Shown in pieces: positions 1 through 64,000 of a DNA stretch of 64,000 nt. Source of the DNA: Oligoflexales bacterium (GTDB lineage Bacteria; Bdellovibrionota_B; Oligoflexia; Oligoflexales; JAPPIL01). Under the pieces are notes generated by a model that had not been told where the DNA came from, did no database searches, and saw only the letters and a list, made by a program, of their open reading frames with translations. The DNA lies in the NCBI GenBank assembly GCA_965215515.1, contig OZ244057.1, forward strand, positions 1,994,514 through 2,058,513, read 5' to 3'. Within the stretch, counting starts at the first letter, position 1, and the number at the start of each line of letters is the position of its first letter. The translations under genes and the position numbers were made by a program.

Positions 1-1199
1 TGAAAGAGGAGTTTCCCATCATCTATGGCTCGTCGATTTTTATTGCTGACGCGCAAGAAGTCACACCAGGAGTGAAGTTGGCCGAGTGGGATCCGTTTGC
101 TTTGCCGATTGTCGCGGAGGTTGCGGGGTGTATTCGTTATCGTGATTTACTGGAGGGACAGACGGTTGAGGAGCGGGTGGATGAGGTAACTTTTTTGACT
201 CGCAAGGTGGTGATTGAATCACGCAGTGGCGGATCGTTGAAACCTGCGTTGGAGGTTGTCGATGACAAAGGCAAGGTGTTGTCAGTCGATGAGCGCAAGG
301 ATGCGCGCTATGCTTTGCCGATTGGGGTGACGGTCAGTGTCGAGGATGGCGAAGAGGTGCGGCCAGGGGACGTGTTAGGGCGCATTCCGCGTGAAATTAC
401 CCGTACCAGGGACATCACGGGTGGTTTGCCGCGGGTGGCGGAACTGTTTGAAGCACGGAAACCGAAAGATCCGTCGATTATGGCGAAGGGTAACGGCACG
501 GTATCTTTTGGTGATGATGTGAAGGGTAAGCGGCAGTTGATTATCACCGATGACGAGGGGGAGGAAGAAGTTTACTCCGTGCCGAAGGGCAAGCATGTCT
601 TTGTCACCGATGGTGACTATGTGCGCAAGGGTGAGATTGTTTCTGATGGCGGCATCAACCCGCATGATATTCTGAAAATCAAGGGCGAGATCGAGTTGGC
701 ACGCTATCTTGTCGATGAGATACAAGAGGTCTACCATCTACAAGGGGTACGTATCAACGACAAGCACATCGAGGTGATTGTGCGGCAGATGTTGCGGCGT
801 AGTAAGGTACTTGATTCTGGCGACTCACGTTTTCTTGAAGGTGAGCAGGTGGGGCGGGCGGAATTGCAGGAAGTTAATGCACAGCTTGCTGCAGAGGGCA
901 AGCGGCAGGTGGTGGATGAACCTGTGTTGCTCGGCATCACTAAAGCTTCGTTGGCGACGGGGAGTTTTATTTCCGCGGCATCGTTTCAGGAGACAACGCG
1001 TATCTTGACCGATGCCAGTCTCAATTCCAGAACTGATTCTCTGCGTGGCTTGAAGGAGAATGTTATCATGGGACGTTTAATTCCCGCGGGCACGGGGGCT
1101 GAGTTCTACCAGGGCATCACTTCGCAGGCAAAAACTGAAAAAGCTGCCGCTCCCGAAACATCCGAGACCGCCGCGGTCGAGCAGACTGCCACGGCTTAA
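1..1199 (+). CDS. rpoC: DNA-directed RNA polymerase subunit beta' (C-terminal part; the 5' end lies upstream of the window)
   Basis: The frame is open from base 3 (KEEFPIIYGSSIFIADAQEVTPG...) into the listed ORF. Hallmark beta' C-terminal segments are present: GGLPRVAELFEARKPKD, ITKASLATGSFISAASFQETTRILTDA and LRGLKENVIMGRLIPAGTG. Confidence 0.95.
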   Translation, partial: KEEFPIIYGSSIFIADAQEVTPGVKLAEWDPFALPIVAEVAGCIRYRDLLEGQTVEERVDEVTFLTRKVVIESRSGGSLKPALEVVDDKGKVLSVDERKDARYALPIGVTVSVEDGEEVRPGDVLGRIPREITRTRDITGGLPRVAELFEARKPKDPSIMAKGNGTVSFGDDVKGKRQLIITDDEGEEEVYSVPKGKHVFVTDGDYVRKGEIVSDGGINPHDILKIKGEIELARYLVDEIQEVYHLQGVRINDKHIEVIVRQMLRRSKVLDSGDSRFLEGEQVGRAELQEVNAQLAAEGKRQVVDEPVLLGITKASLATGSFISAASFQETTRILTDASLNSRTDSLRGLKENVIMGRLIPAGTGAEFYQGITSQAKTEKAAAPETSETAAVEQTATA

Positions 1200-1250
1200 G
1201 TTTGTCGTTTGCCTTGCCAGAGAGAAAACTGCTTTCTGCTTGTGCACCCC

Positions 1251-4200
1251 ATGTATTTGTGGTACGCGCCCGAACATCGCGGGCTGATTGGACGGGGGGT
1301 ATCGGTGCTCGGCAAGCTTGGGCTTACTCTGCTGCTGTGTAGTTGGCAGTCGTCGCTGAAGGCAGGGGTTGTGGGCAGTTTTGACGGCGTGCGCAACTTG
1401 CCAGGCTACATCTCCCTGCAACGCGGTGATGATGCGTATCGTGATTTAGTCAAGCGACCGCGGCGGCGTGGCGATGCCCTTGAGCAGCGCGGTGCGTCTC
1501 GTATTCTGAAGGAAGATTACCTGCGCGACGATGGCACAATCGATATCGCTGCTCTTGACGCGAAGATCATCGCCATCAAGGAGCATGAAAACGTAGCTTT
1601 CCTGACCTATTGTGTCGCAAGGTTGCCCCACGAAGCGGTGCAGCATGTGGAGTGGTGTCAAAGCCGTGCGGACGAAAAAATTAAAAAAAAGTGGCGGAGG
1701 AGCAAACTCGCAGCTATCTACGCTTTTGCCCTCAGCGAGCTGCACAAGGCACGTCAGTGTGCGGCGGGCGTACGCAGCGATAACATCAACCAGGCATCGA
1801 GCCAAAATTTCTTGGAGCATCTGTTTCAGGGTCTAGAAACCTTCGCCAGTATTATCGATACAGACCCTATCAATTCTGATTTTTTCAATGCAATTATGCA
1901 CGGCATCGACTTCAGCAAGGTGCGAGTAGGTTTCGCTGTCGAAGCTGCTAATCTCGTCATTCCCGTAGCGATGAAGGAGAAGTATTCTGAGTTGCAGAAG
2001 CAGGTTTTTTTCTCGCCGCGGCAGTTGCAACGTCTCGCCCCGCGTGAGGGTCTAGACATCTCGGCCATCGACCCTCTGGACTCTGGTTTTTGGCGTAAAC
2101 CACATTCAATCCGTGCCTTCAACACCAGCAACTACAACGGCCAAAGTGGTTTGCCCGATGATGTTGCTGACGTACATAAGGAAATCGCGGTCACCTACGA
2201 CTGGGATGGCAAGTTTACGGGGCGCACTCCCAAGATGCGCGTGCGCTACCGCGACGAACAATACAAGATGAAATATCTTTCCGAAGCGATGGACATCGAG
2301 CATGCCGATGCGCTGAGTAAGATTCACATGCATTGGCGCAAGCATGCTAGCGAAGTCAACACCGAGACGGTGGTCAATAACATCGCCGCGGCACTCGGTT
2401 TTACTGTCGATCCCACTTTCTTTAAGCACAGTGTCAGGCTGTATCTGCCCTTGCAAGACCCAACTTCGCAGGAAGAATTTGACCGTGCCTATCAACGTCT
2501 GTTAGCTGATCATCGACGTTGGAGCGGTTATACTCCTGACAGGGCTTTAGCGAGAATAGCTAGAGATGAGCGCGGCTATTGGTTTATTCGCATGCGTTCG
2601 GTGTCGCTGGAGCGGCGTTCGCAAGTGGGTACCGATCTCAACGTCGGTGGTTTTATTAAGGCTGCGTTCAGTCGCCCCCTGAAGCGGGAGTTCCGTGCCT
2701 TCGCCTTGTTCCTCGCTTGGTTCTCGGACTTGGATGTCAAGGACGATAACGCCAGCATCGTGTTGGTAGGTGATGCCGACGGACGCAAGGTGGCTTACAG
2801 TGCCGCAGACATGGGGGCGGTACTCGGTAGCTGGATGGGGAAGGATTCGCCGAATTTTCTCAACCGTGATCTGGTCTCGCGGGTGCGACGTAAACCCGAT
2901 GGCTCGATCTACGAAATCGTGCTCAACTACATCTCTCCGTTCGGCAATTCATCCTTGAACGTCATTAGTATCAGCGATGGTAAGTGGATAACACGTCTCA
3001 TCGCACAGTTGTCGCCGACTCAAATCAAAAAAGCTTTCTTGACCGCGGGCTATTCGGAACTGCTCAGCGAGTATTATACCCAGCTAATGCTGCGGCGGCG
3101 CGACCAGCTCGTGGAAGTATTCGGGTTGATGGGGCACACGATCACCGATGCTGCGGGCACGAATATTTTTCTCAAGCCTGAGAGTAAGATGACCGATCCC
3201 GACACGTATGCCGTCGAAGGGTACGAGCAGTATTTTAAAGATGGCTATCTGCACGACCCAGAGGGGGAGGTTTCGGACAACCCTGGCGATTTTGTGCGGC
3301 GCTATTACGACCGCAATCTCGTCCATGCAACCCCTGGCACGCTGCAAAATGCCCTTTGGAAAACGGTCGAGGCTTGGCTGAAAATCAGCACAGTGTCGAT
3401 GACCAGTCAACGCCTGCACAAGTTGAAAATCACCAACCGCACCTTTGGCCTGCCGTTATTGCGCGGTGGTTTCTGTGCGCGTGAGTGTTTTTATGACGGT
3501 TTACGGATCGGGATCACTAACTTTTTGCCGCAGCGTTTTTTGTTGCGCAACCCCTATGATACAAAAGAGAAACCCCTGCTCGTTGTTGATGTTTATCGGT
3601 TTGGTTTTTTGCTAGGGGCTGACGTGGGGGAGGATTTACCCGCTCGTTTTGGCATCGATGCACCGTTGGACGATCGGATGCCGCAGCTGCGCTACCAGAA
3701 AGTCTATGAGTTTGTAAAAGTCAAGCCGCTGAGCACTATTGTCGATAGCGTCAAAACCTTGCAAGAATTATCTCCGCTACAGGTTTTGAAGTATGGAAGA
3801 ATTCACCAGCAGCTTATCGAACAGTTGCAGCCTGGCGAAAGCCTTATCGCCAGCACCTATTTGAGCCGTGGGGCAGGAGTGCAGCTCGGCAAGTACCCGT
3901 TTCTCAGCCGTCCGATGGTCAATGCGGAGATTGATCTGAGTCATATCGTCGTGAGTCGCAAGGCTTTAATCAGGAGCGCGGATAAATTTTTGTTTCAGTT
4001 TTCTGATCTCAAAGCTAGCAAATTCAAGGCGGAGATAGGAGGCGAGTTGCTGTTGACTGATTTTCCTCTTCTCAGTTGGAAAATGGAAAAGCTTGCCCAA
4101 ATGGATCGGGTCTTCGCATTACCCGCCGCGGGGGAGCATTACAGCTTGCTGGAGGAGAACCTGGCGGCGCGCTTACCTTCTGATGATATAGCTGACTTTG

Positions 4201-5195
4201 CCGTAATCGCACGTGCCGTTGCACGTGTCAAAAACCAGTTCAGTCTTATCCTGAAACCAGCAAAGTTTTTCTTATCCGACACAGATATCGCTACGATCAA
4301 AACAGACGGCAGCGCGGGTGCTGCTGAACTGCACATTGCGACAGTAACAGAAAAAAAGAAATTCAGGTATTTACCTTTCTACAGTTCACACAATACCACG
4401 CTCGAAAGTTTTGTTACTCAGGACGAGCAGGTATTCGTCAGGCTGCGGATGAAATTCAAAAACCTTTTTGGTAAACGTGAGCACTTCAAGTGGGTTTACC
4501 AGCACATGTTGCCGCTGCTAGGCAGACCATTTATCTTGTTTACGCCTGAGGATGTTAACTACTACCTCGATGATTTTGAATTCGCGGGCGAGGTTTACCT
4601 TCTTCCCGAAGGGGTGGAAAAAATTATGGCTTATAGGCAGGTAACCAAACAAGAATTTTGTGTAGCCTATGCCAACGCGGCGGGTAAACTAAACCCCCAA
4701 CGATGGTGTGAGAAACTGTTCGCTGACGAACTCGGTACGTTTACGGGACGAGGACGTATGCGAAGCTACGACGAGCGGAGGTTTAGAAGTTTTTTCGGTC
4801 GTTACCTCGAAGCCACCCATAGCTGGCTACGGCAACCGACGGGTGACATGTCGGAAGAAGAGCGTGACCAGCTGTGGCGTGATAAAGCACGGACAATCGC
4901 TAGAATGCTCAGTGTGGATGGGTTCAATGCCGCGGTGTGGAAAATGTGGCAGCGCATCGCAGGAGAAGAAAACATTTACCGTGACGGCATTCTCACTTCA
5001 CGTACGGGCGGTTTTCCATCCCAGAGCAAGATAGTTGCCATGCCTGCCTCAGTGCGTGGTCGAGCGGGAGAAAGGGTGGCGGAGGTTTACAGAAACATCG
5101 TGCAGTCGGTGCAAATTTCTACCGATCCGCTGTTCAGTGAACTCAGCCAAGTGTTCTACGAGCCGATGGGGGAAGGCTACTTTTCCGATCGCTAG
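1251..5195 (+). CDS. Very large (about 1300 aa) hypothetical secreted or lipoprotein-like protein with a putative atypical protein-kinase-like core
   Basis: There is a single uninterrupted ORF at 1209-5195. The start is uncertain: TTG 1209, ATG 1251, or GTG 1305 preceded by a GGGGGG run. The N-terminus has a hydrophobic stretch ending in Cys (LGKLGLTLLLCSWQSS). Internal motifs resemble kinases: DGKFTGRTPKMRVRYRDEQYKMKY (Gly-loop and Lys), FSDLDVKDDNASIVL (DxKxxN catalytic loop) and AADMGAVLG (DFG-like). I recognised no other family. Confidence 0.7.
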   Translation: MYLWYAPEHRGLIGRGVSVLGKLGLTLLLCSWQSSLKAGVVGSFDGVRNLPGYISLQRGDDAYRDLVKRPRRRGDALEQRGASRILKEDYLRDDGTIDIAALDAKIIAIKEHENVAFLTYCVARLPHEAVQHVEWCQSRADEKIKKKWRRSKLAAIYAFALSELHKARQCAAGVRSDNINQASSQNFLEHLFQGLETFASIIDTDPINSDFFNAIMHGIDFSKVRVGFAVEAANLVIPVAMKEKYSELQKQVFFSPRQLQRLAPREGLDISAIDPLDSGFWRKPHSIRAFNTSNYNGQSGLPDDVADVHKEIAVTYDWDGKFTGRTPKMRVRYRDEQYKMKYLSEAMDIEHADALSKIHMHWRKHASEVNTETVVNNIAAALGFTVDPTFFKHSVRLYLPLQDPTSQEEFDRAYQRLLADHRRWSGYTPDRALARIARDERGYWFIRMRSVSLERRSQVGTDLNVGGFIKAAFSRPLKREFRAFALFLAWFSDLDVKDDNASIVLVGDADGRKVAYSAADMGAVLGSWMGKDSPNFLNRDLVSRVRRKPDGSIYEIVLNYISPFGNSSLNVISISDGKWITRLIAQLSPTQIKKAFLTAGYSELLSEYYTQLMLRRRDQLVEVFGLMGHTITDAAGTNIFLKPESKMTDPDTYAVEGYEQYFKDGYLHDPEGEVSDNPGDFVRRYYDRNLVHATPGTLQNALWKTVEAWLKISTVSMTSQRLHKLKITNRTFGLPLLRGGFCARECFYDGLRIGITNFLPQRFLLRNPYDTKEKPLLVVDVYRFGFLLGADVGEDLPARFGIDAPLDDRMPQLRYQKVYEFVKVKPLSTIVDSVKTLQELSPLQVLKYGRIHQQLIEQLQPGESLIASTYLSRGAGVQLGKYPFLSRPMVNAEIDLSHIVVSRKALIRSADKFLFQFSDLKASKFKAEIGGELLLTDFPLLSWKMEKLAQMDRVFALPAAGEHYSLLEENLAARLPSDDIADFAVIARAVARVKNQFSLILKPAKFFLSDTDIATIKTDGSAGAAELHIATVTEKKKFRYLPFYSSHNTTLESFVTQDEQVFVRLRMKFKNLFGKREHFKWVYQHMLPLLGRPFILFTPEDVNYYLDDFEFAGEVYLLPEGVEKIMAYRQVTKQEFCVAYANAAGKLNPQRWCEKLFADELGTFTGRGRMRSYDERRFRSFFGRYLEATHSWLRQPTGDMSEEERDQLWRDKARTIARMLSVDGFNAAVWKMWQRIAGEENIYRDGILTSRTGGFPSQSKIVAMPASVRGRAGERVAEVYRNIVQSVQISTDPLFSELSQVFYEPMGEGYFSDR

Positions 5196-5255
5196 GATAG
5201 TGGTCGGTCTCTCAGCCTATACCGCGACCATGTGATGCCAGGGGATTGATACGAG

Positions 5256-6278
5256 TTGCCGATCGAACTGACCGTCAAGGTGCCAGGCAAGGTTATGCTC
5301 TGTGGTGAGTATCACGTGCTGACTCGTGGTGCGCAAGCGCTGGCGTTCGCTCTCGTCGCCTACCTGGAGATTTACGTGCGCTACGGCACAGCCGCACGCC
5401 AGTCACTGCTGCTGCACTCCAACCTCTGGGAGATGCCGCGGCGGGTCGACGCGCAGACAGGACACGATAGCATGCTTGTCGCCACCGTAGGCGCGCTGAT
5501 GCCCCCTGGTAAACATCGGATTGAAGAGATACGGATTAACTCACAGCTGCACCCTAGCTACGGCTTTGGTTCGTCATCGGCACTGCGTCTAGGGCTGGTC
5601 TACATCGCCTACCTGCAAACGTGTGGAGGCAGTTTGCTCGTGCCCCAAGCTAAACGCTGGCAACTGGCGCGGCAAGCCTTCGCTCTCCAAAAAAAAAGCC
5701 AGCAACTGGCCTCTGGTTACGATGTGGCAACACAGCTGGTCGGCGGCATCGTCACCTACCGTAGCGAGGGCGGCGAGTGGCCACCCTCCCCGAACGTGCA
5801 GTCACTGCCAGCACACACCGAGAAAAACGCGCGCAGCAACCTCAAAAACTGCGTCCACCTCTTCGTCGGTGGTCGGGGAACAAACACCCGCACCGTCACC
5901 CACGCGACGCAAAACTGGCTTGCCACCCAAAGGCAATTGCCTCTAGCCGTAGTTTCGGATAGGCTGAGATGTGCTTTCCTAGGCACCCTGCACGACCTGC
6001 ATAACCTACCCACCCTGATCGCGGCAACGGCGCAATGGCGAGAGTGGTTTGCCTCCTCTCCCCACTTCCCTCGCCGCGTAGATACCGCGCTGCACGGTGT
6101 TCACGGACGAGATAGGGAATGGAGCTGGAAAACCAGCGGTGCAGGTGGCGAAGATGCCCTTATCGTTATCGGACTCCAGCAAAACATCACGGCAGTCACC
6201 GCCCGCCTCGCTGCACTCGGCTGGCAACGTTACCACTACAACATCGCAACGCACGGTATACACTGGCAACGAGTTTGA
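5256..6278 (+). CDS. GHMP-family kinase, phosphomevalonate or mevalonate kinase-like
   Basis: The N-terminus PGKVMLCGEYHVL resembles ERG8/MvaK. GHMP motif II is present as SYGFGSSSALRLG, along with a C-terminal SGAGGEDALIV. The start is TTG, preceded by AGGGGA. Confidence 0.75.
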   Translation: MPIELTVKVPGKVMLCGEYHVLTRGAQALAFALVAYLEIYVRYGTAARQSLLLHSNLWEMPRRVDAQTGHDSMLVATVGALMPPGKHRIEEIRINSQLHPSYGFGSSSALRLGLVYIAYLQTCGGSLLVPQAKRWQLARQAFALQKKSQQLASGYDVATQLVGGIVTYRSEGGEWPPSPNVQSLPAHTEKNARSNLKNCVHLFVGGRGTNTRTVTHATQNWLATQRQLPLAVVSDRLRCAFLGTLHDLHNLPTLIAATAQWREWFASSPHFPRRVDTALHGVHGRDREWSWKTSGAGGEDALIVIGLQQNITAVTARLAALGWQRYHYNIATHGIHWQRV

Positions 6279-6306
6279 AAAAATTGTCCACAGTCGCTTG
6301 CAGCTG

Positions 6307-6315
6307 TGCTACAAT
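6307..6315 (+). promoter_or_regulatory. Possible extended -10 promoter element (TGCTACAAT) upstream of metK
   Basis: The sequence TGnTACAAT lies about 38 nt upstream of the metK GTG. A GGGGGAG Shine-Dalgarno sits at 6336-6342. No good -35 element was found. Confidence 0.3.
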
Positions 6316-6352
6316 GAGCCGTTTCTGACTTGACGCGGGGGAGTACCGTAGA

Positions 6353-7513
6353 GTGCAAGGTAGGTATTTGTTCACCTCGGAGTCGGTGAGCGAAGGACAT
6401 CCCGACAAAATATGCGATCAGGTTAGCGATGCCGTGCTCGATGCGTTGCTGGCCAAGGACACACAAGCACGGGTGGCTTGTGAGGCATTGGTGAAGACAG
6501 GACTGCTGGTGCTAGCAGGTGAGGTCAGCAGCACCGCACACGTCGATTACGGACAGCTGGCCAGGGAGGTGATCGCCGACATCGGCTACGACGACCTCGC
6601 TCTGGGTTTCGATGCCAGCACCTGTGGAGTGCTAGTGGCAATCGAAGAACAATCACGGGACATCGCCATCGGCGTTAACGAAGGTAGCGGTCTGGATCGC
6701 AGACTAGGAGCAGGCGATCAGGGAATGATGTTCGGCTACGCGTGCGAGGAAACACCTGAACTGATGCCAGCTACCATCAGCTACTCACACCAACTGCTAC
6801 GTAACCTCGCCGAACAACGACGCCGCGGTAAGGTTAAATTCTTGCGCCCCGATGCCAAAAGTCAAGTAACAGCCATCTACGAAAATGACCGTATGGTCGG
6901 CATCGACGCAGTAGTCGTCTCAACCCAACACCATAAAGAAATTAGCCGCGATGACCTGAAAGAATTCGTCATCGAAGAATGCATCCGTCAAGTCATCCCC
7001 GCGGAGTTGCTGTGTGCTGACACGGATTTTTTTGTCAACGAAACAGGAAACTTCGAGGTCGGAGGGCCACATGGTGATTGCGGCTTGACAGGGCGCAAAA
7101 TCATCGTCGATACCTACGGCGGACACGGCTCGCACGGCGGAGGGGCGTTTTCAGGCAAAGACCCCACCAAGGTCGATCGCTCGGCCTCCTACATGGCGCG
7201 CTGTATTGCCAAAAACCTCGTCGCCGCAGGCACGTGTGGCAAGTGCTTAGTGCAAATTGCCTATGTTATTGGCAAAGCAGAGCCAGTGTCGGTGTACGTC
7301 AACACCTATGGCACAGCGAAGGTGGGCGGGATAGACTTCCCCCAACTGGTGAGAGAAACCTTCGCCCTGCAACTGAAGGACATCATCACCTCGCTCGATC
7401 TGCGCCGCCCTATCTATCGAGAGACCGCGGCATACGGTCATTTTGGGCGCAACCAGTTTCCGTGGGAAAAACTTTCTCATGTTGATAAAATCAAGGAGAA
7501 GATCTTCAGCTAG
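6353..7513 (+). CDS. metK: S-adenosylmethionine synthetase
   Basis: Motifs [37 protein letters not shown] and [19 protein letters not shown] are present. The length of 386 aa fits. Confidence 0.97.
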
Positions 7514-7529
7514 CATTAAGGGAGAGGGG

Positions 7530-8045
7530 ATGCGCAAAAAACTCTACTTGATCAACCGCCACTTTCAGTTCCGCTTCATGTGGTTGGCGGTGACGGTGGG
7601 CTTGTTCTCAACCGTGCTGACCGCCATTATTATTCTCTACCCGCTGTTCATGTTCCGCATTCTGCGTATCCCAGAGTTTCTGCCACTGCCCATATTCGGG
7701 GTCATGACACTGGCCGCACTGGTTAACATCGCTCTGATAAGCTACCTGACTATCACCGTGACCCACCGCGTCGTCGGGCCGCTGTATAACCTCGTGCGCA
7801 ACATGCGACGCTTCGAATCACCCAACTGGAACGGGCATATCCGCGTGCGCGAGAAAGACGAACTGCAGTATGTAATGCGTAACTTCAACAACATGATCGA
7901 CTGCATCGTCGGCACAATCAACAAAGACCTCGAAGTTCTACAAAAATCAAACAACAATACTCCAGAAATGAAAAACTTAACGCAATCCCTCCAAAAACGC
8001 ACCGAAGAATTTCATTCGCTGTACACCGAAGAAACACCGTCGTGA
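7530..8045 (+). CDS. Small two-TM membrane protein with a HAMP-like linker domain
   Basis: ATG 7530 is preceded by GGAGAGGGG. There are two hydrophobic segments, followed by THRVVGPLYNLVRNMRRFE...REKDELQYVMRNFNNMIDCI, which is a HAMP-type pattern. The stop overlaps the ruvA start (GTGA). Confidence 0.6.
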   Translation: MRKKLYLINRHFQFRFMWLAVTVGLFSTVLTAIIILYPLFMFRILRIPEFLPLPIFGVMTLAALVNIALISYLTITVTHRVVGPLYNLVRNMRRFESPNWNGHIRVREKDELQYVMRNFNNMIDCIVGTINKDLEVLQKSNNNTPEMKNLTQSLQKRTEEFHSLYTEETPS

Positions 8046-8665
8046 TTTACCAACTGCAAGGCACGTTTACCACACGCATCCCTGACGGTTTCGTATTGAC
8101 CACCACGGCAGGAGTGGGCTACCAAGTGCTGTGCGCTGCACGCACCGCGGATTTTTTTGCAGAACAGCCACACGTCGAAGTGTGGATCTTTACCCACCTG
8201 AAAGATAACGGGCTATGTCTGTACGGATTCAGCACCCAACAAGAACGAGAGTTCTTCGCTGAACTGACCGCCATCAACGGCATAGGCCCAAAGCTAGCCC
8301 TGCTGCTGCTAGAAACACTGACCATTAGCGAAATCCTACAAGCAGCCACAGCAGAAAGACACCACGCCTTCCTGCAAGTGACAGGAGTCGGCGAAAGAAC
8401 AGCCCGCAAACTAACCCTGGAAATTAAACACCGCCTGCCCAAACTACAAACACTGCTGCCACCCCTACCGACAACACAAACCACCCCCCATCTACAACGA
8501 CAAAAAGAAGTCGTTTCCGCCCTACTTAACATGGGATTTGCCGAGAAAAACGTACGCAATGTCCTGATCGACTTCAACTGGCAACAAAAAAACGATACTC
8601 AAACCCTGCTGCGACGAGCACTGCAAATGATGACACGCCACACCGCACAAGAGGCACAACCATGA
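8042..8665 (+). CDS. ruvA: Holliday junction branch migration complex subunit RuvA
   Basis: GVGYQVLC, GFSTQQEREFFAELTAINGIGPKLALLLL (HhH) and a C-terminal domain III-like LLNMGFAEKNVRNVL are present. The gene is adjacent to ruvB. Confidence 0.9.
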   Translation: MIYQLQGTFTTRIPDGFVLTTTAGVGYQVLCAARTADFFAEQPHVEVWIFTHLKDNGLCLYGFSTQQEREFFAELTAINGIGPKLALLLLETLTISEILQAATAERHHAFLQVTGVGERTARKLTLEIKHRLPKLQTLLPPLPTTQTTPHLQRQKEVVSALLNMGFAEKNVRNVLIDFNWQQKNDTQTLLRRALQMMTRHTAQEAQP

Positions 8666-8681
8666 ACGGAACAAAAACAAA

Positions 8682-9716
8682 ATGCAACACAAACACAACG
8701 GAGTAGCCACCACACGTTTCATCGCAGCAGAACAAACAGAGAAGGATGCCATAGCCGAGTCCGACAGACAACTCAGACCACAATCCTTCGCCGACTACCC
8801 TGGACAAACACGGGCCAAAAGTAACCTGACCACCTACGTCAAAGCAGCACGCCTGCGCGACGAAGTGATGGATCACGTCCTCCTACACGGCCCGCCAGGC
8901 TTAGGCAAAACAACCCTCGGCCGTATCATCGCTAACGAATTAGGTATGCCCTTCTTCGCTACCAGCGCACCTGGCCTTGAAAAACAAGGAGATTTGGCAG
9001 GAATTTTGGCAAGCTTCGAACAACGCACAACGGTGTTCGTCGACGAAATCCACCGCCTACCAAAAACAGTAGAAGAAACACTTTACGCCGCGATGGAAGA
9101 CTTCGCCCTCGACCTCGTCGTTGGACAAGGACAAGCGGCACGCCCCCTGAAAATGCCAATCGCAGCATTCACCCTAGTCGGGGCCACAACACGAGTATCA
9201 CTGCTGTCACGCCCACTGCTGAGCCGCTTCGGCATTCAAGAACGCCTTGAATTCTACACCGCCACAGAACTTGCACAAATCATCACCCGCGCCGCCCGCG
9301 TGCTCGCCATCCCCATCAACGCCTCTGGCTGCGCCGAAATCAGCTGCCGAGCACGAGGCACACCACGCATCGCTAACCGACTCCTACGACGAGTATGGGA
9401 CTTCGCAGTCGTCGCAGGCCACAAAGAAATCAACCGACAAATTACCCGCCATGCCCTGCAACAACTCGAAATCGACGGCGACGGACTCGACCGAGTCGAT
9501 CGCGCCATCCTCCACACACTCCACGACCAGTACCAGGACGGCCCCGTCGGTATCGATACCCTGTCCGCCTCCCTCGGCGAAGAACGCAAAACTATCGAAG
9601 AAGTCTACGAACCATTCCTCGTTTACAACGGCTACCTTACCCGCTCACCCCGAGGACGAGTACTAACTACACGCGGCATCGCACACATCACCAACCACAC
9701 CCCGACAACGCTCTAG
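8682..9716 (+). CDS. ruvB: Holliday junction DNA helicase RuvB
   Basis: LRPQSFADYPGQ is followed by the Walker A motif GPPGLGKTTLGRIIANELG and by VFVDEIHRL and GTPRIANRLLRRVWDF. Confidence 0.96.
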   Translation: MQHKHNGVATTRFIAAEQTEKDAIAESDRQLRPQSFADYPGQTRAKSNLTTYVKAARLRDEVMDHVLLHGPPGLGKTTLGRIIANELGMPFFATSAPGLEKQGDLAGILASFEQRTTVFVDEIHRLPKTVEETLYAAMEDFALDLVVGQGQAARPLKMPIAAFTLVGATTRVSLLSRPLLSRFGIQERLEFYTATELAQIITRAARVLAIPINASGCAEISCRARGTPRIANRLLRRVWDFAVVAGHKEINRQITRHALQQLEIDGDGLDRVDRAILHTLHDQYQDGPVGIDTLSASLGEERKTIEEVYEPFLVYNGYLTRSPRGRVLTTRGIAHITNHTPTTL

Positions 9717-10771
9717 TTCTGGACAGGAATGCCACTCTTGAAATAACCCTCTCTGTTAGCGTCGGTATCACCTTCGCCAGAGAAAAACGCGGTGCGAGGG
9801 TCTAGCTCATCTTTTGCGTACTTACCGTGCGCCCACTTGCCTGACGAGTTTTCCAAAAATTCTGCCGCGTTTACCTTAAACTGTTTCTCTAACGCTGACG
9901 AAGCGGCGGTGTGCACCCGCTCAGCATCAAAGTAACGCACACCGCCAAAACTAGCGTCTGCACACGACTTGTTGAAGTCTTCCCCCGCCCCAATGTCGCA
10001 GGTGGCAAACAAAACTGCTGAACCGCTATCTTTCAGATGCGCTAAGGCCAAGTATATTTTGCTGGAATAATCATGATGGTAGAGACGCAAGCCGAGCAGA
10101 TGCTCTTTGTCAGTCCCAGAGCCGTGCTCTACGAGATAACTGCGTTGCACAACATTCTTGCCCTCCCCCGCCTGCAAAAAGAAAACACTCGCGATCTGTC
10201 GCAAGCCGTCTTGCTTATCCAGCTCAATGCGGGTTTGAGTTCTGAAGCCGTTTTCCTGCAAGTAAAGATTAACCATCTTGCCCGTAACCGTATCAGCCTC
10301 ACCATCGGTCATAGGAACTTCGCCCGTATCGCTATCCTTTTGCTCCTCCCACTCCACAAAACGCGTGCCATCCCACAACTCAGCGCTCTGTCGGTGAGAG
10401 CGGTGAAGAACCCGCACGTCAGTTTCGTCAACGATCTCAGCCCCATCTTCTCTTGCCTGCTGACGCATGTTGCAGTCGTAAAACAACGCCTGGGCATAGC
10501 CGTAACCAGCCATGCCCAACGCTATCTCATTACCGCTCTCACTCTTCCCCAGCGCGTCGGCCATAGCAGCACCAGCCGTGTCACGGTGTTCCATCTTCGC
10601 AATGCAATCACCATCGTGCTGCAAAGTTAACGAGGTAGCCCAGTCCTTCGTAATGTAGGAGAAAGGTTGTGCCGCGAAAGCAGGCGGTACAGCTCCGCTC
10701 CCACCCTGCTTGTCACTACTGAAACCACAACCAACCACAAGCAAAGCTACCGAGAGCAAAATAATCATCAT
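9713..10771 (-). CDS. Hypothetical lipoprotein
   Basis: An internal ATG at 10771 is preceded by GAAAGGTGG. The signal and lipobox read MMIILLSVALLVVGC. I recognised no family. Confidence 0.6.
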   Translation of the reverse strand: MMIILLSVALLVVGCGFSSDKQGGSGAVPPAFAAQPFSYITKDWATSLTLQHDGDCIAKMEHRDTAGAAMADALGKSESGNEIALGMAGYGYAQALFYDCNMRQQAREDGAEIVDETDVRVLHRSHRQSAELWDGTRFVEWEEQKDSDTGEVPMTDGEADTVTGKMVNLYLQENGFRTQTRIELDKQDGLRQIASVFFLQAGEGKNVVQRSYLVEHGSGTDKEHLLGLRLYHHDYSSKIYLALAHLKDSGSAVLFATCDIGAGEDFNKSCADASFGGVRYFDAERVHTAASSALEKQFKVNAAEFLENSSGKWAHGKYAKDELDPRTAFFSGEGDTDANREGYFKSGIPVQN

Positions 10772-10999
10772 GCCACCTTTCTCAAATTTTACGCCGAACC
10801 ATACCACCATGCTACCACGTCGGTCACGTCGTTGCAAATACCACTTGTAGATGACCCCATAGAGGGCAAGGGAGGTGTTTTTTTAAGAGCATCTATACGT
10901 CGCACCGCACAAAACGCTTGGCATGATCTTAGCGAGAATGTACATGGAGCTTCGCCAGGCTGGCTAGACCGTCCGTTTTGAAGGAAGACGACCCCACAG

Positions 11000-11998
11000 A
11001 TGACTTGCGCAACAAAGCCCATGTCCCCCTCCTCCTCGGCAGAGGTGCTACGCTACCGAGCACAGGTGTTCGCTTTTCTCAGGCAATACTTCACTGCGCA
11101 TGGTTTTCTTGAAATCGAGACCCCACTGCTCGTCACCTGCCCAGGCACCGAACCCTACCTGCGCTACTTCAGTAGCCACTGGCAAGACGAGCGTGGACGG
11201 CGACGGCGCAAGTTCTTGCGTTCCAGTCCCGAACTGCACATGAAACAGGTACTGAGCCATGCGACACCGAAAATCTTTCAGCTAGGCACGTGTTTTCGCA
11301 ACGGTGGCGAACACAGCACATGGCATCACCCTGAATTCACCCTGCTCGAATGGTACGAAGCAGAGACAGAATTCGAGACTTTCATCACTTTCACCACCGA
11401 TCTGCTAACCGAACTGTTTCGACAACACGGACAACGCCCGCTCCCTGCCCTGCACAAATTCACCGTCTATGATGCTTTCGCCGAGTTCGCAGGCATCGTC
11501 TTGCACGACAACGATCCCCAACTAGGACATGAGGCTGCGGCAAAAGGTTGTGTCTCGGTACAGAAAAGCGACGATTTCCCTACCGCCTTTTTCAAGGTGT
11601 TGCTAGAATGTATCGAGCCACGGCTGCGCAAACTCGGCAACGTGCTACTTTACAACTACCCACCCTCACAGGCAGCGCTCGCGAAGGTGGTGGCAGGACG
11701 TGCCCAGCGTTTCGAAATTTATCTCGACGGCATAGAAATTTGCAACGCCTTCGCCGAATGCCTCGACAAGGAAGAAAATGCACGGCGTTTCGCGACCTAC
11801 GCACGTCTCAGACACGCACACGGCCTGCCACCCGTACCGCGTGACACGTACTTCGAGGCGGCTTTGCAGCGAGGCATACCACCCGCCTGCGGCAACGCAC
11901 TCGGGATCGATCGTGTTCTCGCCCTACTGCGCGGTGCACCTGACCTCGATGCAGTACTACCGTTTCGTACCCAATTTACTCTCAAGTCTGCGCAGTAA
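11000..11998 (+). CDS. epmA: EF-P--(R)-beta-lysine ligase (class II LysRS paralogue, PoxA/GenX)
   Basis: The protein has a class II aaRS core without an anticodon-binding domain. Motifs are FLEIETPLL, IFQLGTCFRNGGEHSTWHHPEFTLLEWY, RFEIYLDGIEICNAF and GNALGIDRVLALL. The length is about 330 aa. Confidence 0.85.
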   Translation: MTCATKPMSPSSSAEVLRYRAQVFAFLRQYFTAHGFLEIETPLLVTCPGTEPYLRYFSSHWQDERGRRRRKFLRSSPELHMKQVLSHATPKIFQLGTCFRNGGEHSTWHHPEFTLLEWYEAETEFETFITFTTDLLTELFRQHGQRPLPALHKFTVYDAFAEFAGIVLHDNDPQLGHEAAAKGCVSVQKSDDFPTAFFKVLLECIEPRLRKLGNVLLYNYPPSQAALAKVVAGRAQRFEIYLDGIEICNAFAECLDKEENARRFATYARLRHAHGLPPVPRDTYFEAALQRGIPPACGNALGIDRVLALLRGAPDLDAVLPFRTQFTLKSAQ

Positions 11999-12045
11999 CA
12001 CACCGACAACAGGTGTGAGTGAGTGCTACAAAAGGAGATGCTGGG

Positions 12046-12693
12046 ATGTACATTCTACCACAGTTGCTACTGGCAATGCTGTTGTTGTCGTGCTCAGCAA
12101 GCGAAAAAAAGCGTACCGACGATCCTCCGTCATCGTTGCCGCCACCGCCGCAGACCCCTACACCTAAGGCAGAAGACACCACCTTGCGCGACACAAACCG
12201 CACCTCTAAAAAATACATCACCTCTGCACCGACACCCACGCTAATCGTCGTAAATGGCGACGAGGAAGGTGCACAGAAAGGAAATGAAAAGCAAGAAGAA
12301 CCACCGCGCACTGAGCAGGAAGCTCGCCCTATGCCACGACAGCAACAGGAGGTGGCAGAAACCACCGCGGAGAAAGAAGAGCCCCAACCGCCAGTTCCTC
12401 CCGCACCAGATGTTCCCTTAACGGTCAAGGTGAGTTTTGTAAACAGTGATAATGTCTTGTATCCGCAGCTGGAATTTTCTCCGCAACACGTGTCTGAGAT
12501 AAGTGACATCACCTGGCAGCATGCGGGAGAAGTTACCATGCAGTTAGAAGACGATGCCTTTGTTTTCAAGAACGAAGGAGTCATGATACCACCGCTGAGC
12601 TTTTGGTTAAAGTTGCGGTGGGGTGACAAAACATGCCACGAGCGTATCGAGGTTAGCGACATGACACACACGGTGGAGATAATATGTTCATGA
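12046..12693 (+). CDS. Hypothetical proline- and glutamate-rich lipoprotein
   Basis: ATG 12046 follows AAAGGAGATG. The signal and lipobox read MYILPQLLLAMLLLSC, followed by a low-complexity PPSSLPPPPQTPTPK linker. Confidence 0.55.
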   Translation: MYILPQLLLAMLLLSCSASEKKRTDDPPSSLPPPPQTPTPKAEDTTLRDTNRTSKKYITSAPTPTLIVVNGDEEGAQKGNEKQEEPPRTEQEARPMPRQQQEVAETTAEKEEPQPPVPPAPDVPLTVKVSFVNSDNVLYPQLEFSPQHVSEISDITWQHAGEVTMQLEDDAFVFKNEGVMIPPLSFWLKLRWGDKTCHERIEVSDMTHTVEIICS

Positions 12694-13568
12694 AAATACT
12701 GTTGCTTACTATCTCATTGTTTGCCTGCAAACTGACTTCCATGTCCTCGTCCGATTTACACGATCATTCGACAGCTGCTCAGGCAGATGACCAGGCGGTG
12801 TTTTTGCATGTGTTGCCGCGTGGCATCGAAGTTACGGTGCCAGACACGTCGGTAACAGGTGCTCTGCCACAGGCTTTCTATCACCTACGCAGTGCTGATC
12901 AAAAATTTGCGCGAGATGCAGTTACCGCACAACCGTTGCGGGCTGCGCCTGTTACTTTTGCGGAGCTGGTCTTGGCCTGGCAGAACCAGGCCTACACCTG
13001 GTTGTGTTTTTTGCAAGATATCGCTGGTAGCCGTGTGATCGAGCCGACGCGGGATAACAGATGTTACCGACAGGACGCACAACACTCCTACCTCCAGCAG
13101 TTTGCTGCGTGGTGCAGCAAAGACAATAAGTACCACGCCCCTTTTTTTCTCGACAGCGCTGCCCCATATTGCAAGGTGGGCAAAATCAGTGCTAGCAAAA
13201 CAGTACGTATTCCACTGCGTTGTTTCACAGGCAATGCCAACCTGTGTTTTCCTCCCGCAAAACGCAGCATTAAGCGTGCGGGGCGCAATCCACAACGTAT
13301 CCCCGATCGGCGTTTCAGAGCCGACGAATACTATATCGCTAAATACCTACAAAAGAGCGGCAAAACTTTCCCCGCCCTGCTCGACGACATCTACGCACAA
13401 GCCTCAGACTGTCGTGACGGAGCTGGGATGGAGGTGCATACCTTTGTGCGAAGACATCCATTTTACTGTAGTTGCCCGCGGCACAAAAACAAAAAAATAA
13501 TTCTCAATGGACAGGAAAAAAAATGTGGTGCAACGGGCTACGCTTACTTTTTTCCTCCACTCCCCTAG
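12684..13568 (+). CDS. Hypothetical lipoprotein
   Basis: The signal and lipobox read MFMKILLLTISLFAC. The gene overlaps the upstream gene by 10 nt. I recognised no family. Confidence 0.5.
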   Translation: MFMKILLLTISLFACKLTSMSSSDLHDHSTAAQADDQAVFLHVLPRGIEVTVPDTSVTGALPQAFYHLRSADQKFARDAVTAQPLRAAPVTFAELVLAWQNQAYTWLCFLQDIAGSRVIEPTRDNRCYRQDAQHSYLQQFAAWCSKDNKYHAPFFLDSAAPYCKVGKISASKTVRIPLRCFTGNANLCFPPAKRSIKRAGRNPQRIPDRRFRADEYYIAKYLQKSGKTFPALLDDIYAQASDCRDGAGMEVHTFVRRHPFYCSCPRHKNKKIILNGQEKKCGATGYAYFFPPLP

Positions 13569-14055
13569 TTTCCAACTTGAACACAGACACGCGGCTGCTC
13601 CCCTTCTTTCCTAATGATGGCGACTAATATGTAGATGCCCTCCTAGTTAAGGTTTGCAATTTAGTGGTCACCTCTCGCAGTTCCTGCTGTGGTCGCTGTC
13701 CAGGACAATACCACCCCCTGCGGCGTAATCGCGCCGACAAGATGATGAACGGTAGCAAAACTCCGCACCCGTGCCGCACAACGGTGTTGGACATACACGC
13801 GGTAAAGGCTGAGCATCTTGCAATAATATCCACAGGCGTAGCCTATATTGCACCTCGCGGTCACGAAACCAGGCTTTAGTTGCTTGCTTAGCTTGAGTGA
13901 ACTAGGAGAGGATATACTTATCGAGATGTTTTAATTTAACCCCCTCCCCAAAACCACATCGCTCGCCTCGTTGAATAACCTGCTTGTTAATAATTTAATG
14001 GTTATTTACAAATATTTATAAATTAATACTATAAAATATATAGAACATGTTGTAT

Positions 14056-14081
14056 CATGTCCAACGATGAGATAGGACATG
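14056..14081 (+). promoter_or_regulatory. Inverted repeat CATGTCC-N12-GGACATG in the 5' region of the MBL/patatin cassette
   Basis: The 7-bp perfect arms at 14056-14062 and 14075-14081 lie 17 nt upstream of ATG 14098 and directly downstream of a very AT-rich stretch (about 13960-14050). This could be an operator or a leader hairpin. Confidence 0.3.
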
Positions 14082-14097
14082 CTTCACAGGGAATGTA

Positions 14098-15210
14098 ATG
14101 GCAAAGATAACTTTTTATCCGCTTGGCAACGCGGATTCGACTTTGATTGAGCTTAATAACGGCAAGACCATGCTTATCGATTATGCACACTCAAAAAAAT
14201 CAGAGGATTGCGATGATGAAAAAATAGTTTTAGATCGGGAAATAAGAAGGAGACTCAATCATTATAATCCCCATATTGATGTTGTAGCCTTTACTCATGC
14301 AGATGAGGATCACACGCGTGGTGCTGTGGATTTCTTTGCTCTTGAGCATGCAAATAAATATCGAAGCAAGGGTCGGGTGGGCATAGGTGAGTTGTGGGTA
14401 CCGGCCGCGATGATCGTCGAGGAGGGGTTGAAGGGAGATAGTAGAGCGATCAGACAGGAGGCGAGATATAGGTTGAAAAAGGGACATGGCGTTCGGGTGT
14501 TTTCCTGCCCTGGACTTTTAGATGACTGGCTTAGTCGAGAGGGTGTAGACATGGAATCGTCGCAGCGGTGTGTTGCCATCAGTGCTGGCAATGTTATTCC
14601 TAAATTTGACCTGTTAAATGATGGGCTTGAGGCTTTTGTCCATTCACCGTTTGCATCTCGCGATGGTAAAGGTTTGCAGAGCAGAAATGATGGTTCACTC
14701 TTCTTGCATCTGACCTTTGCTAGCGATGGCAGGAAGACAAGGGTAATGATGGGGGCTGACGCAACATGGGATGTTCTCGAAGATATCATCAGAATCACAA
14801 AATACTACGGGCATGAAGAGCGGTTGAAATGGGATATTTATCGGGTCTCACACCACTGTTCCTATCTTTCACTGTCACCTGATAAGGGCGAGGAGGTAAC
14901 CATTCCCAGCGAGAGTATCGACTGGCTCTTTAAGCAAGGAAGCGTTGGCAGCTACATAATTTCTTCTAGTAGTCCAATTGCCGCCTCTGGAGAGGGCTCC
15001 AGCCAGCCACCGCATCGGCAAGCAGCAAATTACTACAGGCAAAAAGCACGCTTCCTAGATGGTGAATTCTTGGTGACTATGGAGTATCCAGATGCATATC
15101 TACCAAGGCCTATGGTGTTCACCATCTCTGCTCACGGAATCACGCTTGAAAGCATAACAACCTCTGTTACAGATTCTATAGTTATCAACGATTCTTGTAG
15201 GTTAGGATGA
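14098..15210 (+). CDS. MBL-fold metallo-hydrolase (metallo-beta-lactamase superfamily)
   Basis: The N-terminus reads ITFYPLGNADSTLIELNNGKTMLIDYAH. The motif AFTHADEDHTRGAVDF is an HxHxDH-type variant. Later metal-ligand-like motifs are FVHSP, MMGADATWD and VSHHCSY. The codon usage is AT-rich compared with the flanks. Confidence 0.8.
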   Translation: MAKITFYPLGNADSTLIELNNGKTMLIDYAHSKKSEDCDDEKIVLDREIRRRLNHYNPHIDVVAFTHADEDHTRGAVDFFALEHANKYRSKGRVGIGELWVPAAMIVEEGLKGDSRAIRQEARYRLKKGHGVRVFSCPGLLDDWLSREGVDMESSQRCVAISAGNVIPKFDLLNDGLEAFVHSPFASRDGKGLQSRNDGSLFLHLTFASDGRKTRVMMGADATWDVLEDIIRITKYYGHEERLKWDIYRVSHHCSYLSLSPDKGEEVTIPSESIDWLFKQGSVGSYIISSSSPIAASGEGSSQPPHRQAANYYRQKARFLDGEFLVTMEYPDAYLPRPMVFTISAHGITLESITTSVTDSIVINDSCRLG

Positions 15211-16328
15211 AAAATACGAACCCTCCCAAAATTGGAATATGTCTCTCTGGTGGTGGCTCACGCGCGATGGCTTTCCATCTGGGTTGTTTAAGGACGTTGC
15301 ACAAGCGCAGCATACTCAACAAGGTATCACTGATATCCACCGTATCAGGAGGATCAGTAATCGGTGCGATGTATGCCTACAGCAACGATAGTTTCGAAGA
15401 ATTTACCGCGAAGGTTAGCCAGCAGCTTGAATCTGGATTCCAACCAGAAGAGGATAATGGTATTTTTTTTACACCCAAAATGCTTTTTTCTTTGATTAGG
15501 GTTGTTTTTTTCTCGTCTGAAAATAAATCTGAAAAACGTAAAAAAGCTGCAAAAATTTTTGAAGATCGACTCTATCGAGCAGAAGAGTTGGCAGCAATTT
15601 TTGATGAAAAGCTTTACCAAGGAAAGAAGCTCTCAGCAGAGACTCGTAATGGGCTTGAAATAACAATTAATGCCTGCGAACTCAGTACCAACACCGCGTT
15701 TCGCTTTAGCAACAAAATCATCAATAACTGGCTTCTAGGTGAGGTATCGACAGATTCAGTGAGCCTCGCTGAAGCAGTGGCTGCATCGGCTGCCTATCCA
15801 ATACTTGTCTCAACGATGGACAAACACTTTGAGTTTAAAAAGAATGGGGGAAGGAAAAAGAAAAAAGTTTTCTTGACCGATGGTGGGGTTTATGAGAACC
15901 AAGGGATTACCGCTCTTTGGCCAGATCGCTCAGCTGAGTACAGTTATCCACATTGCCACTTTGACTACATAATCGCCTGTGACGCTGAGCCCAGCCGTTC
16001 ACTGCCAAGACAACCTAACTTGACCCTGTTAGATAAGTTTAAGGAGTGTCTATCAACGTTAATGGGCAGAATAAGTTCGATGAATTTTAAGGTATTGCAT
16101 GAATATAAAAACGCTAGAAAAATTAAGGGGTTTGTACTTGCACGGCTGAATACCGAAGATGAAAATATTTTATTCAAGGATGATAAATTCGTGTCGTATG
16201 CACGTGTTGCCGACTATCCCACCGATTTCAAGGCAATGAAGAAAGAAGATATCGAGAGGTTAAGCAATCGTGGCGAGCAGATCACAGATAGTTTTGTCAG
16301 GCAGTATGCAAGTGATCTAATAGTATAA
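15207..16328 (+). CDS. Patatin-like phospholipase
   Basis: ICLSGGGSRAMAFHLGCL is the Gly-rich oxyanion motif, STVSGGSVIGAMYA is the nucleophile elbow, and FLTDGGVYENQGI carries the catalytic Asp (DGG). The ATGA overlap with the upstream MBL gene indicates coupling. Confidence 0.88.
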   Translation: MKNTNPPKIGICLSGGGSRAMAFHLGCLRTLHKRSILNKVSLISTVSGGSVIGAMYAYSNDSFEEFTAKVSQQLESGFQPEEDNGIFFTPKMLFSLIRVVFFSSENKSEKRKKAAKIFEDRLYRAEELAAIFDEKLYQGKKLSAETRNGLEITINACELSTNTAFRFSNKIINNWLLGEVSTDSVSLAEAVAASAAYPILVSTMDKHFEFKKNGGRKKKKVFLTDGGVYENQGITALWPDRSAEYSYPHCHFDYIIACDAEPSRSLPRQPNLTLLDKFKECLSTLMGRISSMNFKVLHEYKNARKIKGFVLARLNTEDENILFKDDKFVSYARVADYPTDFKAMKKEDIERLSNRGEQITDSFVRQYASDLIV

Positions 16329-16355
16329 TTTTTAACAAAAACGGAAGCCATCACG

Positions 16356-16391
16356 GCAACAATGACGACGCGATTGGGTTGCTCTTTTTTT
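16356..16391 (+). terminator. Putative intrinsic terminator of the MBL/patatin cassette
   Basis: The stem GCAAC(AAT)...(ATT)GGGTTGC is followed by TCTTTTTTT, about 30 nt after the patatin stop. Confidence 0.5.
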
Positions 16392-16633
16392 ACTTCATTT
16401 GCTCTCCTTACCAGCACTCACTTGGTCAGCATGTGTTAAGCTCCCATTAAGCGGCGGGAAAGTCCAGAGCTTATCCCTGGATCGCGGTATTTTAAAAATT
16501 CAGGCAGTTGTGGATAGCTGTGTTCGAAGAGATCTTTTGGCATGCGTATTGTAGATGCCCCCGTAAAAAGCCTTCTCGTTTATCTATTACCGCAACATGC
16601 ACAAAGCTCTGCTGTGAACCTGATACACCGACC

Positions 16634-17827
16634 CTAGTCCAACACTTCCGCCACCACTCCCGCACCGACCGTGCGTCCGCCCTCGCGCAGGGCGAAACGT
16701 AGCTCCTTATCCATCGCAATCGGTGTAATGAGATCGACTTCCATGTCGATGTTGTCGCCAGGCATAACCATCTCAACGTTATCAGGCAACTTGATAATAC
16801 CTGTCACGTCCGTGGTGCGAAAATAAAATTGCGGACGATACCCCTTGAAGAAGGGTGTGTGTCTGCCACCCTCCTCCTTGGTCAACACATATACCTGCGC
16901 CTTGAATTTACGATGCGGCGTAATCGCACTAGGCTTGGACAGCACCTGTCCACGGAAAACTTCGTCCCGCTTCGTGCCGCGCAGTAGCACTCCCACGTTG
17001 TCACCCGCCCGCCCCTCGTCGAGCAGTTTGCGAAACATCTCTACCCCTGTGCAGGTAGTTTTGCTCGTTTCCTTGATCCCGACAATCTCAATCTCATCAC
17101 CGACCTTGACAATACCCCTCTCAATCCTACCCGTGACTACCGTACCCCGTCCAGAAATAGAAAACACATCCTCGATAGGCATCAAGAAATCCAAATCAAT
17201 AGGACGATCAGGAACAGGAATATAGTCGTCGCAAGCTTTGACCAACTCAAAAATAGCCTTGCAATCGTCACTATCGATGTTGTCGGATTCGAGCGCTTTC
17301 AAAGCCGACCCCTTGACAATAGGGGTATCGTCGCCAGGGAACTTGTACTCACTGAGCAGTTCCCGCACCTCCATCTCCACTAAATCAAGCAACTCGGCAT
17401 CGTCTACCATGTCAACCTTGTTGAGGAAGACTACAATCTTGGGCACACCTACCTGACGCGCCAACAAAATATGCTCCCGCGTCTGTGGCATCGGCCCGTC
17501 CGCCGCACTCACCACCAACACCGCACCATCCATCTGCGCGGCACCCGTAATCATGTTCTTCACATAGTCGGCATGACCAGGACAGTCAACGTGTGCATAA
17601 TGGCGCTGCTCCGACTCATACTCGACATGCGAGGTCGAAATCGTAATTCCCCGCTCCTTCTCCTCAGGAGCCTTGTCAATCTCCTCGAACGCTAACGCCT
17701 GCCCACCGAATTTCTTCGACAATATCTTGGTAATCGCTGCCGTCAACGTCGTCTTGCCATGATCGACGTGACCGATCGTACCGACATTAACATGCGGCTT
17801 GTTGCGCTCGAATTTCTCCTTCGCCAT
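16634..17827 (-). CDS. tuf: Elongation factor Tu
   Basis: [49 protein letters not shown] and NKVDMVDD are present. The length is 397 aa. Confidence 0.99.
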
Positions 17828-17930
17828 CCCTGACCTCCACGGTTAAACTAAAACCCACACCGAAAATATCCCGACTCGCCAGCCGTCATACCCCACAACA
17901 AAGAAATTGACAACAACAGCCTCTCCGTTA

Positions 17931-18002
17931 AGCCTGAGATGGGATTTGAACCCATGGCCTCATCCTTACCAAGGATGTGCTCTACCCCTGAGCTACACAG
18001 GC
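17931..18002 (-). tRNA. tRNA-Thr (anticodon GGU)
   Basis: The reverse complement is GCCTGTGTAGCTCAGGGGTAGAGCACATCCTTGGTAAGGATGAGGCCATGGGTTCAAATCCCATCTCAGGC. It forms a cloverleaf with the anticodon loop TTGGTAA and one U-U mismatch in the acceptor stem. Confidence 0.85.
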
Positions 18003-18339
18003 CCAGCACACATACACACAAAGCGGAAGACGGGGATCGAACCCGCTACGCTCGCCTCTCCGCCGCTTCCTCGCTCCGCTTGGAAGACCGATGCCCCCCA
18101 GCACACATACACACAAAGCGGAAGACGGGGATCGAACCCGCTGCGCTCGCCTCTCCGCCGCTTCCTCGCTCCGCTTGGAAGACCGATGCCCCCCAGCACA
18201 CATACACACAAAGCGGAAGACGGGGATCGAACCCGCTACCCTCGCCTCTCCGCCGCTTCCTCGCTCCGCTTGGAAGACCGATGCCCCCCAGCACACATAC
18301 ACACAAAGCGGAAGACGGGGATCGAACCCGCTACCCTCA
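18003..18339 (-). repeat. Tandem 95-bp repeat (3 full units plus a partial unit merging into glyT), each a 5'-truncated tRNA-Gly-like copy
   Basis: GCGGAAGACGGGGATCGAACCCGCT recurs at 18023, 18118, 18213 and 18308, an exact 95-bp period. Units differ by 1-2 substitutions (cgctACGctc, cgctGCGctc, cgctACCctc). Each unit is a 20-nt CA-rich spacer followed by 75 nt. Confidence 0.9.
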
Positions 18340-18379
18340 GCTTGGAAGGCTGATGCTCTACCAGATGAGCTACTTCCGC
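18307..18379 (-). tRNA. tRNA-Gly (anticodon UCC)
   Basis: The reverse complement is GCGGAAGTAGCTCATCTGGTAGAGCATCAGCCTTCCAAGCTGAGGGTAGCGGGTTCGATCCCCGTCTTCCGC, with anticodon loop CTTCCAA. Confidence 0.9.
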
Positions 18380-18406
18380 ACAACCCACACACAAGCCTAG
18401 CAAGCA

Positions 18407-18489
18407 TGGAGGGAGATGGATTTGAACCATCGAAGGCTAACGCCAACGGGTTTACAGCCCGTCTCCTTTGGCCACTCGGACACCCCTCC
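18407..18489 (-). tRNA. tRNA-Tyr (anticodon GUA), long variable arm
   Basis: The reverse complement is GGAGGGGTGTCCGAGTGGCCAAAGGAGACGGGCTGTAAACCCGTTGGCGTTAGCCTTCGATGGTTCAAATCCATCTCCCTCCA, with anticodon loop CTGTAAA. Confidence 0.9.
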
Positions 18490-18503
18490 GTGACAGAACA
18501 CAG

Positions 18504-18576
18504 AGCTGGCGATGGGACTTGAACCCGCAACCTGCTGATTACAAGTCAGCTGCTCTACCAGTTGAGCTACGCCAGC
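18504..18576 (-). tRNA. tRNA-Thr (anticodon UGU)
   Basis: The reverse complement is GCTGGCGTAGCTCAACTGGTAGAGCAGCTGACTTGTAATCAGCAGGTTGCGGGTTCAAGTCCCATCGCCAGC, with anticodon loop CTTGTAA. There is one mismatch in the T stem. Confidence 0.85.
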
Positions 18577-18650
18577 CTAACAGACACAACCCCCTGCGGC
18601 TAGGAAGTCACCGAAAAGTTATGACCGAATGACAATCTCATGTCAACAAC

Positions 18651-19343
18651 TTAACTCCCAGAACAACTGTGCTGCTGCAAAAAAATCGCCGCGGCCGCCG
18701 ACACATTCAACGACTGCAACCTCCCTCGTCGCTCACTCACCCCTCCCTCAATGCACAACAGGCGATCACACTGTGCCCGTACCGCAGGCGATATCCCCCT
18801 GCCTTCCGCACCAAACACCAACACCTGCTGGGCAAAGAAACCACTGTCCCGCAAACTTTCCCCCACCATATCCGCACCCACTACCCAGAAACCACGCTTC
18901 TTTAAATTCACCAACGTGCGCGCCAAATTAGTCACCAAAAAAAGATCCAACAACGCAAAACCACCCCGCGCCGCATTAACCACCGCCGCAGTCAAACCAA
19001 CCTGCCGCCGCCGCGCCACCACCACACCCCGCACCCCAAAGAAAGCCGCCGAACGCACCACCGCACCGAGATTATGAGGATCGACAACATGATCGAGCGC
19101 TACCAACACACGGCCCAACCTGCCCGCCCCCAGCACCGCGTACAACTCACTCTCATAGCGCGGCGTAAGCCTCAACTCCGCCACCACCCTCTTGCCAGCC
19201 TGACCCCGCACCGCGACATCCCGATCCGACAAGCCACGCAAGCGCGCCACCAAACGCGGCGGACAGCCGACCTCTACCACCACCTGCGGACGATGACGTA
19301 GATACTCCGCAACATGCCGCTCGCCCTCAATGGTAAACTTCAC
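18651..19343 (-). CDS. SpoU/TrmH-family RNA 2'-O-methyltransferase (RlmB-like)
   Basis: LDHVVDPHNLGAVVRSAAFFG, VLVFGAEGRGISPAV and LQSLNVSAAAAIFL are present. The likely start is GTG 19343, which overlaps the upstream stop (GTGA). Confidence 0.8.
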   Translation of the reverse strand: MKFTIEGERHVAEYLRHRPQVVVEVGCPPRLVARLRGLSDRDVAVRGQAGKRVVAELRLTPRYESELYAVLGAGRLGRVLVALDHVVDPHNLGAVVRSAAFFGVRGVVVARRRQVGLTAAVVNAARGGFALLDLFLVTNLARTLVNLKKRGFWVVGADMVGESLRDSGFFAQQVLVFGAEGRGISPAVRAQCDRLLCIEGGVSERRGRLQSLNVSAAAAIFLQQHSCSGS

Positions 19344-20500
19344 CGCGCCGCAGAGCCGCGATACGAAGCCGTTACCCGCGTTAGCTCCCTGGCAGGCAAC
19401 AAATCCACCGCCGTCTGCAGCAAAAAACGCGTCAACATATGTATCCTGCCAGCATAAAAACACACCCGACTCGGATCAAGTACACAATGATTCGCCATAC
19501 ATGCCAACGCATGCGGAGTGATGTCAGCATTACAACCCAACACCAGCGTACGCAACCAAGGACTTGTCAACGTCGCAGAAAACTCACGCACCACTCCTAA
19601 CTCGCCCTCACAGCCATTGCGTGTAAACGCCACCGTCACCTTCTCCAATACCGCCCGATAGCTGTCCACCGCCTCCTTGAGCACAGCTAACTTCTCCTCT
19701 GCCAACAACCCCCTGTCAACAAAATCAGCCTGCAACGAACAGACATCCATCATCACCAACTCCAACAACGCCGCCATCGTATAAGGCGCACTCAAACGCG
19801 AGGCCTTCACCACCTCACGCACACTACGGTGACTCACCACCAAAGCCAACATGTCTCCATGAAAACTATCACGCCGCAACGACGTAGCCTTTTCTTCGGA
19901 AACAGTCAAAAGAGTGCCATCACCAACTGCGTGACAGAATTTTAGAAAAATTGCATTGAAGCTTTTAAAAGATTCAACGAGTTCATAACAGTCATCTACG
20001 ATAGCGAGGTTGGTTGCAGGTGGTGTGCCCCGCTGTATCCGATAGCTGACGTGTTCGTGCATGAACAGTGACCAGACGGTGCTGATAAGCTGCATCTGTA
20101 GCGCCTGCCACAGCTGAATACTGTTCATGAGACCGTGCTTGCGTATTACCTGTCCGAACTTGGTGGCAGGAGTCACCTTCATCGCTAACTCGGCCAACTG
20201 CTCGGCCGTCAGTAGGTCACGTCGTCGCAGCACTTCACCGAGACGGTCATCGCTAAGTGTCGAAGTCGCAAAACAAAAACGCCCCTGATCGAGGTAAAGG
20301 CATTTTTGCCGCTTTCCTACGTCGGCGGTAATCATGCCTGACCAGCGGTCACGGATCAAGCCCTGTAGCAGATGGCCGAACACCTGCGGCGAACTACGCC
20401 CTACATCGATGCCTGGTGCAAGTTTGTCAGCACTGTCGGTTGCTGCCAATGTAAAATCCCCCCCGTGAAGCACTAGTTCTATTCTAACAACATTTCCCAC
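19340..20500 (-). CDS. DUF4388 (PATAN-like) domain-containing protein
   Basis: The N-terminal pattern VFGHLLQGLIRDRWSGMITADVGKRQKCLYLDQGRFCFATS matches the DUF4388 signature as I remember it. The start is uncertain: GTG 20500 lies 2 nt after the upstream stop, and the maximal ORF extends to 20605. Confidence 0.55.
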   Translation of the reverse strand: MGNVVRIELVLHGGDFTLAATDSADKLAPGIDVGRSSPQVFGHLLQGLIRDRWSGMITADVGKRQKCLYLDQGRFCFATSTLSDDRLGEVLRRRDLLTAEQLAELAMKVTPATKFGQVIRKHGLMNSIQLWQALQMQLISTVWSLFMHEHVSYRIQRGTPPATNLAIVDDCYELVESFKSFNAIFLKFCHAVGDGTLLTVSEEKATSLRRDSFHGDMLALVVSHRSVREVVKASRLSAPYTMAALLELVMMDVCSLQADFVDRGLLAEEKLAVLKEAVDSYRAVLEKVTVAFTRNGCEGELGVVREFSATLTSPWLRTLVLGCNADITPHALACMANHCVLDPSRVCFYAGRIHMLTRFLLQTAVDLLPARELTRVTASYRGSAAR

Positions 20501-20501
20501 C

Positions 20502-21197
20502 TTAATCAGCAGTAATCTGCAACGGGATGCGGGCAAAAATTTTGTCGCCGCGTGCAAAACGAATTTCGTGCGACACCGCTGCGTTTGCATCGCGATAAAT
20601 ATCAAAGGTGAGGCCCTGGTATGATGTAAAGTTGACCGACACGTTGCTAATTGTCAAACGATCGTCGAGTGCAACTTGCACAGGTTCACCGTCGCGCAAA
20701 ACCAGCCGTTTGCTATCGTTGACGCGCAGCACGGCATAACGCAGCTGCGGGTCGAGCAAGCGCAAGAAGGCTTCGCCATGCACCTTAACACCACTGCCCA
20801 CGACAAACGCGTATATCTTCCCCTCGCCACGCTGGGAAAAATACGGCAGCAACTGCGTGTCTGTCTTGACCACATAGCCCTTGTCTCTGCCGTTATCGGG
20901 CGGATTCTTGAAACCGACGAAGTTGATATATTGTGCCTGCCGCCGACGATCCCGAAGCAGTGCAGCGACGACCTTTAGGGTATCGCCGCGCACGATGTCA
21001 GTCTGTGCCCCCGCCCTCAGCAAACGCCGCTCGCCGTTGACCTCGATGATCAGATAAGCAAGTTGCTGTGCGGGTGCGGCAAACCTCTCCCGCGGGGAAT
21101 ACCGCGTCGGGCTTACCCAGCTACGCCATGCGGTACAGAAAAACAAAATTAATACCCACAGTATCCTTAAAAACGGAAAAGCATGGCTTAGACGCAT
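20502..21197 (-). CDS. Hypothetical membrane-anchored or secreted protein
   Basis: The N-terminal hydrophobic segment reads FPFLRILWVLILFFCTAW. This is the first gene of a three-gene overlapping operon. I recognised no family. Confidence 0.5.
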   Translation of the reverse strand: MRLSHAFPFLRILWVLILFFCTAWRSWVSPTRYSPRERFAAPAQQLAYLIIEVNGERRLLRAGAQTDIVRGDTLKVVAALLRDRRRQAQYINFVGFKNPPDNGRDKGYVVKTDTQLLPYFSQRGEGKIYAFVVGSGVKVHGEAFLRLLDPQLRYAVLRVNDSKRLVLRDGEPVQVALDDRLTISNVSVNFTSYQGLTFDIYRDANAAVSHEIRFARGDKIFARIPLQITAD

Positions 21198-21242
21198 GAA
21201 AAAAACTTACCCTCGTGCTAGAATGGTAGCGATGACACCAAG

Positions 21243-22145
21243 ATGGCGATGGCGATGACCGATGTCTTCACCAGTGAAAATTTTACCGCATTTATTCCTG
21301 CCTTCAAAGCCCACCTCGCGATACGGGGATGTAGTGGGGCGACTGTCGACTCCTACAGCAGCGATGTGCGGTTATTTTTGCAGTTCATGCATGCCAGACA
21401 GCTGAGCAGCGAAGATCTAGATGCGAGTACTTTGCACGCCTATTGTGATTTTCTTCAGACCGACAGTGCTCGACACGAAAACTCCCAGCGTCGTAAGATA
21501 ATTGCCATTCGTCAGTTTTTCACCTTCTTGACGGACGACGCTACCCTGACCGACAACCCGTTTGAGAAAGCTATCATCCCCGTACGAGATGACACGCTGC
21601 ATTACGAGCTGCAGAGCGACAAGCTCACCCAGCTGCTAACTGCATTGGCAAAACGTGCGGACACGCAAAGTGTGCGCAACCTCGCCCTTATCAATCTGCT
21701 GGCTTTCGAGGGGCTTAAGGCTAGCGAGCTGGTCGCCTTGCGTTGGCAAGATTTCGTGCCCAGCCCCCGCGGGGCGCTGCTCCGTATCGGAGGTAACCGT
21801 CAGCGGGTCATAAACCTACAACCAGCAACCGTCGCAGGCTTACGCCAGTGGCAGCGCGTGGCGCGACAACGTCATCCTCAACTCGACACACGGCTCATGT
21901 TTGGAGGTTTCAAGGGGCCTGAAGGGGCTTTGCCGCTCGCCACCCTGACCCGTCACGGGCTGAAATTTATCCTCGCTCAGCTCGCCGTCCAAGCCGATAT
22001 TCCTTCGTTAACCCCCGCCCTGCTGCGTCACCATGCGACAAGACACATGTTGCTACAAGGCAAGAGCATCACCGACAGCATGGCACACCTCGGTCTCAGG
22101 CGCACAGGCAACGTTCGTCAACATCTCCTGCAACTTCAGCGGTGA
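21243..22145 (+). CDS. Tyrosine-recombinase (XerC/XerD)-like protein with a degenerate active site
   Basis: There is an N-terminal SAM-like core-binding pattern (YSSDVRLFLQFM, IIAIRQFFTFL). The C-terminal domain aligns to Xer box I and box II, but catalytic positions are substituted: EGLKASE (R to K), TPALLRHHATRHML (first H to A) and HLGLRRTGNVRQHLL (H to L, Y to H). Confidence 0.7.
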   Translation: MAMAMTDVFTSENFTAFIPAFKAHLAIRGCSGATVDSYSSDVRLFLQFMHARQLSSEDLDASTLHAYCDFLQTDSARHENSQRRKIIAIRQFFTFLTDDATLTDNPFEKAIIPVRDDTLHYELQSDKLTQLLTALAKRADTQSVRNLALINLLAFEGLKASELVALRWQDFVPSPRGALLRIGGNRQRVINLQPATVAGLRQWQRVARQRHPQLDTRLMFGGFKGPEGALPLATLTRHGLKFILAQLAVQADIPSLTPALLRHHATRHMLLQGKSITDSMAHLGLRRTGNVRQHLLQLQR

Positions 22146-22591
22146 ACGACGACACACACTACATGGAAACCGCCCTGCAAGCCGCCGCAGAGGCTGCGCC
22201 GCGCGGCGAAGTTCCCGTCGGTGCGGTGTTGGTGCGCCACCACAACATCATCGCAACCGCGGCAAATGCCAAAGAAACCCAACGGGATGCCACTTGCCAC
22301 GCCGAGATGCTCGCCATCCGCGCGGCTAGTCGCCACCTGCAGGCATGGCGTTTGCTCGACACTACGCTTTACGTGACCCTCGAACCGTGCTTAATGTGCA
22401 GCGGGGCGATCTATCAAGCTCGCATCGCCCGCGTCGTCTTTGCCGCCCGCGATCGACGTTACGGTGCGCTCCAGTGGATACAAGCGCGCCAGCACGAGCT
22501 GGGCAATCACCGCCTCACGTTGCAACACGGCATCTGCGCCGAGGCTAGCAGCGCACTGCTGCGTGCCTTTTTCCAGGGGAAACGTCCGTAA
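22142..22591 (+). CDS. tadA: tRNA-specific adenosine deaminase
   Basis: The CDA fold motifs CHAEMLAI and TLEPCLMCSGAI are present. The length is 149 aa. The GTG start overlaps the upstream stop. Confidence 0.9.
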   Translation: MNDDTHYMETALQAAAEAAPRGEVPVGAVLVRHHNIIATAANAKETQRDATCHAEMLAIRAASRHLQAWRLLDTTLYVTLEPCLMCSGAIYQARIARVVFAARDRRYGALQWIQARQHELGNHRLTLQHGICAEASSALLRAFFQGKRP

Positions 22592-22625
22592 CCCCGAGGC
22601 ACACCTGCAAATTCAGCGCAGCCTA

Positions 22626-23375
22626 CTAGCTCAACTTGTCTTTGAAAACCTGCAACAGATCGATCGGCAGGGGAAAAACGATCGTCGTCTTCTGATCCGA
22701 CGACATGTCGATCATACTTTGCAAGTAGCGGAGCTGCAAGGTGACAGGGTTTTTGGCAAATTGGTCAGCAGCTTCCCGCAGCTGCTCAGCGGCCTGAAAC
22801 TCACCCTTGGCGGCGATGATTTTGGCACGGCGTTCACGCTCGGCCTCGGCTTCCTTGGCCATCGCCCGCTGCATTTCGGTAGGTAAATCAACATGCTTGA
22901 CCTCGACCGAGATGACCTTGATTCCCCACGGGTCGGTGTTGGCATCGAGAATGGTTTGCAGTTTGGCGTTGATGGAGTCGCGATCGACCAGCAGTTCGTC
23001 GAGCGTGTGCTCGCCGAGGGTCGAGCGCAAATGCGTCTGTGCCAACAAGCTCGTGGCGTAGAGGTAGTTCTCGACGTTGACCAACGACTTGGTGGGATCG
23101 ACGACACGAAAGTAAAGCACTGCGTTGACCTTGAGGCTGACGTTATCGCGGCTGATGACATCCTGCGGATCGATATCCATCGTCACGGTGCGAATCGATA
23201 TTTTGACCATGCGATCGATAAAGGGGATGATCAACACCACCCCCGGCCCCTTGGGGAGGTCGAGCACGCGGCCGAGACGGAAAACCACCCCGCGTTCGTA
23301 CTCGTTGATTATCTTGATAGCATTGGCAAGAAACAGCAGCAACAACCCTATCGCTATCGGCAAACCCCAACTCAT
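22626..23375 (-). CDS. SPFH/band 7 (stomatin-like) membrane protein
   Basis: There is an N-terminal TM segment, followed by [61 protein letters not shown] and an Ala/Glu-rich coiled coil. Confidence 0.88.
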
Positions 23376-23545
23376 CGCTCATCCCCTTGCTAATTCAACC
23401 CTCCGAGTATACGTGAAGATGTCCTGTCTTAGCAAGTTTTGTCTCACTTTATCTCTTCTCTGCTGTCCTTGCGGTACACTCCTCTCACAACAAATGCCTT
23501 AGGTAAGGCCAGCTTGTTGCCGATGCGGCAGCAGGGGGATGGGGA

Positions 23546-24052
23546 TTGAGAAGATCGAAGCGTGTAACACGGGCGTTTAGCCTTGTCGAGATGATGGTGG
23601 TGGCGGCAATCATCGGGATCCTTGCCACGCTGGCAGTGCCTAGATTCCGCGTCTTCATAGCTAGGTCACGCATGGGCGAAGCGACTCACAACCTCGGTGT
23701 CATCGATAAACTACAGAAAAGTTACAATATCCATTATCAGATGCTAGGAACAGATGATGTTTGGTATGGGGGGGGGCTTATCGGCCGCGACGGTGCTAGC
23801 AGTAAATGCGCTGATGCTGACCTGAAGAACAGCCTGGGTTTTCGGGTCGAGGACTGCTCTCTACTGCGCTACTTTTACACGGGGTCAGCTAATGCAGACA
23901 CAGCAAAAAACTCCTCAGGAGGAGGTGATGTGAATTATAGAATTTACCCTGGCTGCGATACTGGAGATGACGAATGGCAAATTAGTCGTGCCACCCGTGG
24001 CAATCCAAAGTTAGATCAAACGATAGACGTTCTCGATGGATGCAGAGAGTAG
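23546..24052 (+). CDS. Type IV pilin-like protein (prepilin-type N-terminal methylation domain)
   Basis: The N-terminus reads RAFSLVEMMVVAAIIGILATLAVPRF, a class III signal with Glu+5. The -1 residue is Ala rather than the canonical Gly. Confidence 0.75.
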   Translation: MRRSKRVTRAFSLVEMMVVAAIIGILATLAVPRFRVFIARSRMGEATHNLGVIDKLQKSYNIHYQMLGTDDVWYGGGLIGRDGASSKCADADLKNSLGFRVEDCSLLRYFYTGSANADTAKNSSGGGDVNYRIYPGCDTGDDEWQISRATRGNPKLDQTIDVLDGCRE

Positions 24053-24097
24053 AGCCATGCAGTTGCAATATCGGCCCGCTCACCCTATACTCGAGGC

Positions 24098-25543
24098 ATG
24101 AAATCAGCACCACCTGCGATAAGGATTTGGAACACGTTGACGCGGCGCAAGGAGGAACTGCGCCCGTTGGAGGACGGCCATGTGCGCATCTATGCCTGCG
24201 GGGTGACGGTCTACGACGATTGTCATGTCGGGCATGCCATGCAGGCATTAGTGTTCGACTTATTGGTTAATTTTCTGCGCAGCTGCGGCTATCGGGTCAC
24301 CTATGTGCGCAATTTTACCGATGTCGATGATAAGATTATCGCCCGCAGTCAGGAGCTAGCCATCTCGCCGCGGCAGCTCGTGGACAAGATGATCGCCGCG
24401 TGTCAGCGTGATTTCGCGGCTCTCGGTCTGACTGCCCCCGATCGAGAGCCGCGGGTATCGACACACATCGCCGAGATCATCGCCATGATTCGCACGCTCA
24501 TCGTGCGTGGTTATGCCTATGCGAGTGAGGCGGGCAATGTTTATTTCCGTGTACGGCGATTCCCCGACTATGGCAGGTTGTCCAACCGCAAGCTTGAGGA
24601 CTTACAGAGTGGCGAGCCGCACACGGACGACAAGGAGGATGTGCTCGACTTCGCCCTGTGGAAGGCTGACCAGCACGAGGGTGCAAGCTGGCCAAGCCCT
24701 TGGGGGGTGGGACGGCCAGGCTGGCACATTGAGTGCAGTGCCATGTCGGCCGCTCATCTCGGCAAAAGTTTTGACATTCACGGTGGGGGGCAGGATTTGG
24801 TTTTTCCGCACCACGAGAACGAGATTGCCCAATCCGTCTGCGCCAATGCCAGTCCTTATGCCTCGCTTTGGATGCACAGCGGTTTGGTAACGGTTGATGG
24901 CCGCAAGATGTCCAAGAGCCTGCACAATCACATCACTATCGTACGATTTCTCCAGGACTGGTCGCCAGAGGTGCTTCGTCTTGCGGTGTTGACACATCAC
25001 TATCGCTCCCAGATCGATTTCTCGTCTGCTTTTTTGCGTACCGTTCGTCGTCGTCTACTCTACTACCGTGAGACGCTGGTTTTTTTGCGCCAGGCCGTGG
25101 GCACTGCGAAGGTCAAAACTTGGGCGGCGGAGGATGATGATATGCAGGCAAACTTTACCGCCGCCCTATGCGATGATCTCAACACCCCCGCCGCGCTGGC
25201 GCAGCTGAACATCGCCTGCAAGAAAGCCAACGCCTTGCGTCGCCGCCCTGCCGCTGCCCAGGACGAAGCTGCCCGTTATCTCCAACTCATCACACGCGGC
25301 GGTGAGCTACTCGGTATTTTGCGCCGTGATCCGCAGGCATTCATCGCGGCGACCCGTCGGGAGGTGTTGCACGAGCACGGTCTTGACGAGCGGCAGGTGC
25401 AAGACATGATCGCTGCTCGTGTCGAGGCACGTCGGGCGGGAGACTATCAGCGTGCCGACATGTTGCGTGCTACCTTGCAAGCACGGGGGATTGAGCTGCA
25501 AGATACTCCTGATGGCACGACCTGGACGGTCAGCTACGGGTAA
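24098..25543 (+). CDS. cysS: Cysteinyl-tRNA synthetase
   Basis: IYACGVTVYDDCHVGHA (HIGH), WHIECSAM, GGQDLVFPHHENEIAQS and KMSKSL are present. Confidence 0.96.
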   Translation: MKSAPPAIRIWNTLTRRKEELRPLEDGHVRIYACGVTVYDDCHVGHAMQALVFDLLVNFLRSCGYRVTYVRNFTDVDDKIIARSQELAISPRQLVDKMIAACQRDFAALGLTAPDREPRVSTHIAEIIAMIRTLIVRGYAYASEAGNVYFRVRRFPDYGRLSNRKLEDLQSGEPHTDDKEDVLDFALWKADQHEGASWPSPWGVGRPGWHIECSAMSAAHLGKSFDIHGGGQDLVFPHHENEIAQSVCANASPYASLWMHSGLVTVDGRKMSKSLHNHITIVRFLQDWSPEVLRLAVLTHHYRSQIDFSSAFLRTVRRRLLYYRETLVFLRQAVGTAKVKTWAAEDDDMQANFTAALCDDLNTPAALAQLNIACKKANALRRRPAAAQDEAARYLQLITRGGELLGILRRDPQAFIAATRREVLHEHGLDERQVQDMIAARVEARRAGDYQRADMLRATLQARGIELQDTPDGTTWTVSYG

Positions 25544-25624
25544 GAACCACATAGCAGTTGCACAGGAAGCATATTCCTGTAATTACAGTATGTTGGGAAA
25601 TTTACCTGCGGAACTCAGGAGGGT

Positions 25625-27625
25625 TTATTTTATCCTAAATTTTTCGGCAATGTCTCTGAGCGTATCGCTCGGCAGGTGTGCAAGTTCTTCAGCGATAAGT
25701 TCTCTAATCTCTTTATTTTTTTCAAATAGTTGTGGCTTAATATTTGCGGCATATTTTAAGATCAGATCTAGTGTTTCAGGCTTTATCTTACCCTCCCTAA
25801 CTAACTGTAGCGTTAGAGTAATGTGGTGTTGCAGTGCAAGCGTTTCGTCGAACATGATTTGTGAGCGTTTTACTAGCGATGTCTTCTTCGCGATTCTCTT
25901 AAAAAGGTAGTGCAGGCTGTCATACAGCTCTTCTCTTTTTGTTACATCCTCATAGCCATGTAATATGACCCAGTCAGCGATGTCTTCTACTTTACTATCC
26001 AGAAATCCTCCTCCGAGCGTCGCCTTTCTTCCTATAAATTGTCCGTAAACGTGTCGTATGTGCTCTGGGGCATCAGATGTGACTCGTTGGCCTAAGGTTA
26101 AATCTACAGGTGTATCGTAGAATCCCGCTGACGCGATGTGTCCAGCATCGTGGTAGATTGTGGCTAAGGTTCGTCTGGCTTGCATGTTCTTGCTATCTAA
26201 GAAGAATGCTTGCCGCAGTTTTTGGAAAGCTTTCTGATAGCTATTTGCATCTGCATTGTTTGTTAATAGCTTTTGTGCTTCTTTTCGCAGCTTATCTGCT
26301 TCTTTTTTAAAGTCATAGTACTTCTTTCTACGCAGTAGTATGGCTCGTCGGACGGAGTCAGACTCGTTGAAGCCTGCGTCATGCAATTTTTCAGCGACTC
26401 GCAGCATTTTGTAGTGATTGAGCACTCCCGCACCATCGACTTTACTGACGGTGTGAATGCTTGTGCGGGTGGCAGTCTTTTGCAATAAGGTAACCGCTTC
26501 GTCTCGACTTAACTTTGGTAAGATACTCATGGTATCGGCAAGTGCCCTGGTAACTAGCGGCGCAGCCCCGCTGGTGCCACCGAATCTGATATGCACCCCC
26601 CCGATCTCGGTGGTCAGGTAATCATCGCTAGGGGCGAGCACAACTACTTTTTCCGACGCTTGGGAGAAGTGGCTAGTAACTCCCTCAGGGCCGACACTGC
26701 CTGTCGGGATCATTTTATCACCGAGATCGCGAATAAAGTAATCAACAGGCTCAGGAAAATTATTACCTGCACTCTTGACTATAATTGCGTTGTCGAGTCT
26801 GCGCTCTGCCGTAGAAACAAATTTTGCATACGCACCAGCTATAGTTTCTCCCTCAGCGTAGGCAAGCTCATCAGAGCGATAGGCAAGCTCATTAGAGGGA
26901 AAACGAGCAAATCGCATCGATACATTAACAATGTGGGGGGGATCTGCATCGATAGCCGCGTAAAATATATTTCCGTCTTCTGCAAGAAAATAGTTTTGCA
27001 TAATTCTACCTGCGTGACTTAATCTTCCCTTTGTGCTTCCTCCCGCGGGCATTTTGCCGAAGATCAAGTCGAGCACTGCCATGCCATGATCATCATATTC
27101 AAACCTACCTGCTTCCCTTTTAAGAGCGACCATCAGATCACTATTGTAAACTCTTGCCCGTACCGTTTTGCTCATTTCTCCAGGGTCTATGACACGATCG
27201 ATGATGCCTATCTTAGGTTCAACAAAGGCAAAACCGTCGTTTTCTAGCTTTTTTATAAACATACCTGCTTCAGGTTGCCCACACGCCTCCTGTGCCCAAA
27301 ATGTGCTAATCTTTCCCAGCTGCTGATCGGGGCGTTCGTGCTTTGCCCAAAAATCTGGGTTTTTGTACCACGCCTGATAATAGGGATGCTCGTGCGATGT
27401 CTGATAATATGGGTGTTTGTACCGTGCTGTATACCCGATTGTCCCATAGTCTTTGTCGTATAGATGCGGCAGCTTCTGATTGCCTGAGGCAACGATATGC
27501 TCGCCTGAACCACGGATATACCGCTTGATTATCTTAAATCCTTTGTACACAGCACGTGCACTAGGAGCGGTGAAAACAGGAGTAGATAACGATATAGCGA
27601 GGATAACTGTGATGACCCTAATCAT
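25625..27625 (-). CDS. Secreted subtilisin-like (S8-type) serine peptidase with a long alpha-helical C-terminal extension
   Basis: The signal peptide reads MIRVITVILAISLSTPVFTAPSARA. The D-H-N-S residues occur in subtilase order: IGIIDRVIDPG, YDDHGMAVLD, VKSAGNNFP and FGGTSGAAPLVTRAL. About 300 aa of helical C-terminal region has no recognised family. The gene is AT-rich. Confidence 0.65.
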   Translation of the reverse strand: MIRVITVILAISLSTPVFTAPSARAVYKGFKIIKRYIRGSGEHIVASGNQKLPHLYDKDYGTIGYTARYKHPYYQTSHEHPYYQAWYKNPDFWAKHERPDQQLGKISTFWAQEACGQPEAGMFIKKLENDGFAFVEPKIGIIDRVIDPGEMSKTVRARVYNSDLMVALKREAGRFEYDDHGMAVLDLIFGKMPAGGSTKGRLSHAGRIMQNYFLAEDGNIFYAAIDADPPHIVNVSMRFARFPSNELAYRSDELAYAEGETIAGAYAKFVSTAERRLDNAIIVKSAGNNFPEPVDYFIRDLGDKMIPTGSVGPEGVTSHFSQASEKVVVLAPSDDYLTTEIGGVHIRFGGTSGAAPLVTRALADTMSILPKLSRDEAVTLLQKTATRTSIHTVSKVDGAGVLNHYKMLRVAEKLHDAGFNESDSVRRAILLRRKKYYDFKKEADKLRKEAQKLLTNNADANSYQKAFQKLRQAFFLDSKNMQARRTLATIYHDAGHIASAGFYDTPVDLTLGQRVTSDAPEHIRHVYGQFIGRKATLGGGFLDSKVEDIADWVILHGYEDVTKREELYDSLHYLFKRIAKKTSLVKRSQIMFDETLALQHHITLTLQLVREGKIKPETLDLILKYAANIKPQLFEKNKEIRELIAEELAHLPSDTLRDIAEKFRIK

Positions 27626-27798
27626 GGCCTGCTCCCTTTTTATAACAGGATACTACCTGAAACAGGTATCATACTACATATAAAATCATAGTCAATCCAT
27701 ATATTATATAGATTAAACTTATTATTGTAGTATTAAGCAGTTAGTGTTGTTGGGAGGGAACTTTAGTTCTGATTTTCACACGCTCTCGCTTCGTGTGT

Positions 27799-30030
27799 TT
27801 ATTGAAAATCAAACATAAAGCGACCTTCGACACAATCGACGGTGACTTGACGGCTGTGTTTAGCCTGCTTGTTGAATAGTAGTTCTTTCGCCAGTGGTTT
27901 CTTGATGTAATCCTGCACTGCACGGTAAAGAGGTCGTGCTCCTTGACTGCGGTCGTAGCCCAGCTTGCCGAGCTGCCGTTGGGCGGCGGGGGTGACTTGA
28001 AGATGTAAGTCACGTTCCTGCAAACGATGCGTTAGTTCCTGCAAAAACTTAGCAACAATCTTCGTGACCATCGCTTCACCCAATGGACGGAAAAACACTA
28101 CGCGGTCGAGACGGTTGCGAAATTCAGGCGTGAAGCCCCCTTTGACCGCTTCGGCGTTTTTGTCATCATCGCCTGCACGCCCGAAACCGATCGTATCACC
28201 CATCATCTCTGCAGCATGCACGTTAGTGGTCATAATCAAGATAATATTGCGGAAATCTGACTTACGTCCACTGCTGTCGGTCAGCATACCGTAATCCATC
28301 ACCTGTAACAACACACTGTGCAGATCTACGTGCGCCTTTTCTATTTCATCGAGCAACAACACCGCATGCGGAGTGCGGTTGACCGCATCGGTCAACTGGC
28401 CACCCTGCTCGAATCCCACATAGCCAGGCGGTGCACCGATCAAACGTGACACCATGTGCTTCTCCATGTATTCGCTCATGTCAAAACGAATAAACCCGAT
28501 ACCGAGCAACTTACCCAACTGCCGTGCCAACTCGGTTTTGCCTACGCCCGTTGCACCAGAGAAAAGAAAACTGCCGACAGGACGGGTGCGGTCTTCGATT
28601 CCCGCACGCGACAACAACACCGTCTCACACACCGCCGCGATCGCCTCGTCCTGCCCAAAAATCAATCCCTGCAGACGTGTCTCGAGATCAGCCAACTCCT
28701 CTCGGTCTTGCAGGCTGACTTCCTCAACAGGAATTTTGGCAATCGACGCGACGGTTTTCTGCACGTGTTTTTCCAGCACTCGCACCCTTCGTCCACTACC
28801 TGCAAGTGCCAGCGATGCACCTACCTCATCGATGATGTCGATCGCCTTGTCAGGCAACTGCCTGTCCTGCATGTAACGTGAGGAAAGATCGACCGCGGCC
28901 TGCAACGCTTCCTTGCTGTAGCGCACTTTGTGGTATTCCTCGTAACGATCCTTCAAACCCTGCAAGATCTGCATCACTTCCGCAGTACTCGGTTCGCCGA
29001 TGTCTATTTTTTGGAAACGACGCGCAAACGCTGGTTCGTTCTCGATATGCTGACGATACTCGCTAAAGGTAGTCGCCCCGATAATTCGTAAACCTGAAGT
29101 CGTCAACAACGGTTTCAAAATATGAGATGCATCGAGCGCACTACTGCCCGTAGCACCCGCCCCGATAATCGTGTGCAGCTCATCGATAAACAAAATCGGA
29201 CTCGGCTGCCGTTCCAACTCCTTCAACACACCTGTGAAACGTTCCTCAAAATCCCCCCGATAGCGCGAGCCCGCTAACAACAACCCTAAATCAAGGGCAA
29301 AGAGACTCGCTTTCTGCAACCGCGGTGGCACTTTGTGGGTGACGAGCAAATGTGCCAACCCCTCAGCGATAGCCGTTTTTCCCACCCCCGCATCGCCGAC
29401 ATACAACGGGTTGTTCTTGTGACGGCGACACAACACTTGCATCGTGCGCTGTAGTTCGCTCTCCCGCCCAATAAGAGGATCGAATACTTTGCCGCGAGCC
29501 GCTTTGCACAAGTCGGTGGTAAACAACGCGAGCGGGTTGCGCGAGGCCACTGTCACACTGGCACGAGACGCAGCGTGCTCCGCAGTCCACTCTCCCTCTG
29601 CGGCAGTTTTGCCTTGCGAGATGAAACTAACCACATCATAACGCCTGATGTTGTTGCTGTGCAGGATATGCACAGCATGCGAAGAGGTCTCCGACAGCAT
29701 CGCCACCAAAATAGCGTCGGTTTGTAGTTTCTTAATCCCTGCCCGCTGCATGTGACCCGTGGCACGCTGGAGAACACGCCGAAAAGCAATCGTCAACCTC
29801 GCCTCCTGATCTTCCACCAGCTTGCCCTTGGGTAAATGGCGGGCGAGAAATTCCTCCAAGCGAGTTTTCATGTTATCGACAGAACCACCGCACGCGGCAA
29901 TTATTTTTTTGATGTGGAGATCATCGACCATCACCAAGAGCAGATGCTCGATCGTGACAAACTCATGCCCCGCTTTGGTAGCATCCTTGATGGCGTTATT
30001 GATGGCTAATTCTGCTTCAGAACTGATCAT
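27799..30030 (-). CDS. clpA: ATP-dependent Clp protease ATP-binding subunit ClpA
   Basis: A single N-domain (HEFVTIEHLLLVMV) and two AAA modules (GDAGVGKTA, GATGVGKTE) are present. The length is 743 aa and the gene lies directly downstream of clpS. Confidence 0.93.
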   Translation of the reverse strand: MISSEAELAINNAIKDATKAGHEFVTIEHLLLVMVDDLHIKKIIAACGGSVDNMKTRLEEFLARHLPKGKLVEDQEARLTIAFRRVLQRATGHMQRAGIKKLQTDAILVAMLSETSSHAVHILHSNNIRRYDVVSFISQGKTAAEGEWTAEHAASRASVTVASRNPLALFTTDLCKAARGKVFDPLIGRESELQRTMQVLCRRHKNNPLYVGDAGVGKTAIAEGLAHLLVTHKVPPRLQKASLFALDLGLLLAGSRYRGDFEERFTGVLKELERQPSPILFIDELHTIIGAGATGSSALDASHILKPLLTTSGLRIIGATTFSEYRQHIENEPAFARRFQKIDIGEPSTAEVMQILQGLKDRYEEYHKVRYSKEALQAAVDLSSRYMQDRQLPDKAIDIIDEVGASLALAGSGRRVRVLEKHVQKTVASIAKIPVEEVSLQDREELADLETRLQGLIFGQDEAIAAVCETVLLSRAGIEDRTRPVGSFLFSGATGVGKTELARQLGKLLGIGFIRFDMSEYMEKHMVSRLIGAPPGYVGFEQGGQLTDAVNRTPHAVLLLDEIEKAHVDLHSVLLQVMDYGMLTDSSGRKSDFRNIILIMTTNVHAAEMMGDTIGFGRAGDDDKNAEAVKGGFTPEFRNRLDRVVFFRPLGEAMVTKIVAKFLQELTHRLQERDLHLQVTPAAQRQLGKLGYDRSQGARPLYRAVQDYIKKPLAKELLFNKQAKHSRQVTVDCVEGRFMFDFQ

Positions 30031-30388
30031 CTGCCACTACCATCGTGCACTGCAACGGGTGCTTATGCTTTTTGGCATACTCACTTACCTCCGCCACCTT
30101 CGTCTCCGCGATCTCAAACGGATACACACCTCCTAGACCGACACCCAAACGATGAATGCTTATCACCACCTCCGTCGCTTGACTGCGTTCTTGATCGAAG
30201 AAAATCTCCAACACCTCGACAACAAACTCTTTCGGGGTATAATCATCGTTGTGCAGCAACACATGATACAGGGGCGGCTCAGTCGTCTGCAATCCTCCAC
30301 CCTCCTGCACATCGGCGAGCACTTCTTGCGCCCCGTGCTCAAGCAACAACCCGCTACTAACCTCGTTCAGCTTATCGACATCCATCAT
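30017..30388 (-). CDS. clpS: ATP-dependent Clp protease adaptor ClpS
   Basis: LYHVLLHNDDYTPKEFVVEVLEIFF is present. The gene overlaps the clpA start. Confidence 0.9.
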   Translation of the reverse strand: MMDVDKLNEVSSGLLLEHGAQEVLADVQEGGGLQTTEPPLYHVLLHNDDYTPKEFVVEVLEIFFDQERSQATEVVISIHRLGVGLGGVYPFEIAETKVAEVSEYAKKHKHPLQCTMVVADDQF

Positions 30389-30411
30389 ACCCCTCCGCGT
30401 TCGAGCAGATA

Positions 30412-31407
30412 CTATCTCACTATCTGATTAATTTCATCCACAACATCCACACCAGAAGTTTTTTGTCGCAAAATCACCAGAAAACGCCGCGAGGACGGGT
30501 TGAGCTGCCGTGCCAATTTCTCCACACAGGCGAACTGCACCCAATACGGCAGACGTGCCAGTAATTGTGCTAACTGCCCAGCATGTTTATCATAGTAGAC
30601 CGCCAACACCTGCTGTGCCGCCTCCGCCAAGGCAGGGTTGCGAGATACAACATAGCTGAAGAGCACCCTCAACTGAGGGTGCTGGACGGTGACGGGGTAC
30701 AGGCGCAGATGCTGCAACATCAGGAGACGCAGAGGGATGTTGTGCACCGCGGGTAACCTCTGACGCAAGGAGGCGGGGGACACATCGGCCAGGTAGGCAA
30801 GAAAATCCTCGCTGGCACGGTGAGGGTTGAGCTTCAGTAACGCACGGGCAAAATCCTTGTTGTGTGTCCCCTGTAAACCCTGCCGCACAAACGTATAACC
30901 CTCGTTCACCCGATTGGCCGCGACAGCAGCCGCCACCTGCGGAAAAAATAACGCCCGCTCCCGCCCCTGTCGCAGAGCTTGCTCCAAAGTTTGTGTGATG
31001 GACACAGCCATGCGCGACGACGGCATCAAAGTAGCAACCTGCCACCCCGTCTGCAATAACACCGCATGCCGCTGTTCAGGAGCAGTTAACAAAACAAAAA
31101 TACGCGGGGCATGGGGGTCAGCGGTCAATTGATAGAGGTGCAGTATCGCTACCAGCCCTACCACCTCCCCGCGCCGCAACATACGAGGCACTGCCGCCGC
31201 AATGTGCTTGCCTGCCGCAGCTAGACGCTGTTCCCTCTGGAGCTGCCGATACACAGGCCGCAGAGCCTTGCCGCCGTGTGTCCGCACCGCTGCTACCAGC
31301 TCGGCAACACTCAAACCCTCGTAGCTCTGCGGCAGACCATCGTCCAAGCGCATCAAGGTCGCACAAGAGGTTAGCAGCACACCCCCTAGCAGAATTCGCC
31401 ATGCCAT
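30412..31407 (-). CDS. Hypothetical helical-repeat lipoprotein
   Basis: The signal and lipobox read MAWRILLGGVLLTSC. The composition is Ala/Leu/Arg-rich and helical. The start overlaps the upstream stop (TGATG). Confidence 0.5.
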   Translation of the reverse strand: MAWRILLGGVLLTSCATLMRLDDGLPQSYEGLSVAELVAAVRTHGGKALRPVYRQLQREQRLAAAGKHIAAAVPRMLRRGEVVGLVAILHLYQLTADPHAPRIFVLLTAPEQRHAVLLQTGWQVATLMPSSRMAVSITQTLEQALRQGRERALFFPQVAAAVAANRVNEGYTFVRQGLQGTHNKDFARALLKLNPHRASEDFLAYLADVSPASLRQRLPAVHNIPLRLLMLQHLRLYPVTVQHPQLRVLFSYVVSRNPALAEAAQQVLAVYYDKHAGQLAQLLARLPYWVQFACVEKLARQLNPSSRRFLVILRQKTSGVDVVDEINQIVR

Positions 31408-31802
31408 CACCCGTTTACCTCCACAGCCAGCATCTTGCCAAAAACACCCGCGGGGAAACTACCCGTCGCGGGTGTCTCAGTCTTGATAGTCAGCACACAA
31501 CCGCCACCTCGGCAGGGACATACCCGCATAGATTGTATCCCGTATTGCCGATAAAAATCTAAAAAACCCCGCACATCGACCAACACAGGCGGCAACGGTA
31601 CTGCCCTCTGGACATGCAGCTCGATCTCACACAACGTTGCAAAACGCCGCACAAAAACAAGCGGGCAAAGACATAGTTTCTCACCTGAACGCTGAGTTTT
31701 GAGCAGCGCACACAGAAAATCACGCTCGTGAAACAACCGCCGCAACAAGTACAGGAGCACCAAAAACACCAGTGCCGAGCTCAGGTGCAGGAAGAGCGAC
31801 AT
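31407..31802 (-). CDS. Small (about 131 aa) single-TM Cys-rich hypothetical protein
   Basis: ATG 31802 is preceded by the strong SD GGGGAGG at a 5-nt spacing. The TM segment reads MSLFLHLSSALVFLVLLYLL. Cys motifs are CLCP and CPCRGGGC. The gene overlaps the last 22 nt of the upstream protease gene. Confidence 0.5.
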   Translation of the reverse strand: MSLFLHLSSALVFLVLLYLLRRLFHERDFLCALLKTQRSGEKLCLCPLVFVRRFATLCEIELHVQRAVPLPPVLVDVRGFLDFYRQYGIQSMRVCPCRGGGCVLTIKTETPATGSFPAGVFGKMLAVEVNG

Positions 31803-33736
31803 CGCTGCCTCCCCGCACCCAACAGTGGCAACAACAGCAACAACGACAGCGGATAGGCAGACACGTCGGCATCGACAGTGCCGCACGCGACGATATCCAC
31901 CCGATGGACAGGGTCTTGAGCGATAATATCCTGCGCGGGGGTCACCTCCCCCCGCACCGCGGTATCTGCGTCGAGCAGCCCAAAACCGAGCAACGGCACG
32001 GGGTGTTCGGTGTTGTCGAGTTTAGCTAAGTAGTGAGTTCTGTTGCGGTTATGCCTGAAAAGGTCTTTGTTCTTCTCCTTGTCGGGGTACAGCTTGTCAG
32101 GGTTGGAGCTAAAAAGAAGACGATTCTCAATCTGCTCAGCACTCAACGGCTCCGCCCGTACCGCGACCATCAAACCCGCCACACCCGCGACTACAGGGGT
32201 AGCCATAGATGTGCCCGCCTGCTTCTCGTAGCCATCGCCTGGCACGGTCGAGCAGATCCTGCTGGTACTGCTACCGCCTGGGGCGGCGATGTCCACCCAC
32301 ATGCCGAAGTTAGAGAACCTTGACTTACTGCCGTTCGCACCCGTAGCGGACACTGCCAGCACATCTTTGAGGGCGGCGGGATAGGTACGTGCCATCGTGT
32401 CCTCGTTGCCAGCTGCACCGACAACCAATACTCCCTTGCCTTCGTCAGTACTGGCCTTGTGCTTGAGGTTGTTGATCAACAGTGCCACCGCCCGTGAGCG
32501 GTGGAATTTGCCGATGGAAGCGTTGATGACGCGCACTTCGATTCTTTTCCGCCACAGCTCGTGGACGTACTTCAGACCATTCAGGATAGAGGTATCGGTA
32601 ACACCGCCTGTTCTGCTGTCCTCAGGACCTCCTGCCCCTACTCCCGTCAATACCCTGATGTTGATAATTTTGCAAAAAGGGCACACACCAGCTATCTTAC
32701 AGTTGTTACCGCCGTCCGCCCCCACCCCACCGTCAGCGGCAATAATGCCAGCCACGTGCGTACCGTGCGAACAGGAGGCAAAGCCTACATCATCCCCGCC
32801 GCGCGGACACGCACCGCCTTCGGCCTTGTCGAGTCGCTTCGCCCAGTGAGGGTTTGTGCCCCACGGACGTGCATGCCCGTCACCCAGCTCGCCCTTCAGG
32901 GGGTTGGTGGTGTTGCAGCCGTGTCGGTCATCACCACACGCGAGGTCGTACCTAGTAGCGAGCTGTAACATTTTGCTCTTCAGGGCGGGATGTTCGTGGT
33001 CAATCCCGCTGTCGAAGATCGCGACGATCGTCTGGTTGACATCATCCCAGCTGCGATAGTTGCTGTCGTCATCCTTGACAGCTTGAGCGATGTTGCCGAA
33101 GGCATCGGCGAGGTTGATCTCCTTGTGCCACCAAAAGTTCTCGCTGCGGTGCATCTGGTAACTGTCGTATTCCCTGCGCAAGGCATCGTAGTCAGTAACA
33201 TTCTCTGGTTGGGAAGAATCTTCCTCCGACTCTGAGGGGTCTTCCTCTACCAGACCAATATAGACAGGCTCGGCAAAATAAATATCACCCCGTGCCTGCC
33301 AGTGTTGAAGGTGCGCGGCAGCCAGGGCGTTGGAGGCAAACCTGACCTCGACGATAATCCCCGTCGGCGGACGCTCACCTTGCTGCCAGTTGAGTGTGTC
33401 GAGCGGGAGAAATGTGTTGTCCTGCATGGAAGGCAATGTCACCGCACTGATCAACCTGATGTCTGTGATGCCCGCATCGTAGTGGTACATCTCGTTGAGG
33501 AAGGGGGAGAAATGAACAGTTTCGGCACGATAGCCGACGAAACTTTCCCGCGCCAAGCCTGGCAGCGACTTGAAGAGAACGATGTAGCGGTTAGCCACAA
33601 CCTGCAGCGTGTCGATCTGCTCCTGTGTCGCGATTACTACCGCGGGTAGCGAAGTGTCCCTTTGCGGCGGGGATGCGCCGCAGGAAAGTTGCCATAGAGT
33701 GCAGAAAAGAGCATAGTAGAGAGAGCTGGTGCGCAT
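31781..33736 (-). CDS. Secreted subtilisin-family (S8) serine protease with a C-terminal sorting-signal-like tail
   Basis: The catalytic triad appears as VAIFDSGIDHEHPAL (D), SHGTHVAGIIAA (H) and AGTSMATPVVAGVAGLM (S). There is an N-terminal signal. The C-terminus reads ACGTVDADVSAYPLSLLLLLPLLGAGRQRCR, which is a Cys motif, a hydrophobic helix and a basic cluster. Confidence 0.88.
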   Translation of the reverse strand: MRTSSLYYALFCTLWQLSCGASPPQRDTSLPAVVIATQEQIDTLQVVANRYIVLFKSLPGLARESFVGYRAETVHFSPFLNEMYHYDAGITDIRLISAVTLPSMQDNTFLPLDTLNWQQGERPPTGIIVEVRFASNALAAAHLQHWQARGDIYFAEPVYIGLVEEDPSESEEDSSQPENVTDYDALRREYDSYQMHRSENFWWHKEINLADAFGNIAQAVKDDDSNYRSWDDVNQTIVAIFDSGIDHEHPALKSKMLQLATRYDLACGDDRHGCNTTNPLKGELGDGHARPWGTNPHWAKRLDKAEGGACPRGGDDVGFASCSHGTHVAGIIAADGGVGADGGNNCKIAGVCPFCKIINIRVLTGVGAGGPEDSRTGGVTDTSILNGLKYVHELWRKRIEVRVINASIGKFHRSRAVALLINNLKHKASTDEGKGVLVVGAAGNEDTMARTYPAALKDVLAVSATGANGSKSRFSNFGMWVDIAAPGGSSTSRICSTVPGDGYEKQAGTSMATPVVAGVAGLMVAVRAEPLSAEQIENRLLFSSNPDKLYPDKEKNKDLFRHNRNRTHYLAKLDNTEHPVPLLGFGLLDADTAVRGEVTPAQDIIAQDPVHRVDIVACGTVDADVSAYPLSLLLLLPLLGAGRQRCRSSCT

Positions 33737-33828
33737 GGGCGGTTGCTCGTCCGTGTCGGTGAATCAAGTCTCGCGACCATTCTACCAGACACGAGCGCGC
33801 AACTTGAACAACAAATTTTCACAGGCTT

Positions 33829-34932
33829 ATGGGCGAAGGAAAACACGGTGCACAGACGAGGGCTTGGCTCACAGAGCTGACCACAGAGTATCGCCGTATC
33901 TGTTATTCTTTTGCGGTACGGTTGACAGCTCCGATTATCCGTATCGCCGACCTGCCGTCTGCTTGGGGGATATGGCAAGCGCAGCCTCGCATGATTACCA
34001 TCGCCCACCGTCTGATTAGCGATTATCCTTGGAACACCGTTATTGAGGTGCTCAAGCACGAGATGGCACACCAGATGGTCGACGAAATCCATCACTGCAA
34101 CAACGAGCAGCACGGCGAGCTGTTCCGATCCTGCTGCCGTCAACTGGGAATGGCGAGCTGGTCGATGCGAGCCGAAATCGAACTGGGTGCACAGGTCTTC
34201 GCCCACGAAAGCGAGGCGGGTGATGTCAGCCACAGCCCCGTGCTGCGCAAGATCAAAAAACTCCTCGCCCTAGGCACTTCCAGCGAAAAGCACGAGGCTG
34301 AGCTAGCCATGCAGCGAGTACGCGAACTTTGCGACCGCCATAACCTCAAGTCTTTGCCCGAAGCAGACGATCGGTATGTTATGCAGATACTGAACCAACA
34401 CAAGCAACGCCTCAGTCGCACACAGTTGGCGATCTGCGGCCTGCTGACCAGCAACTTCGCGGTCAACGTTATCTGTGCATCGCTTTACAATGCGGCTGAC
34501 AACACCACTCACCGCACTATCGAACTGTTCGGACGGGCAGCCGAGGTCAAAATTGCCGAATACGTTTACAACTTCTTGCTACATCAGATTAGCCTGTCAT
34601 GGGACGAGGCACGCCGTGCTTTGCCCGCCTCAGCCCGCCGCAGCAAGAGTTCCTTCAGCGAAGGGCTGCTAGCAGGGTTTGCCCAAACGCTGGCACGCGC
34701 TGCCCAGACGGACAGTGCGCGGCAGGCACACGCGCTGACCGTGCAGCTGCGCACACAGGCGGTTGACTTCTCCAAAACACGCTGCCCACGAGTGCGGTCG
34801 GTCAGTGTCGGGAGCAGGCGCTATCGGCGGGACAGCTATACTCGTGGTTACGAGGCGGGTCGCCAACTCAAGCTACGGCCAGGCGTGGGGGAAGACGGTG
34901 AGCTGCGGTATCTTAAGGGAGGTTTGTCGTGA
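33829..34932 (+). CDS. SprT-like zinc metalloprotease domain protein with a DUF2786-like region
   Basis: VIEVLKHEMAHQMVDEI carries the HExxH motif in a SprT-like context (ITIAHRLISDYPWN). VLRKIKKLLALGTSSEKHEAELAMQRVRELCDRHNL matches the DUF2786 pattern. The stop overlaps the gmk start (GTGA). Confidence 0.6.
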   Translation: MGEGKHGAQTRAWLTELTTEYRRICYSFAVRLTAPIIRIADLPSAWGIWQAQPRMITIAHRLISDYPWNTVIEVLKHEMAHQMVDEIHHCNNEQHGELFRSCCRQLGMASWSMRAEIELGAQVFAHESEAGDVSHSPVLRKIKKLLALGTSSEKHEAELAMQRVRELCDRHNLKSLPEADDRYVMQILNQHKQRLSRTQLAICGLLTSNFAVNVICASLYNAADNTTHRTIELFGRAAEVKIAEYVYNFLLHQISLSWDEARRALPASARRSKSSFSEGLLAGFAQTLARAAQTDSARQAHALTVQLRTQAVDFSKTRCPRVRSVSVGSRRYRRDSYTRGYEAGRQLKLRPGVGEDGELRYLKGGLS

Positions 34933-35582
34933 AGAAACGTCTCGTCATCGTCTCAGCCCCTTCGGGCACGGGCAAAACTTCGCTCGACCTGTACGTGCAA
35001 CGCCACCATGCCGATCGTGTCACGATAGTACGCAGTTGCACCACCCGCCCCGCTCGCAGCGAGGGTACAGTGGAGAAAAGCTATCTGCACGTTACCCCGC
35101 AAGAATTCCAGCAGATGCGCACCGCAGGTGAGTTTATCGAGTGGGCGGAGGTTTTCGGCAACCTCTACGGCACAACTGAACACGAGGTCACACGTATTAC
35201 CGCAGCGGGCAAGACCGCTTTATTGGAAATCGATGTGCAGGGAGGACAACAGATAAAAACTAAATTTCCTGACAGCTTGGCTGTTTTTATCCTTCCTCCG
35301 AGCATCGCGGAATTGCACCGTCGCCTGACGCAACGCGGGACAGACACGGCTGCCGCACAGCAGAAACGTTTACAAGCAGCCTGTGTCGAGATTCAGCGCG
35401 GGCGCACCTATGATTGTTTCATGGTCAACGCTGATTTTGCCACCTCTTGCACAGAGCTGGAAAATATCGTCTTGCAGCGCCATGCTCCACGCCTCACACG
35501 AACGCAGGGGATTGCTTGCTGTGATCGTTTGGTGGAGGAATTTCAGCAGTATGACTGGCAACGCACCGCGGAGGTAGGTTGA
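34929..35582 (+). CDS. gmk: Guanylate kinase
   Basis: The P-loop is SAPSGTGKTS. TTRPARSEG and EWAEVFGNLYGT are also present. Confidence 0.9.
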   Translation: MKKRLVIVSAPSGTGKTSLDLYVQRHHADRVTIVRSCTTRPARSEGTVEKSYLHVTPQEFQQMRTAGEFIEWAEVFGNLYGTTEHEVTRITAAGKTALLEIDVQGGQQIKTKFPDSLAVFILPPSIAELHRRLTQRGTDTAAAQQKRLQAACVEIQRGRTYDCFMVNADFATSCTELENIVLQRHAPRLTRTQGIACCDRLVEEFQQYDWQRTAEVG

Positions 35583-35673
35583 AAAAAATATCTTTGTGCT
35601 CTAGACAAGGAAATAGCTACCCGCACTAAGCGTTGCCTGTGAGGGGCAATGCCAGCAGAGATGAGGTGTCGAA

Positions 35674-37908
35674 TTGATCGAGCCAGCGAGCGGTATGCCT
35701 TCCGTCGCCACGGAGGGCGGGGAAGATTTTCCTCATGCGGTGTTCGCACAACTGAAAGAGAACCTCGGCGGCTATCTCAACGACACCGATCTGGAGTTGG
35801 TAACTCGTGCCTATCGCTTCGCCGCCCGCAGCCACGCGGGGCAGTTTAGGGCATCGGGCGAGCCGTACATCACCCATCCGCTGGAGGTCGCGAACATCTT
35901 GACGATGATGAAGATGGACACCGCCTCGGTTGCCGCGGCGGTCTTACACGATGTCGTCGAGGATACCGCAACGACGCTGGGGGACATCCACAGCTCTTTC
36001 GGCGCAGATGTTGCACAACTGGTCGATAGTCTTACCAAAATTTCTCGCATCAAATTCCGTTCGAAGCAGGAGCGTCTGGCGGAAAACTTTCGCAAAATGG
36101 TGGTGGCGATGGCCAAAGACTTGCGGGTCATTCTGATCAAGCTCGCCGATCGCCTGCACAACATGCGCACCATCAGTGTTTTGCCCCCCGCTAAACGGAT
36201 GCGCATCGCACAGGAGACGCTCGACATTTATGCCCCGCTAGCAACACGCTTGGGCATTTATGGAATCAAGAGCGAACTCGAAGACTTATGTTTTCGGCAA
36301 GTCAAGAAAGACATCTACAGCGAGATAACTAGCAAAGTTGCGCAGAAAAAAACACAACGGGAACGCTACATAGAAGAGGTGCGTGGCATTATCGCTGAGG
36401 AACTGCAACGCTATGGCTTTAAAGCCAATGTCTATGGTCGTCCGAAACATTTTTATTCTATTTACAAAAAAATGGTTGATCGTAAATTAAACTTTGAAGA
36501 TATCCATGACTTGTTTGCGTTTAGGATTATCGTTGCCACGATCAAGGATTGTTATGAGGCGTTGGGCATTATTCATGCGATGTGGAAACCGATGCCAGGG
36601 CGTTTCAAGGATTACATTGCCATGCCTAAGGCTAACCTTTATCAATCGCTGCACACGACCGTGATACGGCCTGGTGGTGAGCCAGCCGAGATTCAAATTC
36701 GCACCGTCGATATGCATGAGCGCAGTGAGTACGGCATTGCTGCCCATGCTTTTTACAAGGAGAGTGTGAGTAAGAGCAGTAAGACGGATGAAAAGACTTT
36801 CTCGTGGTTGCGGCAGATCATGCAGTGGCAGAGCGAGTTGACCGACCCCGATGAGTTTCTGGAAGCGGTGAAGGTTGAGTTGTTTGAGGAGGAAATATTT
36901 GTTTTCACTCCACAGGGTGATGTCATTCAATTGCCGCTGGGGGGCACAGCGATTGATTTTGCTTTTTCGGTGCACACCGATGTGGGTTTGCATTGTGCGG
37001 GAGCGAAGGTCAACGGCAAAATGGTGTCGATCAAACAAGAAATCAAGTCGGGTGATATTGTTGAGATTATCGCGTCGCCGCATCAGAAACCGAACAAAGA
37101 CTGGCTCACCTATGTGCGCACTTCCAAAGCTCGCAACAAGATTCGTTCTTTCTTACGCAGTGAGAAGCGCCAACGCAGTCATAGCATGGGAGGTGATCTG
37201 CTCAGGACGGAGTTGGAGGCACGGCAACTCAACTACAACAATTTTCTCACCGACGCTGAAAAAGATCGTTTATCTCGTCTGGGCAAAGAGAGTAATTTCG
37301 ACGATCTGCTGATTTCAATCGGGTATGGCAAGGTCAACGTGTCCAACCTGTTGAACAGGCGTTTCAAGGACACTAAAGACGAGCATGTTATAGCGCAGAC
37401 ACGCGGGAAGGCGAGCAAGGCTACCGCACAAAAAGGCGTGCTTATCTCTGGCTTGGACGATATTCTAGTCAGCTTTGGGCGTTGTTGTAGTCCTTTGCCT
37501 GGGGAAGATATTGTTGGTTTTATCACCCGCGGGCGGGGTGTAACGGTGCATCGCAAGACCTGTTCACGTGCGTATGACATGGATCCTCAGCGGCGCATCG
37601 CGGCATCTTGGAAGGGTGGGAGTGACAACGGTGATGACCACCCTTGCTATTTGCGGGTCATGTCAAAGTCTCGCAAAGGCGTGCTGGCGGAAGTTACCAA
37701 TGTCATCGCGGCTCACGGAGCGAACATTTTGGAAGCAAATATTCGCACTACTGAAGAACTGACCGCGGTGCATGATTTTTGTCTTGGGCTTAGCAGCATG
37801 AAGCAGCTGCAAGCTATCATCGGCAAGCTAGAAATGGTGAGCTCCGTTGTCAGTGTCGAGCGCCGTTCCCCCACCTCGCTACGGCAGCGGCGACGGAGTC
37901 GGATGTAG
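35674..37908 (+). CDS. Bifunctional (p)ppGpp synthetase/hydrolase (RelA/SpoT homologue)
   Basis: The HD hydrolase domain reads HPLEVANIL...LHDVVEDT. The synthetase region reads RPKHFYSIYKKM, EIQIRTVDMH. TGS (FVFTPQGDVIQLP) and a C-terminal ACT-like domain follow. The start could be TTG 35674 or ATG 35695. Confidence 0.93.
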   Translation: MIEPASGMPSVATEGGEDFPHAVFAQLKENLGGYLNDTDLELVTRAYRFAARSHAGQFRASGEPYITHPLEVANILTMMKMDTASVAAAVLHDVVEDTATTLGDIHSSFGADVAQLVDSLTKISRIKFRSKQERLAENFRKMVVAMAKDLRVILIKLADRLHNMRTISVLPPAKRMRIAQETLDIYAPLATRLGIYGIKSELEDLCFRQVKKDIYSEITSKVAQKKTQRERYIEEVRGIIAEELQRYGFKANVYGRPKHFYSIYKKMVDRKLNFEDIHDLFAFRIIVATIKDCYEALGIIHAMWKPMPGRFKDYIAMPKANLYQSLHTTVIRPGGEPAEIQIRTVDMHERSEYGIAAHAFYKESVSKSSKTDEKTFSWLRQIMQWQSELTDPDEFLEAVKVELFEEEIFVFTPQGDVIQLPLGGTAIDFAFSVHTDVGLHCAGAKVNGKMVSIKQEIKSGDIVEIIASPHQKPNKDWLTYVRTSKARNKIRSFLRSEKRQRSHSMGGDLLRTELEARQLNYNNFLTDAEKDRLSRLGKESNFDDLLISIGYGKVNVSNLLNRRFKDTKDEHVIAQTRGKASKATAQKGVLISGLDDILVSFGRCCSPLPGEDIVGFITRGRGVTVHRKTCSRAYDMDPQRRIAASWKGGSDNGDDHPCYLRVMSKSRKGVLAEVTNVIAAHGANILEANIRTTEELTAVHDFCLGLSSMKQLQAIIGKLEMVSSVVSVERRSPTSLRQRRRSRM

Positions 37909-37937
37909 GTTTTCTTTCTTGTCATTTATGGGGGCGC

Positions 37938-37962
37938 GGGAGTATAGCCACTCCTCTTTTTT
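37938..37962 (+). terminator. Putative intrinsic terminator after relA/spoT
   Basis: GGGAGT-atagcc-ACTCC is followed by TCTTTTTT, about 30 nt after the stop. It abuts the convergent prmC stop. Confidence 0.55.
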
Positions 37963-38828
37963 CAGTTAGTAGCGCGCAAAGTTTTGCATAACGTCAGGGT
38001 GCGCACCAGGCCGTGCAGGTCACGCACGGCCGCTGTTGTTACTAAACCTTGGGCGAGAAAAGCTTTCTCGGTCGCCTGAGCTGTGTGGGGATTGAGTTCG
38101 ATAATCAATTCTCCCTCCTCTTTCAGCAGTTGCACGGCTAAGGCGGCGAGACGGCGATAGTGAGCTAAACCATGTCGATCGGTGAACAGTGCGAGGTGTG
38201 GTTCGTAGTCACGTACCGCGGCAGACAAACTCGGCTGTTCACGCGGCAAAATATAGGGCGGGTTGGCGACGATAAGATCGAAGAGGGTCGCGGTCGGTGG
38301 CGGGTCGGTAAACATGTCGTGCTGCACAAAGGTAATGTTATGACAGTTGTGCTGTGTGGCATTGCGTGCGGCAACCGCAAGGGCTGCGGTGGAAATCTCC
38401 CATGCGGTGACCTGACTGTGCGGGAATTCACACGCCAGCGTGATGGCAAGGCAACCGCTGCCCGTGCCGATATCGAGAATATGCAGGTCTGCGGTAGCAG
38501 GAAAATTTTTTTTCGCCGCCGTAATCAGCTGTTCTGTCTCAGGGCGTGGAATGAGTACATCCTTATCGACGTAAAAGCTTCGTCCGTAAAATTCTTTCTC
38601 GCCGACAAGATAGGCGATCGGCTCACCGCGTTGACGGCGCAGCAGCAAGTCGTGCAGGTGTGCACGTTGCGTGCGGGTTAACTTTTGTTCGCGGTGTGCA
38701 TAGAGTTGTTCTTTGCGCATTCTCAGTACACGTTGCAACAAGCATTCCACATCGAGTCTCGCGACGGCGGGGACGCGCCACAGGGTTTCCCCGATAGTCG
38801 GGTGTGAGGGAAGGCGGTTAGCGAGCAT
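37962..38828 (-). CDS. prmC: Release-factor glutamine N5-methyltransferase
   Basis: The SAM motif is ILDIGTGSGCLAI and the catalytic motif is IVANPPYI. The start is taken at ATG 38828 (MLANRL...), because the longer ORF runs deep into pgi. Confidence 0.85.
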   Translation of the reverse strand: MLANRLPSHPTIGETLWRVPAVARLDVECLLQRVLRMRKEQLYAHREQKLTRTQRAHLHDLLLRRQRGEPIAYLVGEKEFYGRSFYVDKDVLIPRPETEQLITAAKKNFPATADLHILDIGTGSGCLAITLACEFPHSQVTAWEISTAALAVAARNATQHNCHNITFVQHDMFTDPPPTATLFDLIVANPPYILPREQPSLSAAVRDYEPHLALFTDRHGLAHYRRLAALAVQLLKEEGELIIELNPHTAQATEKAFLAQGLVTTAAVRDLHGLVRTLTLCKTLRATN

Positions 38829-40119
38829 TAGTCGCGGCACATTGCCGCAGGTTTTTTTTGTAAACTTCCACCCCTGGTTGATCGAAGGGATTGACATCGA
38901 GTAGTGCGCCGCTGAGCGCACAAGCAGTTTGCATGAAGGCGAACAGATAACCGAGATGAAATTCATCGAGGTGCGGTACGGTGATATCGAGATTAGGCAC
39001 GCCACCTTTGCCGTGTGCTGCCTGTGTGCCTTGCACGGCAGCGAGATTGAGCTCTTGCAGTAACCTGTTGGTGGCGAAACCGAGCCCATCGTCAGTGTCA
39101 GGGGGGATACGCAGGCGACGTTCAATACCACGTGCATCGTGAGAAGGGGCGGTAATGGTCAGGAAGGTTTCCAGCAAATGACGTTTGCCATCTTGCAGGT
39201 ACTGCCCCAACGCATGCAAATCGGTGGTCAACAACATGATGCTAGGAAAAATGCCTTTGCCATCTTTTCCCTCCGACTCACCGAAGAGTTGTTTCCACCA
39301 ATCGGCGAAGGCACGTAACTTGGGATCGCTACAGGACAACACCTCGATCAACTTGCCGTGGCGATGGCAAGCGTTGCGCAACGTAGCGTACTGCACCGCG
39401 GGATTTTGTGCATTGTGGGGCAGAGAGAAAAAACTCGCAGCACCGCGCAATAGTGCCTCAGTGTCGTATTGTGCGAGTGCGAGGGGAACTAAACCCACCG
39501 CAGTCAGTACTGAATATCGCCCCCCGATATTATCGGGCACGGGGAAGGTCAAACAACCGTGCTGTTTAGCGAAGGCACGCAGCGCTCCCTTTGCGGCATC
39601 GGTGACAACGACAATGCGGGCGTACGCAGCCGCAGCACCGAACCGTTGCGTCAGGTAACTTTTAATCAAGCGAAAGGCAACCGCGGTTTCCAGCGTTGTG
39701 CCGCTTTTGCTGATGACCACGACCACAGGCTCGCTGCGATCGAGTGCGTCGATACATTCGAGCGTCAGCGTTTCCGAGAGATGATAGCCGCAGAAGGATA
39801 ACCGCGGCTTGTCTGTTGGTGGCAGGTAACTGTGGGACAGGGCTTCGTGTACTGCCAGCGTGCCTTGAAACGAACCGCCGATACCGAGCACCAGCACGTG
39901 ATCGTAAACGAGCGGCAGCTTCGCGAGCTCGTCCGAGATCTGGGTGCTGAGTGCGAAACCGTCCCGTTGCGGATAGGCGAAGAATCCCGTCCATTCCCCG
40001 CCACGATAAGTGCCCGCCGCCAAAGCTGCCAGTGCTTCACCAGCCTGCCGCTCCAAGCCGCGAGCTTCTTGCACGATGTCGGGGGGAATGAACTGCTTGT
40101 CAATGCTTGCACTCATCAC
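38818..40119 (-). CDS. pgi: Glucose-6-phosphate isomerase (short bacterial type)
   Basis: VLVLGIGGSFQGT, IGGRYSVLTAVGLVPLAL and LFGESEGKDGKGIFP are present. Confidence 0.9.
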   Translation of the reverse strand: MMSASIDKQFIPPDIVQEARGLERQAGEALAALAAGTYRGGEWTGFFAYPQRDGFALSTQISDELAKLPLVYDHVLVLGIGGSFQGTLAVHEALSHSYLPPTDKPRLSFCGYHLSETLTLECIDALDRSEPVVVVISKSGTTLETAVAFRLIKSYLTQRFGAAAAYARIVVVTDAAKGALRAFAKQHGCLTFPVPDNIGGRYSVLTAVGLVPLALAQYDTEALLRGAASFFSLPHNAQNPAVQYATLRNACHRHGKLIEVLSCSDPKLRAFADWWKQLFGESEGKDGKGIFPSIMLLTTDLHALGQYLQDGKRHLLETFLTITAPSHDARGIERRLRIPPDTDDGLGFATNRLLQELNLAAVQGTQAAHGKGGVPNLDITVPHLDEFHLGYLFAFMQTACALSGALLDVNPFDQPGVEVYKKNLRQCAATNAR

Positions 40120-40265
40120 GTTCTGTCATGTTTAGCCGCGGTTTTCTTTTATCCATGCGAGGGAAAAAAAGCAACGGTGGTGTGAGTTGTCCGTCTCTTA
40201 CTGGGATGAGGAAAATTTAGTTGTCTTAGTGGTGTCGAACGTGATACACTGCTGCGGAACTTTGC

Positions 40266-41963
40266 ATGGGGGAATCGGCGATGAGAAAGGCTTGGTTGGG
40301 TGCTTATCCCGCGGGTGTGGGTGAGTGCATTGATGTCGGTGAAGGGTCTTCGCTGCTCGATCTGTTCGACAGGAACTTCAGCAAGTATGCGCCGCTGCCT
40401 GCGTTCACTAACATGGGCAAGACGATCACTTATGAGGAGCTGGATCGCTGTTCGCGGCAGGTGGCGGTGTATTTAAGCACGCGGCTTAATCTCAGGAAAG
40501 GCGATCGGGTGGCGGTTATGATGCCTAATCTCTTGCAGTATCCTGTCTGTCTCTACGGGATTCTGCGAGCTGGCATGGTTGTTGTCAATGTCAACCCTCT
40601 ATACACGTCGCGTGAACTTGAGCACCAATTACGTGATTCTGGTGCGGCTGCCATTATTATTCTTGCCAACTTTGCCCACACACTGCAGCAAGCTCTGACT
40701 AAAGTCAGTATTAAACACGTTGTTGTCACTAAAATCGGCGACATGCTTCCTCCTTTGAAGGGTGCTCTGGTCAATTTCGTGGTCAAGAGTGTCAAGAAGA
40801 TGGTTCCGCCCTATCAGCTGGGTGATCACTTGCATTTCAAGCAGTTGTTGGGTTGCAGTGCCGAGCACTACCGACGACCGCAAATCGGCGGCGATGATAT
40901 CGCCTTCTTGCAGTACACGGGGGGCACGACGGGCGTATCGAAGGGGGCTGTGTTGCTGCATCGCAACATCGTTGCCAACATTATGCAGGCACGGGAGTGG
41001 ATCAAAGCTTCGCTGGTTGAGGGGAAGGAGACGATCGTTACCCCGTTGCCTCTTTACCACATCTTCTCGCTTACCGCGAACTGTTTTATCTTTGGCTCGA
41101 TCGGTGGTTGCAACTACTTGATTACCAATCCTAAAGACATCCCCAACTTCATCAAGGAGGTAAGAGATCTCAAGTTTACCGCGATCACGGGTGTGAACAC
41201 GTTGTTCAACGCCCTGCTCAGTCATCCTGATTTTCATCAGGTTGACTTTTCGCGGCTCAAGCTCTCGCTCGGTGGGGGTATGGCGTTGCAACAGGCGGTG
41301 GCAGAGAAGTGGAAGAAGATGACGGGGTGCACGTTGGTTGAGGCATATGGCTTGACTGAAACTTCGCCCGCGGCGGTCATCAACCCTCTTGATCTCAAGG
41401 AATTCAATGGCTGTATCGGGTTGCCGATTTCCAACACCGATATTTCTATTCGTGACGATGAAGGAGCGGAACTTTCCGTGGGTGAAGAGGGCGAGTTGTG
41501 GATAAAAGGGCCTCAGGTCATGCAGGGTTACTGGCAACGTCCCGACGAGACCGAGCAAGTCATCGTCGATGGTTGGCTGAGGACGGGTGATGTCGCTAAA
41601 GTCCTCGACGATGGCTATGTCAAGATCGTCGACCGCAAGAAGGACATGATCCTTGTTTCTGGTTTCAATGTTTACCCTAATGAGATCGAGGACACTGTCG
41701 CTCGCCATCCAGGGGTATTGGAGGTTGCCGCGGTCGGTGTGCCCGACAAAAAATCGGGCGAGGCGGTTAAGTTGTTTGTCGTCAAGAAGCACAATTATCT
41801 CACTGCCCAAGAGATTATCGACTTCTGTCGCAAGAGTCTGACCGCTTACAAAGTTCCCAAGGTGGTTGAATTTCGCCAGGAGTTGCCCAAAACCAACGTG
41901 GGTAAGATTCTGCGTCGTGAATTGCGTTCTCCACCCGCACAGGAGGAAGCGCAGGCCTCCTGA
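40266..41963 (+). CDS. fadD: Long-chain fatty acid--CoA ligase
   Basis: The AMP-binding motifs LQYTGGTTGVSKGA, YGLTETSP and GWLRTGDV...DRKKDMILVSGFNVYPNEIE are present, along with a C-terminal PKTNVGKILRREL. Confidence 0.9.
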   Translation: MGESAMRKAWLGAYPAGVGECIDVGEGSSLLDLFDRNFSKYAPLPAFTNMGKTITYEELDRCSRQVAVYLSTRLNLRKGDRVAVMMPNLLQYPVCLYGILRAGMVVVNVNPLYTSRELEHQLRDSGAAAIIILANFAHTLQQALTKVSIKHVVVTKIGDMLPPLKGALVNFVVKSVKKMVPPYQLGDHLHFKQLLGCSAEHYRRPQIGGDDIAFLQYTGGTTGVSKGAVLLHRNIVANIMQAREWIKASLVEGKETIVTPLPLYHIFSLTANCFIFGSIGGCNYLITNPKDIPNFIKEVRDLKFTAITGVNTLFNALLSHPDFHQVDFSRLKLSLGGGMALQQAVAEKWKKMTGCTLVEAYGLTETSPAAVINPLDLKEFNGCIGLPISNTDISIRDDEGAELSVGEEGELWIKGPQVMQGYWQRPDETEQVIVDGWLRTGDVAKVLDDGYVKIVDRKKDMILVSGFNVYPNEIEDTVARHPGVLEVAAVGVPDKKSGEAVKLFVVKKHNYLTAQEIIDFCRKSLTAYKVPKVVEFRQELPKTNVGKILRRELRSPPAQEEAQAS

Positions 41964-41992
41964 GTATCGGACTTAGGTAACGATGTCGGTGT

Positions 41993-43489
41993 TCAGGCAG
42001 CGGGCATACTGGTATTGTGTTCTTTGTTGATACGTCCTTGCTGGCAGGCTTGTGCGAATATCTGCAAAATTTCTGGGTCGAACAGATCGTGACTTTCGGT
42101 AACGAGGCGTTCGGCCGCGACCGTGGTATCGACAAACCCTGTGTAGCTACGTCCTGAGGTCATGGCATCGAAGGCATCGACGATGGCAATAATTCTGGCA
42201 AAGAGAGGTATGTTATCGCCGCGCAGGCCGTCGGGATAGCCAGTGCCGTCCCATTTTTCATGATGGTGTTTGATGCCTCCGACAAATTTTTCGACATCGG
42301 GGATGTTACGCACGATAGCTGCACCGACGTTGGGATGGGTTTTCATGTCTTCGTACTCATCGAAACTCAAGCGAGTTGGTTTTTTGATAATGGCATCGGG
42401 AATGGCAATTTTGCCGATGTCGTGGCACAGAGCACTGACGATAAGATTTTTTTTCTGTTCTGTACCGAGCTGCATTTCCTCGCCAATAATTGTGGCATAG
42501 CGACAGACGCGTTCGGAGTGTCCGTAGGTGTAGGTATCCTTTGCCTCTACCGTGCCGACGATAGTCTCCAGCATTTTGACAAACACCTGATTAAGTTCGT
42601 CGCGCAGCAGCGATGATTCAAGAGCAGCGGCACAAAAATCGCTCAGGGTGTTCAATTCCAATAGTTTTTCCATCTGCTGACTTGACAATCTACGACCGAT
42701 GTCAATATCCATAATCATAAGCATATTGCCACAGCTCTTAATAGGAATGAGTGCTTTCTTGACAATCTCCAGATCACCGACAATCTTCAGAAGAAGACCT
42801 CGCCCTTCGTCTCGCGCAAGGTTATAAACGGTAGGAAATTCCGAGTTCTCTGTGTGGGTAAAATTTTCCAGGAAAAAACTGTTGTTTTTAAAAAACAAAT
42901 AATTAATGCTTTTGATAACGGGCAAAATATGCATAGCTTTGCGCCGTAGCGTCTGTAAAGCCGTAGCGATGTTTTTCTGCTGTGCGACTTCGGCATATTT
43001 CTGATACATACTGTGACTGATGATTTTGCGTGCCGAATGCGGTAACAACTCAACCTTGAATTGCGAGTGTTGTACCATCCCGAAATCAATACGGGTCTCG
43101 GCTTCACGGCGGTGCGGTGAAGGCGGTTTGGGTTTCGCACTCAGCACCTCTACGTTGCCGTGCAGTTTGCCATGGTCAAAGCTGAGTGCAATATGGGTAT
43201 GTCCCGCGGTAATCTGTCCGTTAACCATGATCAACTTGCGAGGGGGAATACGTCTACCATCGACATACGTGCCATTTTTTGATCCCAGATCTTCTACCAC
43301 AACACACTTGCTGCGATAGTCGATACGCAAATGATGTCGTGATATCTTGCTGTCACTCAACACCAAGTGACTGTCACCACCACGCCCGATAAGCAACGGC
43401 AAACGCGTCGTACGATATGTAGAACGACGACCGTCGGCATGCCGCACCGTTAGCATCAGTGCAGAAGTCGCAGAGAGCTGTGCTTTCAT
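41993..43489 (-). CDS. FHA domain / central sensor-like domain / HD-GYP phosphodiesterase
   Basis: The N-terminal FHA domain reads LLIGRGGDSHLVLSDSKISRHHLRI...GSKNGTYVDG. The C-terminal HD-GYP domain reads HSERVCRYA, CHDIGKIAIPD and HHEKWDGTGYPDGL. Confidence 0.85.
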   Translation of the reverse strand: MKAQLSATSALMLTVRHADGRRSTYRTTRLPLLIGRGGDSHLVLSDSKISRHHLRIDYRSKCVVVEDLGSKNGTYVDGRRIPPRKLIMVNGQITAGHTHIALSFDHGKLHGNVEVLSAKPKPPSPHRREAETRIDFGMVQHSQFKVELLPHSARKIISHSMYQKYAEVAQQKNIATALQTLRRKAMHILPVIKSINYLFFKNNSFFLENFTHTENSEFPTVYNLARDEGRGLLLKIVGDLEIVKKALIPIKSCGNMLMIMDIDIGRRLSSQQMEKLLELNTLSDFCAAALESSLLRDELNQVFVKMLETIVGTVEAKDTYTYGHSERVCRYATIIGEEMQLGTEQKKNLIVSALCHDIGKIAIPDAIIKKPTRLSFDEYEDMKTHPNVGAAIVRNIPDVEKFVGGIKHHHEKWDGTGYPDGLRGDNIPLFARIIAIVDAFDAMTSGRSYTGFVDTTVAAERLVTESHDLFDPEILQIFAQACQQGRINKEHNTSMPAA

Positions 43490-43636
43490 AAGTCTTCATC
43501 TACAATGTTCCGTCTCCCCCATCGGCAGATTTTTTGCGGAACTTGAAATAATTATTAATTTTTTCAAAAATATCAGTAAATTACGCTGCGTCTGGGTGTT
43601 TTTTGTCGTTTATGTGCGAGGTTGGCAGGAAACTGG

Positions 43637-44536
43637 CTACAGTTCACTCAAAGTTTTTTTGAGTATTTCGTCATCGTGTAGTGGTTCGTTATCGATGAAT
43701 TTGCGGAGGAAATCGGCGGAGATGGCGAAGTTTATTTTTTGTGTGATATTACCGATTTGCAGCTTGAGTCCTCCCCAGCTGACACCGAGTAGTTTTCCTG
43801 TGGTAAAGTCGAGCAGTGCTGCGCCGCTTGACCCTCTGGTCATGTCGCAGCTGTGTGTCATGCCAAATGGCACCAATCGCCACAGGCCTTTTTTGGGTCT
43901 GCCTTGAACGACGCAGCCATCCGCGGAGACAGCTGTGATAGGGAAGTAGTGGGTAGTGCCAGGTAGTTGTTGGACACTACGGGCAGGGGCCGCAAGGTTA
44001 TGGATAACATGGGGGTAGTGCAGCAAAAAAGCTTCACGCTGGGGGGGTATTGTTCCCCGCCAGAGAGCGAGGGGTTGTTGGGAGGGGGGGAGTTTACGTT
44101 GCAGTTTAAAGATAGCGAGGTCGGCACCAGCGTGTGCGCGCATTGAGCCGCGTGCGCATCTGCGTCCTAGCAAAGGTGTCTCGGGCTGGGAAAAATTGAA
44201 GTAGGCGCTGGTGTGCGCACATGCTGTAGCGGGCAGTCGCGCGCGTGCAGATGCGAAGCAGTGGCGGTTAGTGACGACACGTGGTTGTTGTTCGCCTTTA
44301 GCTGCGGGCAGCAGTGAGCCGAAGCAGTGCTTATATTCGTTTTTCGTCGCGATCACCAGTAGTACGGCAGCGTTGAGGCTGCGGCGCAAAACAGCGGCAT
44401 CTACTTGTCCTGCCTCTTTTGCTACTGCAACGGGCACGATTTCGTTGATCCCGATGATGTTGCCATGTCGTGACAGTAGTTGCCGCGGAGCTTCACAGGA
44501 TAGGAGCAGTAGCGTTATCAGCCATATTTTTGTCAT
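43637..44536 (-). CDS. Trypsin-like (S1/chymotrypsin-fold) serine peptidase, probable lipoprotein
   Basis: The His-Asp-Ser context is VVTNRHCF, GADLAIFKL and CDMTRGSSGAALLD. An internal ATG at 44536 follows GGAGGAGGGG and gives MTKIWLITLLLLSC, a signal plus lipobox. The maximal ORF extends to 44620. Confidence 0.7.
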   Translation of the reverse strand: MTKIWLITLLLLSCEAPRQLLSRHGNIIGINEIVPVAVAKEAGQVDAAVLRRSLNAAVLLVIATKNEYKHCFGSLLPAAKGEQQPRVVTNRHCFASARARLPATACAHTSAYFNFSQPETPLLGRRCARGSMRAHAGADLAIFKLQRKLPPSQQPLALWRGTIPPQREAFLLHYPHVIHNLAAPARSVQQLPGTTHYFPITAVSADGCVVQGRPKKGLWRLVPFGMTHSCDMTRGSSGAALLDFTTGKLLGVSWGGLKLQIGNITQKINFAISADFLRKFIDNEPLHDDEILKKTLSEL

Positions 44537-44848
44537 CGGCAAACACACCCCTCCTCCAACGCGGTCGGCAATAGTGGCTAAAACCAGTAGAGAAGCAACT
44601 ATCTGCTTATTAATATTCATATTTTAGATTGGTTTTTTCAAAAAATGGGCGGGCGACGGAAGGAGATGTGGCGTTGCTGTTGTAGAAAGTGCGGAAGATT
44701 CCAGCTGCACACAAGGGTATTGTGATGATTCCGTTAACAGACCGCTATGAGTATACCGACGAGGCGTTCGTGAGGGGTGGGTGGACTTGCTCCCCAAGAG
44801 CTGTTCACTGGCAAGATTAAGCTTTGGAGTGATTGTTGAGGAGTGAAA

Positions 44849-46627
44849 ATGCTTAGACCGTGGCTGTTCTCAACATTCGTGTGTTTTTTGATTACAGAGA
44901 AAGCCTATGCTTATTTCGATCCAGGTACAGGCAGTATACTGATTCAGTTGTTACTTGCATTAATCGGAGGTGTAATTGTTTTCTATCATAGAATTGTATT
45001 TAAAATAAAAAATATTACCAAAATTATATTACCATCCTCTAAAATTAAGCACATAATATCTTCTCGGCATAGGCATTACTATTTGGCATCCACAATCGGA
45101 GTTTTTGCGGCTCTTTTTTATGCGAGTCACAACGTCTCTTACCTAACTACTGTTAGCTTTCTTTTTAACATGTTTCTTTTTGTTTTAACTAGTGTGTTGT
45201 TTAGTTTATTGTTTCATCTAGCACTAAGGAAGAGAAAAAATAGAGAGCAAATTTTACATGCCATGCTTTTCCTCCTATTATTTTTCTATATGCAACCCCC
45301 TATATATCAATGGTTACAATTTTTATCTACTGTATTTTTATATCCATGGTTATTATTTTTAGTATTATATCTAGGATATAAACTATACAACAACACCCAT
45401 AAAATTATAGTCGTGATTGTAATTGCTTCTTTTCTCCCGACTTACAAGTTGGTCAAAGGAGTTTACATACGTATGCCACAAAAAACGGTAGCCACAACTG
45501 ACAAGCGTATCATTTTTCAACACAAACCCAATGTATATTTCTTTCTTTTTGATTCCTACACTAACGCGCAAGGCATGAAGGTAATCGGACTTGCCCCTCC
45601 TCCACACGACACAAATGTAATATCACAGCGACTGCAGGAAAAAGGCTACACATTATACCCCGATTTTTTTACTAACTTTCAGAGCACGAGATTTGCCCTT
45701 ACTTCCTATATGAGTATGGATGTGATGGTTAGAGATAAGTCCATTTATCATATGACATACTAAAATATGAATGAAATTATAGCAGGGAAAGGGGAAATAT
45801 ATGGCATATTCACTAACAACGGCTACAGTAATTATTTGTTTGCGAGAGAAGCTGCATTTGTTAGTAATAAATGTTTTGTATCTGAATGTATAAACGCAAT
45901 TAGCTCAAATCAACACATGTTATCAGTGTTGTTTGATAATATTTTCTTCACTCTCACTGATAAACGCAACCGTGCTTCACACAATATGCAGAGTAATTTT
46001 TACCGTTATCTGGACTATTTTGTAAAATCACCGAACAATTATTTTGCATTTCTACATTTTCATTCGCCAGGCCACGCAAAATCGTATTCCCTAGCTAAGG
46101 GATTGTGTAATGAAGAAAGAGAAACAGAAAATTATAGGTCTAGATTGATTTACACAAACGAATTAATTTATGATTTAATCAATAAAATAGATAACATAGA
46201 CCCAAATGCCTTGGTTATAATTGCTTCCGACCATGGCCCTTACATCTTTAACGGCTGCTCCCGATCTGCTCCACTAGCAACGAGAGAAGAAGTAGTAGAG
46301 CGACAAGGTGCTTTCTTGGCTATTAAATGGGGTAAAGATTATGATGGCAGGTACGATAAAAACATTAAGAGTTCTGCAAATTTATTCCGCTATATCTTTT
46401 CCCATCTATCTAGAAATGAGAAGCTGTTAGAGAACAGGGCTGATGACGATGCCTACTATCTGCATGGCGACGATATAATTTTGAGCATCGACGATGGAGT
46501 CATCCTGCCACCTGCCAGGTCTAATTCTCGCAGCCGAAATACAACTCCAACCGATAGAAAGCCCCTGGCTGGAGACAGAAACCATACCTCTCTCCAACTT
46601 GGAGGATCTTCTCGCCTTCTTCCATGA
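44849..46627 (+). pseudogene. Sulfatase/LtaS/phosphoethanolamine-transferase-like membrane enzyme interrupted by a single in-frame TAA (two ORFs, 44843-45763 and 45767-46627)
   Basis: Both ORFs are in the same frame and are separated only by TAA at 45761-45763. ORF1 is a multi-TM domain followed by the start of an alkaline-phosphatase-superfamily domain (PNVYFFLFDSYTN). ORF2 carries the rest (LHFHSPGH, VIIASDHGP). The last roughly 45 codons change composition and look non-coding. Confidence 0.6.
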
Positions 46628-46729
46628 CTCAGAAGACAGACACTGGCCATATACAACAACGAAAAAATTACTTGCCTTAGGGCACTCATGTTGCTATGGC
46701 ACGCCGCGGGTTAATTGGTTAGTTGTTTG

Positions 46730-46743
46730 CCGCACATGTGCGG
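46730..46743 (+). promoter_or_regulatory. 14-bp perfect palindrome CCGCACATGTGCGG upstream of the 46764 gene
   Basis: The palindrome lies 7 nt upstream of the AAGGAGGAG SD and about 20 nt from ATG 46764. It could be a hairpin or an operator. Confidence 0.25.
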
Positions 46744-46763
46744 TGTGTATAAGGAGGAGTGGT

Positions 46764-47330
46764 ATGTTGAGGCTACTGCAGGGGTTACTGTTTCTCGCAC
46801 TGCTATCGGGCACTGCGATGGCGGCACGTTCGCTGACCACCCGACAGACGCTGGCGAAAGCGACGGAAATCGTCGCCCAGCACCTGCTGGGAAGACAGGT
46901 TTTATCGGGCAAGCATGGTGCAATCATCACCGCCGTGAAACTACCTACCCCACTCGTGCATAGCTGGCGGGAGACGGTCAGGAACGGGCGGGTAGGTGCA
47001 CCTGCCCACAAACTGCAACTTGAACTGTCGTTGCTCGACGGGCAGGGGCAGGATAGCGGTACACGTCAGCTGGTTGCTTTGGCGGACGTAGAAGACACGA
47101 TGAAAATTGAAATTCATCCCGCCATCGGCGAGGTGGTGGCCATCGACGATGCCCGCGAGCAGGTGGAGTGGCTCGTTGCCCGCACTCTGGAAGTTGACGA
47201 CAGCGGTTGGCGCACCGTGCTGGTGGAAATGGAAGTGGTCAGCAACGGACGCACCCAGCGCAAAGAGGTGCGCGCGGGTACGCCGCACCTTCGGCTCGTG
47301 CATGCCGACGAGCTGTTGTTTCGTGATTGA
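46764..47330 (+). CDS. Hypothetical secreted protein (about 188 aa)
   Basis: ATG 46764 follows the strong SD AAGGAGGAG. The signal peptide reads MLRLLQGLLFLALLSGTAMAA. The upstream 90 codons of the listed ORF look non-coding. Confidence 0.55.
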   Translation: MLRLLQGLLFLALLSGTAMAARSLTTRQTLAKATEIVAQHLLGRQVLSGKHGAIITAVKLPTPLVHSWRETVRNGRVGAPAHKLQLELSLLDGQGQDSGTRQLVALADVEDTMKIEIHPAIGEVVAIDDAREQVEWLVARTLEVDDSGWRTVLVEMEVVSNGRTQRKEVRAGTPHLRLVHADELLFRD

Positions 47331-47339
47331 CTGACACCC

Positions 47340-49088
47340 CTACTGCAACCCGATCGCGAAGTCTCCCCGTTCCTGTGCTGCCGCTTCTGCTTGCCAGTTA
47401 TACGCGCTGCGCAGGTGTTCCGTACTCACCTGCTCTTGCAGTTCGATGTCGGCGATGGTGCGCGCTACCCGTATGGTTTTAATCAGGGCGCGCTTGCTGA
47501 GCTTTTGCAGATAGTTAGCGGTCAGTAACTGGCGAAATGCCGTCGCCGACAAGCCACTAACCGCCAGTAACTTGCGGGCAGGGATAGTGTTGTTGAAACG
47601 CAATCCCAGTGCTGTGTTTCTTTTTTTGCTGAACGCTAAACAGCGCAACACCCGCTCCTGCATCTTCGCGGTCTGATCATCGCAGCCGTGCTTGATAAGA
47701 TCGAAGAGCAGTGTTGTGTCATGTTTGTTTTCGGGCACGTTAAGATGGATATCGATGCGATCTATAATCGGCCCCGACAAACGTCGGCGGTAGGCGATGA
47801 CGCGGGTAAGCGGGCAAGTGCATTTCTTTTTACTGCTCCCCCAGAAGCCGCAGGGACAGTTGTTAGCCGCCGCGATGAGAATAAGCTTGGCACACCAGCG
47901 CACCTTGTTTTTGGCGCGGGAAATGTTGATCTCACCCGTTTCCAGTGGTTCACGTAGCGACTCGATGATGTCACGGCGAAATTCGGGGAACTCGTCCAGA
48001 AACAACACCCCGCCGTGGGCAAGGGCTATATCGCCAGGACGCTCGGCTGTCCCCAACACACCTTGCACACTGGCGGAATGATGCGGAGCACGAAAGGGCG
48101 GTTGCCCCGCCAACAACCTGTCATCGACATTGACGGTGTGCGCGCTGCTGATGCGCAAAGCCTGCAGATGTTCGGTGCTTTCCAACGGGGGCAAAATGCT
48201 CGGCAGACGCATGGCGAACATCGACTTGCCCGTCCCTGGCGGGCCGCTCATGATAAGGCTGTGCCGTCCCACCGCAAGACACAGGGCGGCACGGTAAAGG
48301 TCGGCATCGAGAATCATATCATTGAAGTTGCAAGCCACAGACGAAAATTTTGCGCGTGTTGCTGAAATGTTGAGCGACAGAGTTTTCCCCCCGCCATAAA
48401 GCCATTCCCGCACCTCGCACAGGTGCTCGAAGGCACATATGTCAAGATCAGCGAAACGAGCGTTGTTCAGTTCCCGCAATACCGCGAGGTCAGCGAGATT
48501 TTCCCGCGCAACCACCAAGCCCGTGAAGCCTTCGGCAACCGCGGCAATCGCATAGCCGATAACACCCCGCACTGGTTTTAACTCACCCGCCAAACTCAGC
48601 TCGGCAACGTAGACATAGCGGCTAGCCGCAATCTTTGCCTTGCTCTCGCTGTTGAGTAAGAGCAGGTTGATGGCGATGCCAAGATCGAACTGATCCCCGC
48701 TTTTTTTGACTTCCGCAGGCGTGATGCTCATAATCAGTTTTTTGGGCGGCACATGTACCCCCAAACCTTCCAGTGCCGTGCGTGCCCGCTCCTTGCTGTC
48801 TCGTAGCGACTCGGAAATATTACCGATCATCTGCAAACCCGAAAACCCCCTGACATACTGCGATTCGATCGTCACCACCAACCCGTTCATCCCATCGCAG
48901 ACCGCACTGTGGGTGATGTTCTTCTCCATCTCAACCTCCACATTGACAAAACTACCCACGGGACATTCTGCCGTGAAAAACAAGGGTCTGGCCACTGAGT
49001 TTTGCTCTAACACGTGCCTATTAAAGGGTATTTTTTGCGGGGCCTCTACCATCATGCAAATGCCCCCTGACAAGAGGTATGCGAACAA
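47340..49088 (-). CDS. YifB/ComM-family Mg-chelatase-like AAA+ ATPase
   Basis: SGPPGTGKSM, FRAPHHSAS, GGVLFLDEFPEF and a C-terminal ChlI-like region are present, along with an N-terminal Lon-protease-like subdomain. The exact start is uncertain. Confidence 0.85.
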   Translation of the reverse strand: MFAYLLSGGICMMVEAPQKIPFNRHVLEQNSVARPLFFTAECPVGSFVNVEVEMEKNITHSAVCDGMNGLVVTIESQYVRGFSGLQMIGNISESLRDSKERARTALEGLGVHVPPKKLIMSITPAEVKKSGDQFDLGIAINLLLLNSESKAKIAASRYVYVAELSLAGELKPVRGVIGYAIAAVAEGFTGLVVARENLADLAVLRELNNARFADLDICAFEHLCEVREWLYGGGKTLSLNISATRAKFSSVACNFNDMILDADLYRAALCLAVGRHSLIMSGPPGTGKSMFAMRLPSILPPLESTEHLQALRISSAHTVNVDDRLLAGQPPFRAPHHSASVQGVLGTAERPGDIALAHGGVLFLDEFPEFRRDIIESLREPLETGEINISRAKNKVRWCAKLILIAAANNCPCGFWGSSKKKCTCPLTRVIAYRRRLSGPIIDRIDIHLNVPENKHDTTLLFDLIKHGCDDQTAKMQERVLRCLAFSKKRNTALGLRFNNTIPARKLLAVSGLSATAFRQLLTANYLQKLSKRALIKTIRVARTIADIELQEQVSTEHLRSAYNWQAEAAAQERGDFAIGLQ

Positions 49089-49175
49089 GAGGAAGGCTGG
49101 TCACACTTAAGCCCTCTAACAAAATGAAGACAGTTGTGATAAGATACGCGGAGGGAAGGGTGTGGTGTAGGCAGC

Positions 49176-50306
49176 TTGAGCTTGCACGGAAAGGTGTTCT
49201 TGCCTAAAGCAACCGTCATCGTCATCTATGGGGGACGCTCGCCTGAACATGAAGTGTCATGCCGCAGTGCGCAGTTTATTGCCGCCGAGCTACAGGCGGC
49301 GGGCTACCCGCTTCGTATCATCGGCATCTCTACCGCGGACACCTGGCACTTGCAGGATAACGAGGTTTTCGCACAGCAGGCAACAGTGCATGAGGGCGAG
49401 ACGATCACCTGCGGATTCTATCCCCAGACACAGAATTTTTTCGCCGCCATCGATGTCGATTACCCACACGCAGAAGTCATCGTGTGGCCAGTGATGCATG
49501 GACACAACGGTGAGGACGGCACGTTACAAGGTATGCTGACTCTGAGCGGCGTGCCCTACGTGGGTGCGGATGTCACAGCTTCAGCACTCAGCTTCGACAA
49601 GATCATGACCAAAACACTAGTGCAAGCAGCAGGTATTGCCGTGGTGGAAAACATGGTGCTTACGGCAACGGAGTGGCAGAGCGCACAAGCAGGCTGCTTG
49701 GCACGGATCAAGACAGAGCTGATTTTGCCGCTGTTTGTCAAGCCTTCACGGTCGGGCAGTTCAGTCGGAATCAGCCGTGTCACCGCCCCACAAGAACTGC
49801 AACCAGCTATCACGCAAGCTTTGCGAGGTGACGGGCGAGTGCTGCTGGAACGAGCAGTGGATGCGGTCGAAATCGAGTGCGCAGTAGTCGGTGACCTCAT
49901 CCCCGAATCAGCCGAGTGTCTCGCCGAGGTCAACACCACCTCTGGTTTTTACGATTACCACGCCAAGTATATCGATTTCCGCGAGGTCGATGTCGCTATC
50001 CCCGCTCGCCTCAATGCCCCACGGGTAGAGGAAGTGAGAGGTCTGGCACATCGTATTTTTAAACTGCTGTGTATCAACGGACTCGCCCGCATCGATTTTT
50101 TACACGACAAACAACGCAACCGTATCTACTTCAACGAGGTCAACACCCTACCTGGGTTCACTCGTCTATCACGCTTTCCCCTGATGTGGCAGAGGTCAGG
50201 AGTGAACATGCCCCAACTGCTGAGCAAAATATTGCACACCGCACAGCGGCGTCAGCGTAGGATCACCGCGTGGGAACAGCATTTGTTGCAACAAAAAAGA
50301 GGATAA
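49176..50306 (+). CDS. ddl: D-alanine--D-alanine ligase
   Basis: YGGRSPEHEVSCRSA, HGHNGEDGTLQGML, FVKPSRSGSSVGI and FNEVNTLPGFT are present. Confidence 0.93.
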   Translation: MSLHGKVFLPKATVIVIYGGRSPEHEVSCRSAQFIAAELQAAGYPLRIIGISTADTWHLQDNEVFAQQATVHEGETITCGFYPQTQNFFAAIDVDYPHAEVIVWPVMHGHNGEDGTLQGMLTLSGVPYVGADVTASALSFDKIMTKTLVQAAGIAVVENMVLTATEWQSAQAGCLARIKTELILPLFVKPSRSGSSVGISRVTAPQELQPAITQALRGDGRVLLERAVDAVEIECAVVGDLIPESAECLAEVNTTSGFYDYHAKYIDFREVDVAIPARLNAPRVEEVRGLAHRIFKLLCINGLARIDFLHDKQRNRIYFNEVNTLPGFTRLSRFPLMWQRSGVNMPQLLSKILHTAQRRQRRITAWEQHLLQQKRG

Positions 50307-50310
50307 TCAT

Positions 50311-50991
50311 ATGCAAAATGACGAAGCAACAGTTATCACGCGTCTACCGCCACCGCCTAGCCGTGTTACGGGAAGAGCAAAAGTGCTATCATTAGTAGCA
50401 CTGCTGTTCATGGTGGTAGGCAGTATCGGTCTTGACCAGGCCAGCAAAGTCATGGCGGAACAACAACTGATGGTCTGGCAACACAACGATAACCTGAAGA
50501 TGTACCAAGGGCGACCGCATCGTGTCTGGTCGAACACCCCCACCCCGCCCGCACGCGGTAGCGCTGAGCTGTACCTCTATTTCGGTTTCAACTACGTTCG
50601 CAACCAAGGTGCTGCCTGGGGCATGTTGTCCGACCTGGACGATAAACTGCGCGTGCCGTTTTTCTACGGGATGACAGCATTGGCGGTGTTTATCATTCTC
50701 TTCTACCTGAAGGTGACTCCCTTCGGACACCGTTTCGCACGACTAGCGCTGGCTTTGATTCTGTCGGGAGCACTGGGTAATTTCATCGATCGAGTGCGAG
50801 TCGGTTACGTCATCGACTGGATCGATGTGCGTTGGAACGTCTTCGGCTGGTCATACAGTTTCCCCAATTTCAATGTCGCTGACTCCTGTATAAGTGTGGG
50901 GGTTGTCATGCTACTGATCGATGCCACCCTGCTGGAAATTCTGCGCCGCAAGAAAATCAACACCCGCAACGCGTTGTTGGGAATGAGCTAA
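50311..50991 (+). CDS. lspA: Lipoprotein signal peptidase (signal peptidase II)
   Basis: YVRNQGAAWGML, GALGNFIDRV and FPNFNVADSCISVG are present, with four TM segments. The N-terminal extension is longer than usual. Confidence 0.88.
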   Translation: MQNDEATVITRLPPPPSRVTGRAKVLSLVALLFMVVGSIGLDQASKVMAEQQLMVWQHNDNLKMYQGRPHRVWSNTPTPPARGSAELYLYFGFNYVRNQGAAWGMLSDLDDKLRVPFFYGMTALAVFIILFYLKVTPFGHRFARLALALILSGALGNFIDRVRVGYVIDWIDVRWNVFGWSYSFPNFNVADSCISVGVVMLLIDATLLEILRRKKINTRNALLGMS

Positions 50992-53460
50992 ATGTCACAG
51001 CACCTGCTAAAAAGCTCCACCGTCAAAGTTGCCGAACTGCTCCAGCGAGTAGTGATGGAACTGTCCAACCTACGCCGCGGCGTGATTACTGCCGAGTTTG
51101 TCCTGATGGGGCTGGTCGAACAGAAAGATTCCATCGTCCTGAAAATTTTTGACGAGCTACGGCTTGCCTCCGCCGAATTGCGCCGCAAAATCGTCGATGT
51201 GGCGATGGAACAAGCCAGCACCCTGCCTTCCCTGGAGTTTGAACAGGCAGGTAGCATGCAAGTCACACAAGACGTACAAAACCTATTCACCGCCGCAGAT
51301 CGCGAGCGACACAGCTGCGGCGATGCTTACATCTCCACAGGTGCGGTATTTCTCGCTTGCTTCGATCCCTCCGTCCCCAGCACGGCGCGGCTGTTGCAAG
51401 AAATGGGGCTTGAACAGGAAGCTTGCCGCAAAGCCTGGCTAGAAATTCGCGGGCTGAGCAAAATTACCCAGAAGGATGACGAGTCGCGCCGCGCCCTGCT
51501 TGATCAATACACCACTGACATCACCGCCTTGGCTCGTAAAGGCACACTCGACCCCGTACTCAAACGAGAGCGAGAGATTACCCGCGTCATCGAAATTCTC
51601 TCCCGCCGCAAGAAAAACAACCCCGTGCTTATCGGCGAGCCTGGTGTAGGTAAAACGGTCATCGTGGAAGGCTTGGCACAGCAGATCGCCTCAGGCGACG
51701 TGCCCGAGCACCTGCTGAGCAAACGCATTCTTCTCCTAGAAATCGGCACGTTGATCGCGGGAGCGAAGGTGCAAGGCGAATTCGAAGAACGCCTGAACAA
51801 CCTCAAAGACGAGGTAATTGCCGCCGCGGGTGAAGTTATTTTGTTTATCGATGAACTGCACACGGTGGTCGGTGCAGGACGCACAGGGGGAGGACTCGAT
51901 GCCTCCAACATGCTAAAACCAGCCCTAGCGAAAGGCTTGTTGCAATGTTTGGGAGCGACAACGAGCAAAGAGTACAAGCAATACATCGAGTCAGACAAAG
52001 CACTAGAGAGGAGATTTCAGCCTGTGCGCATCGCCGAGCCGAGCGTAGCACAGACGTTAGCGATTTTGCACGGGTTACGGTCGCGCTACGAAGCACACCA
52101 CCAAATCACCTACGAGGACGAAGCACTGCAAGGAGCGGCAGAGTTGTCGCAACGTTACCTACCCGATCGTTTCTTGCCTGATAAGGCGATCGACCTGATC
52201 GACGAGGCGGGTGCCGCGAAACGTCTGAAAATCGTCTACAATCCGCCCGAATTACGCAAAATGGAAAAAGAACGCAACGATCTGCTCGCCAAAAAAGCAG
52301 AGGCTTTCAACGACAGCGATTTCGAATTAATGTCACGCTACCAGACGAAGATCTCACGCCTAGAAGCAAAGATCAGCAAGGAACGAGAGAAGTTCAACAA
52401 AGAACGCAAGAAGCGCGATACACAAGTTAACAAAGAAGACATCGCCCGTATCGTGCACCGCATGACAGGTATTCCCGTCGCACGCATGGTGGCAGAAGAG
52501 ATTGCCAGACTGAAAGCACTGGAGGAGCGTTTTCGACAACGAGTTATCGGGCAGGAACATGCAATCACTGCCGTCGCCAACGCTATCCGCCGCAATCGTG
52601 CAGGCTTGCGCCGTGTTGAAGCACCGATCGCATCGTTTCTCTTTCTCGGCCCAACGGGGGTAGGGAAGACAGAATTGGCGAAGGCAATTGCCGCGGAGAT
52701 GATGGACAATGAGGCGAACATTATTCGTCTCGACATGTCGGAATACAGCGAACGACATGAGGTAGCCAAGTTGATCGGTTCACCGCCTGGCTACGTCGGT
52801 TACGGCGAAGGCGGACAGCTGACGGAACGTATACGGCATCAGCCCTATGCGGTGGTGTTGTTCGATGAGATTGAAAAGGCACATCCCGATTTACTCAGCA
52901 TCATGCTACAGATTCTCGACGAAGGTTGGCTGACTGACGCGGAGGGCACAAAAGTCAGTTTTCAGAACGCAATCGTTGTCGGCACTTCCAATCTCGGCTC
53001 GGCAATCATGACAGAACAAAAGCGCCCCGTGGGTATCGGAGCGCAATCCTTCAGCCGTGACGATGAGCTGCGGGAAATTATGGCTGAGGTGAAACGCTTT
53101 CTGAAACCAGAATTCATCAATCGTCTTGATGAAATAATAATTTTTAACCGCCTGCGTAACGAAGATTTACGCCAGGTGCTTGATTTACAGATAAAAGACC
53201 TAGCCAAACGCTTGGCTACCAAAGACATCACCTTGAGCCTCGCGAACGCGGTGCAAGATCACATTATCAGTGCGGTCGATACACGCAATTATGGTGCACG
53301 CCCCTTGCAACGTAAGCTACAACAATTGGTGGAAAACAAAATCGCCGTGCTGTTGATGGATGAGAACACCACAGCTAAGCGACAGATCGACGTGGCACTT
53401 GATGGCAAAGAAATAACAGTGCGCTTCGTTCAAGCATCCTCCGCACAAGCACGCAAGTAG
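50992..53460 (+). CDS. Clp/Hsp100 AAA+ chaperone, ClpC-like (short middle domain)
   Basis: Clp_N repeats and two AAA modules (GEPGVGKTV, GPTGVGKTE) are present. The coiled-coil insert of about 65 aa is shorter than the ClpB M-domain. The length is 822 aa. Confidence 0.85.
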   Translation: MSQHLLKSSTVKVAELLQRVVMELSNLRRGVITAEFVLMGLVEQKDSIVLKIFDELRLASAELRRKIVDVAMEQASTLPSLEFEQAGSMQVTQDVQNLFTAADRERHSCGDAYISTGAVFLACFDPSVPSTARLLQEMGLEQEACRKAWLEIRGLSKITQKDDESRRALLDQYTTDITALARKGTLDPVLKREREITRVIEILSRRKKNNPVLIGEPGVGKTVIVEGLAQQIASGDVPEHLLSKRILLLEIGTLIAGAKVQGEFEERLNNLKDEVIAAAGEVILFIDELHTVVGAGRTGGGLDASNMLKPALAKGLLQCLGATTSKEYKQYIESDKALERRFQPVRIAEPSVAQTLAILHGLRSRYEAHHQITYEDEALQGAAELSQRYLPDRFLPDKAIDLIDEAGAAKRLKIVYNPPELRKMEKERNDLLAKKAEAFNDSDFELMSRYQTKISRLEAKISKEREKFNKERKKRDTQVNKEDIARIVHRMTGIPVARMVAEEIARLKALEERFRQRVIGQEHAITAVANAIRRNRAGLRRVEAPIASFLFLGPTGVGKTELAKAIAAEMMDNEANIIRLDMSEYSERHEVAKLIGSPPGYVGYGEGGQLTERIRHQPYAVVLFDEIEKAHPDLLSIMLQILDEGWLTDAEGTKVSFQNAIVVGTSNLGSAIMTEQKRPVGIGAQSFSRDDELREIMAEVKRFLKPEFINRLDEIIIFNRLRNEDLRQVLDLQIKDLAKRLATKDITLSLANAVQDHIISAVDTRNYGARPLQRKLQQLVENKIAVLLMDENTTAKRQIDVALDGKEITVRFVQASSAQARK

Positions 53461-53533
53461 TTACGCACCTCCAGCTGCAAACGTGCCGAGAGATGAAGGT
53501 TGGCACTACGGAACTCAGGACAAACAAAGCCAC

Positions 53534-54877
53534 TTACACGTCGTTGTTGAGCAGTTCGGCGATAAAGCCCGTAGAGCATTCTCCTCTACGGAAAGCTGGG
53601 TGGTTGATAATTTTGCTGTGAAAATTGGTGTTGGTTTTGATCCCTTCGATTTTTATCTCCTGCAGGGCACGGTTCATGCGCGCCAGTGCCTCCTCACGAT
53701 CTTGCCCATGCACGATGAGTTTTGCCAGCATGGAGTCGTAATCGGGCGGGACACGATAACCGTTGTAAATCATGCTATCGATTCTGACCCCAGGCCCGCC
53801 AGGCATGTGGCAGTTGGTGATTGTGCCAGGGCTAGGGACGAAGGTCATCGGGTCTTCAGCGTTGATGCGACATTCGATAGCATGTCCCTGCAGCTGCGTG
53901 CACGATGTAAGCCGTGGTAGTTTTTCTCCTGCGGCAATCTTGATTTGCTCTTTAACCAAGTCGATACCTGTTACCATCTCGGTTACGGGATGTTCGACCT
54001 GAATACGGGTGTTCATCTCAATGAAATAGAATGCCCCGTTTTGGTCGAGTAAAAACTCCACTGTGCCTAGCGATTTGTAACCGCATGCTCGTGCGATTTT
54101 TAGGGCAGCATTGCCCATCCGCAGGCGTAATTTCCTGTTGACCAGCGGGCAAGGTGCTTCCTCAACTATTTTCTGGTGGTGGCGTTGCAGCGAGCAATCA
54201 CGTTCGCCGAGATGAATGGTATTACCGTGTGTGTCTGCCATGATCTGTACTTCGACATGCCGCGGCGAGGTCAAATACTTTTCAATAAATACTTGCGGAT
54301 TGCCAAAGAAAGCCTCTGCTTCGCTCTGTGCCAGCCGAAACCTGTTCTTCAACTGTTCTTCGGAACGCACGATCTTCATGCCTCGTCCGCCTCCACCCGC
54401 CGCGGCCTTGATGATTAGTGGATAACCGATACGCCGCGCCACCTGCAAAGCTTCGCGCTCAGAAGCGACGGGGTCGGCACTACCCTGTAACAGACGTACG
54501 CCCGCGGCCGCCGCGATTTTCTTTGCGGCAATTTTATCGCCTAGCTCTTTTATCTGCTGAGGGGAAGGGCCGATGAATTTTATTTTGTATTGTTCGCAGA
54601 CATGCGCGAACTTGTGGTTCTCGGCCAGAAACCCGTAACCAGGATGAATGGCATCGATGCCACTCACCGCTGCGACACTCATGATTTGCGCGACCGACAG
54701 GTAGCTTTTGCGGCTCGGTGCAGCTCCGACACAATAGCATTCGTCGGCAAGACGGCAGTGCAGAGCATCCCGATCGACCGTTGAACAGATCGCCACCGTG
54801 CCGATACCCAGTTCACGACAGGCACGGATGATGCGCACCGCAATCTCGCCGCGGTTAGCGATAAGAATTTTGTGCAT
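53534..54877 (-). CDS. accC: Acetyl-CoA carboxylase, biotin carboxylase subunit
   Basis: MHKILIANRGEIAVRIIRACRELGI, GGGGRGMKIV and EMNTRIQVEHPVTE are present. Confidence 0.96.
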   Translation of the reverse strand: MHKILIANRGEIAVRIIRACRELGIGTVAICSTVDRDALHCRLADECYCVGAAPSRKSYLSVAQIMSVAAVSGIDAIHPGYGFLAENHKFAHVCEQYKIKFIGPSPQQIKELGDKIAAKKIAAAAGVRLLQGSADPVASEREALQVARRIGYPLIIKAAAGGGGRGMKIVRSEEQLKNRFRLAQSEAEAFFGNPQVFIEKYLTSPRHVEVQIMADTHGNTIHLGERDCSLQRHHQKIVEEAPCPLVNRKLRLRMGNAALKIARACGYKSLGTVEFLLDQNGAFYFIEMNTRIQVEHPVTEMVTGIDLVKEQIKIAAGEKLPRLTSCTQLQGHAIECRINAEDPMTFVPSPGTITNCHMPGGPGVRIDSMIYNGYRVPPDYDSMLAKLIVHGQDREEALARMNRALQEIKIEGIKTNTNFHSKIINHPAFRRGECSTGFIAELLNNDV

Positions 54878-54879
54878 CG

Positions 54880-55308
54880 CTATGTCAGAACGATCAGAGG
54901 CTGATCGAACTCGACTGGCTTGCCGTTCTCAACCAAAATTTCCGCTACCGTGCCAGCACTCTCCGCCTCGATTTCATTCATCAGTTTCATCGCCTCGATG
55001 ATGCACAATACCTCGCCTTTCTTTACCTGCTGTCCGACCGTGACGAACGGTTCAGCTCCTGGCCCTGGTGCACGGTAAAACGTGCCGACAAAGGGTGACG
55101 TGATGGTCTTGCGTGACTCCGTCGGTTTTTTTGCTGTGGGGGGTTGTGCTGCGGGCGTAGCACTGACCGTAACCTCCGCCTCGCCAGCACTGAGCGTGTT
55201 TTGCTTCACGATCCTTATTTTTTGATTGTTGTCGGATACCTCAATCTCGCTGACTCCGTAATTTGCCATCAGCTTCATGATGTGTTCAAGTCGTTTAATG
55301 TCCATCAT
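54880..55308 (-). CDS. accB: Biotin carboxyl carrier protein of acetyl-CoA carboxylase
   Basis: The biotinylation motif [15 protein letters not shown] is present, preceded by a Pro/Ala-rich linker. Confidence 0.93.
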
Positions 55309-55868
55309 TTAACCTTTTCCACGTAAGCACCAGAGCGTGTATCTATCTTCACGATATCACCTTTTTTGATATGGAAAGGAGCAGTCAGCGTCAAGCCTGT
55401 TTCGGTAGTCACTGGTTTGCCTCCTCCTGATGAGGTATCGCCTTTGATATTGGGCTGGGCTTCGCTAATCATTAAGGCGACGAAGGTGTCGATTTCGCAG
55501 GCGACAGGTTTACCGTTGTAGAAGGTGATTTTGACGGCACTGCCCTCCTTGAGGTAGTAGATGTTGTCATCCAATTCCGCCGCAGTTAGGACATACTGCT
55601 CATAGTTCTCGTTGTCCATGAAGTTGAAGTTGTTGCCCTCGCGGTAAAGGTATTCGGTGCTGCGCACCTGCAGGTCAGGAATACCTACTCGATCGACCCC
55701 CGCCTTGAAGGTAACCTCCAGCACCTGTGTCGTTTCAAGATTTTTGAGCCGCGTGCGCACGAACGCCGACCCTTTGCCAGGGTTGACGTGCTGAAAGCTG
55801 ATGATCGTCCACGGCTGTCCTTTGTATTCAATGCGTAGACCCTTGCGAAAGTCGGTTGTTTCGTACAT
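55305..55868 (-). CDS. efp: Elongation factor P
   Basis: [43 protein letters not shown] includes the modifiable Lys in PGKG. The start is taken at ATG 55868. The stop overlaps the accB start (ATGA). Confidence 0.92.
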
Positions 55869-55984
55869 GTGTGCTCCTACGCGGCCGAAAACGGCGTAGC
55901 TTACCTCGTGTGTTGCGCGACTGCAACTTTCTCTCTCCGTTCCCGCCATAGGCTTGCTGTGCGTCGCACGAAATGCCCTCGTCT

Positions 55985-56602
55985 TCAGTTTCCTCCTATC
56001 AGGCGACGGTGGCGTAGAATACGGTACAACGGGCCGCGAAAGTGGGCGAAGGCAACCTGTCGTGCTCTCTGCAAAGCCACACCAGGGCCGCGCAGTTCAC
56101 GTCCTGCGGTGACATGCACAACCGTGCCCCGTCCTCTGCCGCTGACTGTCTCCACTATCGCTACATGTCCTTCGTAAACAAGTAGATCGAGGGGGCGAAT
56201 GAGGCGCAGCTGTTTAGGCATGGTGACCAAGTGCCAAACCTTCTGGAGCGTTTGGGGTGATAGTTGCAGCATTTGTTTGGTGGTCAGATAGGGCATGGTC
56301 AATCCCGCGTGGTTAAAAACCTGATGCACGAAGTTGCTGCAATCGAGACTGCATTCGCGACAGGGGGCGCAAGTTTTGCTTTTGCTCTGCTTTGTCTCCC
56401 CCACGAGGCATTGCACACAAGCGGTGCAAGCTGCGACGCTGCTGACCTGTGTGCCGCCATAGACATAGGTGATGGCGTAGTCGCGCATCATCTGTGCGAC
56501 CACTGCAGTGACACGTTGGTGGTAAATTTGCCCCCTAGGTGGTTTGTGGCTCTTGGCAGCACCGCTTAGCAGTAGGGCACAAGCCAGTGTGGCTAGTCTC
56601 AT
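55985..56602 (-). CDS. NlpC/P60 (C40) family peptidase with a Cys-rich insertion
   Basis: The signal peptide reads MRLATLACALLLSGAAKS. YVYGG...DCSNFVHQVFNHAGL carries the catalytic Cys and LLVYEGHVAIV the His. The insertion CTACVQCLVGETKQSKSKTCAPCREC lies between them. Confidence 0.7.
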   Translation of the reverse strand: MRLATLACALLLSGAAKSHKPPRGQIYHQRVTAVVAQMMRDYAITYVYGGTQVSSVAACTACVQCLVGETKQSKSKTCAPCRECSLDCSNFVHQVFNHAGLTMPYLTTKQMLQLSPQTLQKVWHLVTMPKQLRLIRPLDLLVYEGHVAIVETVSGRGRGTVVHVTAGRELRGPGVALQRARQVAFAHFRGPLYRILRHRRLIGGN

Positions 56603-57984
56603 TGTCCATCCCGTAGCAGCAAGCTGATCATGTCTCCGACATCGCGGCGGTTGAGGAATTCCAGGTGTCGCACATGGTGCATCGGCACGGCGGTGACGTT
56701 GCCCTGCCGTGGGTGGAAAATACCGTCTGCACCTGTCGCGACGCTATCGTTGAGCGAATGCATGCAATAAACTTGCAGTGACGGTGGTATCTCGCTGTTG
56801 TGCAAGTCGCGCAGAAATAGGGAGTTGGGACGCATCTGCCACAGATCGTGCCACGCCAGCCCCAGCGGAGTCATCAACGCGATGTAGGTCAGCTTCGAGC
56901 CGCGAAAAGGTGTACCCATCGTGATTATCTTGTTGCAGTAGCGTGCGCCGTCGAGTTTCAACAACCACCACAGAGCGACGAGACCGCCCTTGGAATGAGC
57001 GACGATGTTGATTTTGTCGAAGTTGTGCAGGGCAAATAAATCCCGTAGCTTGTTGTCGATAAGTCGCGCCGAATCGATGATGTTCTCCGTGAAAAAAGCC
57101 CCCAACAGGCCGCCGAGATTGAAGCTGACGACATCATAACCTCTTGAAGTCAGAATACGCTCCGTAATCATCAGGCAGTTGCGAGAGGAAAAGAAACCGT
57201 ACAACAACAGCAGCGGTGTGCGTTGCGGGCTGAAGGCGGTGCGTTTGATCAGCTCGTTGTTTTCCTGCAACTCCTCGAGCAGTTCGTGGTAAATTGCTTT
57301 CATCTGGGCGATGAGCGAGGAATGGCGGCTCGACAGTTCCCAAGTCAGGGCAGGGATTAGCAGTACCAACGTCAAGAGCAGCAATACTAATATCGTGCGG
57401 GCGATAAAGTCAGCGTGTAGCGCAGCAAAGTGGGCGATCAGCAACGATTCAGGCAAGATGCCGATAAACGTGAAAATCACCACGTGCCGCACCCGAAAAG
57501 CCAGGAGACCGAAGGCAAACGAACAAAGATCGAAGTGCGCAAAGGGAAAGAGACGCAACAGCAGAATTACCTTGTAGTCCTGTGAGCGCATGAACTTGTG
57601 TGTACGGGGTAAATTGCGTTTCATCCACGGCACGACGATTTTTTTGCCGACGAGACGGGCGAGGAAGAACACGACCAAGCCCGACAACACCGCCCCGATA
57701 GCATTGCTCAGTGCTCCCCCCACCGTGCCGAAGCTTTCCGCCGCGATCGCGGGCAACAAGGAAACAGGAGTAAAGACAAACGGACGGATGATTGCCAGCA
57801 ACAAGAACCGCGGTAACTGCAGAGGTTCGTAAGCGCCCAAACAACCACGCAAGGAGTTGCCGCAAACATTCTGCCAAAAGGATGTCGCGACGAACAGCGC
57901 GACAGCAATCAGCAACACTTCGACAGTGAAGACGGTTCTAAGCCTGCTGGTTCTGAAAAATAAGCGCATCGCTAACACCTGCAC
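56599..57984 (-). CDS. Fusion protein: DedA/TVP38-TMEM64 (SNARE-associated) membrane domain plus C-terminal alpha/beta-hydrolase (lipase/esterase-like) domain
   Basis: The N-terminal half is polytopic and reads FGTVGGALSNAIGAVLSGLVVFFLAR...LRLFPFAHFDLCSFAFG. The C-terminal half has a GxSxG-type nucleophile elbow, NIVAHSKGGLVALWW. The stop overlaps the NlpC/P60 start (ATGA). Confidence 0.7.
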   Translation of the reverse strand: MQVLAMRLFFRTSRLRTVFTVEVLLIAVALFVATSFWQNVCGNSLRGCLGAYEPLQLPRFLLLAIIRPFVFTPVSLLPAIAAESFGTVGGALSNAIGAVLSGLVVFFLARLVGKKIVVPWMKRNLPRTHKFMRSQDYKVILLLRLFPFAHFDLCSFAFGLLAFRVRHVVIFTFIGILPESLLIAHFAALHADFIARTILVLLLLTLVLLIPALTWELSSRHSSLIAQMKAIYHELLEELQENNELIKRTAFSPQRTPLLLLYGFFSSRNCLMITERILTSRGYDVVSFNLGGLLGAFFTENIIDSARLIDNKLRDLFALHNFDKINIVAHSKGGLVALWWLLKLDGARYCNKIITMGTPFRGSKLTYIALMTPLGLAWHDLWQMRPNSLFLRDLHNSEIPPSLQVYCMHSLNDSVATGADGIFHPRQGNVTAVPMHHVRHLEFLNRRDVGDMISLLLRDGQ

Positions 57985-58209
57985 CTATTTTAGCAGATTA
58001 CGACCCCGTTGATGAATAGCTCGGGTTAACGAACGGTGCCCTGAGTCCCGTGGGTAGGGCGCTGTTAGGCAAGGAGCAAACCAGCCTCGTTGAGAAGATC
58101 GTCGTTAACCCACTGGAGAACGCACGTGCTGAGCTAGAGTTTGTCCTGCGGAATTTATCCACACCCCTACGTAACGGAGAGGTCGGAAATTGTCTATCGG
58201 TACCTCGGA

Positions 58210-58283
58210 TGGGTCTGGGGGGACTCGAACCTCCGACCTCACGCTTATCAGGCGTGTACTCTAACCAGCTGAGCTACAGACCC
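58210..58283 (-). tRNA. tRNA-Ile (anticodon GAU)
   Basis: The reverse complement is GGGTCTGTAGCTCAGCTGGTTAGAGTACACGCCTGATAAGCGTGAGGTCGGAGGTTCGAGTCCCCCCAGACCCA, with anticodon loop CTGATAA. There is one A-C mismatch in the T stem. It is not part of an rRNA operon here. Confidence 0.85.
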
Positions 58284-58358
58284 CACGTCGCACACTTACA
58301 GGAATTGCAACAGAATGTGAAGAGAAAGTGTAACTCACGCGCCTCAGTAGGTGTGTTT

Positions 58359-59771
58359 TTAGGCGGCGGGAGGTGGCTCGATAATGCCGCGGGGAAATAT
58401 TTTGTTGAGTGCGTTGAAGGCCGCGATTTTGTAGCCCTCGGCTAGGGTCGGGTAGTTGTAGACGACGTGGAGCAGATCCTGCGCCGTGCAGTTTTTTTCC
58501 ATGAATATCATACCGATATGAATAAGCTCGCATGCGCCTTCACCGACGATATGCACCCCGAGCAACTTGTAGGTGCGCTTACAGACAAGCAGTTTTAGTT
58601 TGCCGTGACTATCGCCACGAATATAGCCACGCGCTATTTCTCGGTAACCTGCGCGACCGACGACATACTCTCGCCCCGCGGCGCGCAGTTGTTCTTCTGT
58701 CACACCAACACTGGAAAGTTCGGGAATTGTGTACACCCCGATGGGGTAGTTGTGGGGAAAACGCAAGCCGTGCAGGCCGAACGCATTGCTCGCCGCTACC
58801 CGCCCTTGATAGGAGGAAGTTGCGGCCAGGGCAGGCACTCCGATGACATCGCCCGCGGCGTAAATGGAAGGCACACTGCTCTGAAAATCAGCGTTGACGA
58901 CAATCATCCCGCGCTCGTCGCACTCAACGCCTACTGCCGCGGCGTTGATGTGATCGCTGTTCGCGGTCCGTCCTGCCGCGAAAAAGAACACGTCGGTGAC
59001 ATGTGTTTCTTCCCCGAGCGTTACCGCGACCGTGGTATCGTCAGGTTCGATCGTGTGCAACTCCCGCGCGAGCAAAAACTGCACTCCCATCGCCTGCATC
59101 GAATCCCGCAGCTCGGTGGCAATCTCACGATCGATCCCTGGCATGATGTGTGGGCGAGAGTCGGCAAGCAACGTCTCCACTCCCAGCGCAGCAAAGATAC
59201 AGGCATACTCGCAGCCGATGATCCCCGCGCCGTAGATGATAATACGATTGGGGGCGTGTTCCAACTGCAACACTTCGTCCGAGTCGATTACCCGCCAACC
59301 ATCGAAAGGCACGGAGGCAGGACGACGCGGCCGCGAACCCGTGGCAATCAAAATACGCGTCGCGGTGATGGCCTGAGTGCTTTCCTTCTGCTGTAGCATA
59401 ACCGTCTGTGCGTTCTCGAGCTTGCCTTCACCTGCCAGTAACTGCACGCTGTTTTTGGCGAGGTAACGCCGCACGTGTTCCTCCTGACGCTGGGCTGCAT
59501 GCCGTGCCCTCGCAAACAAACGCCCCGCCAACATGGCCTGCACAATACGTGCCGACCACTGTGCCCCCGATTGGGCACGCACGCTGTTGGTCATCGCCAA
59601 CACCTCGCGCAAAGTCTTCGACGGTAGCGTGCCCGTCTGAATCCACGCCCCACCGATACTCTCAAAATTCTTCTCGATAACACAGACCCGTTTGCCCAAC
59701 TTGGCCGCCTGCACCGCGGCACTTACCCCCGCGGGGCCTGAACCGATGATTGCCAAATCATAACCAACCAT
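58359..59771 (-). CDS. sthA: Soluble pyridine nucleotide transhydrogenase-like flavoprotein (SthA/UdhA type)
   Basis: YDLAIIGSGPAGVSAA binds FAD. GGAWIQTGTLPSKTL lacks the redox CxxxxC of Lpd, as in SthA. YGAGIIGCEYA binds NAD(P). The start is taken at ATG 59771. Confidence 0.75.
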   Translation of the reverse strand: MVGYDLAIIGSGPAGVSAAVQAAKLGKRVCVIEKNFESIGGAWIQTGTLPSKTLREVLAMTNSVRAQSGAQWSARIVQAMLAGRLFARARHAAQRQEEHVRRYLAKNSVQLLAGEGKLENAQTVMLQQKESTQAITATRILIATGSRPRRPASVPFDGWRVIDSDEVLQLEHAPNRIIIYGAGIIGCEYACIFAALGVETLLADSRPHIMPGIDREIATELRDSMQAMGVQFLLARELHTIEPDDTTVAVTLGEETHVTDVFFFAAGRTANSDHINAAAVGVECDERGMIVVNADFQSSVPSIYAAGDVIGVPALAATSSYQGRVAASNAFGLHGLRFPHNYPIGVYTIPELSSVGVTEEQLRAAGREYVVGRAGYREIARGYIRGDSHGKLKLLVCKRTYKLLGVHIVGEGACELIHIGMIFMEKNCTAQDLLHVVYNYPTLAEGYKIAAFNALNKIFPRGIIEPPPAA

Positions 59772-59923
59772 TGCGCCGCATCTTGTCGGGTTAATGCACC
59801 TGCTTTTTGAGCTATTTTTTCCTGAGTTCCGCAGGCAAATTAGCATTGTTGCCTAAGTCGATGTGTTTCCAGGCACTACGAGTCAGTTTGGCAAATATAC
59901 CTTCACTATGCCGTTGCGGAGGA

Positions 59924-61063
59924 TTATTTCTGAATGGTGAGTTTGACCTTCTTGCGCGCGAGCGGTAACTTAACGGTAAGGGTGCTGCCCTTGTTGAGGG
60001 TGCTGCGCACATCGAGACTGCCGTCGTGATCCTTGATAATCCCGTAGCAGATAGACAGTCCGAGCCCTGTGCCGTCACCTGGCTGACGTGTCGTGAAAAA
60101 GGGCTCGAAGATGCGCTTGATATGTTCCTGCGGAATACCAACACCCGTGTCGGAGATACTGAACACCCCGTATTTGCAGTTGGTTTCGGCATTGATTTCG
60201 GTCTGCGCCATCAGGGTTATTGTGCCTCCTTGTGGCATGGCATGGGCGGCATTTTGAATTAAATTCAAAAAAACTTGAATTAATTTGTTGCGCTCGCCAA
60301 AGACAACTATGTCATCTTCGGGATAATTTTCGATCACTTTTGTGTTACTGTTGAAACTAACTTTGGCAAAATTTAGCGCAGCCTTGAACGCTTCTACCGC
60401 CGAGACCGACGAGCGTTTGTCGCCTTCTGTTGCCCCCCGATGCCGCGCAAATTCCAATAACGACGACACAATTGCCTTGCATCTTTGTGTTGCCGCCTCG
60501 ATCTCCACGACATCCTTGTAATGCGGAGAGTCTTTATCGAGCTCTTTCAGTAAAATTTGTGCAAACGCGAGAATACCACCGAGAGGGTTATTTATTTCAT
60601 GTGCTACGCCACTCGACAGTAAACCGATCGAGGCAAGTTTTTCCTGCTGTACAATTTTATCTTGCAGGTTTTTTGTTTCAGTACGATCGTGATAAATCTG
60701 CACCGTGCCTGTAACCTCTTCCTTGGAATTTTTCAGTGGCTGTGAAGTAACTTCATAAAAACGTTCCCCACTTTGCATCTCCCAATTACGAGTGGATTTG
60801 TTGTCTATTGCCTCTCGCATAGCACATTCAGGACAAGGGCTGCTACGATTAGCAAAAATTTTGTAGCAAGTCTTGCCCACAACATCAGTGACAGGCAAGT
60901 TTGTAACTCTTGCCATAGCAAGATTAGAGCGAATAATTCTATAATCTTTGTCAACCAGCATCAGTGGATCGATCAAAGCATCGATTGTCTCCAGCCATTG
61001 TTGTTTCAGATCTTCAACAAAACTAACGAGATCACGTTCTTCAAGTTTGATCGCTTGTGCCAT
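59924..61063 (-). CDS. Cytoplasmic PAS-domain sensor histidine kinase
   Basis: A PAS-like N-terminal half is followed by the H-box LLSSGVAHEINNPLGGI and HATPase_c (NLIQNAAHAM, GTGLGLSICYGIIKDHDGS). No TM segments are present. The start lies 10 nt after the lon stop. Confidence 0.85.
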   Translation of the reverse strand: MAQAIKLEERDLVSFVEDLKQQWLETIDALIDPLMLVDKDYRIIRSNLAMARVTNLPVTDVVGKTCYKIFANRSSPCPECAMREAIDNKSTRNWEMQSGERFYEVTSQPLKNSKEEVTGTVQIYHDRTETKNLQDKIVQQEKLASIGLLSSGVAHEINNPLGGILAFAQILLKELDKDSPHYKDVVEIEAATQRCKAIVSSLLEFARHRGATEGDKRSSVSAVEAFKAALNFAKVSFNSNTKVIENYPEDDIVVFGERNKLIQVFLNLIQNAAHAMPQGGTITLMAQTEINAETNCKYGVFSISDTGVGIPQEHIKRIFEPFFTTRQPGDGTGLGLSICYGIIKDHDGSLDVRSTLNKGSTLTVKLPLARKKVKLTIQK

Positions 61064-61072
61064 TGGTAATCC

Positions 61073-63574
61073 TCAATGTGCGAAGGAAAGGTTTTCGTTA
61101 TCGACATTACCGCCTGTAATTTTTTTTAATTTTTGAAACAGCATGTCAGGTTTTTCTTGAATGTTTTTCCATACCAGCGCATGCATAAGGACATCATCCA
61201 TGTGATCGACAGTGATGATTTTTAGTTCTTTCAGCACTGTCTTGGGCAACTCATTAAGATGGTCACCATTTTCTTTAGGGATAAGAATTTTACGAATGCC
61301 ACCACGGTGTGCTGCGAGAATTTTTTCCTTCAAACCACCGATAGGAATGACTCGTCCCTGTAATGTCACTTCGCCTGTCATGGCAATGTCTTTACTGATG
61401 GGACGCTCAGTCAAAGCTGAGGTAAGAGCTGTGGCAATACAGATACCAGCCGAAGGGCCGTCTTTCGGTATCGCCCCTTCAGGGATATGGATATGGATGT
61501 CTAATTTCTGGTAAAAATCGGAGTTAAGATCAAGAAACTGTGCGCGCGAACGCACGTAGCTGAGTGCGGCATGCGCTGATTCCTGCATGACTTCACCGAG
61601 CTTGCCCGTAATCGTTAGTTTACCCTTGCCTGGCAAGACAGCTACTTCACAGACGAGCAAATCACCCCCGACCTCCGTCCAGGCCATGCCCGTGCACAAA
61701 CCGACCTCATGTTCGGTATGCTGCACACCGACACGAAATTTACGTGCACCGAGATAATGTTGCACCGATTTAACGGTAATTGTCTCGATAATTTTAAAAT
61801 TATCGTTGCTCATCTCAGTCACAGTCGCAGTTTGCTCTGTTACTACACGAGGTGTGTTCTGTTGACTTTCACGTTTGCTCAAGTGACGACGTGCAACTTT
61901 GCGACATATCGTGCCTATTTCGCGTTCAAGATTACGCACCCCCGCTTCTTTGGTGTAGTAGGTGACCAGTTCTCGTAATGCTTGTGTGTGAAAACGTAAA
62001 TTGTGTTTCTTATCCAAACCATTCTCATGTAACTGCTTGGGAACAAGATACTGTTTAGCAATCTGAATTTTTTCTTCTTCAGTGTAGCCAGCGATAGAAA
62101 TTATTTCCATGCGATCCAATAGCGGCTTAGGCACATTGTGTAGCGAATTGGCAGTAGCTACAAACAGACATTTTGAGAGATCATAATCAAGATCGAGATA
62201 ATGATCAGCAAAGTTGCTGTTCTGCTCGGGATCAAGTACCTCCAACAGAGCCGAAGCAGGATCGCCACGAAAATCCTGACTCATCTTGTCGATTTCATCG
62301 AGCAACATAACGGGGTTAGAGTAATTTACTTTTTTGATAGCAAGGATAGGCTTACCAGGCATCGAGCCGATGTAAGTACGGCGATGTCCACGAATTTCAG
62401 CCTCATCCCGCACCCCACCGAGTGAAATACGAGTAAACTTACGCCCCGTTGCCTTGGCGATACTGCGTGCTAGGGAAGTTTTCCCCACGCCAGGCGGGCC
62501 GACTAAACATAGAATCGGACCCTTCGAAGTCTCTGTCAGCGAACGCACAGAAAGGTATTCGAGAATGCGATCTTTAACCTTTTCCAGCCCATAATGGTCG
62601 TTGTCAAGCGTTGCCGCGGCAAAACCTAAATCACGTATTTCTTTGATATATTCACCCCAAGGCAACGATAGCACCGTCTCGATATAATTGCGTACCACCG
62701 TTGCCTCAGCCGACATGGTGGACATCATTTTTAATTTGCGTAATTCTTTTTTTAGTTTTTCGCTAGCTTCTCTAGATAGTTTTTTGTTTTTTATTTGATT
62801 TTCAATTTCACTAACTTCGGTACGACCGTCGTCACGTTCACCGAGTTCTTTTTGGATAGCGGCCATTTGTTCGTTTAGATAGTATTCTTTTTGGGTACGT
62901 TCCATTTGGTTTTTCACTCTGGCTTTAATTTTGCGTTCAACTTGCATGATTTCTACTTCGGAGTGAATGTGGCTGTAGATTTCTTCGAGGCGTTTGCGCG
63001 GGTCGGTTTCTGCTAGTAATTTCTGGCGTTGTTTGAGGCGTAAGTTGACGAGGTGGGCAACGAGAGTATCGGCGAGTTTAGACTCGTCTTCTATCTGTTG
63101 AATGGAGATCAGCATTTCGGGTGGAATGCGTTTATTGAGGCGTACATAGTTGTCGAATGAGAGACGCACAGCACGGGTAAGTGCCTCACTTTCCAGACCG
63201 CGGGAGGGATGATCAGGCAACCGTTGTGCTTCGACCATAAAATAATCATCTTCGTGCACGTAGCGGATAATTTTGGCCCGTGCTTTGCCTTCCACTAGCA
63301 CTTTTATTGTGCCGTCAGGTAGTTTGAGAAATTGTAAGATAGAAGAGATTGTGCCAACATCGTAGATATCGTCAGCAGTTGGGTCATTGACACGTGGTTT
63401 TATCTGCGCAGCGAGCAAAATTTCTTTGTTGCCAGACATGGCTTCCTCAATAGCGCGAATAGATCTTTCTCGTCCGACAAACAGGGGCACGGCAGTGGCA
63501 GGGAACACTAAGATATCCCGCAGGGGCAATAAGGGAATCCTTACCACGCCGACACCGCGACCTGAAGTGGGCAT
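61073..63574 (-). CDS. lon: ATP-dependent Lon protease
   Basis: The LON N-domain reads [13 protein letters not shown] and Walker A is [15 protein letters not shown]. The protease domain has [18 protein letters not shown] with the catalytic Ser. Confidence 0.97.
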
Positions 63575-63607
63575 GATGCGCCTCCTTTGCGTGCTGCAGT
63601 TGTGCTT

Positions 63608-63622
63608 ATAGAATCATTCTAT
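63608..63622 (-). promoter_or_regulatory. 15-bp perfect palindrome ATAGAATnATTCTAT in the lon upstream region
   Basis: The palindrome lies 34-48 nt upstream of the lon ATG. It contains TAGAAT / TATAAG-like -10 candidates, so it may be an operator overlapping the promoter. Confidence 0.3.
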
Positions 63623-63811
63623 CGCATCAAATTGGCAGATGCTAGGCGTGTCGCTGGTCTTTTATTGCTCGGCGTTATGTCCACCTCTTCTGTCAGGTTA
63701 ATCTATCGTTCAAGTTGATGGGATAGCAAAAAAACCTAGACACGGCCTCTCTGTCGTTGCTAGACTGCTGCAGGTGGGTAGGGGTAATGATTTGAGAAAG
63801 GAAAGCGATAG

Positions 63812-64000
63812 ATGACGAAGCGAGATGCATGGCGTGATTGGATGCCGCGTGCCTTTCAGTGGCTGGAAGAGTTACAACTGGAGACCGTGACTGGTTTAGG
63901 GCGCGGGGCGTTGCACATCGTACCGACCACCTGTGCGCAAGGCGAGATGCCGCAGGCGGACACGGCGGCACTGCCCGCCGATTTTGCGGAGCGTGTAGGT
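63812..64000 (+). CDS. Hypothetical protein, N-terminal fragment (continues past the window end)
   Basis: ATG 63812 follows GAGAAAGGAAAG. The frame stays open to the window end (MTKRDAWRDWMPRAFQWLEELQLETVTGLGRGALHIVPTT...). I recognised no family. Confidence 0.4.
   Translation, partial: MTKRDAWRDWMPRAFQWLEELQLETVTGLGRGALHIVPTTCAQGEMPQADTAALPADFAERVG

Follow-up and report, generated by a model that had tools for sequence, protein, structure and literature searches.

A tandem array of tRNA-Gly-derived units in the tRNA–tuf operon of an Oligoflexales bacterium

In the 64-kb stretch of DNA analysed here (64,000 nucleotides, hereafter the window), the interval that separates tRNA-Gly(UCC) from tRNA-Thr(GGU), upstream of tuf on the minus strand, is occupied by near-identical repeat units. 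The locus raises the question of what such an array is, i.e., whether its units are tRNA genes, a functional RNA, traces of a mobile or integrated element, or a by-product of recombination. The array is most likely a tRNA-Gly-derived minisatellite, and its units are most likely not tRNA genes.

Operon context and anatomy of the array

On the minus strand, the locus reads SpoU gene, promoter-like site, tRNA-Thr(UGU), tRNA-Tyr(GUA), tRNA-Gly(UCC), repeat, tRNA-Thr(GGU), and tuf (Table 1), and the genes flanking the array region encode a SpoU methylase, EF-Tu, and a patatin. A preliminary description of this DNA had pointed out that the gene order matches thrU-tyrU-glyT-thrT-tufB of E. coli; comparison with NC_000913 bore this out and extended the match to the anticodons. 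The promoter-like site upstream of the operon is the sole one ahead of the units. It was not called by the consensus scan because its −10 hexamer ends in C; the same TTGACA-17-CATAAC element is also present in three relatives (L003, L008, and L019), and we regard it as the putative promoter. Within the array, the site scan found neither promoter-like nor terminator-like sites. Since the units lie between tRNAs of one operon with no such internal site, they are presumably co-transcribed in the tRNA–tuf precursor.

Tandem Repeats Finder placed the array at 18002–18338 with a period of 95, 3.5 copies, 98% matches, no indels, and a score of 653, which confirms the exact 95-bp period noted before; no other tandem array in the window scored > 70. 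The T-arm/acceptor string GCGGAAGACGGGGATCGAACCCGCT starts at 18023, 18118, 18213, and 18308, precisely as described earlier. Every unit, numbered from the real tRNA-Gly gene, consists of a 20-nt GU-rich spacer (UUGUGUGUAUGUGUGCUGGG) and a 75-nt pseudo-tRNA-Gly, and the same spacer stands before tRNA-Thr(GGU). The remnant comprises, in this order, a decayed D-arm (GCUGGGGGGCAUC), a changed anticodon-arm 5′ strand with three mutated positions, the loop CUUCCAA, position 40, an insert, and the 3′ part. The insert is purine-rich, 24 nt long (GGAGCGAGGAAGCGGCGGAGAGGC), and follows tRNA position 40 in place of position 41. The T-arm and the 3′ acceptor strand are intact in all three units; units 1, 2, and 3 match the real tRNA-Gly without a difference over 32, 26, and 28 nt, respectively, in a stretch that spans tRNA positions 42/46/48 to 73. 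These features support the view that the units are tRNA-Gly-derived pseudo-tRNAs within a thr-tyr-gly-thr-tuf operon. Of the further details given in the preliminary description, the absence of the 5′ acceptor strand from all units held, whereas the D-arm is not reduced to a loop remnant only, and the mutated anticodon-arm strand has to be added.

Units 1–3 vary at two sites only, namely unit positions 67 and 69. Unit 1 carries the gene's GAGGGTAGC and is, as claimed before, the most gene-like copy, while units 2 and 3 carry GAGCGCAGC and GAGCGTAGC, respectively; the GAGCGTAGC state was also seen in units of the relatives L003, L013, and L015. A coding role of the array was rejected, as the period is not a multiple of three and the overlying ORFs are not conserved in relatives.

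Table 1. Features of the tRNA–tuf operon and of the repeat array in the window.
Feature	Position	Strand	Basis or remark
SpoU-family methylase gene and terminator-like hairpin	19463..18654	−	upstream of the promoter-like element
Promoter-like element TTGACA-17 nt-CATAAC	18618..18646	−	upstream of the first tRNA; read from sequence
tRNA-Thr(UGU)	18503..18576	−	first gene of the operon; ARAGORN; Rfam tRNA model, 68.3 bits
tRNA-Tyr(GUA)	18407..18489	−	ARAGORN; Rfam, 54.7 bits
tRNA-Gly(UCC), intact	18307..18379	−	ARAGORN; Rfam, 68.3 bits; cloverleaf MFE
Repeat unit 1	18212..18306	−	spacer and pseudo-tRNA-Gly; adjoins the real gene
Unit 1, 20-nt GU-rich spacer	18287-18306	−
Unit 1, 75-nt pseudo-tRNA-Gly	18212-18286	−
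Unit 1, purine-rich motif	18246..18266	−	GAGCGAGGAAGCGGCGGAGAG
Repeat unit 2	18117..18211	−	variant GAGCGCAGC at the variable loop/T-stem junction
Unit 2, purine-rich motif	18151-18171	−	GAGCGAGGAAGCGGCGGAGAG
Repeat unit 3	18022..18116	−	variant GAGCGTAGC
Unit 3, purine-rich motif	18056-18076	−	GAGCGAGGAAGCGGCGGAGAG
Final spacer copy	18004..18021	−	partial fourth period, directly before tRNA-Thr(GGU)
tRNA-Thr(GGU)	17930..18003	−	ARAGORN; Rfam, 69.9 bits
tuf (EF-Tu, 397 aa)	16634..17827	−	last gene of the operon; translation; Pfam GTP_EFTU, D2, D3

The units lack tRNA features

ARAGORN at default settings called no tRNA in the units, and Rfam RF00005 gave no match at E ≤ 10; the only matches within the tRNA clan were to tRNA-Sec, with 16–18 bits against a threshold of 47. 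In the pseudogene mode that the preliminary description had proposed as a check, only unit 3 was called at 95% thresholds, as a 91-nt 'tRNA-Leu(CAA)', and all three units were called at 80% (-ps80). The underlying model has two acceptor mismatches plus G-U pairs, a 4-nt D-loop (GGGG), and no U33. As a control, we used 300 units in which the 5′ 66 nt had been shuffled and the T-arm left intact, and ARAGORN called 232 of them at 80% and eight at 95%. Units of the relatives were assigned to Pro-UGG, Leu-UAG, or no identity under relaxed settings. The relaxed calls were dismissed as a sign of tRNA-likeness, being sub-threshold, reproduced by shuffled controls, and inconsistent across relatives. 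An ARAGORN intron search on the units returned nothing beyond these calls, and an intron-containing tRNA was rejected because the insert follows position 40 rather than 37/38 and the 5′ acceptor strand is missing.

Predicted folding gave a similar picture. With z = −0.3 to +0.5, the minimum free energies (MFE) of the units equalled those of dinucleotide-shuffled sequences, compared to z = −2.6 for the real tRNA-Gly, and forcing the T-arm in the units costs ~6 kcal/mol relative to the MFE. A minihelix, in which the insert would act as a surrogate 5′ acceptor strand, was discarded, since the pairings are weak, vary between lineages, and lie 6 kcal/mol above the MFE. RNAalifold on units of three lineages recovered no T-arm, and its two 'compensatory' columns rest on a single lineage split. 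A search of the units for rtT RNA (RF00391) yielded no match at E ≤ 10.

Copy-number turnover and concerted evolution in the clade

The relatives compared here are twelve loci (EF-Tu 94–96% identical) of an uncultured clade in which EF-Tu is 93–96% identical to that of the window; tuf of these loci is 83–86% identical at the nucleotide level (Table 2). Beyond this clade, the next EF-Tu matches are at ~85% and belong to named Oligoflexia, Pseudobacteriovorax and Oligoflexus. The nearest relatives differ from the window by at least 16 EF-Tu residues, and the copy-number variation is that of sister lineages of the source species. A GTDB scan with the D and anticodon arms of tRNA-Gly returned two distant genomes only, neither with repeats.

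Table 2. Gly–Thr(GGU) spacers in the window and in relatives, and 3′ states common to the real gene and the units.
Locus	Spacer (nt)	Content	Gene and unit states
Window	303	three units of 95 nt	UUCGAUC and CUUCCGC
L003/L004	281	two units of 118 nt	UUCGACU and CUCCCGC (L003)
L005/L006	163	one unit; EF-Tu protein same as L003/L004, tuf 99.8%
L013		at least two units; complete one 103 nt, last truncated within the motif
L015	441	one pseudo-Gly; insert of five tandem 37-nt motif copies	UUCGAUC and CUCCCGC
L009	573	four ~115-nt units and a partial one; T-arm 5′ half replaced by unrelated sequence	GACUCCCGUCUCCCGCU
L011	242	one unit and a partial unit
L019	148	partial unit only
L010	257	no unit
L008	26	no unit
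L041	32	no unit
L016/L017 (outgroup, tuf 80%)	2	compact operon, no motif

Across the clade, the unit period ranges from 95 to 118 bp and the copy number from zero to four. Three loci with 98.9–99.4% identical tuf, located on contigs of 1.6–3.2 Mb, contain four (L009), one (L011), and no (L019) complete units, respectively; as tuf is near-identical and the contigs are long, this difference reflects genuine gain and loss of copies within a short time. For L003 and L005, the sequences are short-read scaffolds, and the difference between them may be due to a collapse. Copy number is thereby unconstrained among close relatives in the sister lineages (4/1/0, and 2 vs. 1), a behaviour that had been named beforehand as pointing to neutral duplication. 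The integrity of the units varies as well, with the T-arm 5′ half replaced across the L009 group and the anticodon loop mutated to GCC in units of L003 and L013.

Pseudo-Gly units are found at the equivalent place in L003/L004, L013, L015, and L009/L011/L019, and wherever a lineage has a downstream unit, its motif starts right after tRNA position 40/41. When units of the window, L003, and L013 were aligned, the part between the anticodon arm and the 3′ end, motif included, was alignable and mostly identical, whereas their spacers could not be aligned. With the insert junction in common and the units, but not the spacers, alignable, the shared units are best explained by one ancestral insert-bearing pseudo-Gly. 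The insert-bearing unit is old, being common to lineages with 83–88% identical tuf, and only the three-copy amplification is recent.

In all lineages that have both the real gene and a unit on the contig (the window, L003, L015, and L009), the 3′ part of the units carries the lineage-specific acceptor/T-loop states of their own gene. Within the window, unit 1 is gene-like (GAGGGTAGC) where units 2 and 3 are pseudo-like, with GAGCGTAGC as the pseudo-type. Taken together, lineage-specific states in both gene and units and a gene-like unit 1 are the signature of unequal crossing-over and gene conversion between gene and units, and they show concerted evolution. The earlier proposal of a recent unequal crossover gains from the copy-number differences, the concerted evolution, and the recombinant unit 1, but it applies to the amplification only and not to the old unit.

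The insert resembles short sequences elsewhere in the clade. Used as a search pattern, the motif gave three matches in the window against 0.11 expected, all of them confined to the three units. The unit motif is homologous to inserts in relatives, with the clade consensus GGAGC[T/G]AG[N]AAGCGGC[N]A[A/G]GAG[G/C]CG, and the insert belongs to a clade-wide family of short motifs instead of being a private insertion. In a second, 5′-type pseudo-Gly, the motif follows tRNA-Gly positions 1–19/20 (L009, L010, L011, L019, and L041); this element lies upstream of the real gene, occurs in two or three tandem copies in L019 and L041, and continues in four loci with the reverse complement of positions 18–28. 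Furthermore, L008 has pure motif arrays with a period of 22–44 in the operon leader and the Tyr–Gly spacer, as well as an 18-bp ×9 motif array within a called 922-aa ORF 4 kb away, and in several lineages the 3′ coding portion of SpoU contains a variable insertion that bears the motif. The motif always runs sense to local transcription, in the operon as well as at two further sites of relatives. A derivation of the motif from tRNA-Gly was rejected, since local alignments to the sense and the antisense sequence were no better than those of shuffles. An Rfam search of motif arrays from relatives gave no match, IMG/VR contained 0 matches, and the JGI metagenomes contained one chance match only, in a coding region.

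Origin of the array and comparison with known systems

In our judgement, the array is probably a minisatellite that owes its origin and upkeep to unequal recombination with the functional tRNA-Gly and is co-transcribed and discarded. Downstream of the real gene, the ancestor of the clade would have gained an incomplete second copy of tRNA-Gly(UCC), without the 5′ acceptor strand and broken after position 40 by the purine-rich motif (GGAGC-AG-AAGCGGC-AGAG-CG). About 30 nt of perfect 3′ identity with the gene, followed by the same spacer, would permit unequal homologous recombination or replication slippage, which may keep expanding and contracting the array; on the same grounds, the 3′ parts of the units would be repeatedly overwritten by the sequence of the functional gene, as expected for concerted evolution. 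A recent expansion in the window genome would then have given the three 95-bp units. We infer that the units, presumably neutral, are transcribed in the tRNA–tuf precursor and then lost as spacer sequence when the tRNAs are processed.

Among verified precedents, the E. coli tyrT repeat (rtT/tpr) comes closest. In NC_000913, a 178-bp ×3.1 repeat with 95% identity lies immediately after tyrV (tyrT-tyrV), every unit ends in AAUCCUUCCCCCACCACCA, i.e., the last 19 nt of tRNA-Tyr, and the region is annotated as sRNA rttR plus the small ORF tpr. One preprint describes rtT RNA as involved in the processing of the tyrT transcript and possibly in the stringent response (bioRxiv 10.1101/2024.07.17.603846). 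Both arrays are tandem repeats directly downstream of a tRNA gene and inside a tRNA transcription unit, both have about three copies of high identity, and in both each unit closes on a copy of the upstream tRNA's 3′ end, after which the same spacer follows. However, the window units keep ~50 nt of the tRNA rather than 19 nt, with the anticodon loop and the complete T-arm among them, and a foreign motif interrupts this remnant. The window array is placed inside its operon, with a tRNA on either side and tuf further downstream, whereas the E. coli repeat is found at the end of its operon, where a processed RNA is annotated. As sequence similarity and an Rfam match are both lacking, the window array does not belong to the rtT family.

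Other comparisons concern the mode of amplification. Like bacterial VNTRs and minisatellites, the array consists of head-to-tail, near-identical, homogenised units and differs in copy number between near-identical genomes; unlike the usual VNTR, it resides in one of the most conserved operons, and its unit stems from an essential tRNA gene and continues to recombine with that gene. The tRNA-Pro/His cluster of Photobacterium phosphoreum is a repetitive tRNA cluster with tRNA pseudogenes and likewise reflects tandem amplification in a tRNA operon yielding pseudo-tRNA copies. In such clusters, whole tRNA genes are amplified, whereas only a 5′-truncated, insert-bearing fragment is amplified in the window.

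Some observations sit uneasily with a neutral minisatellite. The insert-bearing unit survives across lineages with 83–88% identical tuf, and the motif is conserved while the spacers are not, which pure neutrality fails to predict unless another process maintains the motif. Moreover, the discarded-spacer fate is an assumption, and the E. coli counterpart gives a discrete RNA (annotated as rttR). These points would be accounted for by a functional processed RNA, in which a unit or the whole array is cut from the precursor and accumulates like the rtT RNA of E. coli tyrT; it could act as a regulator or sponge that titrates a GGA-motif-binding protein or enzymes binding the T-arm or 3′ end, or it could tune both the processing of the downstream tRNA-Thr and EF-Tu and their output. 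Motif conservation among lineages with unalignable spacers, the invariable sense orientation, the persistence of pseudo-Gly units through the deep clade, and the E. coli sRNA annotation all speak for this. Nevertheless, we consider such an RNA unlikely: the units have no conserved secondary structure and no stability above that of shuffles, near-identical genomes contain zero to four copies, one lineage has lost an intact T-arm and three have lost the units altogether, and no Rfam family matches, rtT included. For the processed tRNA-like RNA or decoy put forward in the preliminary description, an acceptor helix, a conserved fold, and any constraint on copy number or T-arm integrity are lacking, and an unconstrained copy number is what that description had associated with neutral duplication. 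A more elaborate proposal, that pseudo-Gly units and motif form a clade-specific module, receives still less credence from us. Its rtT-like RNAs would titrate proteins or enzymes through GGA-rich motif repeats and mimics of the T-arm and 3′ end, and array length would serve as a 'dial' on the output of tRNA-Gly, tRNA-Thr, and EF-Tu.

The distribution of the motif suggests another route, in which a dispersed purine-rich mini-repeat inserts and expands by itself and the arrays are driven by the motif and not by recombination of the tRNA segment. The motif interrupts tRNA-Gly at two breakpoints (positions 19/20 and 40/41), lacks significant similarity to tRNA-Gly, builds pure arrays with a period of 18–44 in the leader and spacers of L008 and in one pseudo-Gly of L015, and lies within the called 922-aa ORF of L008 and, in several lineages, in a variable stretch inserted into the 3′ part of the SpoU coding sequence. 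Among selfish short repeats, the Rickettsia palindromic elements enter both coding and RNA genes, and the motif similarly occurs in tRNA-derived sequence, spacers, and protein-coding regions of relatives; unlike them, it is ~25 nt long, non-palindromic, and devoid of predicted structure, and its mobility is conjectural. Motif-driven arrays strike us as improbable, and slightly more so than the module, because the motif is restricted to the three units within the window, terminal inverted repeats, palindromes, and an associated transposase were not seen, the viral and metagenomic searches returned nothing beyond chance, and period-95 units that hold spacer plus tRNA part are the signature of segmental tandem duplication. 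The 3′ ends of tRNA genes are common attachment sites, and the units had also been read as integration–excision scars, i.e., attL/attR remnants of elements targeting the tRNA-Gly 3′ end. Each unit indeed ends at the exact tRNA 3′ end, and a direct repeat of a tRNA 3′ part adjoins an intact gene as in att-site duplications. Unlike in the latter, the multiple copies are separated by the normal 20-nt Gly–Thr spacer alone, without foreign DNA or integrase, follow an exact head-to-tail 95-bp period that takes in this native spacer, and extend back to the D-arm, beyond typical att cores. An integrase-bearing element between real gene and pseudo-unit was seen in none of the 12 loci, and the 21 matches to the tRNA-Gly 3′ end in 19 IMG/VR loci all lie inside complete phage tRNA genes, so that this reading has become very improbable. 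We give least weight of all to an assembly artefact, in which the assembler would have expanded a single repeat. Short repeats can be mis-resolved, and the L003/L005 difference may be such a case; however, the three units represent three distinct two-site haplotypes, the very same EF-Tu protein is found on a contig of 2.18 Mb, presumably the source, and similar arrays exist in independent assemblies of five other lineages, several of them on contigs > 1.5 Mb.

With a recombination-derived minisatellite as the preferred reading, the locus illustrates that a fast-evolving tRNA-fragment minisatellite can arise even in a deeply conserved operon of the thrU-tyrU-glyT-thrT-tufB type. The functional tRNA gene would be the template that keeps the 3′ end of the fragment 'fresh', which makes this a clean natural case of concerted evolution between a bacterial gene and its pseudo-copies. 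The motif family, whose members occur in coding regions of relatives as well, constitutes an unexplained repeat class. If the units were processed to stable RNAs after all, they would be the second example, and an independent one, of the poorly understood rtT-type RNAs. We regard the turnover across the clade, the way in which the units evolve in concert with an essential tRNA gene, and the motif family as worth following, although the interest is modest. In practical terms, arrays of this kind produce spurious ORF calls and relaxed-mode pseudo-tRNA calls, and they are candidate strain-typing loci for this uncultured lineage.

Pseudo-tRNA-Gly variants in related loci

Several related loci (L009, L010, L011, L019, and L041) carry a second form of pseudo-tRNA-Gly upstream of the real tRNA-Gly gene, referred to here as 5′-type, which comprises tRNA positions 1–19/20 followed by the purine-rich motif that is confined to the three 95-bp repeat units in the window. 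The corresponding Tyr-to-Gly spacer of the window (18380–18406, 27 nt) contains no such element. In L009, L010, L011, and L019, the 3′ end of the 5′-type pseudo-tRNA-Gly is formed by (G)ATGCTCTACC, the reverse complement of tRNA-Gly positions 18–28. In the precursor, base pairing would be possible between this segment and the D-arm of the real tRNA-Gly, which lies about 30 nt farther downstream. The 5′-truncated pseudo-tRNA-Gly units also vary: in L003 and L013, their anticodon loop reads CUGCCAA (GCC) instead of CUUCCAA (UCC), and the anticodon stem of these units is disrupted. Coordinates of all features are compiled in the table.

Features of the tRNA–tuf operon region in the window and in related loci
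Feature	Locus	Coordinates	Strand	Context
5′-type pseudo-tRNA-Gly	L009	2105–2165		Tyr-to-Gly spacer
5′-type pseudo-tRNA-Gly	L010	2422–2480		Tyr-to-Gly spacer
5′-type pseudo-tRNA-Gly	L011	2436–2496		Tyr-to-Gly spacer
5′-type pseudo-tRNA-Gly	L019	2455–2590		Tyr-to-Gly spacer, 2 tandem copies
5′-type pseudo-tRNA-Gly	L041	2420–2724		Tyr-to-Gly spacer, 3 tandem copies
CUGCCAA anticodon loops	L003	2607–2613, 2725–2731		
Pure motif arrays	L008	2070–2369, 2588–2669		Leader and Tyr-Gly spacer
Motif array	L015	2488–2700		Five 37-nt copies within one pseudo-tRNA-Gly, variable-loop position
18-bp ×9 and 24-bp ×2.5 arrays, both of motif	L008	6893–7111	−	
Motif-bearing insertion	L003	about 2110–2150		SpoU gene, 3′ region
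Motif-bearing insertion	L009	about 1715–1760		SpoU gene, 3′ region
Motif-bearing insertion	L019	2064–2110		SpoU gene, 3′ region
Terminator-like hairpin	Window	18687–18703	−	After SpoU gene, ahead of tRNA promoter
Terminator-like hairpin, weak	Window	17872–17885	−	Between tRNA-Thr(GGU) and tuf
Five overlapping ORFs, 86–182 aa	Window	17907–18530	Both	Across tRNA cluster and repeat

Motif arrays and coding regions

In L008, the operon leader and the Tyr-Gly spacer are taken up by tandem arrays consisting purely of the motif, with periods of 22, 37, 38, and 44. Two further L008 arrays lie about 4 kb from tuf, toward the 3′ end of a predicted ORF of 922 aa. The 18-bp unit of the nine-copy array is GAGCTAGGAAGCGGCAAG, which would encode ELGSGK if translated in frame. 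In several lineages (L003, L009, L010, L011, and L019), the SpoU-family methylase gene also carries a variable motif-bearing insertion within the stretch that encodes the C-terminus. The SpoU genes of L015 and L041 lack it, and its counterpart in the window (about 18720–18760) is only a short purine-rich stretch.

Putative expression signals and ORF calls

The promoter-like sequence TTGACA-17 nt-CATAAC (window 18618–18646, minus strand) is conserved at the equivalent position of L003, L008, and L019; it was not called by the consensus promoter scan of the window. The weak hairpin ahead of tuf is a possible attenuator. Window positions 18001–20000 show strong strand asymmetry (GC skew −0.33, AT skew +0.29). 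The spacers are G/T-rich on the transcribed strand and hence show CA-rich runs on the plus strand. Gene-caller ORFs of 31–103 aa likewise overlie the arrays of the relatives. The ORFs over the tRNA cluster and arrays show no conservation, and they are very likely spurious.

Other tRNA genes

A lone tRNA-Ile(GAU), a tRNA usually located in rRNA operons, lies at window positions 58210–58283 (minus strand), despite the lack of any rRNA gene in the 64-kb window. In the IMG/VR viral contig L029 (3939–4593), a tRNA-Thr(UGU)–tRNA-Gly(UCC) pair is tandemly duplicated ahead of tRNA-Thr(GGU), and a tmRNA gene lies nearby; the contig may represent a host fragment or a prophage border.
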